A program made the position numbers and the translations under genes. Positions 1 through 64,000 of a stretch of DNA of 64,000 nt are shown here, one piece after another. Position 1 is the first letter of the stretch; every line of letters begins with the position of its first letter. The DNA comes from Deferrisomatales bacterium (lineage in GTDB: Bacteria; Desulfobacterota; Deferrisomatia; Deferrisomatales; JACRMM01): positions 4,783-68,782 of the forward strand of contig JAWSUI010000002.1 of assembly GCA_033551855.1 (NCBI GenBank), in the 5' to 3' direction. Under the pieces are notes generated by a model, which made no database searches, was not told the DNA's origin, and saw nothing but the letters and a program-made list of their open reading frames with translations.

Positions 1-57
1 CGGGGCCTTCTTGATGCCCTTGCGGTCGCTGACGTTGATGGAGACCAGGGTGGCCAT
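1..57 (-). CDS. First 19 codons of a gene that runs off the left edge; MOSC-domain-like N-terminus
   Basis: ATG at 57-55 with AAGGAG 6 nt upstream. MATLVSINVSDRKGIKKAP resembles N-termini of MOSC-domain proteins. Too short to be sure. Confidence 0.35.
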   Translation of the reverse strand, partial: MATLVSINVSDRKGIKKAP

Positions 58-129
58 CGCTGCTCCTTGGGACTGCGTCTTGCGGGGTTGCCGGGCGGGA
101 TTCCGACCCCCTGCGGCCGCCCGGGCCTG

Positions 130-1158
130 CTACACCTTGCCCCTTCGGGCCAGAATGCGCAGGGCCCCGCCGCAAATCGGCGCGGGGACGTTGCGGCTCT
201 TCGAGATGGACCGGAGGTCCTGATCCTGGAGGGTCTCGAGCAGGCGAAGAGCCCGGGGGATGGGGGTCTTGGGGTTCTGGCTCAGGGCCAGGCGGAGCGG
301 GTAGTGCTTGAGCCAGTCCTTCCGGTCCAGGATGATCCGCAGGATCTCCTCGGAAACGGTCCGATCCTGGGCGATGGGCAGCACCTCGTCCTCCCGGATC
401 TTGGGGCTGCGGACCACCGCCCGCTGGACCACCCGGTTCGGGTCCCGGGCGAGGAGCCGCCGGGCCTCCTTGTTGCCCAGGGTGGCGAGCTTCACCTTCT
501 CGGAGACCGACAGCGACTGGACGAGCTGATAGACGTTCTTGGGGTCGGGCGGCGCCTCGGCCCCCGGCTCCTCGTCCAGGAGGGAGCGCGGCAGTTCTTC
601 GGGGAGCGCCACGTCTTCGAGGAGAGCATCTTCCGGCCCGGCCTCTTCGTCGGGGGGGGGCTGCGCCGCGCCGCACAGGGACGCGAGGCGGCTGCGCTCG
701 GCAGGGTGCAGCGCCGGGTTTTCCGCCAGCCGTCGGGCCACGTCGGGGTACGCCAACAGCACGCGCTGATTCCGGGCCATCGTGGCCAGGAGGGTTTCGT
801 CCCCCGAACCGATGAAACGCTCAAGGGTGCGCCGGCCCACCCGGCCGTGGGCCACCACCCGCAGGAGGAGCCCAGGATCGGAGGGGTCCCGGGCGGCTAC
901 GAGATCCAGCACCGTGTCGGGGAGGCGGGGGTCCTCCACGGCTCCGGCGAACAGGAAGGCGGGAGTTTCCTCCCAGGCCCGTCGGGAGGCGTGGCGGACC
1001 GCCTCCGAGGGGTCGGCCAGGAGCAGGGCGAGAGTCACCAGGCGATCGGCAGGGGGCAGGGGGATCGCCCCCCGCGCCGCGGCGAGGCGAAGGGCCTCGG
1101 GAGCCGACGGCGCCACGCAGCGGGTCACCGCTTCGTGTAGGGGGAACCCGCCGGTCAC
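130..1158 (-). CDS. Hypothetical alpha-helical repeat protein (HEAT/ARM-like); family not recognised
   Basis: ORF 130-1260 trimmed to the GTG at 1158-1156, which forms a GTGA overlap with the stop of the upstream SPOR gene. Same direction as neighbouring genes and not a shadow of any other gene. Confidence 0.6.
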   Translation of the reverse strand: MTGGFPLHEAVTRCVAPSAPEALRLAAARGAIPLPPADRLVTLALLLADPSEAVRHASRRAWEETPAFLFAGAVEDPRLPDTVLDLVAARDPSDPGLLLRVVAHGRVGRRTLERFIGSGDETLLATMARNQRVLLAYPDVARRLAENPALHPAERSRLASLCGAAQPPPDEEAGPEDALLEDVALPEELPRSLLDEEPGAEAPPDPKNVYQLVQSLSVSEKVKLATLGNKEARRLLARDPNRVVQRAVVRSPKIREDEVLPIAQDRTVSEEILRIILDRKDWLKHYPLRLALSQNPKTPIPRALRLLETLQDQDLRSISKSRNVPAPICGGALRILARRGKV

Positions 1159-2117
1159 GGCCTCCTCCTCAGGTAGGTTTCGATCCCGTGGCGGCCGAGG
1201 AGGAGCGCCCTGGTTTCCCGGGCTTCGGCCTCCGAGTAGGGGCCAGCAAAGACGGTCCACAAGGGCATCTCCCCCTCGACCCGCGACACCTGGACCGGGA
1301 GCCCCGCCTCGGCCAGGAGCTCCCGGGCGAGCCCGGCTTCCCTCTCCAGGAAGAAGCGGGCCTCTACTCCCGCCCCCGAGACCCGGTAGAGGAATCCGGC
1401 CCGGTCCAGGGTCTGGGCGGCCCGGGCCCGAGTGGCCGCATCCTCGGAAAGGACCGTGACGCGGAAGAACACCCCCTGGCGGGCGCCCTCGACCCGGTAG
1501 TGGGGAATCCCTAGGCCGTCGAGGCGGTCCTCCGCCTGCCTCCGGTACTCCTGGCTGCGGAACACCCCCACTTGGAGGACGTGGCTCCCCGGCCGGGGTG
1601 CCGGGGCGGTCTCGGCCACGGCCCGGCTCGGTTCCTCGGGCCCCGCGTCCGGAGGCTCGGTCGTGTCGGGCGGCGGCTCCTCCGTTGCGATGTCCGGCTC
1701 CGGCAGGGATTCCGGGGGCGGGAACGGCGGGGGGACGAGGGCGGTTTCGGGGGGTTCCGCCGGAGGCTCGGGCGGTTCTGCCGAGGGCTCTGACGTCTCG
1801 ACCGGGGCCTCGGGCTGCGCAGGCCCGTCAGGCGAGGGGGCTGCCGCCACCCTCACCTCGCGCACCTCGGGGCCGAAGCGGGCCCCGAGGTGCGGCGACG
1901 CAGGGGGCAACTCGGCGGTCGCCGCCGCGGGAGGCGGGACGGGGCTGACCTCCTGGCGGCCCTCGATGCGGTCCCGCAGCAGCACCCCGGCAACCTGGGC
2001 GCCGGCGAAGAGCGCCAGCAGGACCAGGGCTACAGTGGGTCCAAGGGGGCTGCGGCGAGCCCGGTGCCTCCCCCCCGCTGCAGGCCGGGGGGGATTCTCG
2101 GCAGGCAAAGACGCCAC
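1155..2117 (-). CDS. SPOR-domain protein (TM anchor, Pro/Glu-rich linker, C-terminal SPOR-like repeats)
   Basis: TM segment VALVLLALFAGAQVAGVLL and a PEPP-rich linker. C-terminal HVLQVGVFRSQEYRRQAEDRL and WTVFAGPYSEAEARETRALL are typical of SPOR peptidoglycan-binding repeats. Confidence 0.75.
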   Translation of the reverse strand: MASLPAENPPRPAAGGRHRARRSPLGPTVALVLLALFAGAQVAGVLLRDRIEGRQEVSPVPPPAAATAELPPASPHLGARFGPEVREVRVAAAPSPDGPAQPEAPVETSEPSAEPPEPPAEPPETALVPPPFPPPESLPEPDIATEEPPPDTTEPPDAGPEEPSRAVAETAPAPRPGSHVLQVGVFRSQEYRRQAEDRLDGLGIPHYRVEGARQGVFFRVTVLSEDAATRARAAQTLDRAGFLYRVSGAGVEARFFLEREAGLARELLAEAGLPVQVSRVEGEMPLWTVFAGPYSEAEARETRALLLGRHGIETYLRRRP

Positions 2118-2126
2118 GAGGCGCCC

Positions 2127-4211
2127 CTACGCCTCTCCCCGCTCGGCCTTGACCTCCGCCGCGATCTTCTCGGCGGCGTAGGGAGGGACTTCGTCGTAGT
2201 GGTCGAACTTCATCGTGTAGGTGCCCCGGCCAGAGGTCATCGACCGCAGGTCCGGGGCGTACTCGAGCATCTCGGCCAGGGGCACGTTCGCCTTGATCTC
2301 CTGGGTGCCGTCCCGGGGGTCCACCCCCAGGACTCGGCCCCGACGGGAGTTGAGGTCGCCGATGACGTCCCCCATCTGCGCGTCGGGGACCCGCACCACG
2401 ACCTCCATGATCGGCTCCAGGAGCACGGGCTTGCACTCCACGGCCCCCTTCTTGAATCCTAGGGAGCCCGCGATCTTGAACGCCATTTCCGAGGAGTCCA
2501 CGTCGTGGTACTTGCCGTCGAAGAGCGTGACCTCCACGTCCACCAGGGGGTACCCCGCCAGGATGCCCCCCTGCATCGCCTCGAAGATGCCCTCTTCCAC
2601 GGCGGGGATGTACTGCCGGGGAATGGCGCCCCCCACGATCTTGTCGACGAACCGGAAGCCTTCGCCCCGGGGCAGGGGGCGGATCTCGATCCAGGTGTCC
2701 CCGAACTGCCCGCGCCCGCCCGTCTGCTTCTTGTACCGGCCCTGGACCTTGGTGGAGCCCTTGAGGGTCTCCCGATAGGGCACCTTCATCCGCTTCAGCT
2801 CCACGTCGGCGGCGTACTTGCGCTTCATGCGCTCGCACAGGATGTCCAGGTGGAGCCGGCCCATGCCCGAGACCAGGAGCTCGTGGGTCTGCTCCTCCCG
2901 GCCCAGGCGCAGGGTGGGGTCCTCGTCCTGCATCCGCCGGAGGCCCTGCCCCATCTTCTCCTCGTCGCCGCGGGCCTTGGGGTAGGCCGCGAGGGTCATG
3001 AGGGGCTCCGGAGGCGAGGGCAGGGTGTACCGGATGGGCTGCGCCTTGGCCGCCAGGGTGTCGCCCGAACCGGTCACCTTGAGCTTCGCCAGGGCCAGGA
3101 TGTCCCCCGCGGTGGCCGCCGCCGCGGGTTTGGTCTCTTTGCCCAGGAGCGTCAGGATCTGCCCCACCCGCTCCTCCTCCTCCCGGGTCACGTTCCAGAC
3201 CGAGGAGTCGGAGGAGAGGGAGCCGCTGAACACCCGGAAGATGTTCAGGCGCCCGGTGAAGGGGTCGGAGATCGTCTTGAACACCAGCGCGGAGAAGGGG
3301 GCGTCCTCCGCCGGGGCCCGCGTGGCCTCGGCCCCGTCGGGGGCGGTGCCCCGGGCCTCCCCGCGGTCCGCCGGCGAGGGGGCGGCGTCCACCAGGAATT
3401 CCAGCAGAGCCCCCGCCCCGATGTTCTTGGCTGCCGAGCCAACCAGGACCGGCACGAACTGGCGGCCGAGCACCCCGAGGCGAAGGGCCCGCGAGAGCTC
3501 GGCAGCACCTATTTCCTGGCCGTCGAAATACTTCTCCATGAGGGCATCGTCCGTCTCCACGAGGTGCTCCACGAGAGCGTCGCGGGCGGAGCGGGCGGCG
3601 TCCGCCAGCTCCGCCGGGACCGGGCCCTCCACCGGCTTCCCGGTCGTGTCGCCGAAGGTGCAGGCGACCATGCGGAGCAGGTCCACGTACCCTCGGAAGC
3701 CGGACTCGGCCCCGATGGGCAGGTGCAGGGGGACGAAGGTGGCGTCGAAGCCCTCGGCCAGGGCACCCAGGGCGGCCTCGAAGCGGGAGTTCTCCTTGTC
3801 GAGGCGGTTGACGAAGACGACCCGGGGAAGGTCGAGCCCGTCGGCATAGCCCCAGAGCTTTTCCGTCTCGAACTTGATGCCCCCCACTTCGGCGCTCACG
3901 ACCACGGCGGCGACGTCCGCGGCGCTGAGGGCCGTTTGGGCCTCGTAGAGGAACACGTCGTAGCCCGGGGTGTCGAGCAGGTTGATCTTGTGCTTCCGGT
4001 GCTCGAAGGAGGCCAGAGAAGTGGAGATGCTGAGGTTGTGGCTCTTCTCTTCGGGCTCGAAGTCCAGGAGAGAGGACCCGTCGTCCACTTTCCCGAGGCG
4101 GGTGGTCACCCCGGCCGTGAAGAGGAGGGCCTCCCCCAGGGTGGTCTTGCCGGCTCCGCCGTTGCCCACCAGGGCCACGTTGCGGATGTTGCCCACCTCG
4201 AACTTCTTCAT
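2127..4211 (-). CDS. Elongation factor G paralogue (EF-G2-type translational GTPase)
   Basis: 694 aa with G1 GNGGAGKTT, G3 DTPGY and G4 NRLD. EF-G domain II-V homology throughout (e.g. YHDVDSSEMAFKIAG). Not in an rpsL-rpsG-fusA-tuf context, so probably the second EF-G copy. Confidence 0.9.
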   Translation of the reverse strand: MKKFEVGNIRNVALVGNGGAGKTTLGEALLFTAGVTTRLGKVDDGSSLLDFEPEEKSHNLSISTSLASFEHRKHKINLLDTPGYDVFLYEAQTALSAADVAAVVVSAEVGGIKFETEKLWGYADGLDLPRVVFVNRLDKENSRFEAALGALAEGFDATFVPLHLPIGAESGFRGYVDLLRMVACTFGDTTGKPVEGPVPAELADAARSARDALVEHLVETDDALMEKYFDGQEIGAAELSRALRLGVLGRQFVPVLVGSAAKNIGAGALLEFLVDAAPSPADRGEARGTAPDGAEATRAPAEDAPFSALVFKTISDPFTGRLNIFRVFSGSLSSDSSVWNVTREEEERVGQILTLLGKETKPAAAATAGDILALAKLKVTGSGDTLAAKAQPIRYTLPSPPEPLMTLAAYPKARGDEEKMGQGLRRMQDEDPTLRLGREEQTHELLVSGMGRLHLDILCERMKRKYAADVELKRMKVPYRETLKGSTKVQGRYKKQTGGRGQFGDTWIEIRPLPRGEGFRFVDKIVGGAIPRQYIPAVEEGIFEAMQGGILAGYPLVDVEVTLFDGKYHDVDSSEMAFKIAGSLGFKKGAVECKPVLLEPIMEVVVRVPDAQMGDVIGDLNSRRGRVLGVDPRDGTQEIKANVPLAEMLEYAPDLRSMTSGRGTYTMKFDHYDEVPPYAAEKIAAEVKAERGEA

Positions 4212-4290
4212 GCCCGCTCCTTTCTTCCTGGGTCGCGCGTTCGGCGCGGGGGCACCGCCGCCCCTCGGGGCGCGGAGCCCGGCCGGCGCT

Positions 4291-5094
4291 TCACGTCTGG
4301 CAATTCTCCTCTGCCGTGTTTCGCTCGTGGATGATGCGCAGCCCCTCGAGGGTCAGCAACTCGTCCACGTGGTCGATGTGCTTGGTTTCCTCGGCGATGA
4401 CCGCCGCCAGGCCCCCCGTGGCCACCACCGCGGGGTTGCCGCCCACCTCCCGGCTGAGCCGCTCGATGAGGCCGTCCACGAGGGAAGCGTACCCGAACCA
4501 GGTGCCCGACTGCATCGACTGGACCGTGTTCCGGCCGAGGACCCGGGCGGGGCGCGCCAGGGCCACTTTGGGCAACTTGCTCGTCCGGGCGAAGAGGGCT
4601 TCCATGGCGATCGCCAGCCCCGGCGCGATCATCCCGCCCATGTACCCCCCCTCGGCGCTGACGTAGTCGAAGGTGGTCGCGGTGCCGAAGTCCACGATGA
4701 TCAGGGCGGACTTGTACTTGTCGTAGCCCGCCACCGCGTTCACGATGCGGTCGGCGCCCACCTCCCGGGGGTCCTCGTAGTGGATCGGCATCCCGGTGCG
4801 CACACCGGGGCCGACCACGAGGGGCTTTCGGTGCAGGTACTCCTGGGCCACTTCCTCGAAGGTGGGGGTCAGGGCCGGGACGACCGAGGAGATGGCGATC
4901 CCGTGGATGTCCGACACGTCCACCCCGGCCAACTGGAACAGGCTGCGCAGGAGCACTCCCAACTCGTCGGGGGTGCGGTGGGTCTCGGACGCGATGCGCC
5001 AGTGGCCCAGCAGTTCCTTGCCCTGGTAGACCCCCAGGACGGTGTGAGTATTGCCGACGTCCACCACCAGCAGAAGTGATCGGCCTCGGCTCAT
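4291..5094 (-). CDS. coaX: Type III pantothenate kinase
   Basis: ORF 4291-5556 trimmed to ATG 5094-5092 (ATGA overlap with the birA stop). N-terminus LLLVVDVGNTHTVLGVY carries the DxGNT motif of type III PanK. Confidence 0.9.
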   Translation of the reverse strand: MSRGRSLLLVVDVGNTHTVLGVYQGKELLGHWRIASETHRTPDELGVLLRSLFQLAGVDVSDIHGIAISSVVPALTPTFEEVAQEYLHRKPLVVGPGVRTGMPIHYEDPREVGADRIVNAVAGYDKYKSALIIVDFGTATTFDYVSAEGGYMGGMIAPGLAIAMEALFARTSKLPKVALARPARVLGRNTVQSMQSGTWFGYASLVDGLIERLSREVGGNPAVVATGGLAAVIAEETKHIDHVDELLTLEGLRIIHERNTAEENCQT

Positions 5095-6092
5095 GGCACC
5101 CTCGTGGTGCTTCGTTCCACGTCCCCCGCAAAGATCTCGCGGACCGGGGCCCCCTTCCCGGTGTCCACCAGGAGTGACCCCGTCGGCCCCAGGCCGACGG
5201 CCCTGCCCTCCACCGTGCCCCCGGGGGTCTGGACCCGGACCGCCTGTCCCTGGAGGCGAAACCACCGGTGCCAGCGGGGCAGCAGTGCCTCGAGGCCGGT
5301 CTGCAGGAAGTCCTCGTACGCGCTCTCGAAGGCTTCCAGGAACGCGCACAGGACCTCGGAGCGACGGGGGGGCGGGCAGGTCCACGCCGCCACGGTGGTG
5401 CAGAGGTCGCGAATCGCGGTCGGGTACTCGGCCGGATCCCCCTCCACGTTGACGCCCACCCCGAGGATCACGTGCTCGGTCCGCTGCCCCTCCGCCCGCA
5501 TCTCCAGGAGGATGCCGGCCACCTTTCGGCCGCCCAGGAGGACGTCGTTGGGCCACTTGAGCTCGAGAGCCTGCGGCGGCACCCAGCGGGCAAGGGCCTC
5601 CGCGAGGGCCACCGCCGCCGCGAAGGTCAGGGGCGGGGTCTGTGCCGCGGGCAGGGGGGGGCGAAGGAGGAGGCTGAACAGGAGAGAGCGGCCGGGCAGG
5701 TCGGCCCAGGTGCGCCCCAGGCGCCCCCTCCCGGCGGTCTGGCGTTCTGCCAGGACCAGGGCGCCCTCCGGAGCCCCGGCGCCGGCCCAGCGTTCCGCCT
5801 CTCGGTTCGTGGAGTCGACGGAGCTGCAGTGGCGGGCGGGGCGGCCCAGGCGGCGGGTGCGCAGCGTGGCCGCGAGCTCTCCCGGCCTCAGGCCGGACCC
5901 TTGCTGGGTCAGGCGGTACCCGCGGGCCGGCAGGCTCTCCACCGGGTAGCCGTGACCCCGCAAGGACTCCACCCCCTTCCAGACGGCCGCCCGGGTCACC
6001 CCCATCCGCGCGGCGAGGTGCTGCCCGGAGACCGGAGTACCGCCGGCTTCGACGAGCCGGCGGAGGATCTCGTCGGCGAGGGTGGGCACCAT
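5091..6092 (-). CDS. birA: Bifunctional biotin-[acetyl-CoA-carboxylase] ligase / biotin operon repressor
   Basis: N-terminal wHTH (GQHLAARMGVTRAAVWKGVESLR) plus the biotin-ligase motif GRGRLGRTW. Confidence 0.9.
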   Translation of the reverse strand: MVPTLADEILRRLVEAGGTPVSGQHLAARMGVTRAAVWKGVESLRGHGYPVESLPARGYRLTQQGSGLRPGELAATLRTRRLGRPARHCSSVDSTNREAERWAGAGAPEGALVLAERQTAGRGRLGRTWADLPGRSLLFSLLLRPPLPAAQTPPLTFAAAVALAEALARWVPPQALELKWPNDVLLGGRKVAGILLEMRAEGQRTEHVILGVGVNVEGDPAEYPTAIRDLCTTVAAWTCPPPRRSEVLCAFLEAFESAYEDFLQTGLEALLPRWHRWFRLQGQAVRVQTPGGTVEGRAVGLGPTGSLLVDTGKGAPVREIFAGDVERSTTRVP

Positions 6093-6493
6093 CGGGACCC
6101 CTTTAGAGAAAAGCCTTCTGATAACGGAAACTTCCAGTTTTGAGGCGGGCCGCTACCTTAGCAGAGGAGCCGAAAAAGTGTCAACCGGAGAAAGGAGGGA
6201 CCGGCCCGGGAAATCCTCGACACTGCGGAGCTTTCGCGCCCGCACCGCGCCCGGAAGGGCGGGTGGTCGAAATGCCTGCGCACCCGGTGGCGGCCCGTTC
6301 CGGGCCAGCCTTCGGAGCCACCCGTGGTTCCGCAGGTGCAGTGACCCGGTCTCTCGCCGGAGGAACCGAGGGTCTCTGGGGCGGCCGGGTCGGGGCCGGG
6401 GGGGCCATGGGGCTGCCCCTGGCGGCACCTGCCGCCAGGGGCAAGCTTCGGGGGCAAGGGCCGTCGGCAGCAAGTGCTGTCAGTAGCAAGTGC

Positions 6494-6523
6494 TTGACGG
6501 GCGGCGCCGCCCCATGGTATCAG
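6494..6523 (+). promoter_or_regulatory. Sigma70-like promoter candidate (TTGACG -35, 18-nt spacer, extended -10 TGgTATCAG) about 170 nt upstream of panC
   Basis: TTGACG at 6494-6499 and TG at 6515-6516 followed by TATCAG at 6518-6523. Two copies of AGCAAGTGCT (6469-6478, 6485-6494) abut the -35. Confidence 0.35.
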
Positions 6524-6698
6524 CACGCCACCGCTTGGAGCCGGGCAGCCGGACCGGGACGGGGAAGATCGATGAGGACGTACCGCCCACGGCGGCCCGT
6601 CCGGCAGCGGCGCGCGGGGGGACCCCCGAGGGCGCCGTTGGAGAGATCTGGCGCTCCCCGGCCCCCCGGTGGGCGCCTTCGTCGTTTGGGGTGCGGAC

Positions 6699-7589
6699 AT
6701 GGTAACGGTGCAGCGGGGGGACGAGGTGCGAGGGGTTTCCCGGGCGGCCCGGGCCGGGGGGGCTCGGGTGGCGCTCGTCCCGACCATGGGCTGTCTGCAC
6801 GAGGGGCACCTGGAGCTGGTACGAGCCGCGAAGGGGCTGGCAGGGCTCACGGTGGTCTCGATCTTCGTCAACCCCACCCAGTTCGGCCCGGGCGAGGACT
6901 TCGACCGCTACCCGCGGGCCCTGGAGCGCGACGCGGCCCTGTTGCGGGCCGAGGGGGTGGATGTGCTCTTCGCCCCCCCCGTGGAGGAAATGTACCCCCC
7001 CGGGTTCGGGACCTTTGTGAACGTCGAGCGTCTGGCCGAGCCCCTGTGCGGGGCGCGGCGGCCCGGGCACTTCCGCGGGGTCGCCACCGTGGTGGCCAAG
7101 CTCTTCCACGCGGTGGAGCCGGACGTGGCGGTCTTCGGGGAGAAGGACTACCAGCAGCTCCAGGTGATCCGCCGCATGGTGACGGATCTGCAGATGCCCG
7201 TGACCGTCGTCGGGGTTCCCACCGTGCGCGAAGCCGACGGCCTGGCCCTGTCGAGCCGGAACACGTACCTTACCGGGCCGGAGCGGGAGCAGGCCCTGGG
7301 TCTGCACCGGGCGCTCGAGCGGGCCCAGGGGTTGATGGACGCCGGGGAGGAGCGCCCCGAGGCGCTGGAAGAGGCCGCCCGCGGGGTCCTCGAGGCCGCG
7401 GGGCTGCGGGTGGACTACGCGGAGGTCCGCCACCCGGAGACCCTGGAGCGGATGGACCGAGCGGCGCCCCGCGCACTTCTGGCACTGGCCGCCTACGCCG
7501 GGCAGACCCGCCTGATCGACAACCGGGTCCTGGTGGCGCCCGGGGTGGGCGAAGGCGGGGGCGGGCCCGCTGCGTGCCCGAACGGATGA
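6699..7589 (+). CDS. panC: Pantoate--beta-alanine ligase
   Basis: [18 protein letters not shown] (HxGH motif) lies 28 aa from the chosen ATG, as in characterised PanC. The ORF start at 6669 was trimmed to ATG 6699. Confidence 0.93.
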
Positions 7590-7704
7590 GGGGTCGGGAG
7601 AGAGCCGAGACCCGGTGTGCCGCGCCCGGAAACGGACGGAGGCGCTCCCCCCGGCGCGTCTCCCGCCGACACGAGACTTCGCTGCCGACCGAGGAGTTTT
7701 GCCC

Positions 7705-8067
7705 ATGAACCGATGCATGCTCAAAGGGAAGATCCACCGCGCCACCGTCACCGGAGCCGACCTCCATTACGAGGGCAGTATCACGATCGACCGCGATCTG
7801 ATGGATGCGGCCGACATCCTGCCCTACGAGGAGGTGCGCATCTACAACGTGAACAACGGGGAGCGGTTCGAGACCTACGCCATCCCGGGCGCCCCGGGAG
7901 GGGGTGAGATCTGCCTCAACGGGGCGGCGGCCCACAAGGTCTCCCTGGGAGACATTGTCATCATCGCGTGCTTTGCCTCGGTGGAGGAAGAGCGGGCCCG
8001 CACGTGGCAGCCCAGCCTGGTCTACGTGGACGGTGCCAATCGGGTTGCCCACCGGAAGGCCGCCTGA
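7705..8067 (+). CDS. panD: Aspartate 1-decarboxylase proenzyme
   Basis: [25 protein letters not shown] contains the Gly-Ser self-cleavage site. ORF 7615 trimmed to ATG 7705. Confidence 0.93.
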
Positions 8068-8071
8068 TCCT

Positions 8072-9313
8072 TTGCTGCGGATCACCGCCCCCTGGCTGAT
8101 CCCGTTGGAGGGCCCCCCCGTGGAGGGAGGGGCCCTTCTCGTGTCCGGGAGCCGCATTGCCGCCGTCGGACGCGCCCGGGAGCTGGCGGGCCGGTGGCCG
8201 GAGGCGGAGCGGATCGACCTCGACGGGTGCGCTCTCCTGCCGGCCTTGGTGAACGCCCACTGCCACCTGGAGCTCAGCGCCCTGGGGGATCCCCCCCGGG
8301 AGACGGGCTTCGTCCCGTGGCTCCTGGAGGTGATCCGGCGCAAGCGAGCCGCTTCCGGGCAGGACTGGGAGAGGAGTCTGGCGGAGGGGGTGCGGGAGTG
8401 TGCGGAGACGGGTCAGGGCACGGTGGCGGACATTCTTTCGATTCGGGAAGGGGCTGCGTATCCCTCGGACGGGCCCGATGTCCTTGCCTTCGCCGAGGTC
8501 ATCGCCCCCCGACCGTCCCGGGCCCGCGGGGTCGTGAAAGGGGCGGTGGCCGCGCGCACCCGGGGCGGGGTGCGCCTGGCGGGGCTCTCCCCCCACTCTC
8601 CCTACACCGCGTGTGCCGAGGCCTACCTGGCGTGCGCCCGGGAGGCGGAAGTTCGGGGTTGGCGCCTCGTCACCCACGTGGCCGAGACCGCTGGAGAGGT
8701 CTCGTTCTGCTTGGACGAGGAGGAGGACCTCACCCCGCTCCTCTACTCTCCCCTGTCGATGGGCCCCCCGCCGCGACCCGGAGCGCACCCGGTGAAGTGG
8801 CTCGACCGGCTCGGGCTGCTGGGCCCTCGCACCGTCTTGGTCCACGCGGTTCACCTGGGTCCTTCCGAGGTGGCCACCGTGGGCCGGAGCGGTGCCGCGG
8901 TGGTGCTCTGCCCCCGGAGCAACCGCCGCTTCGGGTCGTTCAGGGCCCCGGGCCGGGCCCTCCTCGAGGCGGGGGTTCCGGTGGGGTTGGGTACCGACAG
9001 TCGGCTCTCGGCGGGGGATCTGGACCTGCGCCGGGATGCGGCGGCGGCGGTGGAGGACTACGGGTGGAGCCCGGCCGAAGCCCTGTGGGCGGCGACCCGG
9101 GGCAGCGCGCGGGTCCTGGGGTTGGCCGATCGGGGTGCTCTAGTGGCCGGCGCCCGGGCTGATATACTGGCAGTCCGGGTGGGGGCAGGGCTCGATCCGT
9201 GGGAGCAGGTCCTGGCCGGGGAGGCCGTCGAGGCCCTCTGGATCCGGGGGGAGCGGTGGGAATCTCGGGCACCGTGGCCGGACAAGGCGGGCGCGCGGCC
9301 CGTGAGAGAGTGA
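8072..9313 (+). CDS. Metal-dependent amidohydrolase (chlorohydrolase/aminohydrolase family; substrate unknown)
   Basis: HxH metal motif in LLPALVNAHCHLELS and later HAVH and GTDS motifs. Start placed at TTG 8072 just after the panD stop (start uncertain). Confidence 0.75.
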   Translation: MLRITAPWLIPLEGPPVEGGALLVSGSRIAAVGRARELAGRWPEAERIDLDGCALLPALVNAHCHLELSALGDPPRETGFVPWLLEVIRRKRAASGQDWERSLAEGVRECAETGQGTVADILSIREGAAYPSDGPDVLAFAEVIAPRPSRARGVVKGAVAARTRGGVRLAGLSPHSPYTACAEAYLACAREAEVRGWRLVTHVAETAGEVSFCLDEEEDLTPLLYSPLSMGPPPRPGAHPVKWLDRLGLLGPRTVLVHAVHLGPSEVATVGRSGAAVVLCPRSNRRFGSFRAPGRALLEAGVPVGLGTDSRLSAGDLDLRRDAAAAVEDYGWSPAEALWAATRGSARVLGLADRGALVAGARADILAVRVGAGLDPWEQVLAGEAVEALWIRGERWESRAPWPDKAGARPVRE

Positions 9314-9319
9314 GGCGGC

Positions 9320-10012
9320 GTGGGGCTCTTCAAGCGTTTTCGAAAGCACGTGCGCCAGGAGACCCGGAAGCACTTCCTCACCGGGCTGCTGGTGATCGTT
9401 CCCCTGGGGCTGACCTACTACGTGGTCTCGGCCCTGGTGCGGACCATGGACCGCGTCCTGTCGGTGCTGCCGGCCCAGTTCCACCCCGACACCTACCTGC
9501 CCTTCCGGGTGCCCGGGCTGGGGCTTCTCGTCACGGTGCTGCTCATCCAGGTGGTCGGGCTGCTCAGCGCCAACCTGTTCGGTCGGTCGGTGGTCCACTC
9601 CTACGAATGGGTGCTCAGCCGCATCCCCGTGGTGCGCACCGTGTACGTCGCGATCAAGCAGGTGCTGGAGCAGATGCTCTCCGGGGACTCGGACCGCTTC
9701 CGCCGGGTGGTGATGGTGCAGTACCCCCGCAAGGGGATCTACAGCCTGGGCTTCGCCACCGGGGTGAGCCGGGGCGAGGTGCAGGAGAAGACCCACGAGA
9801 GAGTCATCAACGTCTTCATCCCCACCACGCCGAACCCGACCTCGGGATTTTACCTCCTGGTTCCGGAGAAGGACGCCGTTCCGTTGGAGATCGCGGTGGA
9901 CGACGCGTTCAAGCTCATCATGAGCGCCGGGCTTGTGGGTGGGGAACGCAGAAAAGAAGAGGCCCGTCCCCCGGAGGGACGGGCCTCGCCGGAGACCGTG
10001 GAGGAGACCTAG
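9320..10012 (+). CDS. DUF502-family membrane protein
   Basis: The N-terminus RKHFLTGLLVIVPLGLTYYVVSALV and the FIPTTPNPTSGFYLLVP motif are characteristic of DUF502. Confidence 0.8.
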   Translation: MGLFKRFRKHVRQETRKHFLTGLLVIVPLGLTYYVVSALVRTMDRVLSVLPAQFHPDTYLPFRVPGLGLLVTVLLIQVVGLLSANLFGRSVVHSYEWVLSRIPVVRTVYVAIKQVLEQMLSGDSDRFRRVVMVQYPRKGIYSLGFATGVSRGEVQEKTHERVINVFIPTTPNPTSGFYLLVPEKDAVPLEIAVDDAFKLIMSAGLVGGERRKEEARPPEGRASPETVEET

Positions 10013-10296
10013 CGCTTCTTGCCGGCTGCGCGCTTGCTGGCCTTGAGAGGGTTGAGCATCTTCTGGACCTTGTCTTCCTCGATCTTGATGTGGGTGGCCA
10101 TGTTGCAGAGCCCGAGGTTCCACTGCCTCTGCGGGGCCGGGTAGGAGTTGCAGTACTGGCCGGTGGGCCACTGTTCCACCCTGCCGCAGCCCTCGCACTT
10201 CTCGGCGACGCTGCGGCACTCCCCCCCGGGGAAGGTGCACCCCTGGGCGGCCCAGAAAAAGCAGTCCTTGTCCTTCTTCACCGTCTGGCACAGCAT
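10009..10296 (-). CDS. PxxKW-family cysteine-rich small protein
   Basis: 95 aa with multiple Cys pairs (CFFWAAQGC, CEGCG, CNSYPAPQRQWNLGLC) and a Lys-rich tail. Resembles the PxxKW Cys-rich family seen in Geobacter-like genomes. Confidence 0.65.
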   Translation of the reverse strand: MLCQTVKKDKDCFFWAAQGCTFPGGECRSVAEKCEGCGRVEQWPTGQYCNSYPAPQRQWNLGLCNMATHIKIEEDKVQKMLNPLKASKRAAGKKR

Positions 10297-10364
10297 GGGT
10301 CGACCTCCTACGTACGCTCACGGCCCGCCGGGCCGCTGGATATCGGCAAGCGCAGAAGACTACC

Positions 10365-11792
10365 TTGAGTAACCCGTCGCTGTCAATTCAGGAGACGGTG
10401 AAGCAGTCCCTGCTGCAGGTCGGGCCGTCGGGTCCCGCCGGGATCCTGGTCGCGTGCTCCGGCGGGCTCGACTCCGTGTGCCTCCTCCGTCTGCTGGCCG
10501 AGATCCCGGAGGCCGTGGGGGGGCGGCTCGAGGTTGCCCACGTGGATCACGGTCTGCGGAGGGACTCCGCCCTGGACGCCGGCTTCTGTCAGGGTCTGGC
10601 CGGGGAGCTCGGCCTCCCGTTTCACCTCCTGCGCCTCGGGCCGGAGGAGCTCCTTCCGGGTCCGGGGCTGCAGGCAGCGGCGCGCGGCCTGCGCCGACGG
10701 TTTTTCGAGGACACGAGGCGGCGGCGCGGGCTCGGCGCCATCTCTCTCGGCCACCACGCCGACGATCAGGTCGAGACGGTGATCTTTCGCCTCGTGCGGG
10801 GCACGGGGCCCCGAGGTCTGGGGGGCATGCGGGGGTGGGATCCGCCGTACCTTCGGCCGCTCCTGGACGTCCGCCGGGCGGAGCTCGAGGCCCTGGCCTG
10901 CCGGCAGGGCTGGGCGCATCGCGAGGACCCGAGCAACCACTCGGACCGCTATACCCGCAACCGCCTGCGGCACAAGGTTCTGCCGGCGCTGCGCTCGATC
11001 CACCCGGGGACCGACGAGGCGGTGCTGCGCCTTTCCCGCTTGGCCGGGGAGGACGACGCATACCTCACGGGGTTGGCCCGGGAGGCTTTTCGCCGGGCCG
11101 CGGTGCCGGAGCCCGAGGGGTTGCGGCTGGCCTGCCCGGTGCTGGCCGGCCTCGCCCCGGCCTTGCGCCGAAGGGTCTACCTGGCGGCCTGGGAGGCGCT
11201 CGGGGGTGACCCGGGCCTACTGGAGGCCCAGCACCTGGCCGCCCTCGACGTTCTGCTGGAGCCCGGGCGGGCGCACCGCCGGGCGTCCCTCCCGGGGCCG
11301 GTGGTGGTCGCCGCGAGCTACGGGGAGCTCTGGTTCCTGCGTCCAGAGGCCATGTCGCCCCGTCCCCGGGAGCTCCGACTGGTGGTCTCCCCCGGGGCCC
11401 ACGATGTTCGGGCGGACGGGATCGCGTGGACCCGGGCCCGCCCCGCCGATGGGCCTTGCCTGGGGGTGCCGCGGGAGCGGGGCCGGGGCGGCCTGTGGGT
11501 GAGGACCCGCCGCCCCGGGGACCGCCTGGGGCGGGAAAGCGGGGGGGAAGTCAAGGTCAAGGACCTCCTCATGGAGGCCCGGCTGCCTCGGTGGCGCCGG
11601 GCGCGGGCTCTGGTGGTGGGTGACGCGCAGGGAGCTCTGGGCGTGCTGGCCCCGGGCCATGTCTGGGGCGGGGGGCGGGGAGGCAACGGCTGGGTCTGGC
11701 TGACCGGCCCGGGCAGGGGTGCGGAGGGCGCCCATCTTGCGGGGATTCCGCCGGGAAACGGTTGTTGCGCCTCGGGCCGATGTGATACATAA
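10365..11792 (+). CDS. tilS: tRNA(Ile)-lysidine synthase
   Basis: PP-loop LVACSGGLDSVCLL and the conserved position upstream of ftsH. Start codon (TTG 10365) is uncertain. Confidence 0.85.
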   Translation: MSNPSLSIQETVKQSLLQVGPSGPAGILVACSGGLDSVCLLRLLAEIPEAVGGRLEVAHVDHGLRRDSALDAGFCQGLAGELGLPFHLLRLGPEELLPGPGLQAAARGLRRRFFEDTRRRRGLGAISLGHHADDQVETVIFRLVRGTGPRGLGGMRGWDPPYLRPLLDVRRAELEALACRQGWAHREDPSNHSDRYTRNRLRHKVLPALRSIHPGTDEAVLRLSRLAGEDDAYLTGLAREAFRRAAVPEPEGLRLACPVLAGLAPALRRRVYLAAWEALGGDPGLLEAQHLAALDVLLEPGRAHRRASLPGPVVVAASYGELWFLRPEAMSPRPRELRLVVSPGAHDVRADGIAWTRARPADGPCLGVPRERGRGGLWVRTRRPGDRLGRESGGEVKVKDLLMEARLPRWRRARALVVGDAQGALGVLAPGHVWGGGRGGNGWVWLTGPGRGAEGAHLAGIPPGNGCCASGRCDT

Positions 11793-11851
11793 GAGCGTTC
11801 CGAGGATTGCATCCCCACCCGGTTGGACATTCCCTCCGAGGAGTAGCCTGA

Positions 11852-13756
<1,905 letters not shown>

Positions 13757-13758
13757 GA

Positions 13759-14976
13759 GTGACCATGGCCTACCACGTCCGCCCCTTGGAGCTCAACGAT
13801 CCTCGCCGGGCCGAGCTCGAGCTCTCCCGTGTGGGCGCCGATCCCGCCGGGGTCGCCAAGATGCGCGACAAGGCCGGCTTCCTGGCCCTCCGGGCAGTGG
13901 GGCTCAAGTCGCCTGCTGCAAACATCCTCAAGCAGGAGATGCTCTCCCTGGGCGGCGACGCCGCCGTGGGCCGGTGGGTGGTCACCTGCTCCGAGGAGCG
14001 CAGTGACGCGGTCATCCTGGGCACACGCAAGCAGATGCGGGCCCTGGTGCGGAAACTCCGTCCCCAGCCCTTCGGGCTCAAGGTCTTGGCGGGGGAGATC
14101 CAGCAGTTCCTGTCGACCGAGTCGCACCCCCGCGCCCTGTCGTGGCCCGGCGGCGTCCTGCGGCTCTCGGAGCGCCCCCATGTGATGGGGATTCTCAACG
14201 TGACCCCAGACTCTTTCTCCGATGGGGGGGACCATCTCGCCCCCGAGACCGCCCTGGAGCGCGCCCTGGCCATGATCGCGGAGGGGGCCGACATCGTCGA
14301 CGTGGGGGGGGAGTCCACCCGGCCCGGCGCGGAGCCCGTCCCTGCCGAGGAGGAGCTGCGCAGGGTCCTCCCGGTGATCGAGCACCTGGCGCCCCGGGTT
14401 CCCGTGCCCCTCTCGGTGGACACGGTCAAGCCCGAGGTTGCCCGGACCGCGGCGGCCGCCGGGGCTTCCATCGTGAACGACGTGAGCGGTCTGCGGGCCG
14501 ACCCCGGCATGGCCGCCGCGGTCGCCCAGGCCGGGTGTGCCCTGGTCGTGATGCACATGCGGGGGACGCCCCGCACCATGCAGCGCGACACCCGCTACGC
14601 CGACCTTGTGGGGGATGTGCTCGAGGGGTTGGAGCAGAGCGTGGACCTCGCCGTGGCCGCGGGAGTCCCCAGGGACCGGGTGATCGTGGACCCGGGGCTC
14701 GGGTTTGGCAAGGACGTGCAGGGAAACCTGCTGCTCCTCCGGCGCCTGGGGGAGCTTCGGGGCCTGGGGTGCCCCCTCCTGGTGGGACCGAGCCGGAAGT
14801 CCTTCATCGGAAAGGTCCTGGGAAGCGAGGTCCCCAAGGACCGCCTCGAGGGCTCCCTGGCCGCCGCCGTCGTCGCCGTCTGCAACGGGGCCCACATCGT
14901 GAGGGCGCACGACGTGGCGGCCACTCGCCGTGCCGTCGAGCTCGCGTGGGCCGTGCAGCGCGCGGCAGAGGGGTAG
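13759..14976 (+). CDS. folP: Dihydropteroate synthase with ~125-aa N-terminal extension domain
   Basis: The pterin-binding domain starts at MGILNVTPDSFSDGG. An N-terminal extra domain precedes it. Start is GTG 13759 or ATG 13765. Confidence 0.9.
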   Translation: MTMAYHVRPLELNDPRRAELELSRVGADPAGVAKMRDKAGFLALRAVGLKSPAANILKQEMLSLGGDAAVGRWVVTCSEERSDAVILGTRKQMRALVRKLRPQPFGLKVLAGEIQQFLSTESHPRALSWPGGVLRLSERPHVMGILNVTPDSFSDGGDHLAPETALERALAMIAEGADIVDVGGESTRPGAEPVPAEEELRRVLPVIEHLAPRVPVPLSVDTVKPEVARTAAAAGASIVNDVSGLRADPGMAAAVAQAGCALVVMHMRGTPRTMQRDTRYADLVGDVLEGLEQSVDLAVAAGVPRDRVIVDPGLGFGKDVQGNLLLLRRLGELRGLGCPLLVGPSRKSFIGKVLGSEVPKDRLEGSLAAAVVAVCNGAHIVRAHDVAATRRAVELAWAVQRAAEG

Positions 14977-14980
14977 TCCG

Positions 14981-15811
14981 GTGATCGACCTTCCCGCGGG
15001 CCTGCGCTGGCAGGACGTGGTGGATATCCTCCTGGTGGCCCTGGTGATCTACCGGATCTTCATCCTGGTCAAGGGGACCCGGGCGCTGCAGATGCTGGTA
15101 GGGATGGCCGTCGTCGTCGTGGCTTTCGTGACCAGCCAGATCTTCGAGCTGTTCACCCTGCACTGGATCCTGAACGCCTTCCTCTCCTCCATCATCCTGG
15201 TGGTGGTGGTGCTCTTCCAGAACGAGATCCGCCGGGCGCTGGCCCACGTAGGGGTCAACCCCTTTCTTTCGGCGAAGGAGGGCTCCGAGGAGAGCGGCCA
15301 GGTGGTGGAGGAGCTCATGAAGGCCGCGGTGAGCCTCTCCAACAAGAAGATCGGGGCGCTCATCGTGCTCCAGCGGGAAACCGACCTGCGGGACTACGTG
15401 GAGGAGGGGGTGCGTGTCGACGGGGCCTTGAGCAAGGAGCTCCTCCTCTCGATCTTCATCCCTTACTCCCCCATCCACGACGGCGCGACGATCGTGCTCA
15501 GGAACCGTGTGTTGTGGGCCGGCTGCTTCCTGCCGCTGACCACCCGGCTCGACGTGGACAAGGAGCTCGGAACCCGGCACCGGGCCGCTCTGGGAATCAC
15601 CGAGGAGACCGATGCGGTGGTGATCGTGGTCAGCGAGGAGACCGGCGGCATCTCGGTGGCGATCAACGGCCGGATCACCCGGCACCTCGACGGTGTCACC
15701 CTGCGCCGGGTCCTGCTGAAGCTGTTTCCCGAGGGACGCGACTCGGCCAGGGGTCGAAAGACCTCACCCCGGAGGCGGCCCCGTACAGCCTCCAAGGAGG
15801 CGCGGGCGTGA
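14981..15811 (+). CDS. cdaA: Diadenylate cyclase (c-di-AMP synthase), membrane-anchored
   Basis: Three N-terminal TM helices followed by a DAC domain with the DGA (HDGATIVL) and RHR (GTRHRAALG) motifs. Start at GTG 14981, just after the folP stop. Confidence 0.9.
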
Positions 15812-16773
15812 GGCTCGGTTTCTTGCGGGATTTGGTCCTGGAGAACTGGGGGCTCAAGCTTCTCTCGCTGGCCTTTGCCGTGCTCCTGTGGATGTTCGTC
15901 GTGGGGGAGAAGCGCAGCGAGGTGAGCCTGTCCTTGCCCCTGGAGCTCACCCGGGTGCCCCAGGACATGGTGATCGTGAGCCGGGTGCCGGAAGCCATCC
16001 GGGTACGCCTGAACGGACCACGGAGCCTGCTGGCGGGGGTGAACCCGAACCAGCTCGTCGTGCGCCTGGACCTGGACGGGATCCAGCCCGGCATCAGCGG
16101 CTTCGAGATCCTGCCGTCCCGCCTCAATCTGCCGCGGGGGGTCGAGGTTACCTACATCTCGCCCTCGGTGATCACCCTGGAAGCCGACGCGAAGGCCCGC
16201 AAGGTGGTCGCGGTGCGGCCGCGGCTGCGAGGCGCGCCGGCGGAGGGGTTCGAGGTTGCGGCGCTGCGGGTGGACCCCGAGGAGGTGGAGGTGGAGGGCG
16301 CACAGCGCGTGGTGCAGCGGCTCCAGGAGGTCCCCACGGAGCTCCTGGACGTCACCGGACTGGACGGGAGCTTCACGCGGCCCTTGGAGCTGGCCTTTCC
16401 CGACCCCTCCTTGCGGGCGGTGGGCAGGGGCACCGTGCGGGTGGAGGCGACCATCGTGGAGATGCGCGGAGACCGCGAGTTCGTGCAGGTGCCGGTGCGC
16501 ATCCCGGCGCCGGGGCTGGGTGCGGTGCCCGCCGCGGTGAATGTGAAGCTGGAGGGCCCGGTACGGGTGATCGCGCGGCTTTCGGCGGCCGATCTGACCG
16601 TGGAGTTGCAGCCCGTGGGGCCCGAGCCCCTCCCGGGGCCGGCCTGGGTGAGGGTCGTGGGTCCTGCCGGCACCCGGGTGGTTTCCGTCGAGCCCGAGGT
16701 GGTGCTGGTGGCGCCCCTGGACAACGAGAGCCCGGCCCGGAGCGGACCGGCCACGGACACGGTGGTGCCATGA
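15808..16773 (+). CDS. cdaR: YbbR-domain protein (CdaA regulator)
   Basis: GTG 15808 overlaps the cdaA stop (GTGA). N-terminal TM segment followed by repeated YbbR-like beta domains. Conserved cdaA-cdaR-glmM order. Confidence 0.8.
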
Positions 16774-18140
16774 GCGAACGAGAGCGTCGACGGCTGTTCG
16801 GAACCGATGGGATCCGGGGCGTGGCCAACGCCGACCCCATGACCACGGAGATGATGCTGCGGGTGGGGCGGGCGGCGGCTCACCTCTTCAAGCAGCGCAG
16901 CGGCGGGCGCCATCGGATCGTCATCGGCAAGGACACCCGGCTCTCCGGGTACATGCTCGAGAACGCCCTGGCGGCCGGGATCTGCTCCATGGGGGTGGAT
17001 ATTCTGCTGGTGGGGCCCCTTCCCACCCCGGGGATCGCCTTCATCACCTCGAGCATGCGGGCCGACGCCGGGGTGGTCATCTCTGCCTCCCACAACCCGT
17101 TCCAAGACAACGGGATCAAGTTTTTCAGCCGCGACGGCTTCAAGCTGCCGGACGAGATCGAGGAGGCGATCGAAGCCCACGTCTTCAACGGCTCCATCGA
17201 GCACGTGCGCCCGACCGCGACGGAGGTGGGGAAAGCCTTTCGGGTGGAGGATGCCGTGGGGCGCTACGTGGTGTTTCTCAAGGCCACGTTTCCCCCCCGC
17301 CTCACCCTGGAGGGGCTCAAGGTAGTCGTGGACTGCGCCAACGGGGCGGCCTACCGGGTGGCCCCGGCGGTGTTCGAGGAGCTCGGGGCCGACGTGGTAA
17401 GCCTGGGGGTCACCCCCAACGGTACCAATATCAACGAGGCGTGCGGCAGCCTCCACCCCGAGTTCGTGGCCCAGAAGGTGCGGGAGGTGGGAGCCCACCT
17501 GGGAATCGCCCTGGACGGGGACGCGGACCGGGTGATCGTGGTGGACGAGAAGGGTGACGAGGTGGACGGCGACCACATCATGGCGGTGTGCGCCCGGGAG
17601 CTCCAACGTCGGGGGCGCCTCGCCGACGCGACCGTCGTGGCCACGGTGATGAGCAACCTCGGGCTCGAGCGCTCCCTGGAGGAGGCAGGCATCCGCCTGC
17701 TCCGCACCCAGGTGGGCGACCGCTATGTGGTGGAATGCATGCGAGCCGGGGGGTACACCTTTGGAGGTGAGCAGTCGGGCCACCTGATCTTTCTGGACCA
17801 CGGCACGACCGGCGACGGGGTGCTTGCCGCCCTCCAGCTCTTGGCGGTGATGGTCGAGACGGGCAAGCCCCTGTCCGAGCTGGCCCGCGTCATGACCGCG
17901 GTTCCCCAGGTCCTCAAGAACGTCAAGGTGCGCGAGCAGGTGCCCATCGAGAGAATCCCTGCGGCGGCGGGCGCTCTGGCGGCGGCCGAGGCGGACCTCC
18001 GCGGCTCGGGCCGCGTGCTCGTGCGCTACTCCGGGACCGAAGCCAAGCTTCGCGTCATGCTCGAGGGGGACGACGAGGGGCGGATCGAGCGACACGCCGA
18101 TGAGATCTGTGAGGCGGTGCGGCGGGAGATCGGGGTGTGA
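16770..18140 (+). CDS. glmM: Phosphoglucosamine mutase
   Basis: LFGTDGIRG at the N-terminus and the active-site segment [22 protein letters not shown] overlap with cdaR. Confidence 0.95.
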
Positions 18141-18210
18141 CCGGGGAGGGCACGCCCCGTCGATGGATCAGAGAGGGGGGACGGCGGCAGAGCCGCCCTC
18201 GGAGGGCGTG

Positions 18211-18942
18211 ATGATCCGATTGGGAGTGAACATCGACCACGTGGCCACCGTCCGTCAGGCTCGGCGGATACGTGAGCCGGACCCGGTGTGGGCGGTGGTC
18301 GCGGCCGAGCTGGGGGGGGCAGACCAGATCACCCTGCACCTGCGGGAGGACCGCCGTCACATCCAGGACGACGACCTCGTGCGGGTGTTGTCCGCGGCGT
18401 CCGTGCCGGTGAACCTGGAGATGGCCGTCACCGAGGAGATGGTGGGGATCGCCCTGGACCGCCGACCCCACGCCGTGACCCTGGTGCCGGAGCGGCGCGA
18501 AGAGGTGACGACCGAGGGCGGGCTGGATGTGCTGGGGCGCCTCGAAGAGGTGGCGGCGGCGGTCACGAGGCTTCGCAGCGGGGGAATCCCGGTCAGCCTG
18601 TTCATCGACCCCGACCCGGCCCAGGTGGAGGCTTCGCAGCGAGCGGGAGCCGCCGCCGTGGAGCTCCACACCGGGGCCTACTGCGAGGCTTGGGGCGGGT
18701 CCCGGTCGGAAGAGGAACTGGGGCGGCTCCAGCGGGCGGCAGCCCTGGCTCGGGGACAGGGGCTCGCGGTGCACGCGGGCCACGGCCTCAACGTGCGCAA
18801 CGTGGGGCCGGTGGCCCGCATCCCGGAGGTCGAGGAGCTCAACATCGGCCACGCGCTGGTGGGGCGGGCGATCTTCCTCGGCCTGGAACGGGCCGTGCGG
18901 GAGATGAAGGAGCTCGTGGTCCGGGAGGCGTTGGGCCGGTGA
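18211..18942 (+). CDS. pdxJ: Pyridoxine 5'-phosphate synthase
   Basis: [18 protein letters not shown] and [10 protein letters not shown] motifs. ORF 18100 trimmed to ATG 18211. Confidence 0.92.
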
Positions 18943-19322
18943 TCCTGGGCGTGGGGCTGGACATCGTGTCCGTGGAGAGGATCCGAGCGCTCCGGGAGCG
19001 ACGGGGGGAGCGCTTCCTGCGGAGGGTGTTCACCGCGGGGGAGGCCGGGGCCTGCCTGGGGAAAAAGGATCCGGCGCCGTCCCTGGCGGCACGCTTCGCC
19101 GCGAAGGAGGCCGGGATGAAGGCCCTGGGGACGGGGTGGTCCCAGGGGGTGGGCTGGCAGGACCTCGAGGTCGTCTCCGGCCCGTCCGGTGCGCCGGCTC
19201 TCGTCCTGAGGGGGCGGGCCGCGGAGGCCGCGAGGTCCCGGGGGGTGGGCGCCGTGCACCTGAGTCTGACGCACGACGCGGGGGCGGCCGCGGCTGTCGT
19301 GATCCTGGAGGCCACGTCGTGA
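18939..19322 (+). CDS. acpS: Holo-[acyl-carrier-protein] synthase
   Basis: [14 protein letters not shown] at the N-terminus and [16 protein letters not shown] overlap with pdxJ. Confidence 0.9.
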
Positions 19323-20932
19323 TTCCCCTCCTGACTGCGGCGGAGATGCGCGCTCTGGACGCCCATGCCGTCCAGGAGGTGGGCATTCCCGGAGTCGTGT
19401 TGATGGAGACCGCGGGGCGGGCGGTGTTCCGGGAGCTCTGGTCCGCCTTTCGCCCCCAGGCCCTGCAGGGCCCCGTGGCGGTTGTGTGCGGCCGGGGGAA
19501 CAACGGCGGGGACGGCTTCGTGGTGGCCCGGTGCCTATGCAATCTGGGTTGCCGGGTCACCGTGCTCCTCCTCGGCCGCCGGGAGGACGTCGCGGGGGAG
19601 GCGGGCGGGCACCTGACAGCCTACCTGGGCTCGGGGGGCTCGCTGGTGGAGGTGACCGACGGGGGACGGGAGGATGCAGGGGCCCTTGTGCGGGGGGCGG
19701 CGCTGGCCGTGGACGCGGTTCTCGGAACGGGCCTTTCCGGGGAGGTCAGCGGGCTGGCGGCGGACGCCGTGGGCTGGCTGAACGCAGCGCGGTGCCCCGT
19801 GGTGAGCGTGGACATCCCCTCGGGGGTGTGTTCGGATACGGGCAGGGTGTGGGGCGCCGCGGTGCGGGCCGACCTCACGGTGACCTTCGCCTGGCCGAAG
19901 CGGGGGCACTACCTCCATCCGGGCGCGGGTCTGCGGGCCCGGTTGGTGACCGCGGAGATCGGCATTCCCCCGGCCTCCCTGGCGCGGGTCTCCCCTGGGC
20001 TCCGTTGCTTGGAGGAGCCGGACTTCCTGGGGCTCCTCGACCGACCCAGGGACGCCCACAAGGGCTCCCTGGGCCACGTGGTCGTGTTGGGCGGGAGCCC
20101 CGGAAAATCGGGGGCCCCGGGGCTCGCGGCGTGGGGGGCGCTGCGGGCCGGGGCCGGGCTGGCCACGGTCGCCGCCCCGGCGGGGTGCCTGGAAGCGGGC
20201 CGGCTGCCGCTGGAAGTGATGACCGAGCCTCTGGGCGCGGGAGAAAAGGGCGGGGGGGGATGGGAGGTCGACCTCTGGGAACGTGCCGCGGACGCCCTGG
20301 GGCGGGCCGACGCCCTGGTGGTCGGGCCAGGAATGGGCACGGCCCCGGGGGCGGCGGGCTTCCTGGGGCGCCTCCTGACGACGGACGGGGCCCCCGCCGT
20401 TCTGGATGCCGACGCCCTCAACCTGGTGGCCGGGGAGCCGGGCGCCTGGGATGAGAGGCGGCGCCCGGTCGTGCTCACTCCCCATCCGGGGGAGGCAGCG
20501 AGGCTCCTCGGCGTCTCCTCGGGTGAGGTGCAGGCCGACCGGGTGGGGGTCTTGGAGGCCCTGTGCGCGCGGTACGGGTGCCCCGTGATCCTGAAGGGCG
20601 CCGGCACCCTGGTGGGCGCGCCGGGCGAGCCCGTCCACCTTGTCCCCGTGGGCAACCCCGGGATGGCCACCGCCGGCACAGGGGATGTCCTCGCGGGGAT
20701 CCTCGGCGCCCTGCTGGCCCGGGGGCTCGAGACTGCCGTCGCCTCCGGGCTGGCTGCCTATGTCCACGGGCTCGCTGGGGACTTGGCGGCGGAGGCGGTG
20801 GGGGAGGAAGCGCTGGTGGCCTCCGACCTGCTCGCCGCCCTGCCCCGGGCCCTGAACCGGCTGAGCGGGGCCGGCCGGGCGCTTCCGTGCGCCGGGGCCT
20901 CCCCGTCCCCTGCCGGCCTGCGCGACCACTGA
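19319..20932 (+). CDS. nnr: Bifunctional NAD(P)H-hydrate epimerase / ADP-dependent dehydratase
   Basis: YjeF-N motif GRGNNGGDG, and C-terminal carbohydrate-kinase motifs GGSPGKSGAP and GTGDVLAG. GTGA overlap with acpS. Confidence 0.9.
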   Translation: MIPLLTAAEMRALDAHAVQEVGIPGVVLMETAGRAVFRELWSAFRPQALQGPVAVVCGRGNNGGDGFVVARCLCNLGCRVTVLLLGRREDVAGEAGGHLTAYLGSGGSLVEVTDGGREDAGALVRGAALAVDAVLGTGLSGEVSGLAADAVGWLNAARCPVVSVDIPSGVCSDTGRVWGAAVRADLTVTFAWPKRGHYLHPGAGLRARLVTAEIGIPPASLARVSPGLRCLEEPDFLGLLDRPRDAHKGSLGHVVVLGGSPGKSGAPGLAAWGALRAGAGLATVAAPAGCLEAGRLPLEVMTEPLGAGEKGGGGWEVDLWERAADALGRADALVVGPGMGTAPGAAGFLGRLLTTDGAPAVLDADALNLVAGEPGAWDERRRPVVLTPHPGEAARLLGVSSGEVQADRVGVLEALCARYGCPVILKGAGTLVGAPGEPVHLVPVGNPGMATAGTGDVLAGILGALLARGLETAVASGLAAYVHGLAGDLAAEAVGEEALVASDLLAALPRALNRLSGAGRALPCAGASPSPAGLRDH

Positions 20933-20998
20933 CCGGGGCGGACACCCCCTAGCCCCTTCGGACCGACGGGATCGGTCCCTCCCCCTGGAGGAGTCTGG

Positions 20999-21454
20999 AT
21001 GAAGACGGCCCGAGAGATCATGACGCGCGATGTCCACACGGTCCCCCCGGAGCTCTCCCTCCAGGACCTGGCCCGAGCTTTCGACGAGCGCCGGGTGAGC
21101 GGTTTTCCCGTCCTCGACGGCGACGGGAAACTGGTGGGAGTGGTGACGGAGACCGACCTGATCCATCAGAACCAGAGGCTCCACATCCCCACGGCGGTCG
21201 CGATTTTCGACGCCGTGGTGGTGTTGAGCAGCTCCAGGAAGCTGGAAGAGGAGATGCGTCGGGTGGCGGCGACCACGGTCGGGGAGATCATGACCCGGGC
21301 GCCGGTGACCGTCGGCGAGGACGCCACGGTGGAGGAGATCGCCACGGTCATGGGCGAGCAGGGCGTGCACACCCTGCCCGTCCTGGGCCCGGAAGGGCAA
21401 CTCGCCGGAGTGATCGGGAAGAGGGACGTGATACGCGCCATGGCGTCCCCGTGA
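20999..21454 (+). CDS. CBS-domain pair protein
   Basis: Two CBS repeats (IMTRDVHTV...VSGFPVLD and IMTRAPVTV...VHTLPVLG). Confidence 0.85.
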   Translation: MKTAREIMTRDVHTVPPELSLQDLARAFDERRVSGFPVLDGDGKLVGVVTETDLIHQNQRLHIPTAVAIFDAVVVLSSSRKLEEEMRRVAATTVGEIMTRAPVTVGEDATVEEIATVMGEQGVHTLPVLGPEGQLAGVIGKRDVIRAMASP

Positions 21455-21951
21455 AGAAGGAGGTTGCCTGCCCGTCTCCGGACCACACCCTGGCGGTGGG
21501 CGAAGCGATCGGGCGGGCTCTCGGTCCCGGCGGGGTGATTGCCCTGGAGGGCCCTTTGGGGGCTGGGAAGACCCTGCTCACCAAGGGCATCGCCCGGGGG
21601 CTGGGGGTCCGGGAGTGGCGGTACGTCACGAGCCCCACGTTTGCGATCCACAACGTCTACCAGGGGCGGTTGCGGCTCCACCACCTGGACCTGTATCGCC
21701 TCGGCGGCGCCCTGGAGCTGGAGCAGCTCGGCCTGGAGGAGGCCCTACACGGGGCGGACGCGTGCGTGATAGAATGGCCCGATATTTTGCTCCAGGAGCT
21801 GCCCCAGGAGCGGGTGGACGTGCGGTTCCGCTGGGGGGAGGACGGGGGGCGGATCCTGGAGATCGAGGCCGGGGGCCCGGTGGGGGAGACCCTGTCCGTA
21901 GAGTTGGAGGCGGTCGTGCAGGATTCGGGAGTGAGGAAGGAGGGCGTATGA
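21451..21951 (+). CDS. tsaE: tRNA t6A37 biosynthesis ATPase TsaE
   Basis: P-loop [13 protein letters not shown] and the SPTFAI motif. GTGA overlap with the CBS gene. Confidence 0.88.
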
Positions 21952-23354
21952 CTTACGACGTGGCGATCCTGGGGGGCGGCCCGGCGGGGTACGTGGGGGC
22001 CATCCGGGGAGGACAGCTTGGGGCGAGCGTCTGCCTCATCGAGCAGGGGGAGCTCGGGGGGACCTGCCTCAACCGGGGGTGCATCCCGTCCAAGGCCTTC
22101 TTCGAGAGCGCGCGGCAGATGCAGGCCTTGGCCCGCGGCGCCGAGTTCGGGATCCGGGCGAGCCTGCAGGACTTCGACCTGGCCGCCTGCGTTGCCCGGA
22201 AGGACGGGGTGGTCCGACAGCTCGTGGGCGGGGTGGAGTCCCTGCTCGGGGGCTATGGGGTCGAGGTCGTCAAGGGCCGGGGAGTCCTCCTGGAGCCCGA
22301 CACCATCCAGGTGACCGCGCCGGACGGCTCCAAGTCCGTTGTGAAGGGGCGCAACGTGATCGTGGCCACGGGGTCCCGTCCGGCCGAGGTGCCGGCTCTC
22401 CCGGTCGATGGCGAGAGGATCGTCACCAGCGACCAGATCTGGGGAATCGAGACCTTGCCCCGCCGGATGGTGATCGTGGGGGGCGGCGTGATCGGGTGCG
22501 AGGTGGCGCACATCTTTGCGGCCTTCGGCTCCCGGGTCACGGTCGTCGAGCTGCTGGATCGGCTCCTGGCCAGCGAGGACAGGGACGTCGCTCGGGTCGT
22601 GCACAAGAGTCTGGAGGCCCGGGGGGTGGAGATCCGTACCGGGGTCCGGGTCGCCGGGGCCGAGCTCCGCGGTTCCGGCGTCGTGGTGGCGCTGGAGGGC
22701 GGGGACGAGCTCTCCTGCGATTGCGCCGTGGTGGCGGTGGGGCGGGCCTACAACAGCCAAGGGATCGGCCTCGAGGAGGCCGGCATCGCCTTGGACCCGT
22801 CGGGAATGGTCGAGGTGAACGACGAGATGGAGACGTCGGTTCCCGGGGTGTGGGCCGTGGGGGACGTGGTGGGACAGTTCCTCTTGGCCCACGTGGCCAC
22901 CAGCGAGACGCTGGTGGCGGTGCACAACGCCCTGGGCAAGAAATACTGGATGGACTACTCCGTGGTTCCCTACGCGATCTTCACCGGGCCCGAGGTGGCG
23001 GCGGTGGGCGCCAAGGAGGCGGAGCTGAAGGAGCAGAAGATCCCGTACAATACGGGGCGATTCTCCTTTGCCGCCAGCGGAAAGGCCCTGTGCATGGGCG
23101 AGCCCGAGGGGTTCATCAAGATCCTCTCCCACTCCGAGACCGGCCGGGTGCTGGGGGCGACCATCGTGGGAGCCCACGCCTCCGACGTGATCGGCGAGGT
23201 CGCGCTCGCGATGCGCATGGAGGCCTCTCCGGGCGACATCGTCACGACCATCCACGTCCACCCCACCGTGAGCGAGGTGATCCTGGAGGCCTGCGAGGAC
23301 ACCATGGGGCTCTCCATCCACAAGGCCGGGCGACGCCCCACACGAGGCTCCTGA
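21948..23354 (+). CDS. lpdA: Dihydrolipoyl dehydrogenase
   Basis: FAD motif ILGGGPAGY, redox-active disulfide [13 protein letters not shown], and a C-terminal HVHPTVSE dimerisation motif. ATGA overlap with tsaE. Confidence 0.92.
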
Positions 23355-23359
23355 GCGCC

Positions 23360-24580
23360 ATGGCCCTGATCGTCCAGAAGTACGGCGGCACCTCCGTGAA
23401 GGACGGGGAGCGGATCGCCAACGTGGCGCGCCGGGTGGCGCGGTACAAGGCCGAGGGCCACGACGTGGTGGTGGTGGTCTCCGCCATGTCCGGGGCGACG
23501 GACGGCCTGATCAAGCTGGCCCATGAGGTGACCGACGTCCCCGACGAGCGGGAGATGGACGTGCTCCTCGCGACCGGCGAGCAGGTGACCATCGCGCTCC
23601 TTACCATGAACCTCCTCTCCCTCGGGGTGCCGGCTCGTTCGCTGACGGGCCAGCAGGTTCGGATCCGCACCGACTCGGCCCACACCAAGGCCCGGATCTC
23701 GGATGTGGATACCTCCCCGTTGCGCAAGGCCCTCGGGGAGGGCAAGGTCGTCGTCGTGGCGGGTTTCCAGGGGGTCAACCCCGACGGGGACATCACCACC
23801 TTGGGGCGCGGAGGCTCGGACACCAGCGCCGTGGCGGTGGCCGCCGCACTGAAGGCCGACGTCTGCGAGATCTACACCGATGTGGACGGCGTGTACACGA
23901 CCGACCCCAACGTGTATGAGCGCGCGCGCAAGCTCGAGAGGATTTCCTACGACGAGATGCTGGAGTTGGCGAGCGTCGGCGCCAAGGTGCTCCAGATCCG
24001 CTCGGTGGAGTTCGCGAAGAAGCACAACGTTCCGATCCACGTGCGGTCTTCGTTCAACGACAACGAGGGCACCTGGGTCGTGGAGGAGGAAGAGAAGATG
24101 GAGCAGGTGGTGGTTGCCGGGGTGACGTACGACCGCAATGAGGCCAAGGTGAGCGTGCGGGGAGTCCCCGACCGGCCCGGGGTGGCGGCAAAGCTCTTCG
24201 GCGCCCTCTCGGAGAAGAACATCGTCGTCGACATGATCGTCCAGGACGTGGGGGAGGGAGATCGGGCCTCCATGACGTTCACCGTCCCCAAGGCCGACCT
24301 CAAACGGGCCTTGCTGGTGGTGGAGCCACTGGCTCGGGAGCTCGGGGCCCTCGAAGTCACTTCCGACACGGGAATCTCCAAGGTCTCCATCGTGGGCGTG
24401 GGCATGCGCAGCCACGCCGGGGTCGCCGCCAAGATGTTCGACGTGCTCGCCCGGGAGGGGATCAACGTGCTGATGATCTCCACGTCCGAGATCAAGGTCT
24501 CGTGCGTGGTGGAGGAAAAGTACACGGAGCTCGCCGTCCGGGCCCTCCACGACGCCTTCGGTCTTTCCCGTGACGCCTGA
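23360..24580 (+). CDS. lysC: Aspartate kinase (with C-terminal ACT domains)
   Basis: [13 protein letters not shown] at the N-terminus, a kinase core, and two ACT-like repeats at the C-terminus. Confidence 0.93.
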
Positions 24581-24670
24581 CGGACGGCCGGTGGGCCTCC
24601 CCTTACGATCTTCGCCCCTTCGCCTCGCACCCCCCGGTCACGGGGCGTCGCGGCGACGCGCAGACAGGCC

Positions 24671-26278
24671 ATGATCCGCGTCTACGACACGACCTTGCGC
24701 GACGGTACCCAGGCGGAGGACGTCTCCTTCTCCGTGGAGGACAAGCTGCGCATCGCCCAGCAGCTCGACAGCCTGGGCATCCACTACGTGGAGGGGGGGT
24801 GGCCGGGCTCGAACCCCCGCGACATCCAGTTCTTCCGGGAGGCCCGGGGGCTCCGCCTGGAGCAGGCGAGGTTGTGCGCCTTCGGGAGCACGCGTCGGGC
24901 CGACGTGCGGCCGGAGGACGACGCCAGCCTCCAGGCCCTGCTCGAGGCCGAGACCCCAGTGGTGACCATCTTCGGCAAGTCCTGGGACCTGCACGTAGAG
25001 GATGCGCTGCGCGTCACCCTCGAGAAGAACGAGGAGCTGATCGAGCAGAGCGTGGCGTACCTGAAGCGCCACGTTGCCGAGGTGGTATACGACGCAGAGC
25101 ACTTCTTTGACGGGTACAAGGCGAGCCCCGAGTACGCTCTGCGCACGGTCCGGGCCGCCCTGCGGGGGGGGGCCGACGTGGTGGTGCTGTGCGATACCAA
25201 CGGCGGCAGCCTGCCCACGGAGATTGGGCGGATCGTGGGGGAGGTGCGGGAGGCGGTACCCGGGGTCCTCGGAATCCACTGCCACAACGACGGGGAGTTG
25301 GCCGTGGCCAACACCCTGGTGGCGGTGGAGGCCGGCGCCACCCACGTCCAGGGGACCGTCAACGGCTTCGGGGAGCGCTGCGGGAACGCGAACCTGATCT
25401 CCATCCTCCCCAACCTCGTCCTCAAGATGGGCCGTTCCTGCATCGCGGCCGACCGCCTCAAGCGCCTGCGGGAGGTGGCCCGGTTCGTGGACGAGCTGGC
25501 CAACCTGCACCACGACAAGCACCAGCCCTTCGTGGGGGACAGCGCCTTCGCCCACAAGGGGGGCGTCCACGTCTCGGCGGTGCGCCGCAACCCGTTGACC
25601 TACGAGCACATCGACCCGAGCCTCGTGGGAAACAGCCAGCGCGTGCTGATCTCCGATCTCTCGGGCCGGGCCAACGTCCTGACGAAGGCGCAGGAGATGG
25701 GCTTCGACCTGGAGGGGCAGGGCCAGTTGGCCGCTGAGGTGCTCGAGCGCGTCAAGCGCCTGGAGGCGGAGGGGTACCTCTACGAGGGGGCTGAGGCGAG
25801 CTTCGAGATCCTGCTGAAGAAGAGCCTCGGTCTGCACCACAAGTTCTTCGACCTCATCGGCTTCCGTGTGATCGACGAAAAGCGCCACGAAAACGAAGAG
25901 CCCATCGCCGAGGCGACCATCATGCTGCGCGCCGACGGCGTGGTGGAACACACCGCGGCCATCGGCAACGGTCCGGTCAACGCCCTGGACGCGGCGCTTC
26001 GCAAGGCGCTGGAGAAGTTCTACCCCGCCATCCGGGACGTGCACCTGCTGGACTTCAAGGTGCGCGTGCTCACCTCGGGGGGCGGCACGGCCTCCCGGGT
26101 CCGGGTGCTCATCGAGTCCAGCGACGGCCGGGAAACCTGGGGCACCGTCGGCGTGAGCGCCAACGTGATCCAGGCCTCTTGGCAGGCACTGGTGGACTCC
26201 ATCGAGTACAAGCTCATGCGGGACGAGGAGCGCGCCCAGGGGGTGGGAGAAACCGGCGCCGAGACACCGGTGGCCTGA
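24671..26278 (+). CDS. cimA: (R)-citramalate synthase (IPMS/HMGL family, long Geobacter-type CimA)
   Basis: [10 protein letters not shown], HxH (GIHCHND) and a C-terminal LeuA-dimer-like regulatory domain. The N-terminus closely resembles the TIGR00977-type citramalate synthases. Confidence 0.85.
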
Positions 26279-26315
26279 CCCGGGGGCCCTCCTGTCCCGG
26301 GAGGCAACCCGTCCC

Positions 26316-26780
26316 ATGGCGGACCGCGCCCCCGACCGCAGTGCCGTGCTCGGCCTCGTGCTCCTGGCTGCGCTTTCCTGGCTGCTTCCCCAGGGCTTTC
26401 GCCTGGCGGCCCGGCTTTTCGGGCCCGCTTCCCCGGCGGTCTACGGCGTGGAGGGCTCGTCCGGCCTCCTCTGGTCTCCCCGCGACTCCTCGCCGGTTCC
26501 CGACGGCCACCTCTTGGGGGACCGGGGGCGCGCCGGCGCTCTCGTCGGGGGCTGGGAGGGGCTCCTCTTTGGCACCCCTCTCGACCTCAACCGGGCCACG
26601 CGCGAGGACCTGGAGGCGCTTCCCGGCGTCGGGCCCAAGACGGCCGAGGCCATTCTCTCGGCCCGGGAGAGCGCCGGGGGATTCGACGCCGTGGAGGACC
26701 TCCTCCGCGTCCGGGGCATCGGCCCCAGGACCCTGACCAGGCTGCGGCCGTTGGTGAGGGTGGAAAAGGAAGCTCCCTGA
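26316..26780 (+). CDS. comEA: ComEA-like helix-hairpin-helix DNA-binding protein
   Basis: N-terminal TM/signal segment, then LNRATREDLEALPGVGPKTAEAIL...LLRVRGIGPRTL (tandem HhH). Confidence 0.85.
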   Translation: MADRAPDRSAVLGLVLLAALSWLLPQGFRLAARLFGPASPAVYGVEGSSGLLWSPRDSSPVPDGHLLGDRGRAGALVGGWEGLLFGTPLDLNRATREDLEALPGVGPKTAEAILSARESAGGFDAVEDLLRVRGIGPRTLTRLRPLVRVEKEAP

Positions 26781-26967
26781 CGAGGCCGCCTCCCCCACCT
26801 CCCCACCGCCTCGGGCAGGGCTCAGAGTCTGTGAAACAATCTGCCGCGAGACCGGATTCCTTCGTTGCGCACTCGCGCACCCCTCGCCTATCTACCTGAA
26901 CTATCTCGTCGTTCGCTCCTGCGCGCCTCGCACGCCGGCCCGCTCGCGACGATTCCTTCACGAACTC

Positions 26968-27570
26968 TCACTGGGGATGGGCCGACAGGCGGGCGTGCAG
27001 CGGGCTCCTCCGGGGAAAGTGGCTGACGAGAAAGTCCATCTGATCGGAGAGGATCCGTCTCCCCTGGAGGTACACGTATTCGGCGTGGGAGGGGGTGAAG
27101 GGCACGGCCAGCAGCTCCATCCCCGCCTCCTCGGGGGTCCGGCCCGACTTTCCGTGGTTGCAGCGCTTGCAGGCGGTGACGACGTTGCTCCAAGTGTCCT
27201 GCCCCCCTCGGCTGAGGGGGGTGACGTGGTCCCTGGAGAGATCACACGCCGGGAACCGCTGGCCGCAGTAGAGGCACAGGTGGGCGTCGCGTCCGAAGAG
27301 CGTCGGGTTCGAGAGGGGCGGCGCATGGGCGCGCGCCGCCCGGCGGTGGGCGCGCCGCCCGCCCACGGTGGCAAGGACCGACCGCACCTCGATCACCGTG
27401 CGCCGCCCCGAGCGGGCATTCGTGCCGCCGCGGAGGCGGTAGAGCAGGGTTCCGAGAGAGTAGGCCACGCGCTCGAGGTGGTGCAGGCGCACCGCCTCCT
27501 GGTAGTCGATCCAGTCCAGCGGCACACCCCCCACATCGACCCGGAGCACCTGTTGGTCCAGGCCGTACAC
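26968..27570 (-). CDS. HNH endonuclease (~200 aa, COG1403-type with N-terminal extension)
   Basis: ORF 26968-27930 trimmed to the GTG at 27570-27568, with GGAGG 5 nt upstream. HNH core CLYCGQ...DHVTPLSRGGQDTWSNVVTACKRCNHGK. Confidence 0.85.
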   Translation of the reverse strand: MYGLDQQVLRVDVGGVPLDWIDYQEAVRLHHLERVAYSLGTLLYRLRGGTNARSGRRTVIEVRSVLATVGGRRAHRRAARAHAPPLSNPTLFGRDAHLCLYCGQRFPACDLSRDHVTPLSRGGQDTWSNVVTACKRCNHGKSGRTPEEAGMELLAVPFTPSHAEYVYLQGRRILSDQMDFLVSHFPRRSPLHARLSAHPQ

Positions 27571-27644
27571 GGCGCCTCCCCGGAAAGGAAGAGGGTCCGA
27601 CGCGACGCTTGTGGGTTGTAGCAGTTTCGGCCGAGGGAAGCAAA

Positions 27645-28138
27645 GGGTTCCGGCAGCCCCGGATTCCCCGCCTGCCCGGCAAGCGGAGGCCGGGAGCCCC
27701 TGCGTTCCGCCCCGCCATCCGCGGCGACGGGCAGGGGTGTCCCCGGAGGCCCCGGTGCGCCGGGCGTCACCCGTTTGCGTCGGGCCGGGAGGGTCGGTCG
27801 ATGCGGTACGGGGCTGCTCTCCGGTGCTCCCGACACCCGCTCCAAGACGTGGCGGCGGGTTCCGGCAGCCTCGGATTCCCCGCCTGCCCGGCAAGCGGAG
27901 GCCGGGAGCCCCTGCGTTCCGCCCCGCCATCCGCGGCGACGGGCAGGGGTGTCCCCGGAGGCCCCGGTGCGCCGGGCGTCACCCGTTTGCGTCGGGCCGG
28001 GAGGGTCGGTCGATGCGGTACGGGGCTGCTCTCCGGTGCTCCCGACACCCGCTCCAAGACGTGGCGGCGGGTTCCGGCAGCCTCGGATTCCCCGCCTGCC
28101 CGGCAAGCGGAGGCCGGGAGCCCCTGCGTTCCGCCCCG
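27645..28138. repeat. Near-perfect tandem direct repeat, 212-bp unit x 2.33 copies
   Basis: Copies at 27645-27856, 27857-28068 and 28069-28138. The only difference is C at 27659 versus T at 27871 and 28083. Period verified by reading landmark positions (t at 27648, 27860, 28072). Confidence 0.97.
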
Positions 28139-28492
28139 AGATCTGCGGCAATGGAAAGGGCGGTGCCCCAGGCAAAGGGTGCTGGACCGAGCCGTTCTGC
28201 CTCGGGTTCTGTCCTTCGGGGGGTGCGGTGGGCGGCCGCCCTCCACGGGCTCCCCTGACCTGCCACGGAAATGTGGTTCTTCCGGTAGACGACCGGGTGG
28301 GCCCGCCCACTCCGGCAGACGATGCCGGGCAGTACGGCAGGTGCGCTCCCGCGCCGCATCCGGAATCCTTGCGGCATCGCGGCTCCCGAAACGGCTGCTC
28401 CCGTCGAGCGGCCGTCCGCCTGCGCGGCCGGGCCCACCCGGTCGTCCCTGGACACGAGTGCCCGGTCATTTCCCGGATGAACCGGAAATGTG
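28139..28492. repeat. Diverged continuation of the same array (rest of copy 3 and a fourth ~215-bp copy)
   Basis: The copy-3 tail keeps blocks such as atcYgcggc, ccgttYtgcStcggg and gctccc..gac. Copy 4 starts at 28275 with ggttcttccggtagac (unit: ggttccggcagcc) and keeps CCGCC...CCGGCA-loop-TGCCGG. Copies 3 and 4 both end in cggaaatgt (28266-28274, 28483-28491). Alignment was done by eye. Confidence 0.7.
28288..28446. repeat. 18-bp perfect inverted repeat (GACGACCGGGTGGGCCCG / CGGGCCCACCCGGTCGTC) separated by 123 nt
   Basis: The arms at 28288-28305 and 28429-28446 are exact reverse complements. Confidence 0.9.
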
Positions 28493-28532
28493 ACGGTGGA
28501 TCCAGGGCGTCAGGACGCGGGGCGGGCCCGGA

Positions 28533-28562
28533 TTGACAGCCCCGAAACCGCCTGACTAGTAT
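28533..28562 (+). promoter_or_regulatory. Sigma70-like promoter candidate for the dynamin-like gene
   Basis: Consensus TTGACA at 28533-28538, an 18-nt spacer, and TAGTAT at 28557-28562. It lies ~58 nt upstream of GTG 28620, which has AAGGAG 4 nt upstream. Confidence 0.45.
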
Positions 28563-28619
28563 GATCCCCTTTCGACCTGCTGTGCCTACCGGGGCAGCGC
28601 GGGGTCTCCAAGGAGCAGG

Positions 28620-30791
28620 GTGAGGCGCGTGGACGGAGGAGGAGCAACCGTGGGCGACCGCGCGAGGTCGCTTCTGTTCTTGGCGGGCGCGGTGCGGGAG
28701 CTCCTGGGGGCCCAGGGGGAGCCGGTGCCTCCGTGGGAGGCCCGTCTCCAGGGCCTGGGGGGGGACGGGGAACGATTCCGTATCGCCGTGGCCGGCACGG
28801 TCAAGAGCGGCAAGAGCACCCTGGTGAACGCTCTCATCGGACGCGACGCGCTCAAACGGGGAGCGGGTATCGTCACCTCCCTGGTGACGCGGGTGAGGCC
28901 GGGCAAGGAGCTAATCGCTCGGATGCGCCTCAAGGGCTGGGCCGAGGTCAACCGGGAGGCGACGGACGCTGCGCTCTTCTTGGGGGGCGGGGAGGACGGG
29001 CGCCCCGTGGACCTGAGGTCGGCGCGGGACCGGGAAGCCCTGGCCCTGGCCCTGGCCCGGTTGGGCGAGGAGGTGTTGGGCGAGGGGGGGTTCTTCGACA
29101 AGAACGTGGCCCTGCTGCGGGCGTACCTCGGGGGGCAGGCCAGGGTGGCGGACCTCGTGACCGATCAGCCCCGCATGGTGGAATTTGGCCCCGACGGCTT
29201 CGAGCGGCATCGGGAGTTCGCCGGTCACGACGCGCTGGCCGCCTACGTGGACGACCTGGTCCTGGAGATCCCGGGCCTGCCCTTCCCCGACACCTGCGAG
29301 CTCGCGGACTGCCAGGGGTATGACTCCCCGAACCCGCGGCACATGGAGATGGTGCAGCAGTACCTGCTCGGCGCCCACGTCGTGGTGTACGTGGTCTCCA
29401 GCCGCGTGGGGCTGCGCGAGGCGGACTTTCGCTTTCTGCGGGACATCAAGGCCTTGGGGCTCGTGGAGTCCACGCGTTTCGTCCTCAACGCGGACCTGGC
29501 CGAGCATGGCAGCGCCGAGGACCTGGCGGAGTTGGGCCGCCGCGTGGGGGAGGAGCTCGAGCACCTCGTCGGGCAGGTGCCGCTCCACACCTTCTCGGCC
29601 CTGCGCGCCCTGCTCCGGGGGTTGCGGGAGAGGGGCGAGCCCCTGAGCCGCCGGGACGAGCTGCTCCTCCAGGTGTGGGCCGAGTCGTCGGCCTCGGCCG
29701 AGGACGAGTACCCCCGCTTCCTCCGGGCCCTGCAGGACGCGGCCGGACCCCAGCGGGAGCGGCAGCTCGAAAACGCCCGGGCGGACTTGGTTCGCTTGGC
29801 CACCGGCGCCCTGCGCTCCCAGGTCGGGTCGGCCCTGGTCCTGGCGGGGAAGGAGGCCCAGGACCTGGCGGCAGAGCGGCAGGCCCTTGGGGCCGCCAAG
29901 GACCGGGTGCAGGGGTCACTGGCGGGCTTCGAGAGTGCCCTGGGCGGCGTGTCCGGATCCCTCAAAGCCGAGGTGTTCCGTAAGGTGGACGGGTGCTTTC
30001 ACCCCTCCGGGGGGGATCTGGCCGTGGAGGTGCTGACCCATGTCCGCGGTCTGCAGCCCCCTCCCGCCGCCCTCGAGGTCACGGAGAGGACGAAGCTGCC
30101 GCGACAGATGGCCCGCATCTACCACGAGCTTCGGGCCGCCTTCCAGCGGTACAAGGTCGAGGTGGCGAACCCGCGGGCGGTCGATCGGATCCGGAGGCTC
30201 TGGGCTGAGGCGAGCGGCGCACTCGGGGAGGCCGCCCAGCCGCCGGCGGAACTCCTGGTGCAGAGCGTCGAGGCCTACAGACGGGAGGCCGAGAGCCTGG
30301 GGATCGCCGTGCCTCCCTTGGACCTGCCACCTCTGGACCCCTCGATCGGGCGGACGTCGATCCCTCTCTTCTCCGCGGTGACCTATGCTCCCGGCCAGTT
30401 CGCCACCGACCGGGTTTTGTCCTTCGCGGGGCAGTGGACCCGCAAGCTGGCCACGGGGTGGGCCAAGCGCCTGCTGGGCAAGAAGGAGCGCACGAGCTTC
30501 GCCCGGTCCCTCCTCTCGGACGGGGCCGAGGCGGTCCGGGAGCTCCTGGCGGAGGAGGCGCGCTCGAATCTGCTCCACTACAACGAGCAGGTGAAGCACC
30601 AGGTGCTGGGAAAGAGCCTCGACTCCCTGGCCGCGGCTTGGGCCGAGGGCTACCGGGAAACCGTGGAGGCCCTCGTGGTGGATCTGGACCGGCTGCTGGG
30701 TCTTCTCGACCGGTCCGCGGCCCTGCGGACCGAGCTCGTCCCTCGCCTGCAGGAGATCCTGGGGGCGCTGGAGGGGTTGGAGTCGTCGTGA
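28620..30791 (+). CDS. Bacterial dynamin-like GTPase (dynamin family protein)
   Basis: 723 aa. P-loop AVAGTVKSGKSTLVNALIG, G2-like GIVTS, G3 DCQGYDSP. The long alpha-helical C-terminal two-thirds is typical of the BDLP stalk/paddle. Confidence 0.8.
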   Translation: MRRVDGGGATVGDRARSLLFLAGAVRELLGAQGEPVPPWEARLQGLGGDGERFRIAVAGTVKSGKSTLVNALIGRDALKRGAGIVTSLVTRVRPGKELIARMRLKGWAEVNREATDAALFLGGGEDGRPVDLRSARDREALALALARLGEEVLGEGGFFDKNVALLRAYLGGQARVADLVTDQPRMVEFGPDGFERHREFAGHDALAAYVDDLVLEIPGLPFPDTCELADCQGYDSPNPRHMEMVQQYLLGAHVVVYVVSSRVGLREADFRFLRDIKALGLVESTRFVLNADLAEHGSAEDLAELGRRVGEELEHLVGQVPLHTFSALRALLRGLRERGEPLSRRDELLLQVWAESSASAEDEYPRFLRALQDAAGPQRERQLENARADLVRLATGALRSQVGSALVLAGKEAQDLAAERQALGAAKDRVQGSLAGFESALGGVSGSLKAEVFRKVDGCFHPSGGDLAVEVLTHVRGLQPPPAALEVTERTKLPRQMARIYHELRAAFQRYKVEVANPRAVDRIRRLWAEASGALGEAAQPPAELLVQSVEAYRREAESLGIAVPPLDLPPLDPSIGRTSIPLFSAVTYAPGQFATDRVLSFAGQWTRKLATGWAKRLLGKKERTSFARSLLSDGAEAVRELLAEEARSNLLHYNEQVKHQVLGKSLDSLAAAWAEGYRETVEALVVDLDRLLGLLDRSAALRTELVPRLQEILGALEGLESS

Positions 30792-30849
30792 GGCCCCCAG
30801 GAAGGGTCTCCCTCCCCGGGGCCGGCAGGGGGGGCCTCCGCCGGGCGCC

Positions 30850-31734
30850 GTGACGGAGCTCTCGTCCTGGCCCACCATTGCGGCACACTGGCGCCGTCGT
30901 TTCGGCGAGCAGGTGCACCGGGTTGCCCTCGACCCAGGGCTTTCCTGCCCCAACCGGGACGGGACCCGAGGAACCGGCGGGTGCGCTTTCTGCGACCCGT
31001 CTTCCTTCTCCCCCTGTGCGGGGGATCCAAGGCCGGTGGCCGTCCAGCTCGCGACCGGGCTCGAGAGGCTGCGCCTGCGCGGGGTGGGGAAGGCGGCGGC
31101 CTATTTCCAGCCCCACACGAACACCTATGCACCGGTCCCGGTGTTGTCCGGTCTTTGGGACGCCGTGTTGCCCTTCCCCGAGGTCGTGGCACTCTGCGTG
31201 GGGACTCGTCCGGACTGCGTGCCGGACCCGGTGCTGGACCTCCTGGCCCGCTACCGGGAGCGATGGGAGGTCTGGCTGGAGCTCGGGCTCCAGAGTGCCC
31301 GCGACGAAACCCTCGCCCGGCTGGACCGGGGGCACACGGCCGAGCAGTTCGCGGATGCCTGCGCGCGGGCGAGGCGCCGGGGGATCCGCGTCTGTGCCCA
31401 CGTGATCCTGGGGCTCCCCGGGGAGGGGCCGGAGGACGAGAGCCACACCGCGGCGTTCCTCGCAAGGACGGGGATCGACGGGGTGAAGGTGCACCACTTG
31501 GCGGTCGTTCGGGGGACCCGCCTCGAGAGCGCTTGGCGGTCCGGGGCGTTGGAGCTTCTCGGGGAGGAGGTCTACGCGGCCCGGGCGGCCGGCTTCGTCC
31601 GTCGGCTGCCGCCGGGCACGGTGCTCCACCGCCTGGTCGGGGACACGGCGGGAGACCGGCTTCTCGCCCCTCGGTACCACAAGGCCCGGGTACTGCGGAG
31701 GATCCGGGAGGCACTGGGGTCGGACGCGGGATGA
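30850..31734 (+). CDS. TIGR01212-family radical SAM protein (YhcC-like)
   Basis: CPNRDGTRGTGGCAFCD cluster motif and an overall YhcC-like layout. Confidence 0.85.
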   Translation: MTELSSWPTIAAHWRRRFGEQVHRVALDPGLSCPNRDGTRGTGGCAFCDPSSFSPCAGDPRPVAVQLATGLERLRLRGVGKAAAYFQPHTNTYAPVPVLSGLWDAVLPFPEVVALCVGTRPDCVPDPVLDLLARYRERWEVWLELGLQSARDETLARLDRGHTAEQFADACARARRRGIRVCAHVILGLPGEGPEDESHTAAFLARTGIDGVKVHHLAVVRGTRLESAWRSGALELLGEEVYAARAAGFVRRLPPGTVLHRLVGDTAGDRLLAPRYHKARVLRRIREALGSDAG

Positions 31735-31902
31735 GTTGCCCATGACCTTTGGGTCACCCCGAGGGATGAAACGCCGACGGGTCGCGGGCCGGTCGCCCTC
31801 ACCCCAGCCCCCTCGCCCTGGGGGAGAGGGGATTCAAGGAAGGTGGTTTTCCTTGTCGGGCGGACCCGGGAGGGGCGTGTCCCGGCAATCCGGCTCAGGT
31901 CT

Positions 31903-32337
31903 TCAGAGGCAGAGCAGCTCTCTGGTGCTTTCCGGCCGCCGGCAGGGAATGCCCATATCGCTCAGGAGCTTGGCCAAGCGCCCGTCCAACGTCACCACGG
32001 TGCAGCCGTGACGCCGGGCCAGCGAGGCATACAGGAGGTCATGAACGGGGTGATTCCTCGAGATGGCTTCCGCGAGAGCCTCTTCGGCCAGCTCGTGGTC
32101 GGGCACCGCGCGGTCATACAGCCCGAACGAAGTTTCCAGCAACGAAACGGCTTCCTCGGCGGACAGGTCACCTGCCCGCACGTATTTCCGCAGGGCGTTC
32201 GCCACCTCGGAATGGAAGAGCTCCGGGACGAGCACCACCAGGCACTCGTCCAGCAGGTCCACAACCGAGGACGCGCGGCGTCCCGGCAGAACCACCTCGA
32301 CGGCGGCCGAAGCGTCCAGTACGGCCCTCCGTATCAC
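31903..32337 (-). CDS. vapC: PIN-domain ribonuclease toxin VapC
   Basis: 144 aa with N-terminal acidic VLDAS and conserved later acidic residues. GTGA overlap with the upstream antitoxin gene. Confidence 0.8.
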   Translation of the reverse strand: MIRRAVLDASAAVEVVLPGRRASSVVDLLDECLVVLVPELFHSEVANALRKYVRAGDLSAEEAVSLLETSFGLYDRAVPDHELAEEALAEAISRNHPVHDLLYASLARRHGCTVVTLDGRLAKLLSDMGIPCRRPESTRELLCL

Positions 32338-32579
32338 CGGTCCCGATCCTCGCGCACGAGGTCCTCCGGCAGAGCGGAGACTCGGCGAGTCTCCGCCGCC
32401 GACAGGCGGCTTCGGATGTCCGCCAGGAGCTTCCTGCGCCGCTCGACCGCCTGAAGGTCCGGGATCCGGCGCAGCTCCACGACCGCCTGCTGCGCCAGGC
32501 TCCGGTTCTCGCTGCGGGCGCGAAGGGAAAGGGCCTCGTACACGTCTTCCGGCAGGTCGCGGATTTGAAGAGACGGCAT
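32334..32579 (-). CDS. vapB: RHH-type antitoxin (VapB/FitA-like)
   Basis: 81 aa. MPSLQIRDLPEDVYEALSLRARSENRSLAQQAV is a typical Arc/MetJ ribbon-helix-helix N-terminus. ORF 32334-33692 trimmed to ATG 32579 with GGAGG upstream. Confidence 0.8.
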   Translation of the reverse strand: MPSLQIRDLPEDVYEALSLRARSENRSLAQQAVVELRRIPDLQAVERRRKLLADIRSRLSAAETRRVSALPEDLVREDRDR

Positions 32580-32612
32580 GGCGGGTCCTCCAGCGAGCAG
32601 TAGACTTGGTTC

Positions 32613-32641
32613 ACCATAGCGCATGCAGATTGCATGCGCAA
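32613..32641 (-). promoter_or_regulatory. vapBC promoter candidate with embedded perfect palindrome (operator candidate)
   Basis: Minus strand reads TTGCGC (32641-32636), a 17-nt spacer, then TATGGT (32618-32613). The palindrome GCGCATGCA-gat-TGCATGCGC at 32619-32639 fills the spacer. Confidence 0.45.
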
Positions 32642-33038
32642 CAGACGATCTTGTCGGGAACAGGCGGTTCAAGCTCCCCGTGGCGGTGACGCATGTGGCA
32701 GGGCTTCTCCCCAGCCCTCCGCCTGCGAGCCTTGCCCATCTGATGGCGGGCAAGGGGATCCTCCTGCGCTGAGGGCGACGGCCTCGGCGGCAAACTTTCA
32801 CCCCCAGTCCATTCCGCGTTCGCTCCCAGTCCGCTTCGGCCCGGACGTTCTCTGCAAACTCGGGCAGTTGCGCAACTTCACTTGCCCGTTTCTTCCCCGT
32901 TTGTCCCCGATGACTCCGATGGAGTTCGTCTCGGCGGGGAAGCTCCGTTCGGCGTTTCGAGCGGCGGACCTTGAGGTATCCTGTTCTTCGGAGCAGAGTC
33001 GTCTTCCTGCCGCCGGCAACCACGACCCGGAGCCAGCC

Positions 33039-34322
33039 ATGCCTGCCCACCTCGTCTCTCTCTTCTTCCTTCTCGCCGCGACGTTGCCTGTTGCCGGCTG
33101 CAGTCGGGACTCCGGCCAGAGGGAGCGCTCGCCGCCGCAGCGCATCGCCGAGCTGCCGCGCGCGCTCAGCGTTGCCGAGCACGAGGTGGTCGCCCGCTCG
33201 AACGAGCTCGCGTTCGACCTGCTGCGGGAGACCTACGCCCGCGAGACCGAGAGGCCCAACGTGTTCCTCTCGCCGCTGAGCGCCTCCATGGCATTGGGCA
33301 TGGCGCTGAACGGGGCTGCGGGCGAGACGTTCGAGGCGATGCGGGCGACGTTGCGGTTCGAGGGGCTCACCCAGGAGGAGATCAACGTCGCCTACCGGGA
33401 CCTCGTGGAGCTTCTGCTCGGCCTGGACCCCGGGGTCGAGCTGCTCATCGCCAACGCCGCCTGGGCGCGGCAGGGCTGGCCCTTCGTGCCCGAGTTCTTC
33501 GCGACGATCGAGACCTGGTTCGACGCGCGGGCGCGGGAGCTCGAGTTCGACGAGCCGGCCGCCCTCGACGCGATCAACCGGTGGGCGGACGAGCAGACGG
33601 GGGGGCGGATACCGAAGGTGCTCGACGAGATCGGGCCCGAGCACGTCCTCTTCCTGCTGAACGCGGTCTCCTTCCGGGGGGACTGGACCCACCGCTTCGA
33701 GCGGAGCCGGACGCGGCCGGGGCCTTTCACCCTAGCCGACGGGACGCAGGTGGAGGTCCAGCGCATGAGCGGCACGCTCGGGGCGGGGGTGCGCCAGGTG
33801 CAGGGCGGCGTGCAGATCGGCGAGCTCCCGTACGGCGGCCAGGCGTTCGTCATGACCCTCGCGCTTCCGCCGCCGGGCGGCAGCCTGGCCGCGTTGGTCG
33901 CCGGCCTCGACGCCGGGACCTGGTCGCGCTGGACCGAGGGTTTGCCGGAGGACTACGCGGCGGCCGAGATCGAGGTCGGCCTGCCGAAGCTCGAGCTGAG
34001 CTACGAGAGGGTCCTCAACGACGTGCTCACCGCCCTCGGCATGGGCGTCGCCTTCGACGAGAACCTGGCCGACTTCTCCCGCCTCCTCGACCTGGCGCCG
34101 CCGCTCAACGCCTACCTCGACTTCGTCAAGCAGAACACCTACCTGCGCGTGGACGAGGAGGGGACGCAGGCGGCGGCGGTGACGACTGTGGGGGTCGGCG
34201 TCACGTCGGCGCCGCCCTCCTTCGTCGTGGATCGGCCCTACCTGCTCGTAATCCGCGAGCGCTTGAGCGGGACGATCCTGTTCCTGGGGGCGATCGGGGA
34301 TCCGCGGGACGGCGGCGGGTAG
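33039..34322 (+). CDS. Serpin-family protease inhibitor, predicted lipoprotein
   Basis: ORF 32634 trimmed to ATG 33039. Signal peptide with lipobox LPVAGC. Serpin core with the inhibitory-type hinge EEGTQAAAVT and the C-terminal FVVDRPYLLVIRE motif. Confidence 0.85.
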   Translation: MPAHLVSLFFLLAATLPVAGCSRDSGQRERSPPQRIAELPRALSVAEHEVVARSNELAFDLLRETYARETERPNVFLSPLSASMALGMALNGAAGETFEAMRATLRFEGLTQEEINVAYRDLVELLLGLDPGVELLIANAAWARQGWPFVPEFFATIETWFDARARELEFDEPAALDAINRWADEQTGGRIPKVLDEIGPEHVLFLLNAVSFRGDWTHRFERSRTRPGPFTLADGTQVEVQRMSGTLGAGVRQVQGGVQIGELPYGGQAFVMTLALPPPGGSLAALVAGLDAGTWSRWTEGLPEDYAAAEIEVGLPKLELSYERVLNDVLTALGMGVAFDENLADFSRLLDLAPPLNAYLDFVKQNTYLRVDEEGTQAAAVTTVGVGVTSAPPSFVVDRPYLLVIRERLSGTILFLGAIGDPRDGGG

Positions 34323-34753
34323 GGGGGGCGCACCGACGGCGTCTCTGCCGTCGCAAGAGGACGTCACGTAAGTGAAATGGGGCAGTTGTCGAGCCGGCGC
34401 TGATAGTACGGAAAGGGGTCCGCTTCTGTTTGAGTTTCGGGGTCGGCGCGTCGGGGTCTGCCGCCGTGCCGTGGCGGCGTCGGGGAAGCCCGCCGGGGAC
34501 GGACCCTCGCCTCGGCTCCCGCCCCGCGGCGCCGGCCTTCGAGGCTGGGGGGCCGCGGAGGGCCGTTGTGGCCCCCGCCCCGGTTCGCCTTGGGGCGCCG
34601 TCCGTGGTAGCCTTCGAGGTCGTGCCGATCGGGTGCGGCTAGGGGGAGCGGGCGAGGGCAGGGGCGCCCGTGCAGCGCTGGGCGCAAGAAAGGCCGGAAA
34701 CCCTGATATCTCGCGGGTCGCCGGCCTCTCTCGCACTTCCCTGGATGGGTAAA

Positions 34754-34830
34754 TGGTGGGCGAGGCGGGATTCGAACCCACGGCCTCAGGTTCCGGAGAC
34801 CTGCGCTCTATCCAGCTGAGCTACTCGCCC
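34754..34830 (-). tRNA. tRNA-Arg (anticodon CCG), CCA encoded
   Basis: Reverse complement is GGGCGAGTAGCTCAGCTGGATAGAGCGCAGGTCTCCGGAACCTGAGGCCGTGGGTTCGAATCCCGCCTCGCCCACCA. It has a 7-bp acceptor stem, a CAGGT/ACCTG anticodon stem with loop CTCCGGA, and a GGTTCGAATCC T-arm. Confidence 0.95.
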
Positions 34831-34852
34831 GAAGAGGGGCGCAAGTTAATCA

Positions 34853-34884
34853 CAGGGGCCGCGCGAATGCAAGCGCGGCCCCTG
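34853..34884. other. 12-bp-stem hairpin/palindrome between the tRNA-Arg 5' end and the asmA start
   Basis: CAGGGGCCGCGC-gaatgcaa-GCGCGGCCCCTG is a perfect stem. The loop contains TTGCAT on the minus strand, which could serve as the -35 of the tRNA promoter. Confidence 0.6.
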
Positions 34885-34906
34885 GGGCGGGCGAAGGGAG
34901 ACCGCG

Positions 34907-36908
34907 ATGAAGCGACCGGTGAAGATCCTCGCGTGGGGGCTGGGGGCGGTGGTCCTCCTGCTCGCCCTCGCCGCTGTGGGTCTCAAGCTCTATTTCACGA
35001 AGGAGCGGATCCTGACGTGGGTAGTCCCGCGGCTGGAGGCGGAGCTCGACCGGAAGGTCAGCATCGCCGACGCCGGGGCCGGCCTGACCGGGGTTCGCCT
35101 CGAAGGCCTGGACGTGCGCTCGGAGGGGGCGGCCGAGCCCTTCCTCGCGGCCGGCCTGATCCGGGTCCGTTGGAACCTCTGGGCCCTGCTGCGGGGGACC
35201 GTGCAGGTGGACGAGGTGCGCCTCGTGGACCCGCGGATCCGAGTGGTTCGCCTGGCCGACGGGACGCTGGACATCGACGACCTGCTGGGCTCGGGGGACG
35301 CCGCGCCGGAGGAGGCGCCGGCCGCCCCTCCCGAGGAGAGGGCGCGGGCCGGGGAGCGGCTGGGCCTCGTGGTCGCCCTCTTCTCCTTGGAGAACGGCCG
35401 GGTCACCTTCGAGGACCAAAGCCGGGCCCCCCCCCGGGGCCTACGTGCTGGACGCCATCGACTCGCGGGTCTCCGACTTCGCCCTGGACCGGCCCGTACC
35501 CTTTGCGCTCTCGGCGCGGCTGCCCCTGGCCGAGGCCGGCCGCTTCTCGGCGGAGGGCACCGTGCACGCCGCCGCCGGCGACGCAAAGGCGAAGGTGCGG
35601 GTGGCCGACTTCGACCTCCCGTCCCTGAACCCCCTGCTGGAGGGCGACCTCCGGTTCGACGCCGGGAGTTTCGGTCTGGACTTGGACGTGGAGTTGACCC
35701 GTGGCGAGCAGGTGGCGGTGCGCGGCACCGCGGGGGCGAGGAGGCTCATCCTGGGGTCGGGCTCCCAGACCGGGGAGAGCGCCGACATCTCGCTCCAGCT
35801 CGACGCCGGGGCGGACCTTTCGGAGGGCACGGCCGAGGTGCGGCGATTCGAGCTCCAGGCGGCCGGCCAGAGGCTTGAGGCCGAGGCCCGGGTTCGGGGA
35901 CTGCAGGCCCGGCCCCGGATCGATTTCCGATTGTCCTCCGACGAGCTTCGCGTCGATCCGCTGACGGCCCTTCTCCCCGCGGGGGATGCCGCCCCCGCCG
36001 CCCCGCCGGCGGGGGAGACGCCCCCGTCTGCGCCCTCCCCGACCTCCATTCCGCTCGACGCTTTCGGGGACGTGGCGGTCGGGCGACTCTCGGCGGGCGG
36101 CGCCGTGGTCGAGGACTTCCAGGCCCGCGTCGAGTTGGACAAGGGGGTGCTGCGGGTGGAGCCCGCGGCGGCGAACCTCTATGGAGGAACCCTCAAGCTC
36201 CGCTCTCGGGCCGAGCTGGAGAAGGCGGGGCCTCCCTTCGATGCCGGCCTCGAGCTCGCCGGAACCCAGCTCTCGTCGGTCCTGGCCGCCTTTCGGCCGG
36301 CGCTTCGGGACACGGCCAGCGGCACCCTGGACCTGACCCTCGAGGCCCGGGGCTCGGGGGGTGACGTCGGGGCGCTGCGCTCCCAGCTCAAGGCCGAGGC
36401 GAAGGACGGGAGGATCCTGAACCATCCTCTGGCCGCGAATCTCGCCGCGCTCTTCCAGGTCAAGGAGCTCGAGTCCCTGAACTTCTACAACCTTCGGGCC
36501 GACGTCGAGACGGCGGAGGGGGTCGGGCAGGTAAGGTCCGTCGTGTTCCGGGGGCCCAACCTCCAAGCCACGGCTACCGGCACCCTCGGCCTGGCCGACG
36601 GCGCCCTGGACCTGCGCCTGGCCGTGGCTCTGCCCCAGGAGCTCGCGGCGCGGCTCGTGCGGGAGCCGACCACCCTCCAAGCCGTCACCGACGCCGACGG
36701 CTGGTCCCGGCTTCCGCTGCGGCTTCGCGGCACGCTGGAGTCTCCGTCGTACGGCCTCGATGCGGAAGGGCTCCGGGACGCGGCGGCCAAGGCCCTCGGG
36801 GACAAGGCCCAGCAGGTCCTGGAGGAGAAGGTGCTCGAACGGCTTCCCGTCGGGGAGCAGGAGAGGGAGCAGATCCAGGAGGGGCTGCGCAGACTCCTGG
36901 GGCGGTAG
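34907..36908 (+). pseudogene. asmA: AsmA-family outer-membrane biogenesis protein gene interrupted by a frameshift in a C9 tract (or a homopolymer sequencing error)
   Basis: The N-terminal part (34907 frame) carries a signal/TM segment and the AsmA-like ...GRVTFEDQSRAPP. The C-terminal part continues in another frame (ORF 35445-36908, YVLDAIDSRVSDFAL...). Removing one C from 35427-35435 gives the continuous FEDQSRAPPGAYVLDAID. Confidence 0.75.
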
Positions 36909-36995
36909 GCGGAGCCTGAAGGCCCCGACCGCCGGCGGAAAGGCCCGCGGGCCGTGCCGGCGATGCCGGGCCGCCGCTCGCAAACGGGTTTGGTG

Positions 36996-37025
36996 TTGAC
37001 ACCTCTTGGCGCGGTTGACTATCAT
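36996..37025 (+). promoter_or_regulatory. Sigma70-like promoter candidate for the rplU-rpmA-obg operon
   Basis: Consensus TTGACA at 36996-37001, an 18-nt spacer, and TATCAT at 37020-37025. It lies ~50 nt upstream of the rplU ATG. Confidence 0.5.
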
Positions 37026-37077
37026 CCCGTTTTCCCTGGATCCCGGCAGCCCCCCAGGGGGCCTTTCTGGAGGACCC

Positions 37078-37389
37078 ATGTACGCAGTGGTAAAGACGGG
37101 AGGGAAGCAGTACAAGGTGGGCGAGGGCACCTTCTTCAAGGTGGAGAAGTGCCCCGGGGCCGTGGGCGAGGAGATCGTCTTCGACCAGGTGCTGCTCCTC
37201 TCGAGGGACGGCGAGGTGACCCTCGGCCGGCCCGTGGTGGAGGGGGCCCGGGTGAGGGGCACCATCGTGGAGCAGGCCCGCGAGAAGAAGATCATCGTCT
37301 TCAAGATGAAGCGGCGCAAGGGGTACCGCCGCAAGCAGGGCCACCGACAGTACTACACCGGCGTCAAGGTCAGCGCCATCGAGGCCTGA
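37078..37389 (+). CDS. rplU: 50S ribosomal protein L21
   Basis: [14 protein letters not shown] at the N-terminus. ORF 37006 trimmed to ATG 37078. Confidence 0.95.
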
Positions 37390-37408
37390 GGGGCGAGGAG
37401 AGCGATCC

Positions 37409-37681
37409 ATGGCTCACAAGAAGGCGGGCGGCAGCTCCCGGAACGGCCGCGACAGCCGCGGCCAGCGCAGGGGCGTGAAGCGGTTCGGGGGCCAGGCCGT
37501 CAGAGCCGGCAACATCCTGGTCCGGCAGCTCGGCACGAAGATCCATCCGGGGAGCAACGTGGGGGTCGGCAAGGACTTTACCCTCTTCGCCCTGGTGGAC
37601 GGAGTCGTTCGCTACGAGACCCGGGGCCGCGCGCGCAAGACGGTGGCCAGCGTGGTCCCCGCAGAGGAGGGTGCTGCTTAG
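37409..37681 (+). CDS. rpmA: 50S ribosomal protein L27
   Basis: [16 protein letters not shown] is the canonical N-terminus. Confidence 0.97.
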
Positions 37682-40012
<2,331 letters not shown>

Positions 40013-40016
<4 letters not shown>

Positions 40017-41269
40017 GCCTGCGAGACGAGTTGGTCGCCATGGCGCAGCGCGCCCGCGGCGCGAGCCGCGCGTTGGCGCGGCTCCCGAGCGCGGCGAAAG
40101 ACCGGGCCCTGGTGGCCATGGCCGACGGCCTCGAGAGGGCCCGGGACGAGCTCCAGGAGGCGAATCGCCAGGATCTGGCTGCCGCGCGGGAGGCCGGCCT
40201 CAGCGCTGCCATGCTGGATCGCCTCACTCTGACCGACGGGGTGCTCGCCTCTATGGCGCAGGGACTCCGGGAGGTGGCGGCCCAGCCAGACCCCGTGGGC
40301 GAAGTCGTGCGCATGTGGAAACGCCCCAACGGCCTCTTGGTCGGCAAGAAGCGCATTCCCCTGGGGGTGATCGGGATCGTCTACGAGTCGCGCCCCAATG
40401 TCACGGCCGACGCCGCGGCCCTGTGCCTGAAGGCGGGAAACGCCGTGATCCTGCGGGGAGGGAGCGAGGCCCTCCACTCCAACCGGGCGCTCGGGAGGGC
40501 GCTCGGACGGGCCCTGACAGAGGCGGGGATTCCCGACGGGGCGCTCCAAGTGGTGGGGGTGGCGGACCGGGAGGCGGTGCTCGAGCTTCTCCAGCTCGAA
40601 GAGCTCATCGATCTGATCATCCCGCGCGGCGGGGAAGGCCTGATCCGGTTCGTCTCGGCCAACAGCCGCATCCCGGTGATCAAGCACTACAAGGGAGTCT
40701 GCCACGTCTTCGTGGACGCCTCGGCCGACCTGGAGATGGCCCAGGCGATCGTGCTCAACGCCAAGACCCAGAGGCCCGGGGTGTGCAACGCCCTGGAGAC
40801 GCTCCTGGTCCACCGGGAGGCGGCCGCCGTGTTTCTGCCGCGGCTCGGGGTGGCCCTCGCGGCCGCCGGCGTGGAGGTGCGCGGCTGTCCAGAGACCTGT
40901 CGGCTCCTGCCGGGCGCCCTGGAGGCTGCCGACAGCGACTGGGGGACGGAGTTCCTGGAGCTCATTTTGGCCATCCGGGTCGTGGACTCCCTGGACCAGG
41001 CGATCGAGCACATCGAGGCCCACGGGAGCCTGCACACCGAGGCCATCGTCACGAGGGACTACGCCAACGCCCAACGCTTCCTCGAGGACGTGAACTCCTC
41101 GGTGGTGGCGGTCAACGCGTCCACCCGGTTCAGCGACGGGCAGCAGCTGGGGCTGGGGGCCGAGATCGGGATCTCGACCACCAAGATCCACAGCTTCGGC
41201 CCCATGGGGGCACAGGATCTCACCACCACGAAGTTCATCGTGTACGGCCAGGGCCAGGTCCGGGACTAG
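40013..41269 (+). CDS. proA: Gamma-glutamyl phosphate reductase
   Basis: ATGA overlap with proB. Aldehyde dehydrogenase-like with the catalytic region [11 protein letters not shown]. Confidence 0.93.
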
Positions 41270-41274
41270 CCGCT

Positions 41275-41931
41275 TTGGAGCTCGGGGTCTTCGGCGGCAC
41301 CTTCAACCCGGTCCACCTGGGGCACCTGCGGGCGGCGGAGGAGGCCCGGGAGGCCCTGGGGCTCGAGAGGGTGGTGTTCGTCCCGGCGAAGATCCCCCCC
41401 CACAAGGAGGCGCGGGCCGTGGCGCCGTCGGACGTGCGCCTGGACCTGGTGCGGCGGGCCGTCGGGGACAACCCCGCCTTCGATGTCTCGGAGCTCGAGC
41501 TCCGCAGGGACGGGCCGAGCTACTCGGTGGACACCCTGCGGGAGCTCCGGGCCGGGCTCGGCCCCGGCGATCGCCTTTGGTTCCTCGTCGGCTCGGACGC
41601 GTACCGGGAGATCCACACCTGGTCCCGATATGCCGAGCTCTTTGCCCTGGCGGACGTGGGGGTGCTGAGCCGTCCGCCGGGTGAGCTCCGGGCCGCCCCG
41701 CCGGCCCGCCTGGAAGGCGACTTCACCTTCGAGGGGTGCGTGCTGCGGCACCGCTCGGGCCGGGAGGTGCGCTTCGTGCCGGTGACCCTCCTGGACATCT
41801 CGGCAACGGCCGTCCGCCAGGCGCTGGCCCGGGGCGGCTCGGTACGCTACCTGGTTCCCGAGGCGGTGCGCGAGGATCTCGAGCGGCTCGCCCGGGGGCA
41901 CCCCCTCTGGTTCTCAGGGAGCACGGCATGA
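41275..41931 (+). CDS. nadD: Nicotinate-nucleotide adenylyltransferase
   Basis: GVFGGTFNPVHLGH ((T/H)xGH motif). TTG 41275 is the first plausible start after the proA stop. Confidence 0.88.
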   Translation: MELGVFGGTFNPVHLGHLRAAEEAREALGLERVVFVPAKIPPHKEARAVAPSDVRLDLVRRAVGDNPAFDVSELELRRDGPSYSVDTLRELRAGLGPGDRLWFLVGSDAYREIHTWSRYAELFALADVGVLSRPPGELRAAPPARLEGDFTFEGCVLRHRSGREVRFVPVTLLDISATAVRQALARGGSVRYLVPEAVREDLERLARGHPLWFSGSTA

Positions 41932-42350
41932 CCCAAGACCCAACCCTCGAGCACCTCTTCGTCTGCGCCCGGGCTGCGGCCGACAAGCGAGCCGCGGACC
42001 TCCTGGTACTGGACGTCCGGAAGCTCTCGAGCTTCACCGACTACTTCCTGATCGCCAGCGGCTCGTCGGACCGGCGGGTGCAGTCCATCGCGGAAGGGGT
42101 GCTCGAGGCCATGGCCCGCCGCGGGCGCAGGCCCCTGGGGGCCGAAGGTGTTCGGGAGGGGCGCTGGGCGCTCCTGGATTTCGGGGACTGGGTGGTCCAC
42201 GTCTTTTACGAGGACGTGCGGCGCGCCTTCGACCTGGAGGGGCTGTGGTTCGACGCCGAGCGGGTGGAGCTGCCGGCGGAGGTGCTCGAGCAGGAGAGGC
42301 CGTCGCCGATCGGCCTCGGAGTCCAGGCCGGAAGGGCGGAAGGCCGGTGA
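41928..42350 (+). CDS. rsfS: Ribosome silencing factor RsfS
   Basis: FTDYFLIASGSSDRRVQSIAEGV and WALLDFGDWVVHVF motifs. ATGA overlap with nadD. Confidence 0.9.
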   Translation: MTQDPTLEHLFVCARAAADKRAADLLVLDVRKLSSFTDYFLIASGSSDRRVQSIAEGVLEAMARRGRRPLGAEGVREGRWALLDFGDWVVHVFYEDVRRAFDLEGLWFDAERVELPAEVLEQERPSPIGLGVQAGRAEGR

Positions 42351-43378
42351 CGTGGCGGGTGGCAGTGGTGGGTGCGGGGGCCTGGGGTACGGCGATGGCC
42401 GACCTGCTGGCCCGGGGCGGCCATCGGGTGGGCCTGTGGGTCTTCGAGGAGGACCTTGCGGAGGAGATGGCCCGTACCGGCGAAAACAGGGTGTACCTTC
42501 CGGGTCATCGCTTGTCCCCGGGCATCCGGCCGTCGTCCGAGCTGGCGGCCGTGGTTGCGACGGCCGACGTGGTGGTGAGCGCGAGCCCTTCCCAGGTGGT
42601 GCGCCAGGTCATGGGCCGGGCAGCGCCGCACTTGAAGCCCGACGCCCTGGTCGTGAGCGCTTCCAAGGGCATCGAAGCAGGGTCGCTCCAACTGATGCAC
42701 CAGGTCTTGGAGGAGGTTCTCCCGCCGGGCGCAGCCGGGCGGCTCGCCGTCCTCTCCGGCCCCTCGTTTGCGGCCGAGGTGGCCCGCGGTGTGCCCACCG
42801 CCGTCAGCCTCGCCTGTGCGGACGCCGAGGCGGCCCGGGGCCTCCAGGGGCTCTTCTCCGGCCCCACCTTCCGGGTCTACACTCTGGACGACGTGGTGGG
42901 CGTGGAGCTGGGCGGTGCCTTGAAGAACGTGGTGGCGCTGGCGGCGGGCATCTCGGACGGCCTGCGGTTCGGCCACAACAGCCGCGCGGCCCTGATCACC
43001 CGCGGGCTGGCCGAGATCAGCCGCCTGGGGACGGCCCTCGGAGCCAGGCCCCTCACATTCCTCGGTTTGGCCGGCATGGGAGACTTGGTGCTCACCTGCA
43101 CCGGAGACCTCTCTCGGAACCGGACCGTGGGGCTTCGGCTGGGGCAGGGAGAGAAGTTGCCGCAGATCCTCGATTCCATGAAAGCGGTCGCCGAGGGAGT
43201 CAAGACCTGTGACGCCGCGGTCGGCTTGGCCGAGCGGCAGGGGGTAGAGGTGCCCATCGCCCGGGAGGTGTGGCACGTTCTCCACGAGGAGAAGGACCCC
43301 CGGCGAGCCGTGGAGGACCTCATGTCGCGGCCCTCCCGGCGCGAGTTCTGGGACCTGGAAGCGTCGCCGAGGCCATGA
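42347..43378 (+). CDS. gpsA: NAD(P)H-dependent glycerol-3-phosphate dehydrogenase
   Basis: Rossmann motif VAVVGAGAWGTA and the later GALKNVVALAAG motif. GTGA overlap with rsfS. Confidence 0.92.
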   Translation: MTWRVAVVGAGAWGTAMADLLARGGHRVGLWVFEEDLAEEMARTGENRVYLPGHRLSPGIRPSSELAAVVATADVVVSASPSQVVRQVMGRAAPHLKPDALVVSASKGIEAGSLQLMHQVLEEVLPPGAAGRLAVLSGPSFAAEVARGVPTAVSLACADAEAARGLQGLFSGPTFRVYTLDDVVGVELGGALKNVVALAAGISDGLRFGHNSRAALITRGLAEISRLGTALGARPLTFLGLAGMGDLVLTCTGDLSRNRTVGLRLGQGEKLPQILDSMKAVAEGVKTCDAAVGLAERQGVEVPIAREVWHVLHEEKDPRRAVEDLMSRPSRREFWDLEASPRP

Positions 43379-44076
43379 GGGCGGTCTTCGTCACCCTCGA
43401 GGGCGGGGAGGGCGCCGGCAAGACCACCCAGCTGGCCCTCTTGGCCGCGGGCGTGGAGGGCCGGGGGTGGGTGGCCGTGACTACGCGGGAGCCCGGGGGC
43501 ACGCCCCTCGGGGCGAGGGTGAGGGAGCTCCTTGTGCGCCTGGGCGGCGACCCGCCGACGCCCTTGGCCGAGCTGCTGCTGTATGCTGCGGACCGGGCCC
43601 ATCACGTGGAGACGGTGATCCGCCCTGGCTTGGCGGTGGGCCGGGCCGTCCTGTGCGACCGGTACGCGGACGCGACCGAGGCCTACCAGGGGTACGGCCG
43701 GGGTCTGCCCCTGGCCGTGGTGCGAGAGGTGAATCGACTGGCCACCGGAGGGCTCCGGCCCCACCGGACCGTGGTCCTGGATCTCTCCCCGGAAGAGGGG
43801 GTGCGCCGCTCCCTCGAGCGGCAGCGCTGCGGCGGGGGGCCGCGGGAGGAGCGCTTCGAGGCCGAAGCCGTGGCGTTCCACGAGCGTGTGCGGGCCGGCT
43901 ACCGAGCGGTCGCGCGCGAGGACCCGGAGCGGGTGCGGATCGTGGACGCTTCGGGCACCCCCGTGGCGGTGGCGGAGCGCGTGTGGGCCGAGGTGGAGGA
44001 CCTCTTCGCGCGGCCCGGGGGGCTGTGCCCCGGGCTTGGGGCCCCAGACGCGGGCTCTGGCCCGTCACCCCGGTAG
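43375..44076 (+). CDS. tmk: Thymidylate kinase
   Basis: FVTLEGGEGAGKTT P-loop and the TREPGGT motif. ATGA overlap with gpsA. Confidence 0.92.
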   Translation: MRAVFVTLEGGEGAGKTTQLALLAAGVEGRGWVAVTTREPGGTPLGARVRELLVRLGGDPPTPLAELLLYAADRAHHVETVIRPGLAVGRAVLCDRYADATEAYQGYGRGLPLAVVREVNRLATGGLRPHRTVVLDLSPEEGVRRSLERQRCGGGPREERFEAEAVAFHERVRAGYRAVAREDPERVRIVDASGTPVAVAERVWAEVEDLFARPGGLCPGLGAPDAGSGPSPR

Positions 44077-44109
44077 GGGTGTCCCGCCCCAGAGCGAGGC
44101 GAGCAGACG

Positions 44110-45057
44110 ATGTCCTTTGCGGAGATTCTCGGCCACGACCGCCCCTTGAAGGTGCTGCGCCGTGCCCTCGCGACGGGGCGTGTGCCCCATGCCTATCTCT
44201 TCTGGGGGCCCGACGGCGTGGGAAAGGAGGCGGTGGCCCGGGGGACGGCGGGGGTCCTCCTCTGCAGGGACCCCGAGGCCCTGCCCCGGGCGGCGGCGTG
44301 CGGGGCCTGCGCCGCCTGCCGAAAGGCGGCTTCGGCCTCCCACGCGGATCTGCACCTTTTGGCGCCGGCGGGGGCGTCGATTCCGATCGCCGAGGTGCGG
44401 GCCCTCCAGGAAGCCCTCGGGTACCGTTCTTTCGAGGGGGGGCGCAAGGTTGTTATCATCCGGGACGCGTTCCGACTGACCCGGGAGGCCTCCAACGCGC
44501 TTCTGAAGACTTTGGAGGAGCCCTCCGACGGGACCCATCTGGTCCTGCTCGCCCACCACAGGAACCAACTCCTGCCCACCTTGGTCTCTCGCTGTCAGTC
44601 CCTGCGTTTCGACCCGATCCCGGAGGACGCGGTCCGGCGGCTGCTGGAGGTCGGGGGGGTGGAGCCGGAGGCGGCCCGCCGGATGGCGCAGGGCGCCGGG
44701 GGCGCCCCGGGGGCGGTGTGGGGCCAGGAACCGGAGGCCTTGGCAGCGGTCGTCGATGAGGTGCGCCAGGTCTGGTCGGGGTGGGAGAGCGCGTCGGCGG
44801 CCGAGCGGTTTGGCCGGGCAGCCCAGTGGTCGGGCGCGCGGGGTGAGCTGGGTCGGCGCCTCGACGCCCTGGAACACCTCCTGACCCAGGAGCTGCGACA
44901 AGCGGCTCGCCGGAGCGAAGCGGCCGCCGGGACTGCCGCCGCCCTCGGGGGACTCGCGCAGGTCCGGAACTTGGTGGAACGAAACGTCAATGCGGAGCTG
45001 GCCCTGGGTGCCTTCTTCCTCGGCGCCCTCGACCGCCCCTGGGAAGAGGTCCTGTGA
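44110..45057 (+). CDS. holB: DNA polymerase III delta-prime subunit
   Basis: The N-terminus ILGHDRPLKVLRRALATGRVPHAYLFWGPDGVGK is typical of HolB. Conserved tmk-holB order. Confidence 0.85.
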   Translation: MSFAEILGHDRPLKVLRRALATGRVPHAYLFWGPDGVGKEAVARGTAGVLLCRDPEALPRAAACGACAACRKAASASHADLHLLAPAGASIPIAEVRALQEALGYRSFEGGRKVVIIRDAFRLTREASNALLKTLEEPSDGTHLVLLAHHRNQLLPTLVSRCQSLRFDPIPEDAVRRLLEVGGVEPEAARRMAQGAGGAPGAVWGQEPEALAAVVDEVRQVWSGWESASAAERFGRAAQWSGARGELGRRLDALEHLLTQELRQAARRSEAAAGTAAALGGLAQVRNLVERNVNAELALGAFFLGALDRPWEEVL

Positions 45058-46100
45058 GACTCGTCGGCGTTCGGTTCAAGACGGCATGCCGTATCTACAC
45101 GTTCGACGCGGGGGACGTGTCGTGTGGGCTGGGCGATTGGCTCGTGGTGGAGACGGAGCGCGGTATGGCCCTCGGGCAGGTCGCCTCCGGCCCCCGGGAG
45201 GAGGAGGCGCCCCCGGGCCAGCTCATCAAGAAGGTGCTGCGGCGCGCGGAGGACCGCGATATCCTGCGGTACGAGCAGAACTGCGAGTTGGAGGGGTACG
45301 CGCACCAGTTCTGCCTCGAGCGGATCCGGGAGCTGGGACTCCCCATGAAGCTGGTGGAGGTGGAGTTCCTCTTCGACGGGTCGAAGGCGCTCTTCTACTT
45401 CACTTCCGAGGGCCGGGTGGATTTCCGCGATCTGGTCCGCGACCTGGCGCGGCAGTTTCACACCCGCATCGAGATGCGCCAGATCGGGGTCCGGGACGAG
45501 GCGAAGCTCGTGGGGGGGGTGGGATGCTGCGGCCGGGAGCTGTGCTGCGCCACCTGGCTGACCGATTTCGCCCCCATCAGCGTGCGGATGGCGAAGGACC
45601 AGAACGTGTCCCTCAACCCGGGCAAGATCTCGGGTATTTGCGGCCGCCTCATGTGCTGCCTCTCGTACGAGCACCAGATGTACCGGGAGCTCGGCCAGGA
45701 GGTGCCCAAGCTCGGGAAGATCGTCAAGACGCCTCGGGGCGAGGGGCGGGTCGTCCGCCGAAACGTGCTCGAGGGGACCTTCGTCCTGGCGGGGGAAGGG
45801 CGGGAGTTCGAGGTCTCGGTGGACGAGTACCACGGCCGCGCGCCGCCCCCGCCGGTTTCGGGGGAGGCCGAGCCGCCGGCCGGCGGGTCTCGGCCGGAGG
45901 GCCCCCGCCGACCACGACTGCGGCCCCTCCGGCCGGCACCGCGGCCCGAGCCCCCGGCTCCGCCGGCTCCGGAACCCGCGTCGGCCGAAGATGCCAAGGG
46001 TAAGGGCTCGGCCGAGGAACGCATGCCGGGCTCCCGCCGCCGTCGCAGCCGGCGCAAGAGGAAGGGCTCCCCCCCTGCCGAGAGGAAGAGCGATGGCTGA
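45054..46100 (+). CDS. PSP1 C-terminal domain protein (YaaT/RicT-like) with Pro/Arg-rich tail
   Basis: PSP1 core (FYFTSEGRVDFRDLVRDLARQFHTRIEMRQIG) and a Cys cluster (CCGRELCC...CGRLMCC). GTGA overlap with holB. Confidence 0.85.
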   Translation: MRLVGVRFKTACRIYTFDAGDVSCGLGDWLVVETERGMALGQVASGPREEEAPPGQLIKKVLRRAEDRDILRYEQNCELEGYAHQFCLERIRELGLPMKLVEVEFLFDGSKALFYFTSEGRVDFRDLVRDLARQFHTRIEMRQIGVRDEAKLVGGVGCCGRELCCATWLTDFAPISVRMAKDQNVSLNPGKISGICGRLMCCLSYEHQMYRELGQEVPKLGKIVKTPRGEGRVVRRNVLEGTFVLAGEGREFEVSVDEYHGRAPPPPVSGEAEPPAGGSRPEGPRRPRLRPLRPAPRPEPPAPPAPEPASAEDAKGKGSAEERMPGSRRRRSRRKRKGSPPAERKSDG

Positions 46101-47634
46101 AACCTTCTACGTCACCACGCCGATCTACTACGTCAACGACGTGCCCCACATCGGGCACGCATACACCACGGTGGCGTGTGACGCCCTGGCCCGCTACAAA
46201 CGCGCGGCCGGCTATCGGGTCTTCTTCCTCACCGGCACCGACGAGCACGGCCAGAAGGTGGAGAAGTCCGCGGCGGAGCGGGGAGAGAGGCCCATCGATC
46301 TGGCCGATCGGGTGGTGATGCGGTTCCAGAAGCTCTGGGACATCCTGGAGATCTCCCACACCCGCTTCGTCCGGACGACGGAGGACGACCATCGCCGCTC
46401 CGTCCAGGAGCTCTTCCGCCGCGTCCAGGCGGTGGGCGACGCCTACCTGGGCGAGTACGAGGACTGGTACTGCACCCCCTGCGAAACCTTCTGGACCGAG
46501 AACCAGCTCATGGAGGGCAACTGTCCTGACTGCAACCGCCCCACGGACCGCCTCAAGGAGCCGAGCTACTTCTTCCGCATGTCGAGGTACCAGGACGCCC
46601 TCCTCCGGCACATCGCAGAGCACCCGGACTTCATCCAGCCCGTCAGCCGGAGAAACGAGATCGTCTCCTTCGTGAAGGAGGGCCTGCGGGACCTCTCCAT
46701 CTCCCGCACGAGCTTCTCCTGGGGGATCCCGGTGCCGGGGGACCCGAAGCACGTGATCTACGTGTGGTTCGACGCCCTGACCAACTACATCACCGGCGTC
46801 GGGTTCCCCGAGGAGGGGGACAACTTCGCAGCTTTCTGGCCCCAGGCCGTCCACGTGATCGGCAAGGACATCCTCCGGTTCCACGCCGTGTACTGGCCGA
46901 CCTTCCTGATGAGCGCCGGCCTTCCCCTGCCCCGGCAGATCTTCGCCCACGGCTGGTGGACCGTGGAGGGGAAGAAGATGTCCAAGAGCCTGGGCAATGT
47001 GGTGGATCCCGCGGCCATGGCGGAGGAGTATGGGGTGGACGCCTTTCGCTATTTCCTCCTGCGGGAGGTCCCCTTCGGTCTGGACGGCGACTTCAGCCGA
47101 GACGCCCTGATCCACCGGATCAACGCAGACCTCGCCAACGACCTGGGGAACCTCGTGTCCCGGGTACTGGCCATGCTCGCCAAGTACCGACAGGGGATCG
47201 TCCCCCGGGTGCCCTCCTGCGGCAGCGAACCCCTGGACGAGGAGTTGAGGGACAAGCTGGCCGAGGTCCTCGCCGCGGTGGACCAGGCCATGGGCGAGCT
47301 GGGGTTCCACAAAGCCCTCACCGCCGTCTGGGGCTACGTGGGGTTGGTGAACCGCTACGTGGACGCTACGGCTCCCTGGAACCTGGCGAAGGACCCCGGT
47401 CAGTCGGGGCGCCTCGACCAGGTGCTGTACAATGCCTGCGAGGCGCTGCGGGCCGTCGGGCTCCTGGTGTTCCCCTTCCTCCCCCGGACCGGCCGGGAGA
47501 TGTGGCGTCGCCTGGGGGTGGGGCGGCCGGTGGACGAGGGGCGGCTCGAGGAGCTCCGCGAGTGGGGCGGGCTCCCCGGCGGAGCGCAGACGGAGCGGGG
47601 CGGGAGTCTCTTCCCTCGGATCGAGCGGGCGTGA
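46093..47634 (+). CDS. metG: Methionine--tRNA ligase (short form)
   Basis: HIGH motif (VPHIGHAYT), KMSKS motif (KKMSKSLGN) and a zinc knuckle (CTPC...CPDC). ORF 45991 trimmed to ATG 46093. Confidence 0.95.
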   Translation: MAETFYVTTPIYYVNDVPHIGHAYTTVACDALARYKRAAGYRVFFLTGTDEHGQKVEKSAAERGERPIDLADRVVMRFQKLWDILEISHTRFVRTTEDDHRRSVQELFRRVQAVGDAYLGEYEDWYCTPCETFWTENQLMEGNCPDCNRPTDRLKEPSYFFRMSRYQDALLRHIAEHPDFIQPVSRRNEIVSFVKEGLRDLSISRTSFSWGIPVPGDPKHVIYVWFDALTNYITGVGFPEEGDNFAAFWPQAVHVIGKDILRFHAVYWPTFLMSAGLPLPRQIFAHGWWTVEGKKMSKSLGNVVDPAAMAEEYGVDAFRYFLLREVPFGLDGDFSRDALIHRINADLANDLGNLVSRVLAMLAKYRQGIVPRVPSCGSEPLDEELRDKLAEVLAAVDQAMGELGFHKALTAVWGYVGLVNRYVDATAPWNLAKDPGQSGRLDQVLYNACEALRAVGLLVFPFLPRTGREMWRRLGVGRPVDEGRLEELREWGGLPGGAQTERGGSLFPRIERA

Positions 47635-49007
47635 TCGTCGACACCCACGCCCATCTGACCCTGAAGGGCCTGCGGGAGGACCTGGAGGGCGTCCTCGGCC
47701 GGGCCCGGAAGGCCGGCGTCGGGGCGGTCATCACCGTGGGGATCGACCCGGAGGACAGCCGGGCAGCGGTGCGCCTGGCGGAGAGCACCGCCGGGGTCTG
47801 GGCGACGGTGGGGGTGCACCCCCACGATGCCGCAGGGCTCACGGCGGCCGCCCTGGACGACCTGGCCGCCCTTGCCCGCTCCCCTGCCGTGGTCGCCTGG
47901 GGGGAGACGGGGCTGGACTTCTACCGGGACCGATCCCCCCGCGCAGACCAGGAGCGGTGGTTCCGCGAGCAGGTGGTGCGGGCGCGGGAGCTGGAGCTTC
48001 CCCTCGTGGTGCACGACCGGGAGGCCCACGCCGAGACCCTGGCCGTGCTCCGGGAGGAGGGACGGGGACGGCTGCGGGGTGTGTTCCACTGTTTTTCCGG
48101 GGACGAGGCCTTCGCCCGGGCGGTGCTGGCTCTGGGGTTTCACCTTTCCTTCCCCGGTACGGTGACCTACCCGCGCAACGAAGCTCTCCGGCAGGCGGCG
48201 GCCTCCGTTCCCCTGGAGAGGGTGCTCCTGGAGACGGATTGCCCCTTCCTGGCGCCCCAGCCGGTCAGGGGCAGAAGGAACGAGCCCGCGTACCTGGTGC
48301 ACACGGCCCGCGAGGTGGCGCGCCTGCGGGGACTGGAGCTCGAGGACGTGGCCCGGATCACCACCCGCGCCAGCCGGGAGCTCTTCGGCGTGGGGGAGGC
48401 CCAGGAGCCCCGGATCGCCTACCCGATCCGGCGCAGCCTCTACCTCAACGTCACGAGCCGGTGCACGAATCGGTGTGCGTTCTGCGCCAAGAGCCGCTCT
48501 TCTGCGGTGAAGGGCCATGACCTGACCCTGCTGCGGGAGCCCGAGGTGCAGGCGGTCCTGGCCGCGGTGGAGGCCGAAGGGGGGCCGGCGGCCTGGGACG
48601 AGGTCGTATTCTGCGGCTTGGGGGAGCCGCTGCTCCGGTTGGGGCTCGTCCTGGAGCTCGCCCGGGAGCTCCGGGGTCGAGGGGCCCACCGGATCCGGGT
48701 AAACACCGACGGCCTCGCGAGCCTCGTGCACGGCCGGGACGTGGCCGCGGACCTGGAAGGGGTGGTGGACGCCGTTTCCGTGAGCCTCAACGCCCCCGAT
48801 GCCGCCACCTATGAGCGCCTCTGCCGGCCGGGGGTCGAGGGGGCGTACCCGGCGCTGCTGGAATTCCTGCGGCAGGTTCGGGACCGCCTTCCCGAGGTCA
48901 CGGCCACGGTCGTGGCGGTGCCGGGCCTCGACGTGGAAGCGTGCCGACAGGTGGCCCGGGAGCTCGGCGTCGGTTTTCGGGTTCGCGCGTACGACGAGGT
49001 GGGGTAG
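47631..49007 (+). CDS. tatD: Fusion ORF: TatD-family metal-dependent hydrolase plus TatD-associated radical SAM domain
   Basis: GTGA overlap with metG. The N-terminal ~260 aa are TatD (VDTHAHL...ETDCPFLAP). The C-terminal ~195 aa start with RIAYPIRRSLYLNVTSRCTNRCAFC (CxxxCxxC). There is no stop between the two parts. Confidence 0.85.
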   Translation: MIVDTHAHLTLKGLREDLEGVLGRARKAGVGAVITVGIDPEDSRAAVRLAESTAGVWATVGVHPHDAAGLTAAALDDLAALARSPAVVAWGETGLDFYRDRSPRADQERWFREQVVRARELELPLVVHDREAHAETLAVLREEGRGRLRGVFHCFSGDEAFARAVLALGFHLSFPGTVTYPRNEALRQAAASVPLERVLLETDCPFLAPQPVRGRRNEPAYLVHTAREVARLRGLELEDVARITTRASRELFGVGEAQEPRIAYPIRRSLYLNVTSRCTNRCAFCAKSRSSAVKGHDLTLLREPEVQAVLAAVEAEGGPAAWDEVVFCGLGEPLLRLGLVLELARELRGRGAHRIRVNTDGLASLVHGRDVAADLEGVVDAVSVSLNAPDAATYERLCRPGVEGAYPALLEFLRQVRDRLPEVTATVVAVPGLDVEACRQVARELGVGFRVRAYDEVG

Positions 49008-49060
49008 CAGGAGGTAGGTGGCGAGCCCGGTTTCGTCTCGCTCGAAGGACGGAGGGTCCC

Positions 49061-49531
49061 ATGAGTCGTTCCCCGATGACCCGCGACGGTTACGCCCGGA
49101 TCCGCGAGGAGCTCGAGAGGCTCAAGCGCGAGGATCGGGTCCAGATCATCAAGGAGATCGGAGCCGCCCGGTCCCACGGCGACATTTCGGAGAATGCCGA
49201 GTACCACGCGGCTCGGGAGAAACAGGGCTGGATCGAGGCGAAGATCCGCGACCTGGAGACCCGCCTGGCGAGCTCGGAGATCGTGGACGTGACCCCCGGG
49301 CCCAAGGATCGGGTGGTCTTCGGCTCCTGGGTCCGATTGGAGGACGTGGAGACCGGCGAAGAGAAGAAGTACCACATCGTGGGACCCCACGAGTCCGACG
49401 TGGACCAGGGGCGCATCTCGATCTCCTCCCCACTTGGTCGGGCCATGCTCGGCAAGGCGGTGGGCGACGAGGTCGTGGTCAAGGCCCCGGGCCGCACCCT
49501 CGAGTACGAGGTGCTCGAGATCTTCGACTGA
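49061..49531 (+). CDS. greA: Transcription elongation factor GreA
   Basis: MTRDGYARIREELERLK...ISENAEYHAAREKQ is canonical GreA. ORF 48941 trimmed to ATG 49061. Confidence 0.95.
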   Translation: MSRSPMTRDGYARIREELERLKREDRVQIIKEIGAARSHGDISENAEYHAAREKQGWIEAKIRDLETRLASSEIVDVTPGPKDRVVFGSWVRLEDVETGEEKKYHIVGPHESDVDQGRISISSPLGRAMLGKAVGDEVVVKAPGRTLEYEVLEIFD

Positions 49532-49602
49532 GCCCCCGACATCCTGCGGCCACCCGTTGGACCGCGTTACATCGCAGGTTGCCTTGCAACCGGGAGGAGC
49601 CC

Positions 49603-50487
49603 ATGGAACGCCCGCCGGTGTATGAGACCGACTTTTCCGGCCTGCGCCGCGTCAGTCGGGGAAAGGTTCGCGACATCTACGACCTGGGAGACGAGTTGCT
49701 CATCGTCACCAGCGACCGGCTCTCTGCGTTCGACGTCGTGCTGCCGACGCCGATCCCGGGGAAGGGCGAGGTCCTCACCCTCCTCTCGGCCCACTGGTTC
49801 GGCCGCACCCGGGATCTGGTCCCGAATCACCTCCTGTCCATCGCCCCGGAAGACTTCCCCCCGGAGACCCGACCCCACGCGGAGGTCCTCCGGGGTCGGT
49901 CCATGCTCGTGCGCAAGGCGAAGCCCCTCCCCGTGGAGTGCATCGTGCGGGGCTACCTGGTGGGGTCCGGCTGGCAGGAGTACCGCGCCTCCGGAACGGT
50001 GTGCGGTCTCCGGCTGCCCCCGGGGCTGCGGGAGTCGGAACGCCTGGCCGAACCCCTCTTCACGCCGTCTACCAAGGCCGAGATCGGAGCCCACGACGAG
50101 AACATCCCCTTCGAGCGGGTGGAAGACCTGATCGGGGTCGAACTGGCCCGGCGGGTCCGCGACCTGTCCCTCTCGGTGTACCGGCGGGGTGCCGAGGAAG
50201 CGGCGGCCCGGGGCGTCCTCATCGCCGACACCAAGATGGAGTTCGGGCTCCTGGACGGCGAGCTGCTGCTCATCGACGAGGTCCTGACCCCGGATTCTTC
50301 GCGGTTCTGGCGCGCCGGGAGCTACCGGGTCGGGCAGCGGCAGGACAGCCTGGACAAGCAGTACGTCCGGGACTACCTGAACACCCTGGAGTGGGACAAG
50401 AAGGCCCCGGGGCCGGCGCTGCCCGAGGCGGTGGTGGCGGAGACGTCGCGGCGCTACCGGGAGATCCTGGACATCCTCACCCGCTGA
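49603..50487 (+). CDS. purC: Phosphoribosylaminoimidazole-succinocarboxamide (SAICAR) synthase
   Basis: GKVRDIYDLGDELLIVTSDRLSAFD and LIADTKMEFG motifs. ORF 49018 trimmed to ATG 49603. Confidence 0.93.
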   Translation: MERPPVYETDFSGLRRVSRGKVRDIYDLGDELLIVTSDRLSAFDVVLPTPIPGKGEVLTLLSAHWFGRTRDLVPNHLLSIAPEDFPPETRPHAEVLRGRSMLVRKAKPLPVECIVRGYLVGSGWQEYRASGTVCGLRLPPGLRESERLAEPLFTPSTKAEIGAHDENIPFERVEDLIGVELARRVRDLSLSVYRRGAEEAAARGVLIADTKMEFGLLDGELLLIDEVLTPDSSRFWRAGSYRVGQRQDSLDKQYVRDYLNTLEWDKKAPGPALPEAVVAETSRRYREILDILTR

Positions 50488-50525
50488 GGGCGCCGGGGCG
50501 GAACCCGTGCCGCGGAGGAAGCAGG

Positions 50526-51401
50526 ATGGGCGTGGCCAACGAGCCCAAGGTGATCGCAGCCGTGGATCTCTCCGAAGTCTCGCCGGCGGTGGCTGTCACG
50601 GGGGCGCGCCTGGCACACCGCCTCGGAGGGGGCTGCCTGGTGGTCCACGTGGTGGAGGCCCTTTCCGGGGAGGAGGACGCCGGCCCCCTGCTGCCGGTCC
50701 TGCGGCGGTGGGTGGAGGGGGTGCGCCGGGAAGCGCGGGAGGGACTGGCCCGGCTCCTCGCCGACCCCGCGCTCCGCGGCTACGCGGTCCGGGGCCAGAT
50801 CGCCGAGGGGAAGGGGCACTCCCGGATCCTGGAGGCAGCCCGGGGACCCTCCGTAGCCCTGGTGGTGCTGGGCGGGCCGCCCCCGTCCCGCCTCCTCGGC
50901 TCGACGGCCGAGCGAGTGGTCCGCCGCAGCCCCGTGCCGGTCCTGGTGGTCCGCCGGCCCCCGTCGCTGGGCTACACCCGGGTCCTGGTGGGGGTGGACT
51001 TCTCGGACGGTGCGGGCCGGGCCCTGGAGCAGGCCTTGGCCCTGGCCGAGGGAGGGGCCCGGATCACCGCCTGCCACGTCCTCGACACCCTGGGGCATCC
51101 CCCTACAGAGGAGGTGCTCCGGGCTGCGCAGGGCGTGGAGGGGCGCGTCCGGGCGTGGACCGAGGAGAGGACCGGCACCGCCGTGGACGTGCGGGTGGAG
51201 CCCGGTCGCCCCAGGGAGGTGCTCCTGCAGGCGGCGAAGGAGGTGTCAGCGGATCTCCTCGCCGTGGGCGGCAGGGGAAGAGGAACCCTCAAGCAGCTCC
51301 TCCTTGGGTCGGTGGCGGAGGCGGCGGCCCGACGGGCCCCTTGCGACGTGCTGGTGGTCCCCTCCCCGGGGGGCGGGGAGCGGTGGGAGGAGGCCGATTG
51401 A
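50526..51401 (+). CDS. Tandem universal stress protein (two UspA domains)
   Basis: Two repeats, each ending in G..G.....LLGSxAE.V.R..P.PVLVV-type motifs (GSTAERVVRRSPVPVLVV and GSVAEAAARRAPCDVLVV). Confidence 0.85.
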   Translation: MGVANEPKVIAAVDLSEVSPAVAVTGARLAHRLGGGCLVVHVVEALSGEEDAGPLLPVLRRWVEGVRREAREGLARLLADPALRGYAVRGQIAEGKGHSRILEAARGPSVALVVLGGPPPSRLLGSTAERVVRRSPVPVLVVRRPPSLGYTRVLVGVDFSDGAGRALEQALALAEGGARITACHVLDTLGHPPTEEVLRAAQGVEGRVRAWTEERTGTAVDVRVEPGRPREVLLQAAKEVSADLLAVGGRGRGTLKQLLLGSVAEAAARRAPCDVLVVPSPGGGERWEEAD

Positions 51402-52156
51402 GGCCGGTGCTTCGGCTCCCCGCCCTGTTCGCGGCTGGGCTCGCAGGCCTTCTCCTCGGCCCGCTCGCCGCGGCCGGGTGGCGGCGGGGGGCGGTTCGCC
51501 TGTGGTGTCGCGTGGCGGCCTGGGCGGTGGGTCTGCGGATTCTCCGGGAGGGGAACCCTCCTCCCCCGGGATCCCTCGTGGCGGCCAATCACGTGGGATA
51601 TCTGGACATTCTCGCCCTGGGGGCCACCACCCCCGGGCGCTTCCTCGCCAAAGCGGAGGTCGCGGGCTGGCCCCTCCTCGGTCTCCTTGCCCGGTGCGGC
51701 GGCGCCATCTTCGTAGAGCGGGAGCAGGCCCGTGCTTCCCTGGAGGCCTTGGGCGCTCTCGAGGCCCACCAGGAGGCGGGTGAGACCGTGGTGTTCTTTC
51801 CCGAGGCGGGGGTCGCGCCCGACGCCCGCACCCTCGGACCCTTTCGGCCAATGGCCTTCGAGGCCTGTGTGCGGACGGGCAGGCCCACGGTGCCTGTGGC
51901 CCTCCGCTACACCCGCCCCTCGGACCCGCGCGTCTGGGGCTGGATCGAGGAGCCGAGTCTCTGGCGCCACCTGTGGAACCGCCTCCTGCCCGCCGGGCCC
52001 ATCGAGGTCACCGTGCACTTCGGCGCCCCCCTGTATCCTGAGCCGGGCACCGATCGCAAGGTACTGGCCGGCAGGGCCCGGCAGGCCGTGCTCGAGCTCC
52101 TGGGCGGGCACGGCCCCTCGGACTTTCCCCCCCCTCGCGGTACGGGAGGACCTTGA
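51398..52156 (+). CDS. Lysophospholipid/1-acylglycerol-3-phosphate acyltransferase family protein (PlsC-like)
   Basis: TTGA overlap with the usp gene. N-terminal TM segment, HX4D motif (NHVGYLD) and the FPEAG block. Confidence 0.8.
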   Translation: MRPVLRLPALFAAGLAGLLLGPLAAAGWRRGAVRLWCRVAAWAVGLRILREGNPPPPGSLVAANHVGYLDILALGATTPGRFLAKAEVAGWPLLGLLARCGGAIFVEREQARASLEALGALEAHQEAGETVVFFPEAGVAPDARTLGPFRPMAFEACVRTGRPTVPVALRYTRPSDPRVWGWIEEPSLWRHLWNRLLPAGPIEVTVHFGAPLYPEPGTDRKVLAGRARQAVLELLGGHGPSDFPPPRGTGGP

Positions 52157-53928
52157 ACGTGGTGCACGACCCGCTCTTGCCGGAGCCGACGCTCCTCCGG
52201 GCCCTGGAGGCCCGAGTGCACCTGTCGGGCTCCGAGACGTGGCTGAAGCTGTACGTCCGGGACCGCTTGGCCTGCACCCTCACGTACGGGGAGCTCTGGG
52301 CGGGCGCCCGTGCCTGGGCTGCGCACCTGCGGGTGAGGGGGGTCGAACCGGGGGATCGGGTGTTGCTCCTGCTTCCCACGGAGCAGGCCTTCTACGAGTC
52401 GTACTGGGGCATTCTCCTGGCGGGTGCGGTCCCCGTGCCGGCGTACCCGCCGGTCCGTCTGAGCCGCATGGAGGAGTACCTCCAGGCCCTGGGCGGGCTC
52501 GTTCGGGGCAGCGGGGCCCGAGCCCTGGTCACGAGCGACGCGATTCGGCCCCTGGTGCGACCCGTGCAGGACGCGGGCGGAAGCGCCTTGCCCTTCGTGG
52601 TGCCCCAGGAGGTGACGGCGCGCGAGGGAGGCCAGGAGGTTCCGGAAATCGAGGTCCGGCCCGAGGATCTGGGCCTGCTCCAGTACACCTCGGGGAGCAC
52701 GGGCCGCCAGAAGGGGGTCATGCTCACCCACGCCAACCTCCTTGCGAACCTCCGGGCCATTGGCCGGGGGGTGGAACTCGGCCCGGGGGACGTAGCCGTG
52801 TCGTGGCTTCCCCTGTACCACGACATGGGGCTCATCGGGCTGATGCTGGGTTCCCTGTATTGGGGCATCCCCCTCGTGGCACTCTCCCCGATCGACTTCC
52901 TGCGCCGGCCCGTCCGCTGGCTCCGGGCCTTGTCGGAGCACCGGGGTACGGTCTCCGCAGGCCCCAACTTCGCCTTCAGCCTTGCAGCGCGCAAGATCCG
53001 GGACGCAGACCTGCAGGGGATGGACCTCTCGTCCTGGCGGGTGGCCCTGTGCGGGGCCGAGCCGATCCACCCGACGACCATCGAAACGTTCACCCGCCGG
53101 TTCGCGCCGCACGGGTTCCGTCCGGAGGCCTTCTTCCCGGCCTACGGCCTGGCCGAGAACACCCTGGCGGTCTCCTTCTCCGCGTTGGGGCAGCGGCCCC
53201 ACGTGGAGCACGTGGATGCAGGGGTCCTGGAAACCGAGGGACGGGCCGTGCGGGTCGGCTCGGTGGAGGGATCCCGTGCCATCGTGAGCGTGGGGCGGGC
53301 CCTCGAGACGATCGAGGTGGCCATCGCGGATGATGCCGGCGGACCCGCCCCGGCCGGGACCCGGGGTGAGGTGCTCGTGCGGGGGCCTTCGGTCATGGCC
53401 GGGTACTTCGGCAACCCCGAAGCCACCGCTGCGGCCCTCGCCGGGGGTTGGCTGCACACCGGGGATCTGGGCTTCCTGCTCGACGGCCACCTCTTCATCT
53501 GCGGGCGCAAGAAGGACATGGTCATCAAGGCAGGCCGGAACTACTTCGCCGAGGACCTAGAGGCGGCGGCCGTGGCCCTGGCCGGGGTGCGCCCCGGGGG
53601 GGTGGCGGTCTTTGCGGTGGAGAACGAGGTCCGGGGCACCGAGGAGGTGGTCCTCGTGGCGGAGATCCGGGAGGGGGCCGAGCGCAGGGGCCTTGCGGAG
53701 GCCCTCCAGGCCCGGGTGAGTGAGGCGACCGGGTGCCGCCCCGATCGGGTCGTCCTCGTTGCGCCCCACACGCTGGCGAAGACCTCGTCGGGAAAGATCC
53801 AGCGCTTCCGGGTCCGGGCCTGGTACCTCGATGGGAGCCTCGCCTCCCGAGGGGGGGAGCGGCAGACGACGGGGTTCTGGACCTACCTGAAGGCTTGGTT
53901 GCGGGACAAGTTGCGGGGGAGAGACTGA
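52153..53928 (+). CDS. Fatty acyl-AMP ligase / acyl-CoA synthetase family (AMP-binding)
   Basis: TTGA overlap with the acyltransferase gene. AMP-binding motif YTSGSTGRQKGV. A FAAL-like N-terminus (LAGAVPVPAYPP) and the C-terminal KTSSGKIQR. Confidence 0.85.
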   Translation: MNVVHDPLLPEPTLLRALEARVHLSGSETWLKLYVRDRLACTLTYGELWAGARAWAAHLRVRGVEPGDRVLLLLPTEQAFYESYWGILLAGAVPVPAYPPVRLSRMEEYLQALGGLVRGSGARALVTSDAIRPLVRPVQDAGGSALPFVVPQEVTAREGGQEVPEIEVRPEDLGLLQYTSGSTGRQKGVMLTHANLLANLRAIGRGVELGPGDVAVSWLPLYHDMGLIGLMLGSLYWGIPLVALSPIDFLRRPVRWLRALSEHRGTVSAGPNFAFSLAARKIRDADLQGMDLSSWRVALCGAEPIHPTTIETFTRRFAPHGFRPEAFFPAYGLAENTLAVSFSALGQRPHVEHVDAGVLETEGRAVRVGSVEGSRAIVSVGRALETIEVAIADDAGGPAPAGTRGEVLVRGPSVMAGYFGNPEATAAALAGGWLHTGDLGFLLDGHLFICGRKKDMVIKAGRNYFAEDLEAAAVALAGVRPGGVAVFAVENEVRGTEEVVLVAEIREGAERRGLAEALQARVSEATGCRPDRVVLVAPHTLAKTSSGKIQRFRVRAWYLDGSLASRGGERQTTGFWTYLKAWLRDKLRGRD

Positions 53929-54018
53929 GGGCGGCGGCAGGGGGAGGTTGCCTCCTGCCCGGGAACGGGGCGGGCCCGCCGCCCGCGTTGCGGTGGACGG
54001 ACGGAGGAGGGCAGGAGA

Positions 54019-55104
54019 ATGGGCGAGATCCGCGTCGCCTTGGTGGGCGTCGGAAACTGCGCGGCGGCCCTGCTGCAGGGGATCGAATATCACCGGCGCC
54101 ACCTCGGTGACTCGGCCGGTCTCATGCACCGGGAGGTGGGCGGCTATCTGCCCTGGGACCTCAGGGTCGTGGCCGCGTTCGACGTGGACGCGCGCAAGGT
54201 GGGGCTGCCCCTGGACGAGGCCCTCCGCGCCCCTCCCAACTGCATCCTCCCCCTCTGTCCCGACCTCCCCCCTTCCGATGTCGTGGTGCAGATGGGGTCC
54301 GTCCTCGACGGGGTGGCGCCCCACATGGCCGAGTACCCGGAGCACCGCGCCTTCCGGGTCGCGTCCCGGGAGCCCGTGGACGTGGCGCGCGTGCTCCGGG
54401 AGTCGCGCGCGGAGATCCTGCTGAGCTACCTGCCGGTGGGTAGCGAAGACGCGAGTCGCTTCTACGCCCGTTGCTGTCTGGAAACGGGGGTCTCCCTGGT
54501 CAACTGCATGCCGGCGTTTCTCGTGTCCGACCCGGAGTGGGGGGAGCGGTTTCGGCGCGCAGGGATCCCGTGCGTGGGGGACGACGTCAAGAGCCAGGTG
54601 GGGGCCACCGTGATCCACCGGGTCCTCGCCCGGCTCTTCGCCGAGCGGGGCGCCCGGCTGGAGCGCACCTACCAGCTCAACACCGGGGGGAACACCGACT
54701 TCCTCAACATGCTGGAAAGGGGTCGCCTGGCTTCAAAGAAGGTCTCCAAGACCGAGGCCGTCCAGTCGGTGCTGCCCCGGCCCCTGTCCCCCGACCACAT
54801 CCACATCGGCCCCTCCGACTACGTGCCGTGGCAGGAAGACAACAAGGTGTGCTTCCTGAGACTGGAGGCCGTGGGCTTCGGCGGCTCCCCCATCGAGCTC
54901 GAGGCAAGGCTGTCGGTGCAGGACTCCCCAAACTCCGGCGGGGTCGCCGTGGATGCGGTGCGGGTCTGCAAGGTGGCCCGGGACCGGGGTGAGGCCGGGC
55001 CGCTCGTGCCCATCTCCGCCTACACCATGAAGCACCCCCCCGTGCAGATGAGCGAGCCCGACGCCCGGGAGCGCATCGAGGCCTGGCTGGCCCAGGCCGT
55101 GTGA
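54019..55104 (+). CDS. ino1: myo-Inositol-1-phosphate synthase (bacterial/archaeal short type)
   Basis: IRVALVGVGNCAAALLQGIEYH Rossmann N-terminus and overall 361-aa MIPS architecture (SYLPVGSE..., NTGGNTDF). Confidence 0.85.
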   Translation: MGEIRVALVGVGNCAAALLQGIEYHRRHLGDSAGLMHREVGGYLPWDLRVVAAFDVDARKVGLPLDEALRAPPNCILPLCPDLPPSDVVVQMGSVLDGVAPHMAEYPEHRAFRVASREPVDVARVLRESRAEILLSYLPVGSEDASRFYARCCLETGVSLVNCMPAFLVSDPEWGERFRRAGIPCVGDDVKSQVGATVIHRVLARLFAERGARLERTYQLNTGGNTDFLNMLERGRLASKKVSKTEAVQSVLPRPLSPDHIHIGPSDYVPWQEDNKVCFLRLEAVGFGGSPIELEARLSVQDSPNSGGVAVDAVRVCKVARDRGEAGPLVPISAYTMKHPPVQMSEPDARERIEAWLAQAV

Positions 55105-55745
55105 TGTTGGCCGGTACCGGGGCGGAGCGGGTCTTCCGCAGGCTGCTCGAGGGCTGCCTCGTGGCGCCCCTGGCGCGCGCCGGCGTGGTTCCGGACCACC
55201 TGACCGCTGTGGGGCTCGTGCTGTCGGCTCTGGCGGGGCTCCTGGCCCTCGGGGCTCCCCCGGCCGCCGCGGTTGCGCTGCTGGCGGCGGGGCTCCTGGA
55301 CGGCCTGGACGGGTCCCTGGCCAGGGCGACGGGGAGGGCGAGCCGTGCCGGGGCGTTCCTCGATTCCACCCTGGACCGCTACGGGGAGTTCCTGGTGCTC
55401 CTGGGGGTCTGGGGTTGGCTCGCTCGGCTGGGCTGGGGCGGCTGGGGAGGGCTCCTGGCCCTGGCCGCGCTCCAGGGGGCGCTCATGGTGAGCTACACCC
55501 GAGCCCGGGCCGAGGGCCTTGGGCACGGCCTGCGGGGCGGGGTTTTCGAACGCCCCGAGAGGCTCCTCGTCCTAGCGGCGGGCCTCCTGGCGAGCGCGGG
55601 GGAGGGGCGGTGGGGCCTCGCCCCGGGGACGGTGCTCCTGGCGACCTTGGGGGTCCTGGGCCTGGGGGCCAACGTCACCGCGGTCCGGCGGGTCCTGCGG
55701 GGCCGGCGGGCCCTAGCGGTGTCCGAGCCTGCGCCCGGCTCCTGA
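55101..55745 (+). CDS. CDP-alcohol phosphatidyltransferase family membrane protein (phosphatidylinositol-phosphate synthase-like)
   Basis: GTGA overlap with ino1. Signature DGLDGSLARATGRASRAGAFLDSTLDRYGE (D-G-x2-A-R-x8-G-x3-D-x3-D). Multi-TM. Confidence 0.85.
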   Translation: MMLAGTGAERVFRRLLEGCLVAPLARAGVVPDHLTAVGLVLSALAGLLALGAPPAAAVALLAAGLLDGLDGSLARATGRASRAGAFLDSTLDRYGEFLVLLGVWGWLARLGWGGWGGLLALAALQGALMVSYTRARAEGLGHGLRGGVFERPERLLVLAAGLLASAGEGRWGLAPGTVLLATLGVLGLGANVTAVRRVLRGRRALAVSEPAPGS

Positions 55746-55831
55746 GGGGCGGGGAGATTACGACCGGCCCCTCGAAGCTTGTCGGGATGTGTGGCGAAGG
55801 ATTCCCGGCCGAGGAGCGGCGTGTTTGGGGG

Positions 55832-56332
55832 TCACCCGCCCAGGGGGGAGAACCGCCCCCAGGCCCCGAGCTGCCGGTAGGCCTCGTAGACCGCCACCCC
55901 GACGGCCGCGGAGAGGTTGATGCTGCGCACGGGGCCCCAAATGGGGATGCGGCAGCAGGCCTCCGGGTGGGCGGCCAGGAGCGCGGGGGGAAGCCCGCGG
56001 GTTTCGGGGCCGAAGACCAGGCGGGCGCCCCGGGCGTAGGGGGCCTGGTCGTAGGGACGGCCCACCCGGGCCGAGAAGTAGAACACCGGCCCGTCCCCCG
56101 ACGCGGCCAGGGCCTCCGGGAGACCCGGGTGGTGCCGCACCTCCACGTGCTCCCAGTAGTCGAGCCCCGCCCGCTTGAGGTAGCGGTCGTCGGTGGAAAA
56201 ACCAAGGGGGTGCACCAGGTGCAGGGTCGACCCGGTGGCGGCGCACAGGCGGGCCACGTTGCCCGTGTTGGGGGGAATCTCCGGGTTCACCAGGATCACG
56301 TGCAGGCGCAGGGGCGCCGGGCTCACAGTCAA
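55832..56332 (-). CDS. trmL: tRNA (cytidine/uridine-34 2'-O)-methyltransferase TrmL (SpoU family)
   Basis: LHVILVNPEIPPNTGNVARLCAATG and the C-terminal SINLSAAVGVAVYEA knot motifs. TTG start overlaps the stop of the upstream gene. Confidence 0.88.
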   Translation of the reverse strand: MTVSPAPLRLHVILVNPEIPPNTGNVARLCAATGSTLHLVHPLGFSTDDRYLKRAGLDYWEHVEVRHHPGLPEALAASGDGPVFYFSARVGRPYDQAPYARGARLVFGPETRGLPPALLAAHPEACCRIPIWGPVRSINLSAAVGVAVYEAYRQLGAWGRFSPLGG

Positions 56333-59085
56333 CGGTGTCTACCCCCCAGCCAGTCCCGGAGGTAGCGCCCCGTGGGGCCCAGGGCGCGGGCGGCCACCTC
56401 GTCCGGTGTGCCGGCGTCCACCACCGTTCCCCCCTCCTGGCCGCCCCCTGGCCCCAGGTCGATCACCCAGTCCGCCTGGGCCACCAGGTCGAGGTTGTGC
56501 TCCACGACCACCACCGTGCCCCCCCGGTCGATCAGCCGGTGCAGCGTGGCGGCCAGGCGGGCCACGTCCTCGGGGTGGAGCCCCGTGGTGGGCTCGTCGA
56601 GCACGTACAGCACGTCCCGAGTGGCCCGGCCCAAGAGCTCGGAGGCCACCTTGAGGCGCTGGGCCTCCCCCCCCGACAGGGTGTTGGCCGGCTGGCCCAG
56701 GACCAGGTAGCCCAGCCCCATCTCGGCCACGACGTCCAGGGGTCGCCTCACCGCGTCGATGCCGGAGAAGAGCGTGAGCCCCTCGTCCACCGTCAGTCCC
56801 AGCACCTCGTGGATGGAACGGCCACGGAAGCGAACCGCGAGCACCTCGGGGCGGAACCGCCGCCCCCCGCAGCCCTCGCAGGGGACGTACAGGTCCTCGA
56901 AGAAGAGCATCTCGAGCTGCTCGAACCCCGTACCCTTGCAGCGTTCGCACCGCCCACCGGCGACGTTGAAGGAGAAGTGGCCGGGAGTGAGCCCCAGCCG
57001 GCGGCTGGCCGGAAGGGCCGCGAAGGCGTCGCGCACCGCAGTGTACGCGCCCAAGTAGGTCAAGGGGATCGACCGCGGGGTCCGCCCCATAGGTGACTGG
57101 TCCACTTCCCGCACCGCCTTGGGGAAGGGGGCTCCCCTCGCGGTCACCCCCTCCAGGCTGCCCCGCAGCCCCCGGGATTCCACCGCCGCCACCAGGGTCT
57201 CTGCGACCAGGCTCGACTTCCCCGAGCCCGAAACCCCGGTGACGCAGGTCAGGGCTCCCAGGGGGAAGGCGGCTTCGATCCCCCGGAGGTTGTGGAGGCG
57301 GCACCCGTGCAGCACGAGGTGGCCCCGGGCCGGCCGTATCGGCCGCAGGCGTGGGGCCGCACCCCGGCGTGCGAGGTGGCTGCCGGTTGGGGTGGGTGCG
57401 CCCTCCAGGTCGCGGGGATGGCCCTCGTACAGGACGCGCCCGCCGCGGCTCCCGCCCCCGGGCCCCAGCTCCACCGCGTGGTCGGCCCTGCGGATGAAGA
57501 ACAGGTCGTGCTCCACCGCGACCACCGTGTTGCCCCGGCGGGCCAGGTCGGCGAGAACCTCGGTCAGCACCTCCACGTCCTGGGAGTGGAGTCCGACCGT
57601 GGGCTCGTCCAGCACGTACAGGGTCCCGGCCAAGCGGTGCTGGAGCTGGAGGGCGAGCGCCGCGCGCTGGGCCTCTCCTCCAGAGAGGGTCCGGGATGCC
57701 CGGTCCATGGTCAGGTAGTGGAGGCCCAGGCGCAGCAGGGTGGCCAGCTTGTCTTCGACCCGCCAGAGGATATCGACGGCACGCTCCCCCAGCTCCGGCG
57801 CCAGGGTGCCCACCCAGCGGGCGAGGTCTGCCAGGGGCAGGGCACTGGCCTCGGCGATGGAGCGCCCCCCCACCGTGACCGCCAGGGACTCGGGCCGCAG
57901 CCGCGCGCCGCGGCAGGCCGGGCAACGGCGCGGCGACCGGTAGCGGGCCAGGAACACCCGCACGTGCATCTTGTACCGTTTGCCTTCCAGATACTGGAAG
58001 AAGTCCTTTACCCCCTCCAGGGGACCCTCCCCTTCCCACACCTGGCGCCGGGCCACGGGGTCGAGCGCGGCCCAGGGGACGTCCAGGGGGATGCCCAGGG
58101 AAGGCGCCTCGCTCAGGAGCTGCTCCTTCCACCAGTGACTGGACGGGCTCTCCCAGGGGGCTACGGCTCCGCCGGCCAAGGTCCGCCCGGGGTCGGGGAT
58201 CACCTTGGCCTCGTCCCACTCCAGCACGGCCCCGAACCCGGTGCAGGTGGGACAGGCTCCCAGGGCGTGGTGGAAGCTGAAGAGGACGGGTCGGGGCTCG
58301 GGCAGATCCCGGTCGCATTCGTGACAGCGCCGCCGGGTGCCGAAGGCCAGGGAGGGAGCAGCCTCGGGACGAACCCTCGCCGCGCCCCCGCCGAGGCGAA
58401 ACGCCTCGTCCAGGGCACGCGCCAACCGGGCCGGGTCCCGGGAGCGGATGCGCTCGAGCACCAGCGCCCCGTCGGGCCCCGGCAGGGGGGGGAGCTCCCC
58501 GGAGTCCAGGCGGTGGACCTCGCCGGAGAGCCGTACCCTCGCAAACCCTCGGGTCACGAGGGCACGGGCCCACCCCTCCCGAGGCAGCCCTTCCAGACGA
58601 TCCAGGGGGATCTCTACGTCCACGGGGTCCGCAGGGTGGCGGTCCCGGATCTCTCGCGCTGCCGCCTCGGCGCTCCAGGCCCGGCCCGGCCGTCCGCACT
58701 GGGGGCAGCGCACCGTGCCGGCGGTGGCGAACAGCAGGCGGAAGAGGTCATAGAGCTCGGTGGCCGTCCCCACGGTGGAGCGGGCCGAGCGCACGGCGTT
58801 GTGCTGGGCCAGGGCGACGGCGGGGCGCACGTTCTCCAGCCCGTCCACCTGGGGGCGCGGCATCTTTTCCAGGAGCAGCCTCGCGTAGCTGGGAAGCGAT
58901 TCCAGGAACCGCCACTGTCCCTCGGCGAAGAGCGTGTCGAAGGCGAGGCTGGACTTGCCGGAGCCGGAGACGCCGGTGACCGTCACCACGACGTCGTGGG
59001 GGATCTCCAGGTCGAAGCCCGTCAGGTTGTGCTGTCGAGCTCCCCGGATGCGCAGGGGGGCTGGGGGGCTGGGGGGCGGACGCAT
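56329..59085 (-). CDS. UvrA-family ABC ATPase (divergent UvrA paralogue)
   Basis: ORF 56329-59769 trimmed to ATG 59085. Two Walker A sites (GVSGSGKSSLAFDT and GVSGSGKSSLV), two LSGGEAQR signatures and several CxxC zinc modules. Highly conserved UvrA blocks are altered (AEGQWRFLESLPSYARLLL; VRPAVALAQH). Confidence 0.85.
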   Translation of the reverse strand: MRPPPSPPAPLRIRGARQHNLTGFDLEIPHDVVVTVTGVSGSGKSSLAFDTLFAEGQWRFLESLPSYARLLLEKMPRPQVDGLENVRPAVALAQHNAVRSARSTVGTATELYDLFRLLFATAGTVRCPQCGRPGRAWSAEAAAREIRDRHPADPVDVEIPLDRLEGLPREGWARALVTRGFARVRLSGEVHRLDSGELPPLPGPDGALVLERIRSRDPARLARALDEAFRLGGGAARVRPEAAPSLAFGTRRRCHECDRDLPEPRPVLFSFHHALGACPTCTGFGAVLEWDEAKVIPDPGRTLAGGAVAPWESPSSHWWKEQLLSEAPSLGIPLDVPWAALDPVARRQVWEGEGPLEGVKDFFQYLEGKRYKMHVRVFLARYRSPRRCPACRGARLRPESLAVTVGGRSIAEASALPLADLARWVGTLAPELGERAVDILWRVEDKLATLLRLGLHYLTMDRASRTLSGGEAQRAALALQLQHRLAGTLYVLDEPTVGLHSQDVEVLTEVLADLARRGNTVVAVEHDLFFIRRADHAVELGPGGGSRGGRVLYEGHPRDLEGAPTPTGSHLARRGAAPRLRPIRPARGHLVLHGCRLHNLRGIEAAFPLGALTCVTGVSGSGKSSLVAETLVAAVESRGLRGSLEGVTARGAPFPKAVREVDQSPMGRTPRSIPLTYLGAYTAVRDAFAALPASRRLGLTPGHFSFNVAGGRCERCKGTGFEQLEMLFFEDLYVPCEGCGGRRFRPEVLAVRFRGRSIHEVLGLTVDEGLTLFSGIDAVRRPLDVVAEMGLGYLVLGQPANTLSGGEAQRLKVASELLGRATRDVLYVLDEPTTGLHPEDVARLAATLHRLIDRGGTVVVVEHNLDLVAQADWVIDLGPGGGQEGGTVVDAGTPDEVAARALGPTGRYLRDWLGGRHR

Positions 59086-59136
59086 GGGCGGTGGGATTAT
59101 GATCGCTACCCCCGAAATGCTCAAGGCGGGGTTGAC

Positions 59137-59796
59137 ATGGCTCGCCGGGGCGATAAACTGACGCGGACTGTTGCCCTGGGAGGAGTCTTGGATCAGGACT
59201 ACTCGAAACGGTTCTACGCTGCCCTGGCCCCCGCCTACGATTGGGTCTTCGGGCCGGCCCTCGAGAGGGGCCGGCGCGACGCAGTGCGGCTGGTCCGTCC
59301 CGGCGAGCGGGTCCTGGAGATGGGAGTCGGCACCGGGCTCGGGCTGCGCCACTACCCGAGCGGATGCCATGTGGTGGGGGTGGACATCTGCCGCCAGATG
59401 CTCCGGAAGGCCCGTTGGCGGGCCTTGGTGGAGGGAAACGGGAGGCGGATCGAGCTGCGCTGCGCCGATGCCACGCGGCTGGACTACCCGGACGGGGCCT
59501 TCGACGCGGTCGTAGCACCCTACGTCGTGACCACCGTCGGGGAACCCGATCTCCTGTGCCGCGAAATGCGCCGGCTGTGCCGCGTCGGGGGCCGGGTCAT
59601 CGTCGTGAGCAACACCCGCGAGGGGGGGTACTACGGCGCAGTCAAATCCCGCCTCTCCCCCTTGATGGAGAGGGTCGGCTTCCGGACCGACCTGGATGTC
59701 GAGGGGGTCCTCCGGGGCGCCGGCCTCCGGCTGCTCGAGGCCAGGAGAGTGCCCCCCTTGAGCATCCACAAGGTGTTTGTGGCCGAACCCGCCTGA
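59137..59796 (+). CDS. Class I SAM-dependent methyltransferase (phosphatidylethanolamine N-methyltransferase-like)
   Basis: Motif I VLEMGVGTG. The N-terminal YSKRFYAALAPAYDWVFGPALERGRR resembles PmtA-type lipid N-methyltransferases (from recollection). ORF 57292 trimmed to ATG 59137. Confidence 0.7.
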   Translation: MARRGDKLTRTVALGGVLDQDYSKRFYAALAPAYDWVFGPALERGRRDAVRLVRPGERVLEMGVGTGLGLRHYPSGCHVVGVDICRQMLRKARWRALVEGNGRRIELRCADATRLDYPDGAFDAVVAPYVVTTVGEPDLLCREMRRLCRVGGRVIVVSNTREGGYYGAVKSRLSPLMERVGFRTDLDVEGVLRGAGLRLLEARRVPPLSIHKVFVAEPA

Positions 59797-59812
59797 ATCC
59801 CGCCCGCCGCGC

Positions 59813-59849
59813 CGCGGCCGGACCCACCCGGCCGCTTCCCGGATGAACC
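59813..59849 (+). repeat. Short dispersed motif related to 28422-28483 (CGCGGCCGGRCCCACCCGGYCGY ... TTCCCGGATGAACC)
   Basis: 21/24 identity for the first block and 14/14 for TTCCCGGATGAACC. The 28.4-kb copy has a 24-nt insertion between the blocks. Confidence 0.6.
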
Positions 59850-59981
59850 CAAAAAAAGGCCTTTTGTCGGCGGTTCTTTGTGGTAAACTGCCGTTCGTCT
59901 CTGCCCGGAAGGGGGGGATGGCCGCCGGGCATGGGGCTCGCCGGCCGGGGATGGATGAGGGAAAGGGATCGGACGGGGACC

Positions 59982-60296
59982 ATGCATCAAGACAAGAACA
60001 TCAGCTGCATCGACTGTGGAGAGGACTTCGTGTTCACGGCGGGAGAGCAGGAGTTTTACGCCTCCAAGGGGTTCACCAACGAACCCACCCGGTGCAAGCC
60101 TTGCCGCCAGCGCCGAAAGGGCGCCCGCAACGAGGGCAGCGCGGGGGGGGGCTCCTACGGTGGAGCCAGGCCCCAGAGGGAGCTCTTCGACGTCACGTGC
60201 GACGAGTGCGGCCAGCAGACCCAGGTGCCCTTCCGGCCGAGCCAGGATCGCCCCGTCTACTGTCGGGACTGCTTCAACCGGCGACGCGCCTACTGA
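59982..60296 (+). CDS. Zinc-ribbon (4x CxxC) small protein
   Basis: 104 aa. CIDCG...CKPC and CDECG...CRDC pairs with the conserved FVFTAGEQEFY motif. ORF 59880 trimmed to ATG 59982. Confidence 0.75.
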   Translation: MHQDKNISCIDCGEDFVFTAGEQEFYASKGFTNEPTRCKPCRQRRKGARNEGSAGGGSYGGARPQRELFDVTCDECGQQTQVPFRPSQDRPVYCRDCFNRRRAY

Positions 60297-60317
60297 GGGC
60301 CGTTGCCGCCGGCAAGG

Positions 60318-60354
60318 CAAAACGGGGCGGGACCCGCGGGTCCCGCCCCGTTTT
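60318..60354 (+). terminator. Rho-independent (bidirectional-type) terminator
   Basis: AAAACGGGGCGGGACCCGCGGGTCCCGCCCCGTTTT is a perfect GC-rich palindrome flanked by an A-run and a T-run, ~20 nt after the stop of the Zn-ribbon gene. Confidence 0.85.
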
Positions 60355-60443
60355 CATCGTGCGCCCAAGGACTTGGGGCAGGGTAAAGCTGCGGGGCGGC
60401 GGTGTCGATCGGAAGGGAAAACCCTGGGAAGAGAGGTGCGGCG

Positions 60444-61520
60444 ATGCGGGTACTGGCGATGGTCGGAGTGTTGTTCGTGTCTTCACTTTCGGCCCGCGCC
60501 GAAGAAGGGGGCGCCTGGGTGAGCCACCTGCTGTCCCTGCCGGTCCCGGCGGCCGTGACCCTGTGCGGTGAACCCGTGCCGTTGGACCGGGAAGACGTGC
60601 TCGAGCGCTTGGACCTGGAGCTCGTCGTCACCCTCGGCAGCCCGGTGACCACCTCCCTGTGGTTCAAACGCAGCCCCCGGTTCTTTCCCATGATCGAGCG
60701 AGCTCTTCGCGACCGGGGGCTTCCGGGGGATCTCAAGTACGTCGCCCTCGTCGAGAGCAACCTTCGATCCGACGCCGTGAGCTCCGCAGGCGCCACGGGG
60801 CCGTGGCAGTTCATGCCCGGGACCGGCTCCTCGTACGGCCTGGATCGGTCCCCGTGGCGGGACCAGCGGCGGGACTGGGATGAGGCCACCCGCGCGGCCC
60901 TGGACCACCTGGCGGAGTTGCGGGAATACTTCGGCTCCTGGCCGGCGGCCCTGGCTGCGTACAACGCGGGAAAATCTCGGGTCGCCCGGGCCATGGAGGC
61001 CCAAGGCCAGACCGACTACTTCGGGCTCCGGCTCCCGCGGGAGACCGAGCGTTACGTCTTCCGGGTGATCGCGGCGAAACTGGTCTTCGAAGACCCGGCA
61101 GCGTATGGAATTCGCTTGGACGGGGCCCGCCGGTACGCGCCGGAGGAGCTTGTCGAGGTCATTCTGGAGGTGCAGCGAAGGGCCATGCCGGTGGCGGCGG
61201 TTGCCGAGGCCGCAGGGGTGTCGTACCGGCGGTTCCTCGAGCTCAACCCCTCCCTTCTGAGCAGGGAGCTGCCCAGGGGAGACCACCGGATCCAAGTTCC
61301 CCTGGCGGCCGAGGCACGCTTTGACCTGTCCCTGGCGCGATGGGAGCGCGAAAACCCGGAAGCCAGGACCGTCTATTACGAGGTCCGCGCCGGCGACACC
61401 CTGTCGGCCATCGCCCGGCAACACCGCGTGCCCCTCGCCGACCTGCTGAGTTGGAACGACCTCACCCCTCGTAGTATCATCCGGCCGGGCCAGGCCCTCG
61501 CGGTGCACACCGTCGACTGA
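60444..61520 (+). CDS. Lytic murein transglycosylase (SLT domain) with C-terminal LysM (MltD-like)
   Basis: Signal peptide MRVLAMVGVLFVSSLSARA. SLT motifs ALVESNLRS, GPWQFMPGT and AAYNAG. LysM YYEVRAGDTLSAIARQHRVPLADLLSWN. Confidence 0.85.
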   Translation: MRVLAMVGVLFVSSLSARAEEGGAWVSHLLSLPVPAAVTLCGEPVPLDREDVLERLDLELVVTLGSPVTTSLWFKRSPRFFPMIERALRDRGLPGDLKYVALVESNLRSDAVSSAGATGPWQFMPGTGSSYGLDRSPWRDQRRDWDEATRAALDHLAELREYFGSWPAALAAYNAGKSRVARAMEAQGQTDYFGLRLPRETERYVFRVIAAKLVFEDPAAYGIRLDGARRYAPEELVEVILEVQRRAMPVAAVAEAAGVSYRRFLELNPSLLSRELPRGDHRIQVPLAAEARFDLSLARWERENPEARTVYYEVRAGDTLSAIARQHRVPLADLLSWNDLTPRSIIRPGQALAVHTVD

Positions 61521-61533
61521 GCGCCGGACCGCC

Positions 61534-62085
61534 TCACGCGGTCCCGAAGGCCCCGCTGAGCATCCCCGGCTCGATCCCCAGGGCGCGGACCGCCCGTTCC
61601 CAGCGGTGCTCGGCGGGGACGCGAAAGAGGATTTCCGGGGTGGCGGGGACCACGAGCCAGTCGTTGCGACCGAGCTCCTGCTCCATCTGGTCGGGGGCCC
61701 ATCCGGCGTACCCCAGACAGAAGAGGAACCTCTCCGGCCCGCGGCTCGCGGCGATATCGCGAAGGATCTCCAGGGACGTGCCCAGGTGAACGCCGGGCAG
61801 GGCGGAAAGGGAACCCTCGTATTCCCTTCCCTCGTACAACACGAAACCCATCTCGGGCTGCACCGGCCCCCCGAAGTGGACCGGCTCGCCGCTGTCTCCC
61901 CGCCCCTCGATGTCCTGTCCGTCGTAGATGTCGCCGAGCGTGAACGGCGTGGGCCGGTTGACCACCAGACCGAGGGCCCCGTCCTCTCCGTGCTCACACA
62001 AGAGCACCACGGTCTGCTCGAAATTGGGGTCCTTCAGCTGGGGCATGGCCACCAGGAAGTGACCCTTCAGGAACGTCCGTTCGAT
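61534..62085 (-). CDS. YqgE/AlgH-family protein (UPF0301)
   Basis: LKGHFLVAMPQLKDPNFEQTVVLLCEHGEDGALGLVVNRP matches the family N-terminus. There is no ATG/GTG/TTG upstream of this conserved block before the neighbouring gene, so the start is uncertain (ATC 62085, CTG 62070, or GTG 62052/ATG 62046 with truncation). Confidence 0.7.
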   Translation of the reverse strand: MERTFLKGHFLVAMPQLKDPNFEQTVVLLCEHGEDGALGLVVNRPTPFTLGDIYDGQDIEGRGDSGEPVHFGGPVQPEMGFVLYEGREYEGSLSALPGVHLGTSLEILRDIAASRGPERFLFCLGYAGWAPDQMEQELGRNDWLVVPATPEILFRVPAEHRWERAVRALGIEPGMLSGAFGTA

Positions 62086-62113
62086 GGGACACCTCGTGGG
62101 GGCAGGAGTGGCG

Positions 62114-62332
62114 TCAGTCGGCGCCCTTCTCGAAGGGCAGGCAGAACAGGCATGGGGTGTACCCCGCGCGGTAGGCCTCCTCCCGGGTCGCGAAGGGAAC
62201 GGCATTGCCGGCCCACTCGACGGCGTGGAGGGTACAGCTGAGCTGCTCGTTGCGCAGGTCGTGCACGTGCTTCTTCCGATGGGGGTTGGCGTCTCCCACG
62301 TATCGGGTAGCATACTGGTTCCAGTGGTACAC
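62114..62332 (-). CDS. Small protein with Ada-like metal-binding C-terminal motif (hypothetical)
   Basis: GTG at 62332-62330 is preceded by AAGGAGGA with a 3-nt spacer. 72 aa ending in FATREEAYRAGYTPCLFCLP, which resembles the AGYxPCxxC of the Ada Zn-binding domain. Confidence 0.5.
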   Translation of the reverse strand: MYHWNQYATRYVGDANPHRKKHVHDLRNEQLSCTLHAVEWAGNAVPFATREEAYRAGYTPCLFCLPFEKGAD

Positions 62333-62463
62333 GGCTCCTCCTTGTGAGCGCCGCCTGAGGCGGCAAGCGGGGCGGTGCTGGTGCAACGCTAGCAGCAGGT
62401 CGTCGGGGCGGTCAAGGATGCACCCGCCGCACGCAGGGGGCGGCGCAGGGAGGAGGCGGAGGG

Positions 62464-63198
62464 ATGGCAACATATCTGGGCGTCATCGTGCTCCTGGTGG
62501 CAGCGGTCTCGGCCTCGGCGCAAGAATACCGGATCGACCGCCCCGGTGAGCCGACCTCGTCCCCGGTGCACCTGACCCAGCCCATTGAGGGGAGGGTGGA
62601 GGTACAGAACCTTCCCCAGGTCCAGGATGTTCGGGTGCTGGGGGGGCTCGAGGGGCCGGTGGAGGTGCGGGGTGAACTGGAGCTCCGCCCCGGGGAGGGT
62701 CTCGCCGTGGAGGTCCTGAATTTTCCCGAGGCTCCGACCCGCCTCGAGGTGGAGGGCACGGTCAGGGTGGACGACGAACGCCCGGTCCAGGTGTGGGTGG
62801 TGAACCCCACCGGACCGGTGACGGGGCCGCCGAACCGGACCTTTGCGTCCTTCGGCTTCGAGGGCGCGTTCGGCGCAAAGGAAACCCGCGTGCAGCGGAC
62901 GCTCCACCCCCCGGAGGGACGGATCTTTCACCTAACCGATCTGGTGCTCGATGCCCGCGCGGACGCGGTGCTCCGGGTCCGCCTGCTCGCCTCCGGCGCA
63001 GCCCTGGCGGGGGTCCTTGTGGCGCAGGGGATGGAGCCCGTTGCCCTGGCCGTGCTGGACTCCCGGCACGGCACCACCCTCCGGCTGGGCACCCCCGTCC
63101 CCCTGGGCGGCGGGTTCTCCCTCGAGGTGGAGGCACTCGGTCCCGGTCAGGGGGCGCCGTTTCGTCTGGCGGCGAGCGGGTACCTGTCGGACCGGTGA
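62464..63198 (+). CDS. Hypothetical secreted protein (beta-rich), family not recognised
   Basis: Signal peptide MATYLGVIVLLVAAVSASAQE. 244 aa with plausible composition. No recognisable domain. Confidence 0.55.
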   Translation: MATYLGVIVLLVAAVSASAQEYRIDRPGEPTSSPVHLTQPIEGRVEVQNLPQVQDVRVLGGLEGPVEVRGELELRPGEGLAVEVLNFPEAPTRLEVEGTVRVDDERPVQVWVVNPTGPVTGPPNRTFASFGFEGAFGAKETRVQRTLHPPEGRIFHLTDLVLDARADAVLRVRLLASGAALAGVLVAQGMEPVALAVLDSRHGTTLRLGTPVPLGGGFSLEVEALGPGQGAPFRLAASGYLSDR

Positions 63199-63282
63199 GA
63201 GCCCGTGGAGGGAGGCGTCGCGAACGGTCCGGAGGGAAAGGCGCGCCGGAGCGAGCGACGAGCCGGATCAGCCTCCCGTGCA

Positions 63283-63338
63283 GCCCGGCATCGTCTGCCG
63301 GAGCGGGCGGGCCCACCCGGTCGTTTACCGGAAGAACC
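63283..63338 (-). repeat. Solitary copy of the 5' module of the 27.6-28.5 kb repeat (inverted orientation)
   Basis: The reverse complement GGTTCTTCCGGTAAACGACCGGGTGGGCCCGCCCGCTCCGGCAGACGATGCCGGGC matches 28275-28330 at 54 of 56 positions. Confidence 0.9.
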
Positions 63339-63364
63339 GGAAAGAAGGGGCGGGACGGGGCACC

Positions 63365-64000
63365 TCAATGGGGCCGGAAGGGCCCCTCCTGGTGGAGCAG
63401 GCCGTGCTGGTCCAGCACGGCCTGGGCGGCCAGGAGGTCGGGCAGGCACAGGGCGTGGACCCCCGTGAGCGCCCCCTCCCGCAGCACCGGGAAGACACGG
63501 CCCGCCTGCTCCGTGGCGAGGCGCTCGAGGGCCTGGGCCGCCGCCGCGGAGGAGAGGTTCCCAGGCGGGGTCAGCGAGGCCTCCAGGATCTCTCCCGGTT
63601 CGGCCGGGAGGCCGGGCCGGTTCACGCCCAGGACTTCCAGGTAGGGGGCGGTGGCGTTGAGGATCGCGCTCCACCCTGCCGGGGGGCGGAGCCCCCCGAT
63701 CAGACGAAGGAACCGCTGCTGTACCTCGAGGCTGTGCCGTCGGGCCGCGGTGTCGAAGGGGTCTTCCGGGTCGGCGGGGTTCCAGAAGGGGCGCAAGAGG
63801 AGCACGGGCGGTGCAGGCACCCAGTAGCCCTGCAGGTACGACCGAAAGGGCGCGCTTCCCCATCCCTCCGCCGTGTGCGCCGGGTGCTGTTCCAGGCCCG
63901 CCATCAGGAACTCGAGGGTGTCCGGGTTCCAGAAGAGCTGCCGCACCGGGTGGGAGGGTTGCTTCGGGGCCCAGGAGGGCGGGAACACCGAGCTCGCCTC
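63365..64000 (-). CDS. Hypothetical protein; the reading frame is open to the right window edge
   Basis: A candidate GTG lies at 63988, but the frame stays open to 64000. No family recognised. Confidence 0.45.
   Translation of the reverse strand, partial: EASSVFPPSWAPKQPSHPVRQLFWNPDTLEFLMAGLEQHPAHTAEGWGSAPFRSYLQGYWVPAPPVLLLRPFWNPADPEDPFDTAARRHSLEVQQRFLRLIGGLRPPAGWSAILNATAPYLEVLGVNRPGLPAEPGEILEASLTPPGNLSSAAAAQALERLATEQAGRVFPVLREGALTGVHALCLPDLLAAQAVLDQHGLLHQEGPFRPH

Follow-up and report, generated by a model that had tools for sequence, protein, structure and literature searches.

The described systems that come closest to the locus considered here are the bacterial minisatellites (VNTRs), the miniature inverted-repeat transposable elements (MITEs), which are non-autonomous derivatives of DDE-transposase insertion sequences, and the REP/REPIN sequences, repetitive extragenic palindromes that are mobilised by RAYT transposases. 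The REPIN/RAYT (IS200/IS605-type) mode of movement is not known to leave a target-site duplication. The literature that we found on Deferrisoma consists of community surveys only. Our locus belongs to a Deferrisomatales metagenome-assembled genome (MAG), of which one stretch of 64,000 nucleotides, about 70% GC, was analysed (hereafter the window), and it is made up of a 1,049-bp intergenic gap (27571-28619), devoid of coding signature, between two divergent genes encoding an HNH endonuclease and a dynamin-like GTPase. A first-pass annotation made from the letters alone had described most of this gap as an array of four tandem copies, for which structured RNA genes, a multi-site regulatory array or a satellite-like repeat were put forward as explanations. 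From the comparisons presented below it seems quite likely that the gap records a recent and lineage-specific tandem duplication of unconstrained spacer DNA together with the insertion of a mobile element, and that the array is probably neither a set of RNA genes nor a set of regulatory sites. The satellite-like repeat is then the nearest of the three explanations first proposed. The coordinates of all features are collected in Table 1.

Table 1. Features of the HNH/dynamin-like intergenic locus and of the related repeat ends, in window coordinates
Feature	Coordinates	Strand	Description
HNH endonuclease gene	26968-27570	-	200 aa, GTG start at 27570; Pfam HNH_5, 1.1e-16
Candidate HNH promoter	27615-27643	-	TTGCTT, 17 nt, TACAAC; outside the array, single
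Tandem copy A	27645-27856		212 nt; C at unit position 15
Tandem copy A'	27857-28068		212 nt; T at unit position 15; 211/212 identical to A
Tandem copy B	28069-28275		First 70 nt identical to A'; diverged tail; promoter-proximal
Left copy of the putative 10-bp target-site duplication, CGGAAATGTG	28266-28275		Exact match to 28483-28492
MITE-like inverted-repeat element	28276-28482		207 bp; ends GTTC[T/A]TCCGG...GACCGGGTGGGCCCG
Right copy of the putative 10-bp target-site duplication, CGGAAATGTG	28483-28492		10/10 identical
Dynamin-like gene promoter	28533-28562	+	TTGACA, 18 nt, TAGTAT
Dynamin-like GTPase gene	28620-30791	+	Dynamin_N, 5.9e-16
Shorter, more diverged end of the element family	59814-59849	-	nhmmer E=1.7e-7; upstream of a UvrA-like gene
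End of the element family, solo or truncated	63272-63338	-	Matches 28275-28341 over 67 nt (92.5%, E=4e-21)

The gap had been said to hold no credible coding sequence, and this reading stands: GC content by codon position, which shows a strong periodicity in the two flanking genes, is flat over 27600-28590, the third-position signal of the HNH gene stopping near its start codon at 27570, and Pfam had no match for any of the five long ORFs running across the gap. The possibility that the array encodes a repeat protein was rejected on account of the flat GC3 profile, the lack of Pfam match and a 212-nt period that is not divisible by three. The exact 200-aa HNH product is present on two other assemblies (L001 and L002), and the dynamin-like protein is 100% identical to P0001, recorded as a dynamin family protein of Deferrisomatales; the database call of this gene begins at 28650 and gives 713 aa. 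Within the HNH gene itself, the part encoding the N-terminus carries a tandem repeat of 21 nt in 2.1 copies (27326-27371), which is overlapped by a GC palindrome, GGCGGTGGGCGCGCC. Further along the window, 31903-32579 (minus strand) and 32634-34322 (plus strand) hold a PIN/FitA-like toxin-antitoxin pair, assigned from the Pfam marks of the equivalent genes of contig L003, and after it a gene for a bacterial serpin (Serpin, 2e-86); the pair and the serpin gene sit between a radical-SAM gene and tRNA-Arg(CCG).

Both flanking promoter candidates proposed by the first-pass annotation appear plausible, their positions being conserved in related genomes. On the dynamin-like side, TTGACA does lie at 28533, 40 bp past 28492 as had been described, and a promoter scan of 27400-28750 called this site as the only sigma-70-like one (0.0 expected). 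The arrangement ATTGACA-N18-CTAGTATG, or CTAGCAT in place of the latter, is found upstream of the dynamin-like gene in every relative examined (L004, L007, L008, L010-L012 and L014-L017); in the more distant of them, whose proteins are 70-78% identical, it has been kept despite other upstream genes and is the sole part that is shared. The promoter together with part of the 5' leader (GGGTGCAGGGTGAG.CGCGTGGACGG; window 28524-28650) is strikingly conserved down to 70% protein identity. A sigma-54 promoter in the conserved GGAACCCTTTGC block was considered and rejected by direct reading, the GG-to-GC spacing being 8 nt and not 10. The HNH promoter was not called by a simple consensus scan and its assignment is a putative one, consistent with the preservation of the -35 hexamer TTGCTT and of the 17-nt spacing in L004 and L010 (TTGCTT-17-TAAAAG) and with the conservation, in the spacers of the relatives, of the block GCAAAGGGTTCCG that adjoins this hexamer.

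Between these promoters, Tandem Repeats Finder (TRF) reported a single long-period array in the 64 kb, of period 212 and 2.4 copies with 98% match (score 982; 27645-28149), and in 100 shuffles there was no chance match like the array repeat. The first two copies follow an exact 212-bp period and differ at one base only (27659 C versus 27871 T), just as the first reading had it. Its account of the third copy holds as well: the 70-nt heads of A and B are 69/70 identical, after which identity between A and B falls abruptly at nt 70/71 to about 60%. The tail of B (28139-28274) is about 59-62% identical to the unit tail and nonetheless clearly homologous to it, with a global-alignment z of 7.8 against dinucleotide shuffles and of 5.8 in a second comparison. 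Copy B is interrupted near its end by an inverted-repeat element, and once this insertion is removed B is colinear with the spacer of L004. At unit position 15 the three copies read C/T/T, and A' can be read as a hybrid that combines B's head with A's tail. The array comprises three tandem copies and not four: a 212-bp tandem repeat with three homologous copies survives from the original description, and the fourth copy turns out to be an unrelated element. The proposal of an old array that has been partly re-homogenised is in keeping with tails at about 59%, heads at 69/70 and A and A' at 211/212. A CRISPR array was rejected, the units being 212 nt long and abutting without spacers, whereas CRISPR repeats measure about 23-55 nt.

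What had been taken for a fourth, thoroughly diverged copy shows no homology to the unit by global alignment (28275-28492 gives z=1.4 against the unit and z=-0.9 against the third copy), nor was there any BLASTN match between this stretch and the unit. Its ends are inverted repeats directly abutted by the two copies of CGGAAATGTG; an inverted repeat pairs 28288-28321 with 28413-28446 (34 nt, 85%), and as single-stranded DNA the element folds far better than shuffles (z=-5.65). Pfam found nothing in the ORFs overlapping these 207 bp. Two further ends of the same family lie in the 64-kb window, both of them solo (GGTTC[T/A]TCCGG..GRCCGGGTGGGYCCG), and no full second copy was seen: the better preserved one (nhmmer E=1.7e-9) is situated between two convergent genes, and the end at 59849 comes just after a AAAAGGCCTTTTTTT hairpin. 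On account of its inverted-repeat ends, the 10-bp duplication, the lack of ORF and these dispersed family members, 28276-28482 looks like a MITE, i.e., a non-autonomous transposon. It is worth asking whether it might nevertheless be a true, very diverged fourth unit in which the shared CGGAAATGTG marks a conserved unit end and not a duplication, given that the two 10-mers are spaced by 217 nt, near the unit length, and that the start GGTTCTTCCGGTAG loosely resembles GGGTTCCGGCAG. We consider this highly improbable: besides the missing alignment signal, local divergence cannot give 92.5% identity between the first 67 nt and a locus 35 kb away (63338-63272), the inverted-repeat ends abut the 10-mers exactly, and the relatives are without the stretch.

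Among the scanned window ORFs, plasmids, phages, viral contigs and JGI metagenomes there was no autonomous transposon whose ends match those of the element: no transposase was seen among the scanned ORFs of the window or next to the end at 63338, and BLASTN of the whole gap against plasmids and phages, together with viral contigs, returned nothing for the unit or for the element. A first pattern of the element ends had no match in the JGI metagenomes, and a looser one had a single chance match, inside a P-type ATPase gene. That the inverted-repeat motif might be a promoter or an operator was considered, since its copies at 28275, 28483 and 59849 all point towards a downstream gene, and was rejected because the copy at 63338 is located between convergent genes and a target-site duplication is present. 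The gene next to the 59849 end is itself unusual: the 1,146-aa ORF at 56329-59769 (minus strand) has partial UvrA-like/ABC ATPase matches only (UvrA_DNA-bind 4e-11, ABC_tran 1e-14) and may be an atypical UvrA paralogue or an ORF whose start is over-extended. This small family of inverted-repeat elements appears undescribed and could be catalogued with a complete genome.

The origin of the unit is best approached through the nearest relatives possessing the divergent HNH/dynamin pair, L004/5/6 and L010, in which the HNH protein is 82-83% and the dynamin-like protein 80% identical to that of the window; this outgroup of the same synteny amounts to two distinct sequences only. From the HNH start to the dynamin start the relatives have about 410 nt against 1,079 nt in the window, and the difference is accounted for as 2 x 212 + 217 (the element and one copy of the duplication) plus about 28 nt. 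The unit has one homologous segment in them, which is 60% identical to A (z=5-6) and about 201 nt long as aligned, or 215 nt when measured from the GGGTTCCG block to the dynamin -35, and their spacer runs into the same dynamin promoter with nothing that matches the inverted-repeat element. The element is absent from L004 and L010, which present an empty site: when the window is stripped of the element and of one copy of the duplication, both are colinear with it across the insertion point. On these alignments, the unit would be a segment of the ancestral divergent-promoter spacer. No other DNA of the locus is so poorly conserved when L004 and L010 are compared: identity along the unit-homologous stretch is 80-93% (87% overall), against 95% at the third codon positions of the HNH and dynamin-like genes and 97-100% in the promoters and 5'UTRs. 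Likewise, the 70-nt head shares only about 60% identity with its orthologue in L004 and L010, no better than the tail. The HNH gene adjoins the dynamin-like gene only in the species of the window and in the relatives at about 80% identity; in L007, L008, L011, L012 and L014-L017 a dUTPase or another gene takes its place beside the dynamin-like gene, so either the neighbourhood has undergone rearrangement or the subclade has gained the HNH gene.

Closer still is L001 (GCA_047921355.1), a 6.3-kb contig that is 99.6% identical to the window and exactly 212 nt shorter. Its structure is [A][B] followed by the inverted-repeat element, copy A' being missing, with C in both heads, and the differences that separate it from the window are denser in the intergenic DNA (6/627 nt) than in the flanking genes (22/5,956 nt). 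L001 being a fragmented short-read MAG, the difference of one copy may reflect either a collapse or a real polymorphism. The contig stops at the outer end of the element (window 28483); a Logan contig, L002, stops 30 nt into the first copy (window 27674), and L003, another Logan contig of the same run that was found via the dynamin protein, starts inside the element (window 28454). Three independent short-read contigs of the species thus end at the head of a tandem unit or within the element, so that these repeats are points of breakage for short-read assembly and fragment the assemblies of this genome. One may then wonder whether assembly has created the extra copy, the locus being [A][B] in reality, or conversely whether L001 is collapsed and the copy number invariant, and the very positions at which the three contigs break or are shortened speak for such a view. 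It is unlikely all the same, for assemblers usually collapse tandem copies and seldom invent them, a SNP separates A from A' and its T allele is common to B, which makes a coherent recombinant structure, and the protein of the window is on record on a contig of 198.6 kb. At least two copies are present either way, so that our reading is unchanged.

With respect to structured RNA, searches with Rfam at the gathering threshold gave only the tRNA at 34757-34830 in the whole window and, in L001, L004 and L010, only tRNAs and noise, with nothing in the spacers of the relatives. Relaxing the threshold to E<=10 brought three noise matches to the region, of 11-19 bits against gathering scores of 70-104, which answers the Rfam check that the first-pass annotation had suggested. 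The folding of the unit shows no excess over shuffles, be it for the plus strand (z=+0.41) or for the minus strand (z=-0.44). The covariation that had been looked to in aligned homologues is negligible, RNAalifold on A, B and two outgroup units giving terms of -2.5 and -0.12 kcal/mol in a test whose power is low with four saturated sequences. It had further been argued that a hairpin stem kept with a different sequence in the fourth copy pointed to a structural constraint. This argument fails because that copy is not homologous to the unit and the comparison opposes unrelated DNA; such hairpins are moreover common here, perfect 6-bp hairpins with loops of 3-10 nt occurring about 6 times per kb in the window and at least one being contained in 63% of random 218-nt segments. 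In DNA of 70% GC, a hairpin that is conserved with a different sequence is no evidence of structure before homology has been shown.

A tandem array of structured ncRNA genes, each unit being transcribed and processed, would suit a region that is non-coding, GC-rich and capable of many stems. The results just given for Rfam, for minimum free energy on both strands and for RNAalifold nevertheless run against it; in addition, a scan revealed no promoter- or terminator-like site inside the unit, no part of the locus evolves faster than the orthologous segment, and the supposed compensatory hairpin belongs to an unrelated element. Structured RNA was rejected on the fold z-scores and on RNAalifold, and the ncRNA interpretation retains next to no credibility in our eyes.

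Another idea, in favour of which the location of the array between two divergent promoters speaks, is that the heads with their CCCGGC-N8-GCCGGG motif are binding sites for a regulator of the HNH and dynamin-like genes, whose expression would be tuned by the number of copies. The three heads are 69-70/70 identical while their tails differ, and L004, with its single-copy spacer, has a CCCGG...CCGGG palindrome at about the corresponding position. The conservation that this idea calls for is not seen, however: the head is no closer than the tail to its L004/L010 orthologue (about 60% identity), the spacer evolves faster than third codon positions, and one copy suffices in the relatives. Hairpins of this kind are, as mentioned above, common in 70% GC DNA, the abrupt switch of identity at nt 70/71 is what would be expected of a recombination tract, and both promoters are more than 260 nt away from the extra heads. 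A multi-site regulatory array thus strikes us as improbable, and a conserved regulatory array finds no footing in the comparison with the relatives. It could be that the sharp block of 70 nt shared by A and B stems from selection rather than from conversion. A slim chance may be granted to the view that selection keeps the heads identical, either as an array of binding sites of variable number or as a recombination-prone module; if it were true, gains and losses of copies from strain to strain would change the expression of the divergent HNH and dynamin-like genes. Yet the abrupt switch at nt 70/71 argues for a tract of recombination or conversion rather than for long-term purifying selection. 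No regulatory effect of the A/A' duplication would be expected, because it leaves the sequence immediately upstream of both promoters as it was.

Taking duplication and insertion as the preferred reading, a plausible history of the locus can be sketched, in which the succession of the events, the mode of recombination and the neutrality of the array are the inferred parts. The ancestral divergent-promoter spacer would have measured about 410 nt between the HNH and dynamin start codons and would have been enlarged by two kinds of structural mutation. An older tandem duplication of its central segment of about 205-212 nt may have yielded [A][B], the tails of which diverged to about 60% identity, and the first 70 nt of A and B were later made identical, most likely by gene conversion. 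A non-autonomous element of 207 bp would have been inserted near the end of B, generating a 10-bp target-site duplication. Finally, in the lineage of the window, the 70-nt heads, by then identical, may have been the site of one recent event, unequal crossover or replication slippage, that produced [A][A'][B], in which A' would be composed of the head of B (T at position 15) and the tail of A; such an event in the heads is supported by the C/T/T pattern at unit position 15. Since both promoters are single and the sequence beside them has stayed the same, the array most likely evolves neutrally, as a minisatellite-like repeat of apparently varying copy number; what speaks for neutrality is that conservation and signals of structure are both lacking. 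The spacer would thus have grown 2.5-fold by tandem duplication and one MITE-like insertion, which matters little biologically and has its practical value in annotation and assembly.

How, then, does the locus compare with the described systems? Like a bacterial minisatellite or VNTR, it consists of head-to-tail copies with an exact period of 212 nt, the newest of which are near-identical, and it displays an apparent difference of one copy between assemblies that are 99.6% identical, along with a recombinant SNP pattern. It departs from these systems by having only three copies of a long unit, for which assembly collapse is possible, and by the absence of any phase-variation logic, promoter spacing and reading frame being unaffected. 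With REP/REPIN sequences the element shares short GC-rich palindromic motifs, which occur as a hairpin-capable inverted pair and as intergenic singlets. It differs from them in its perfect 10-bp duplication; no RAYT-like gene was seen among the scanned ORFs of the window, and the REP/REPIN reading is less apt than that of a MITE because a target-site duplication is present. A MITE would ordinarily be set beside an autonomous parent and a second complete copy, neither of which was found in the window and the collections searched, the other two members being solo ends. The likeness to a MITE is otherwise as follows: the element is 207 bp long and free of ORFs, it bears terminal inverted repeats and is bordered by a perfect 10-bp duplication, its site is empty in the relatives, and other ends of its family are found within the same 64 kb.
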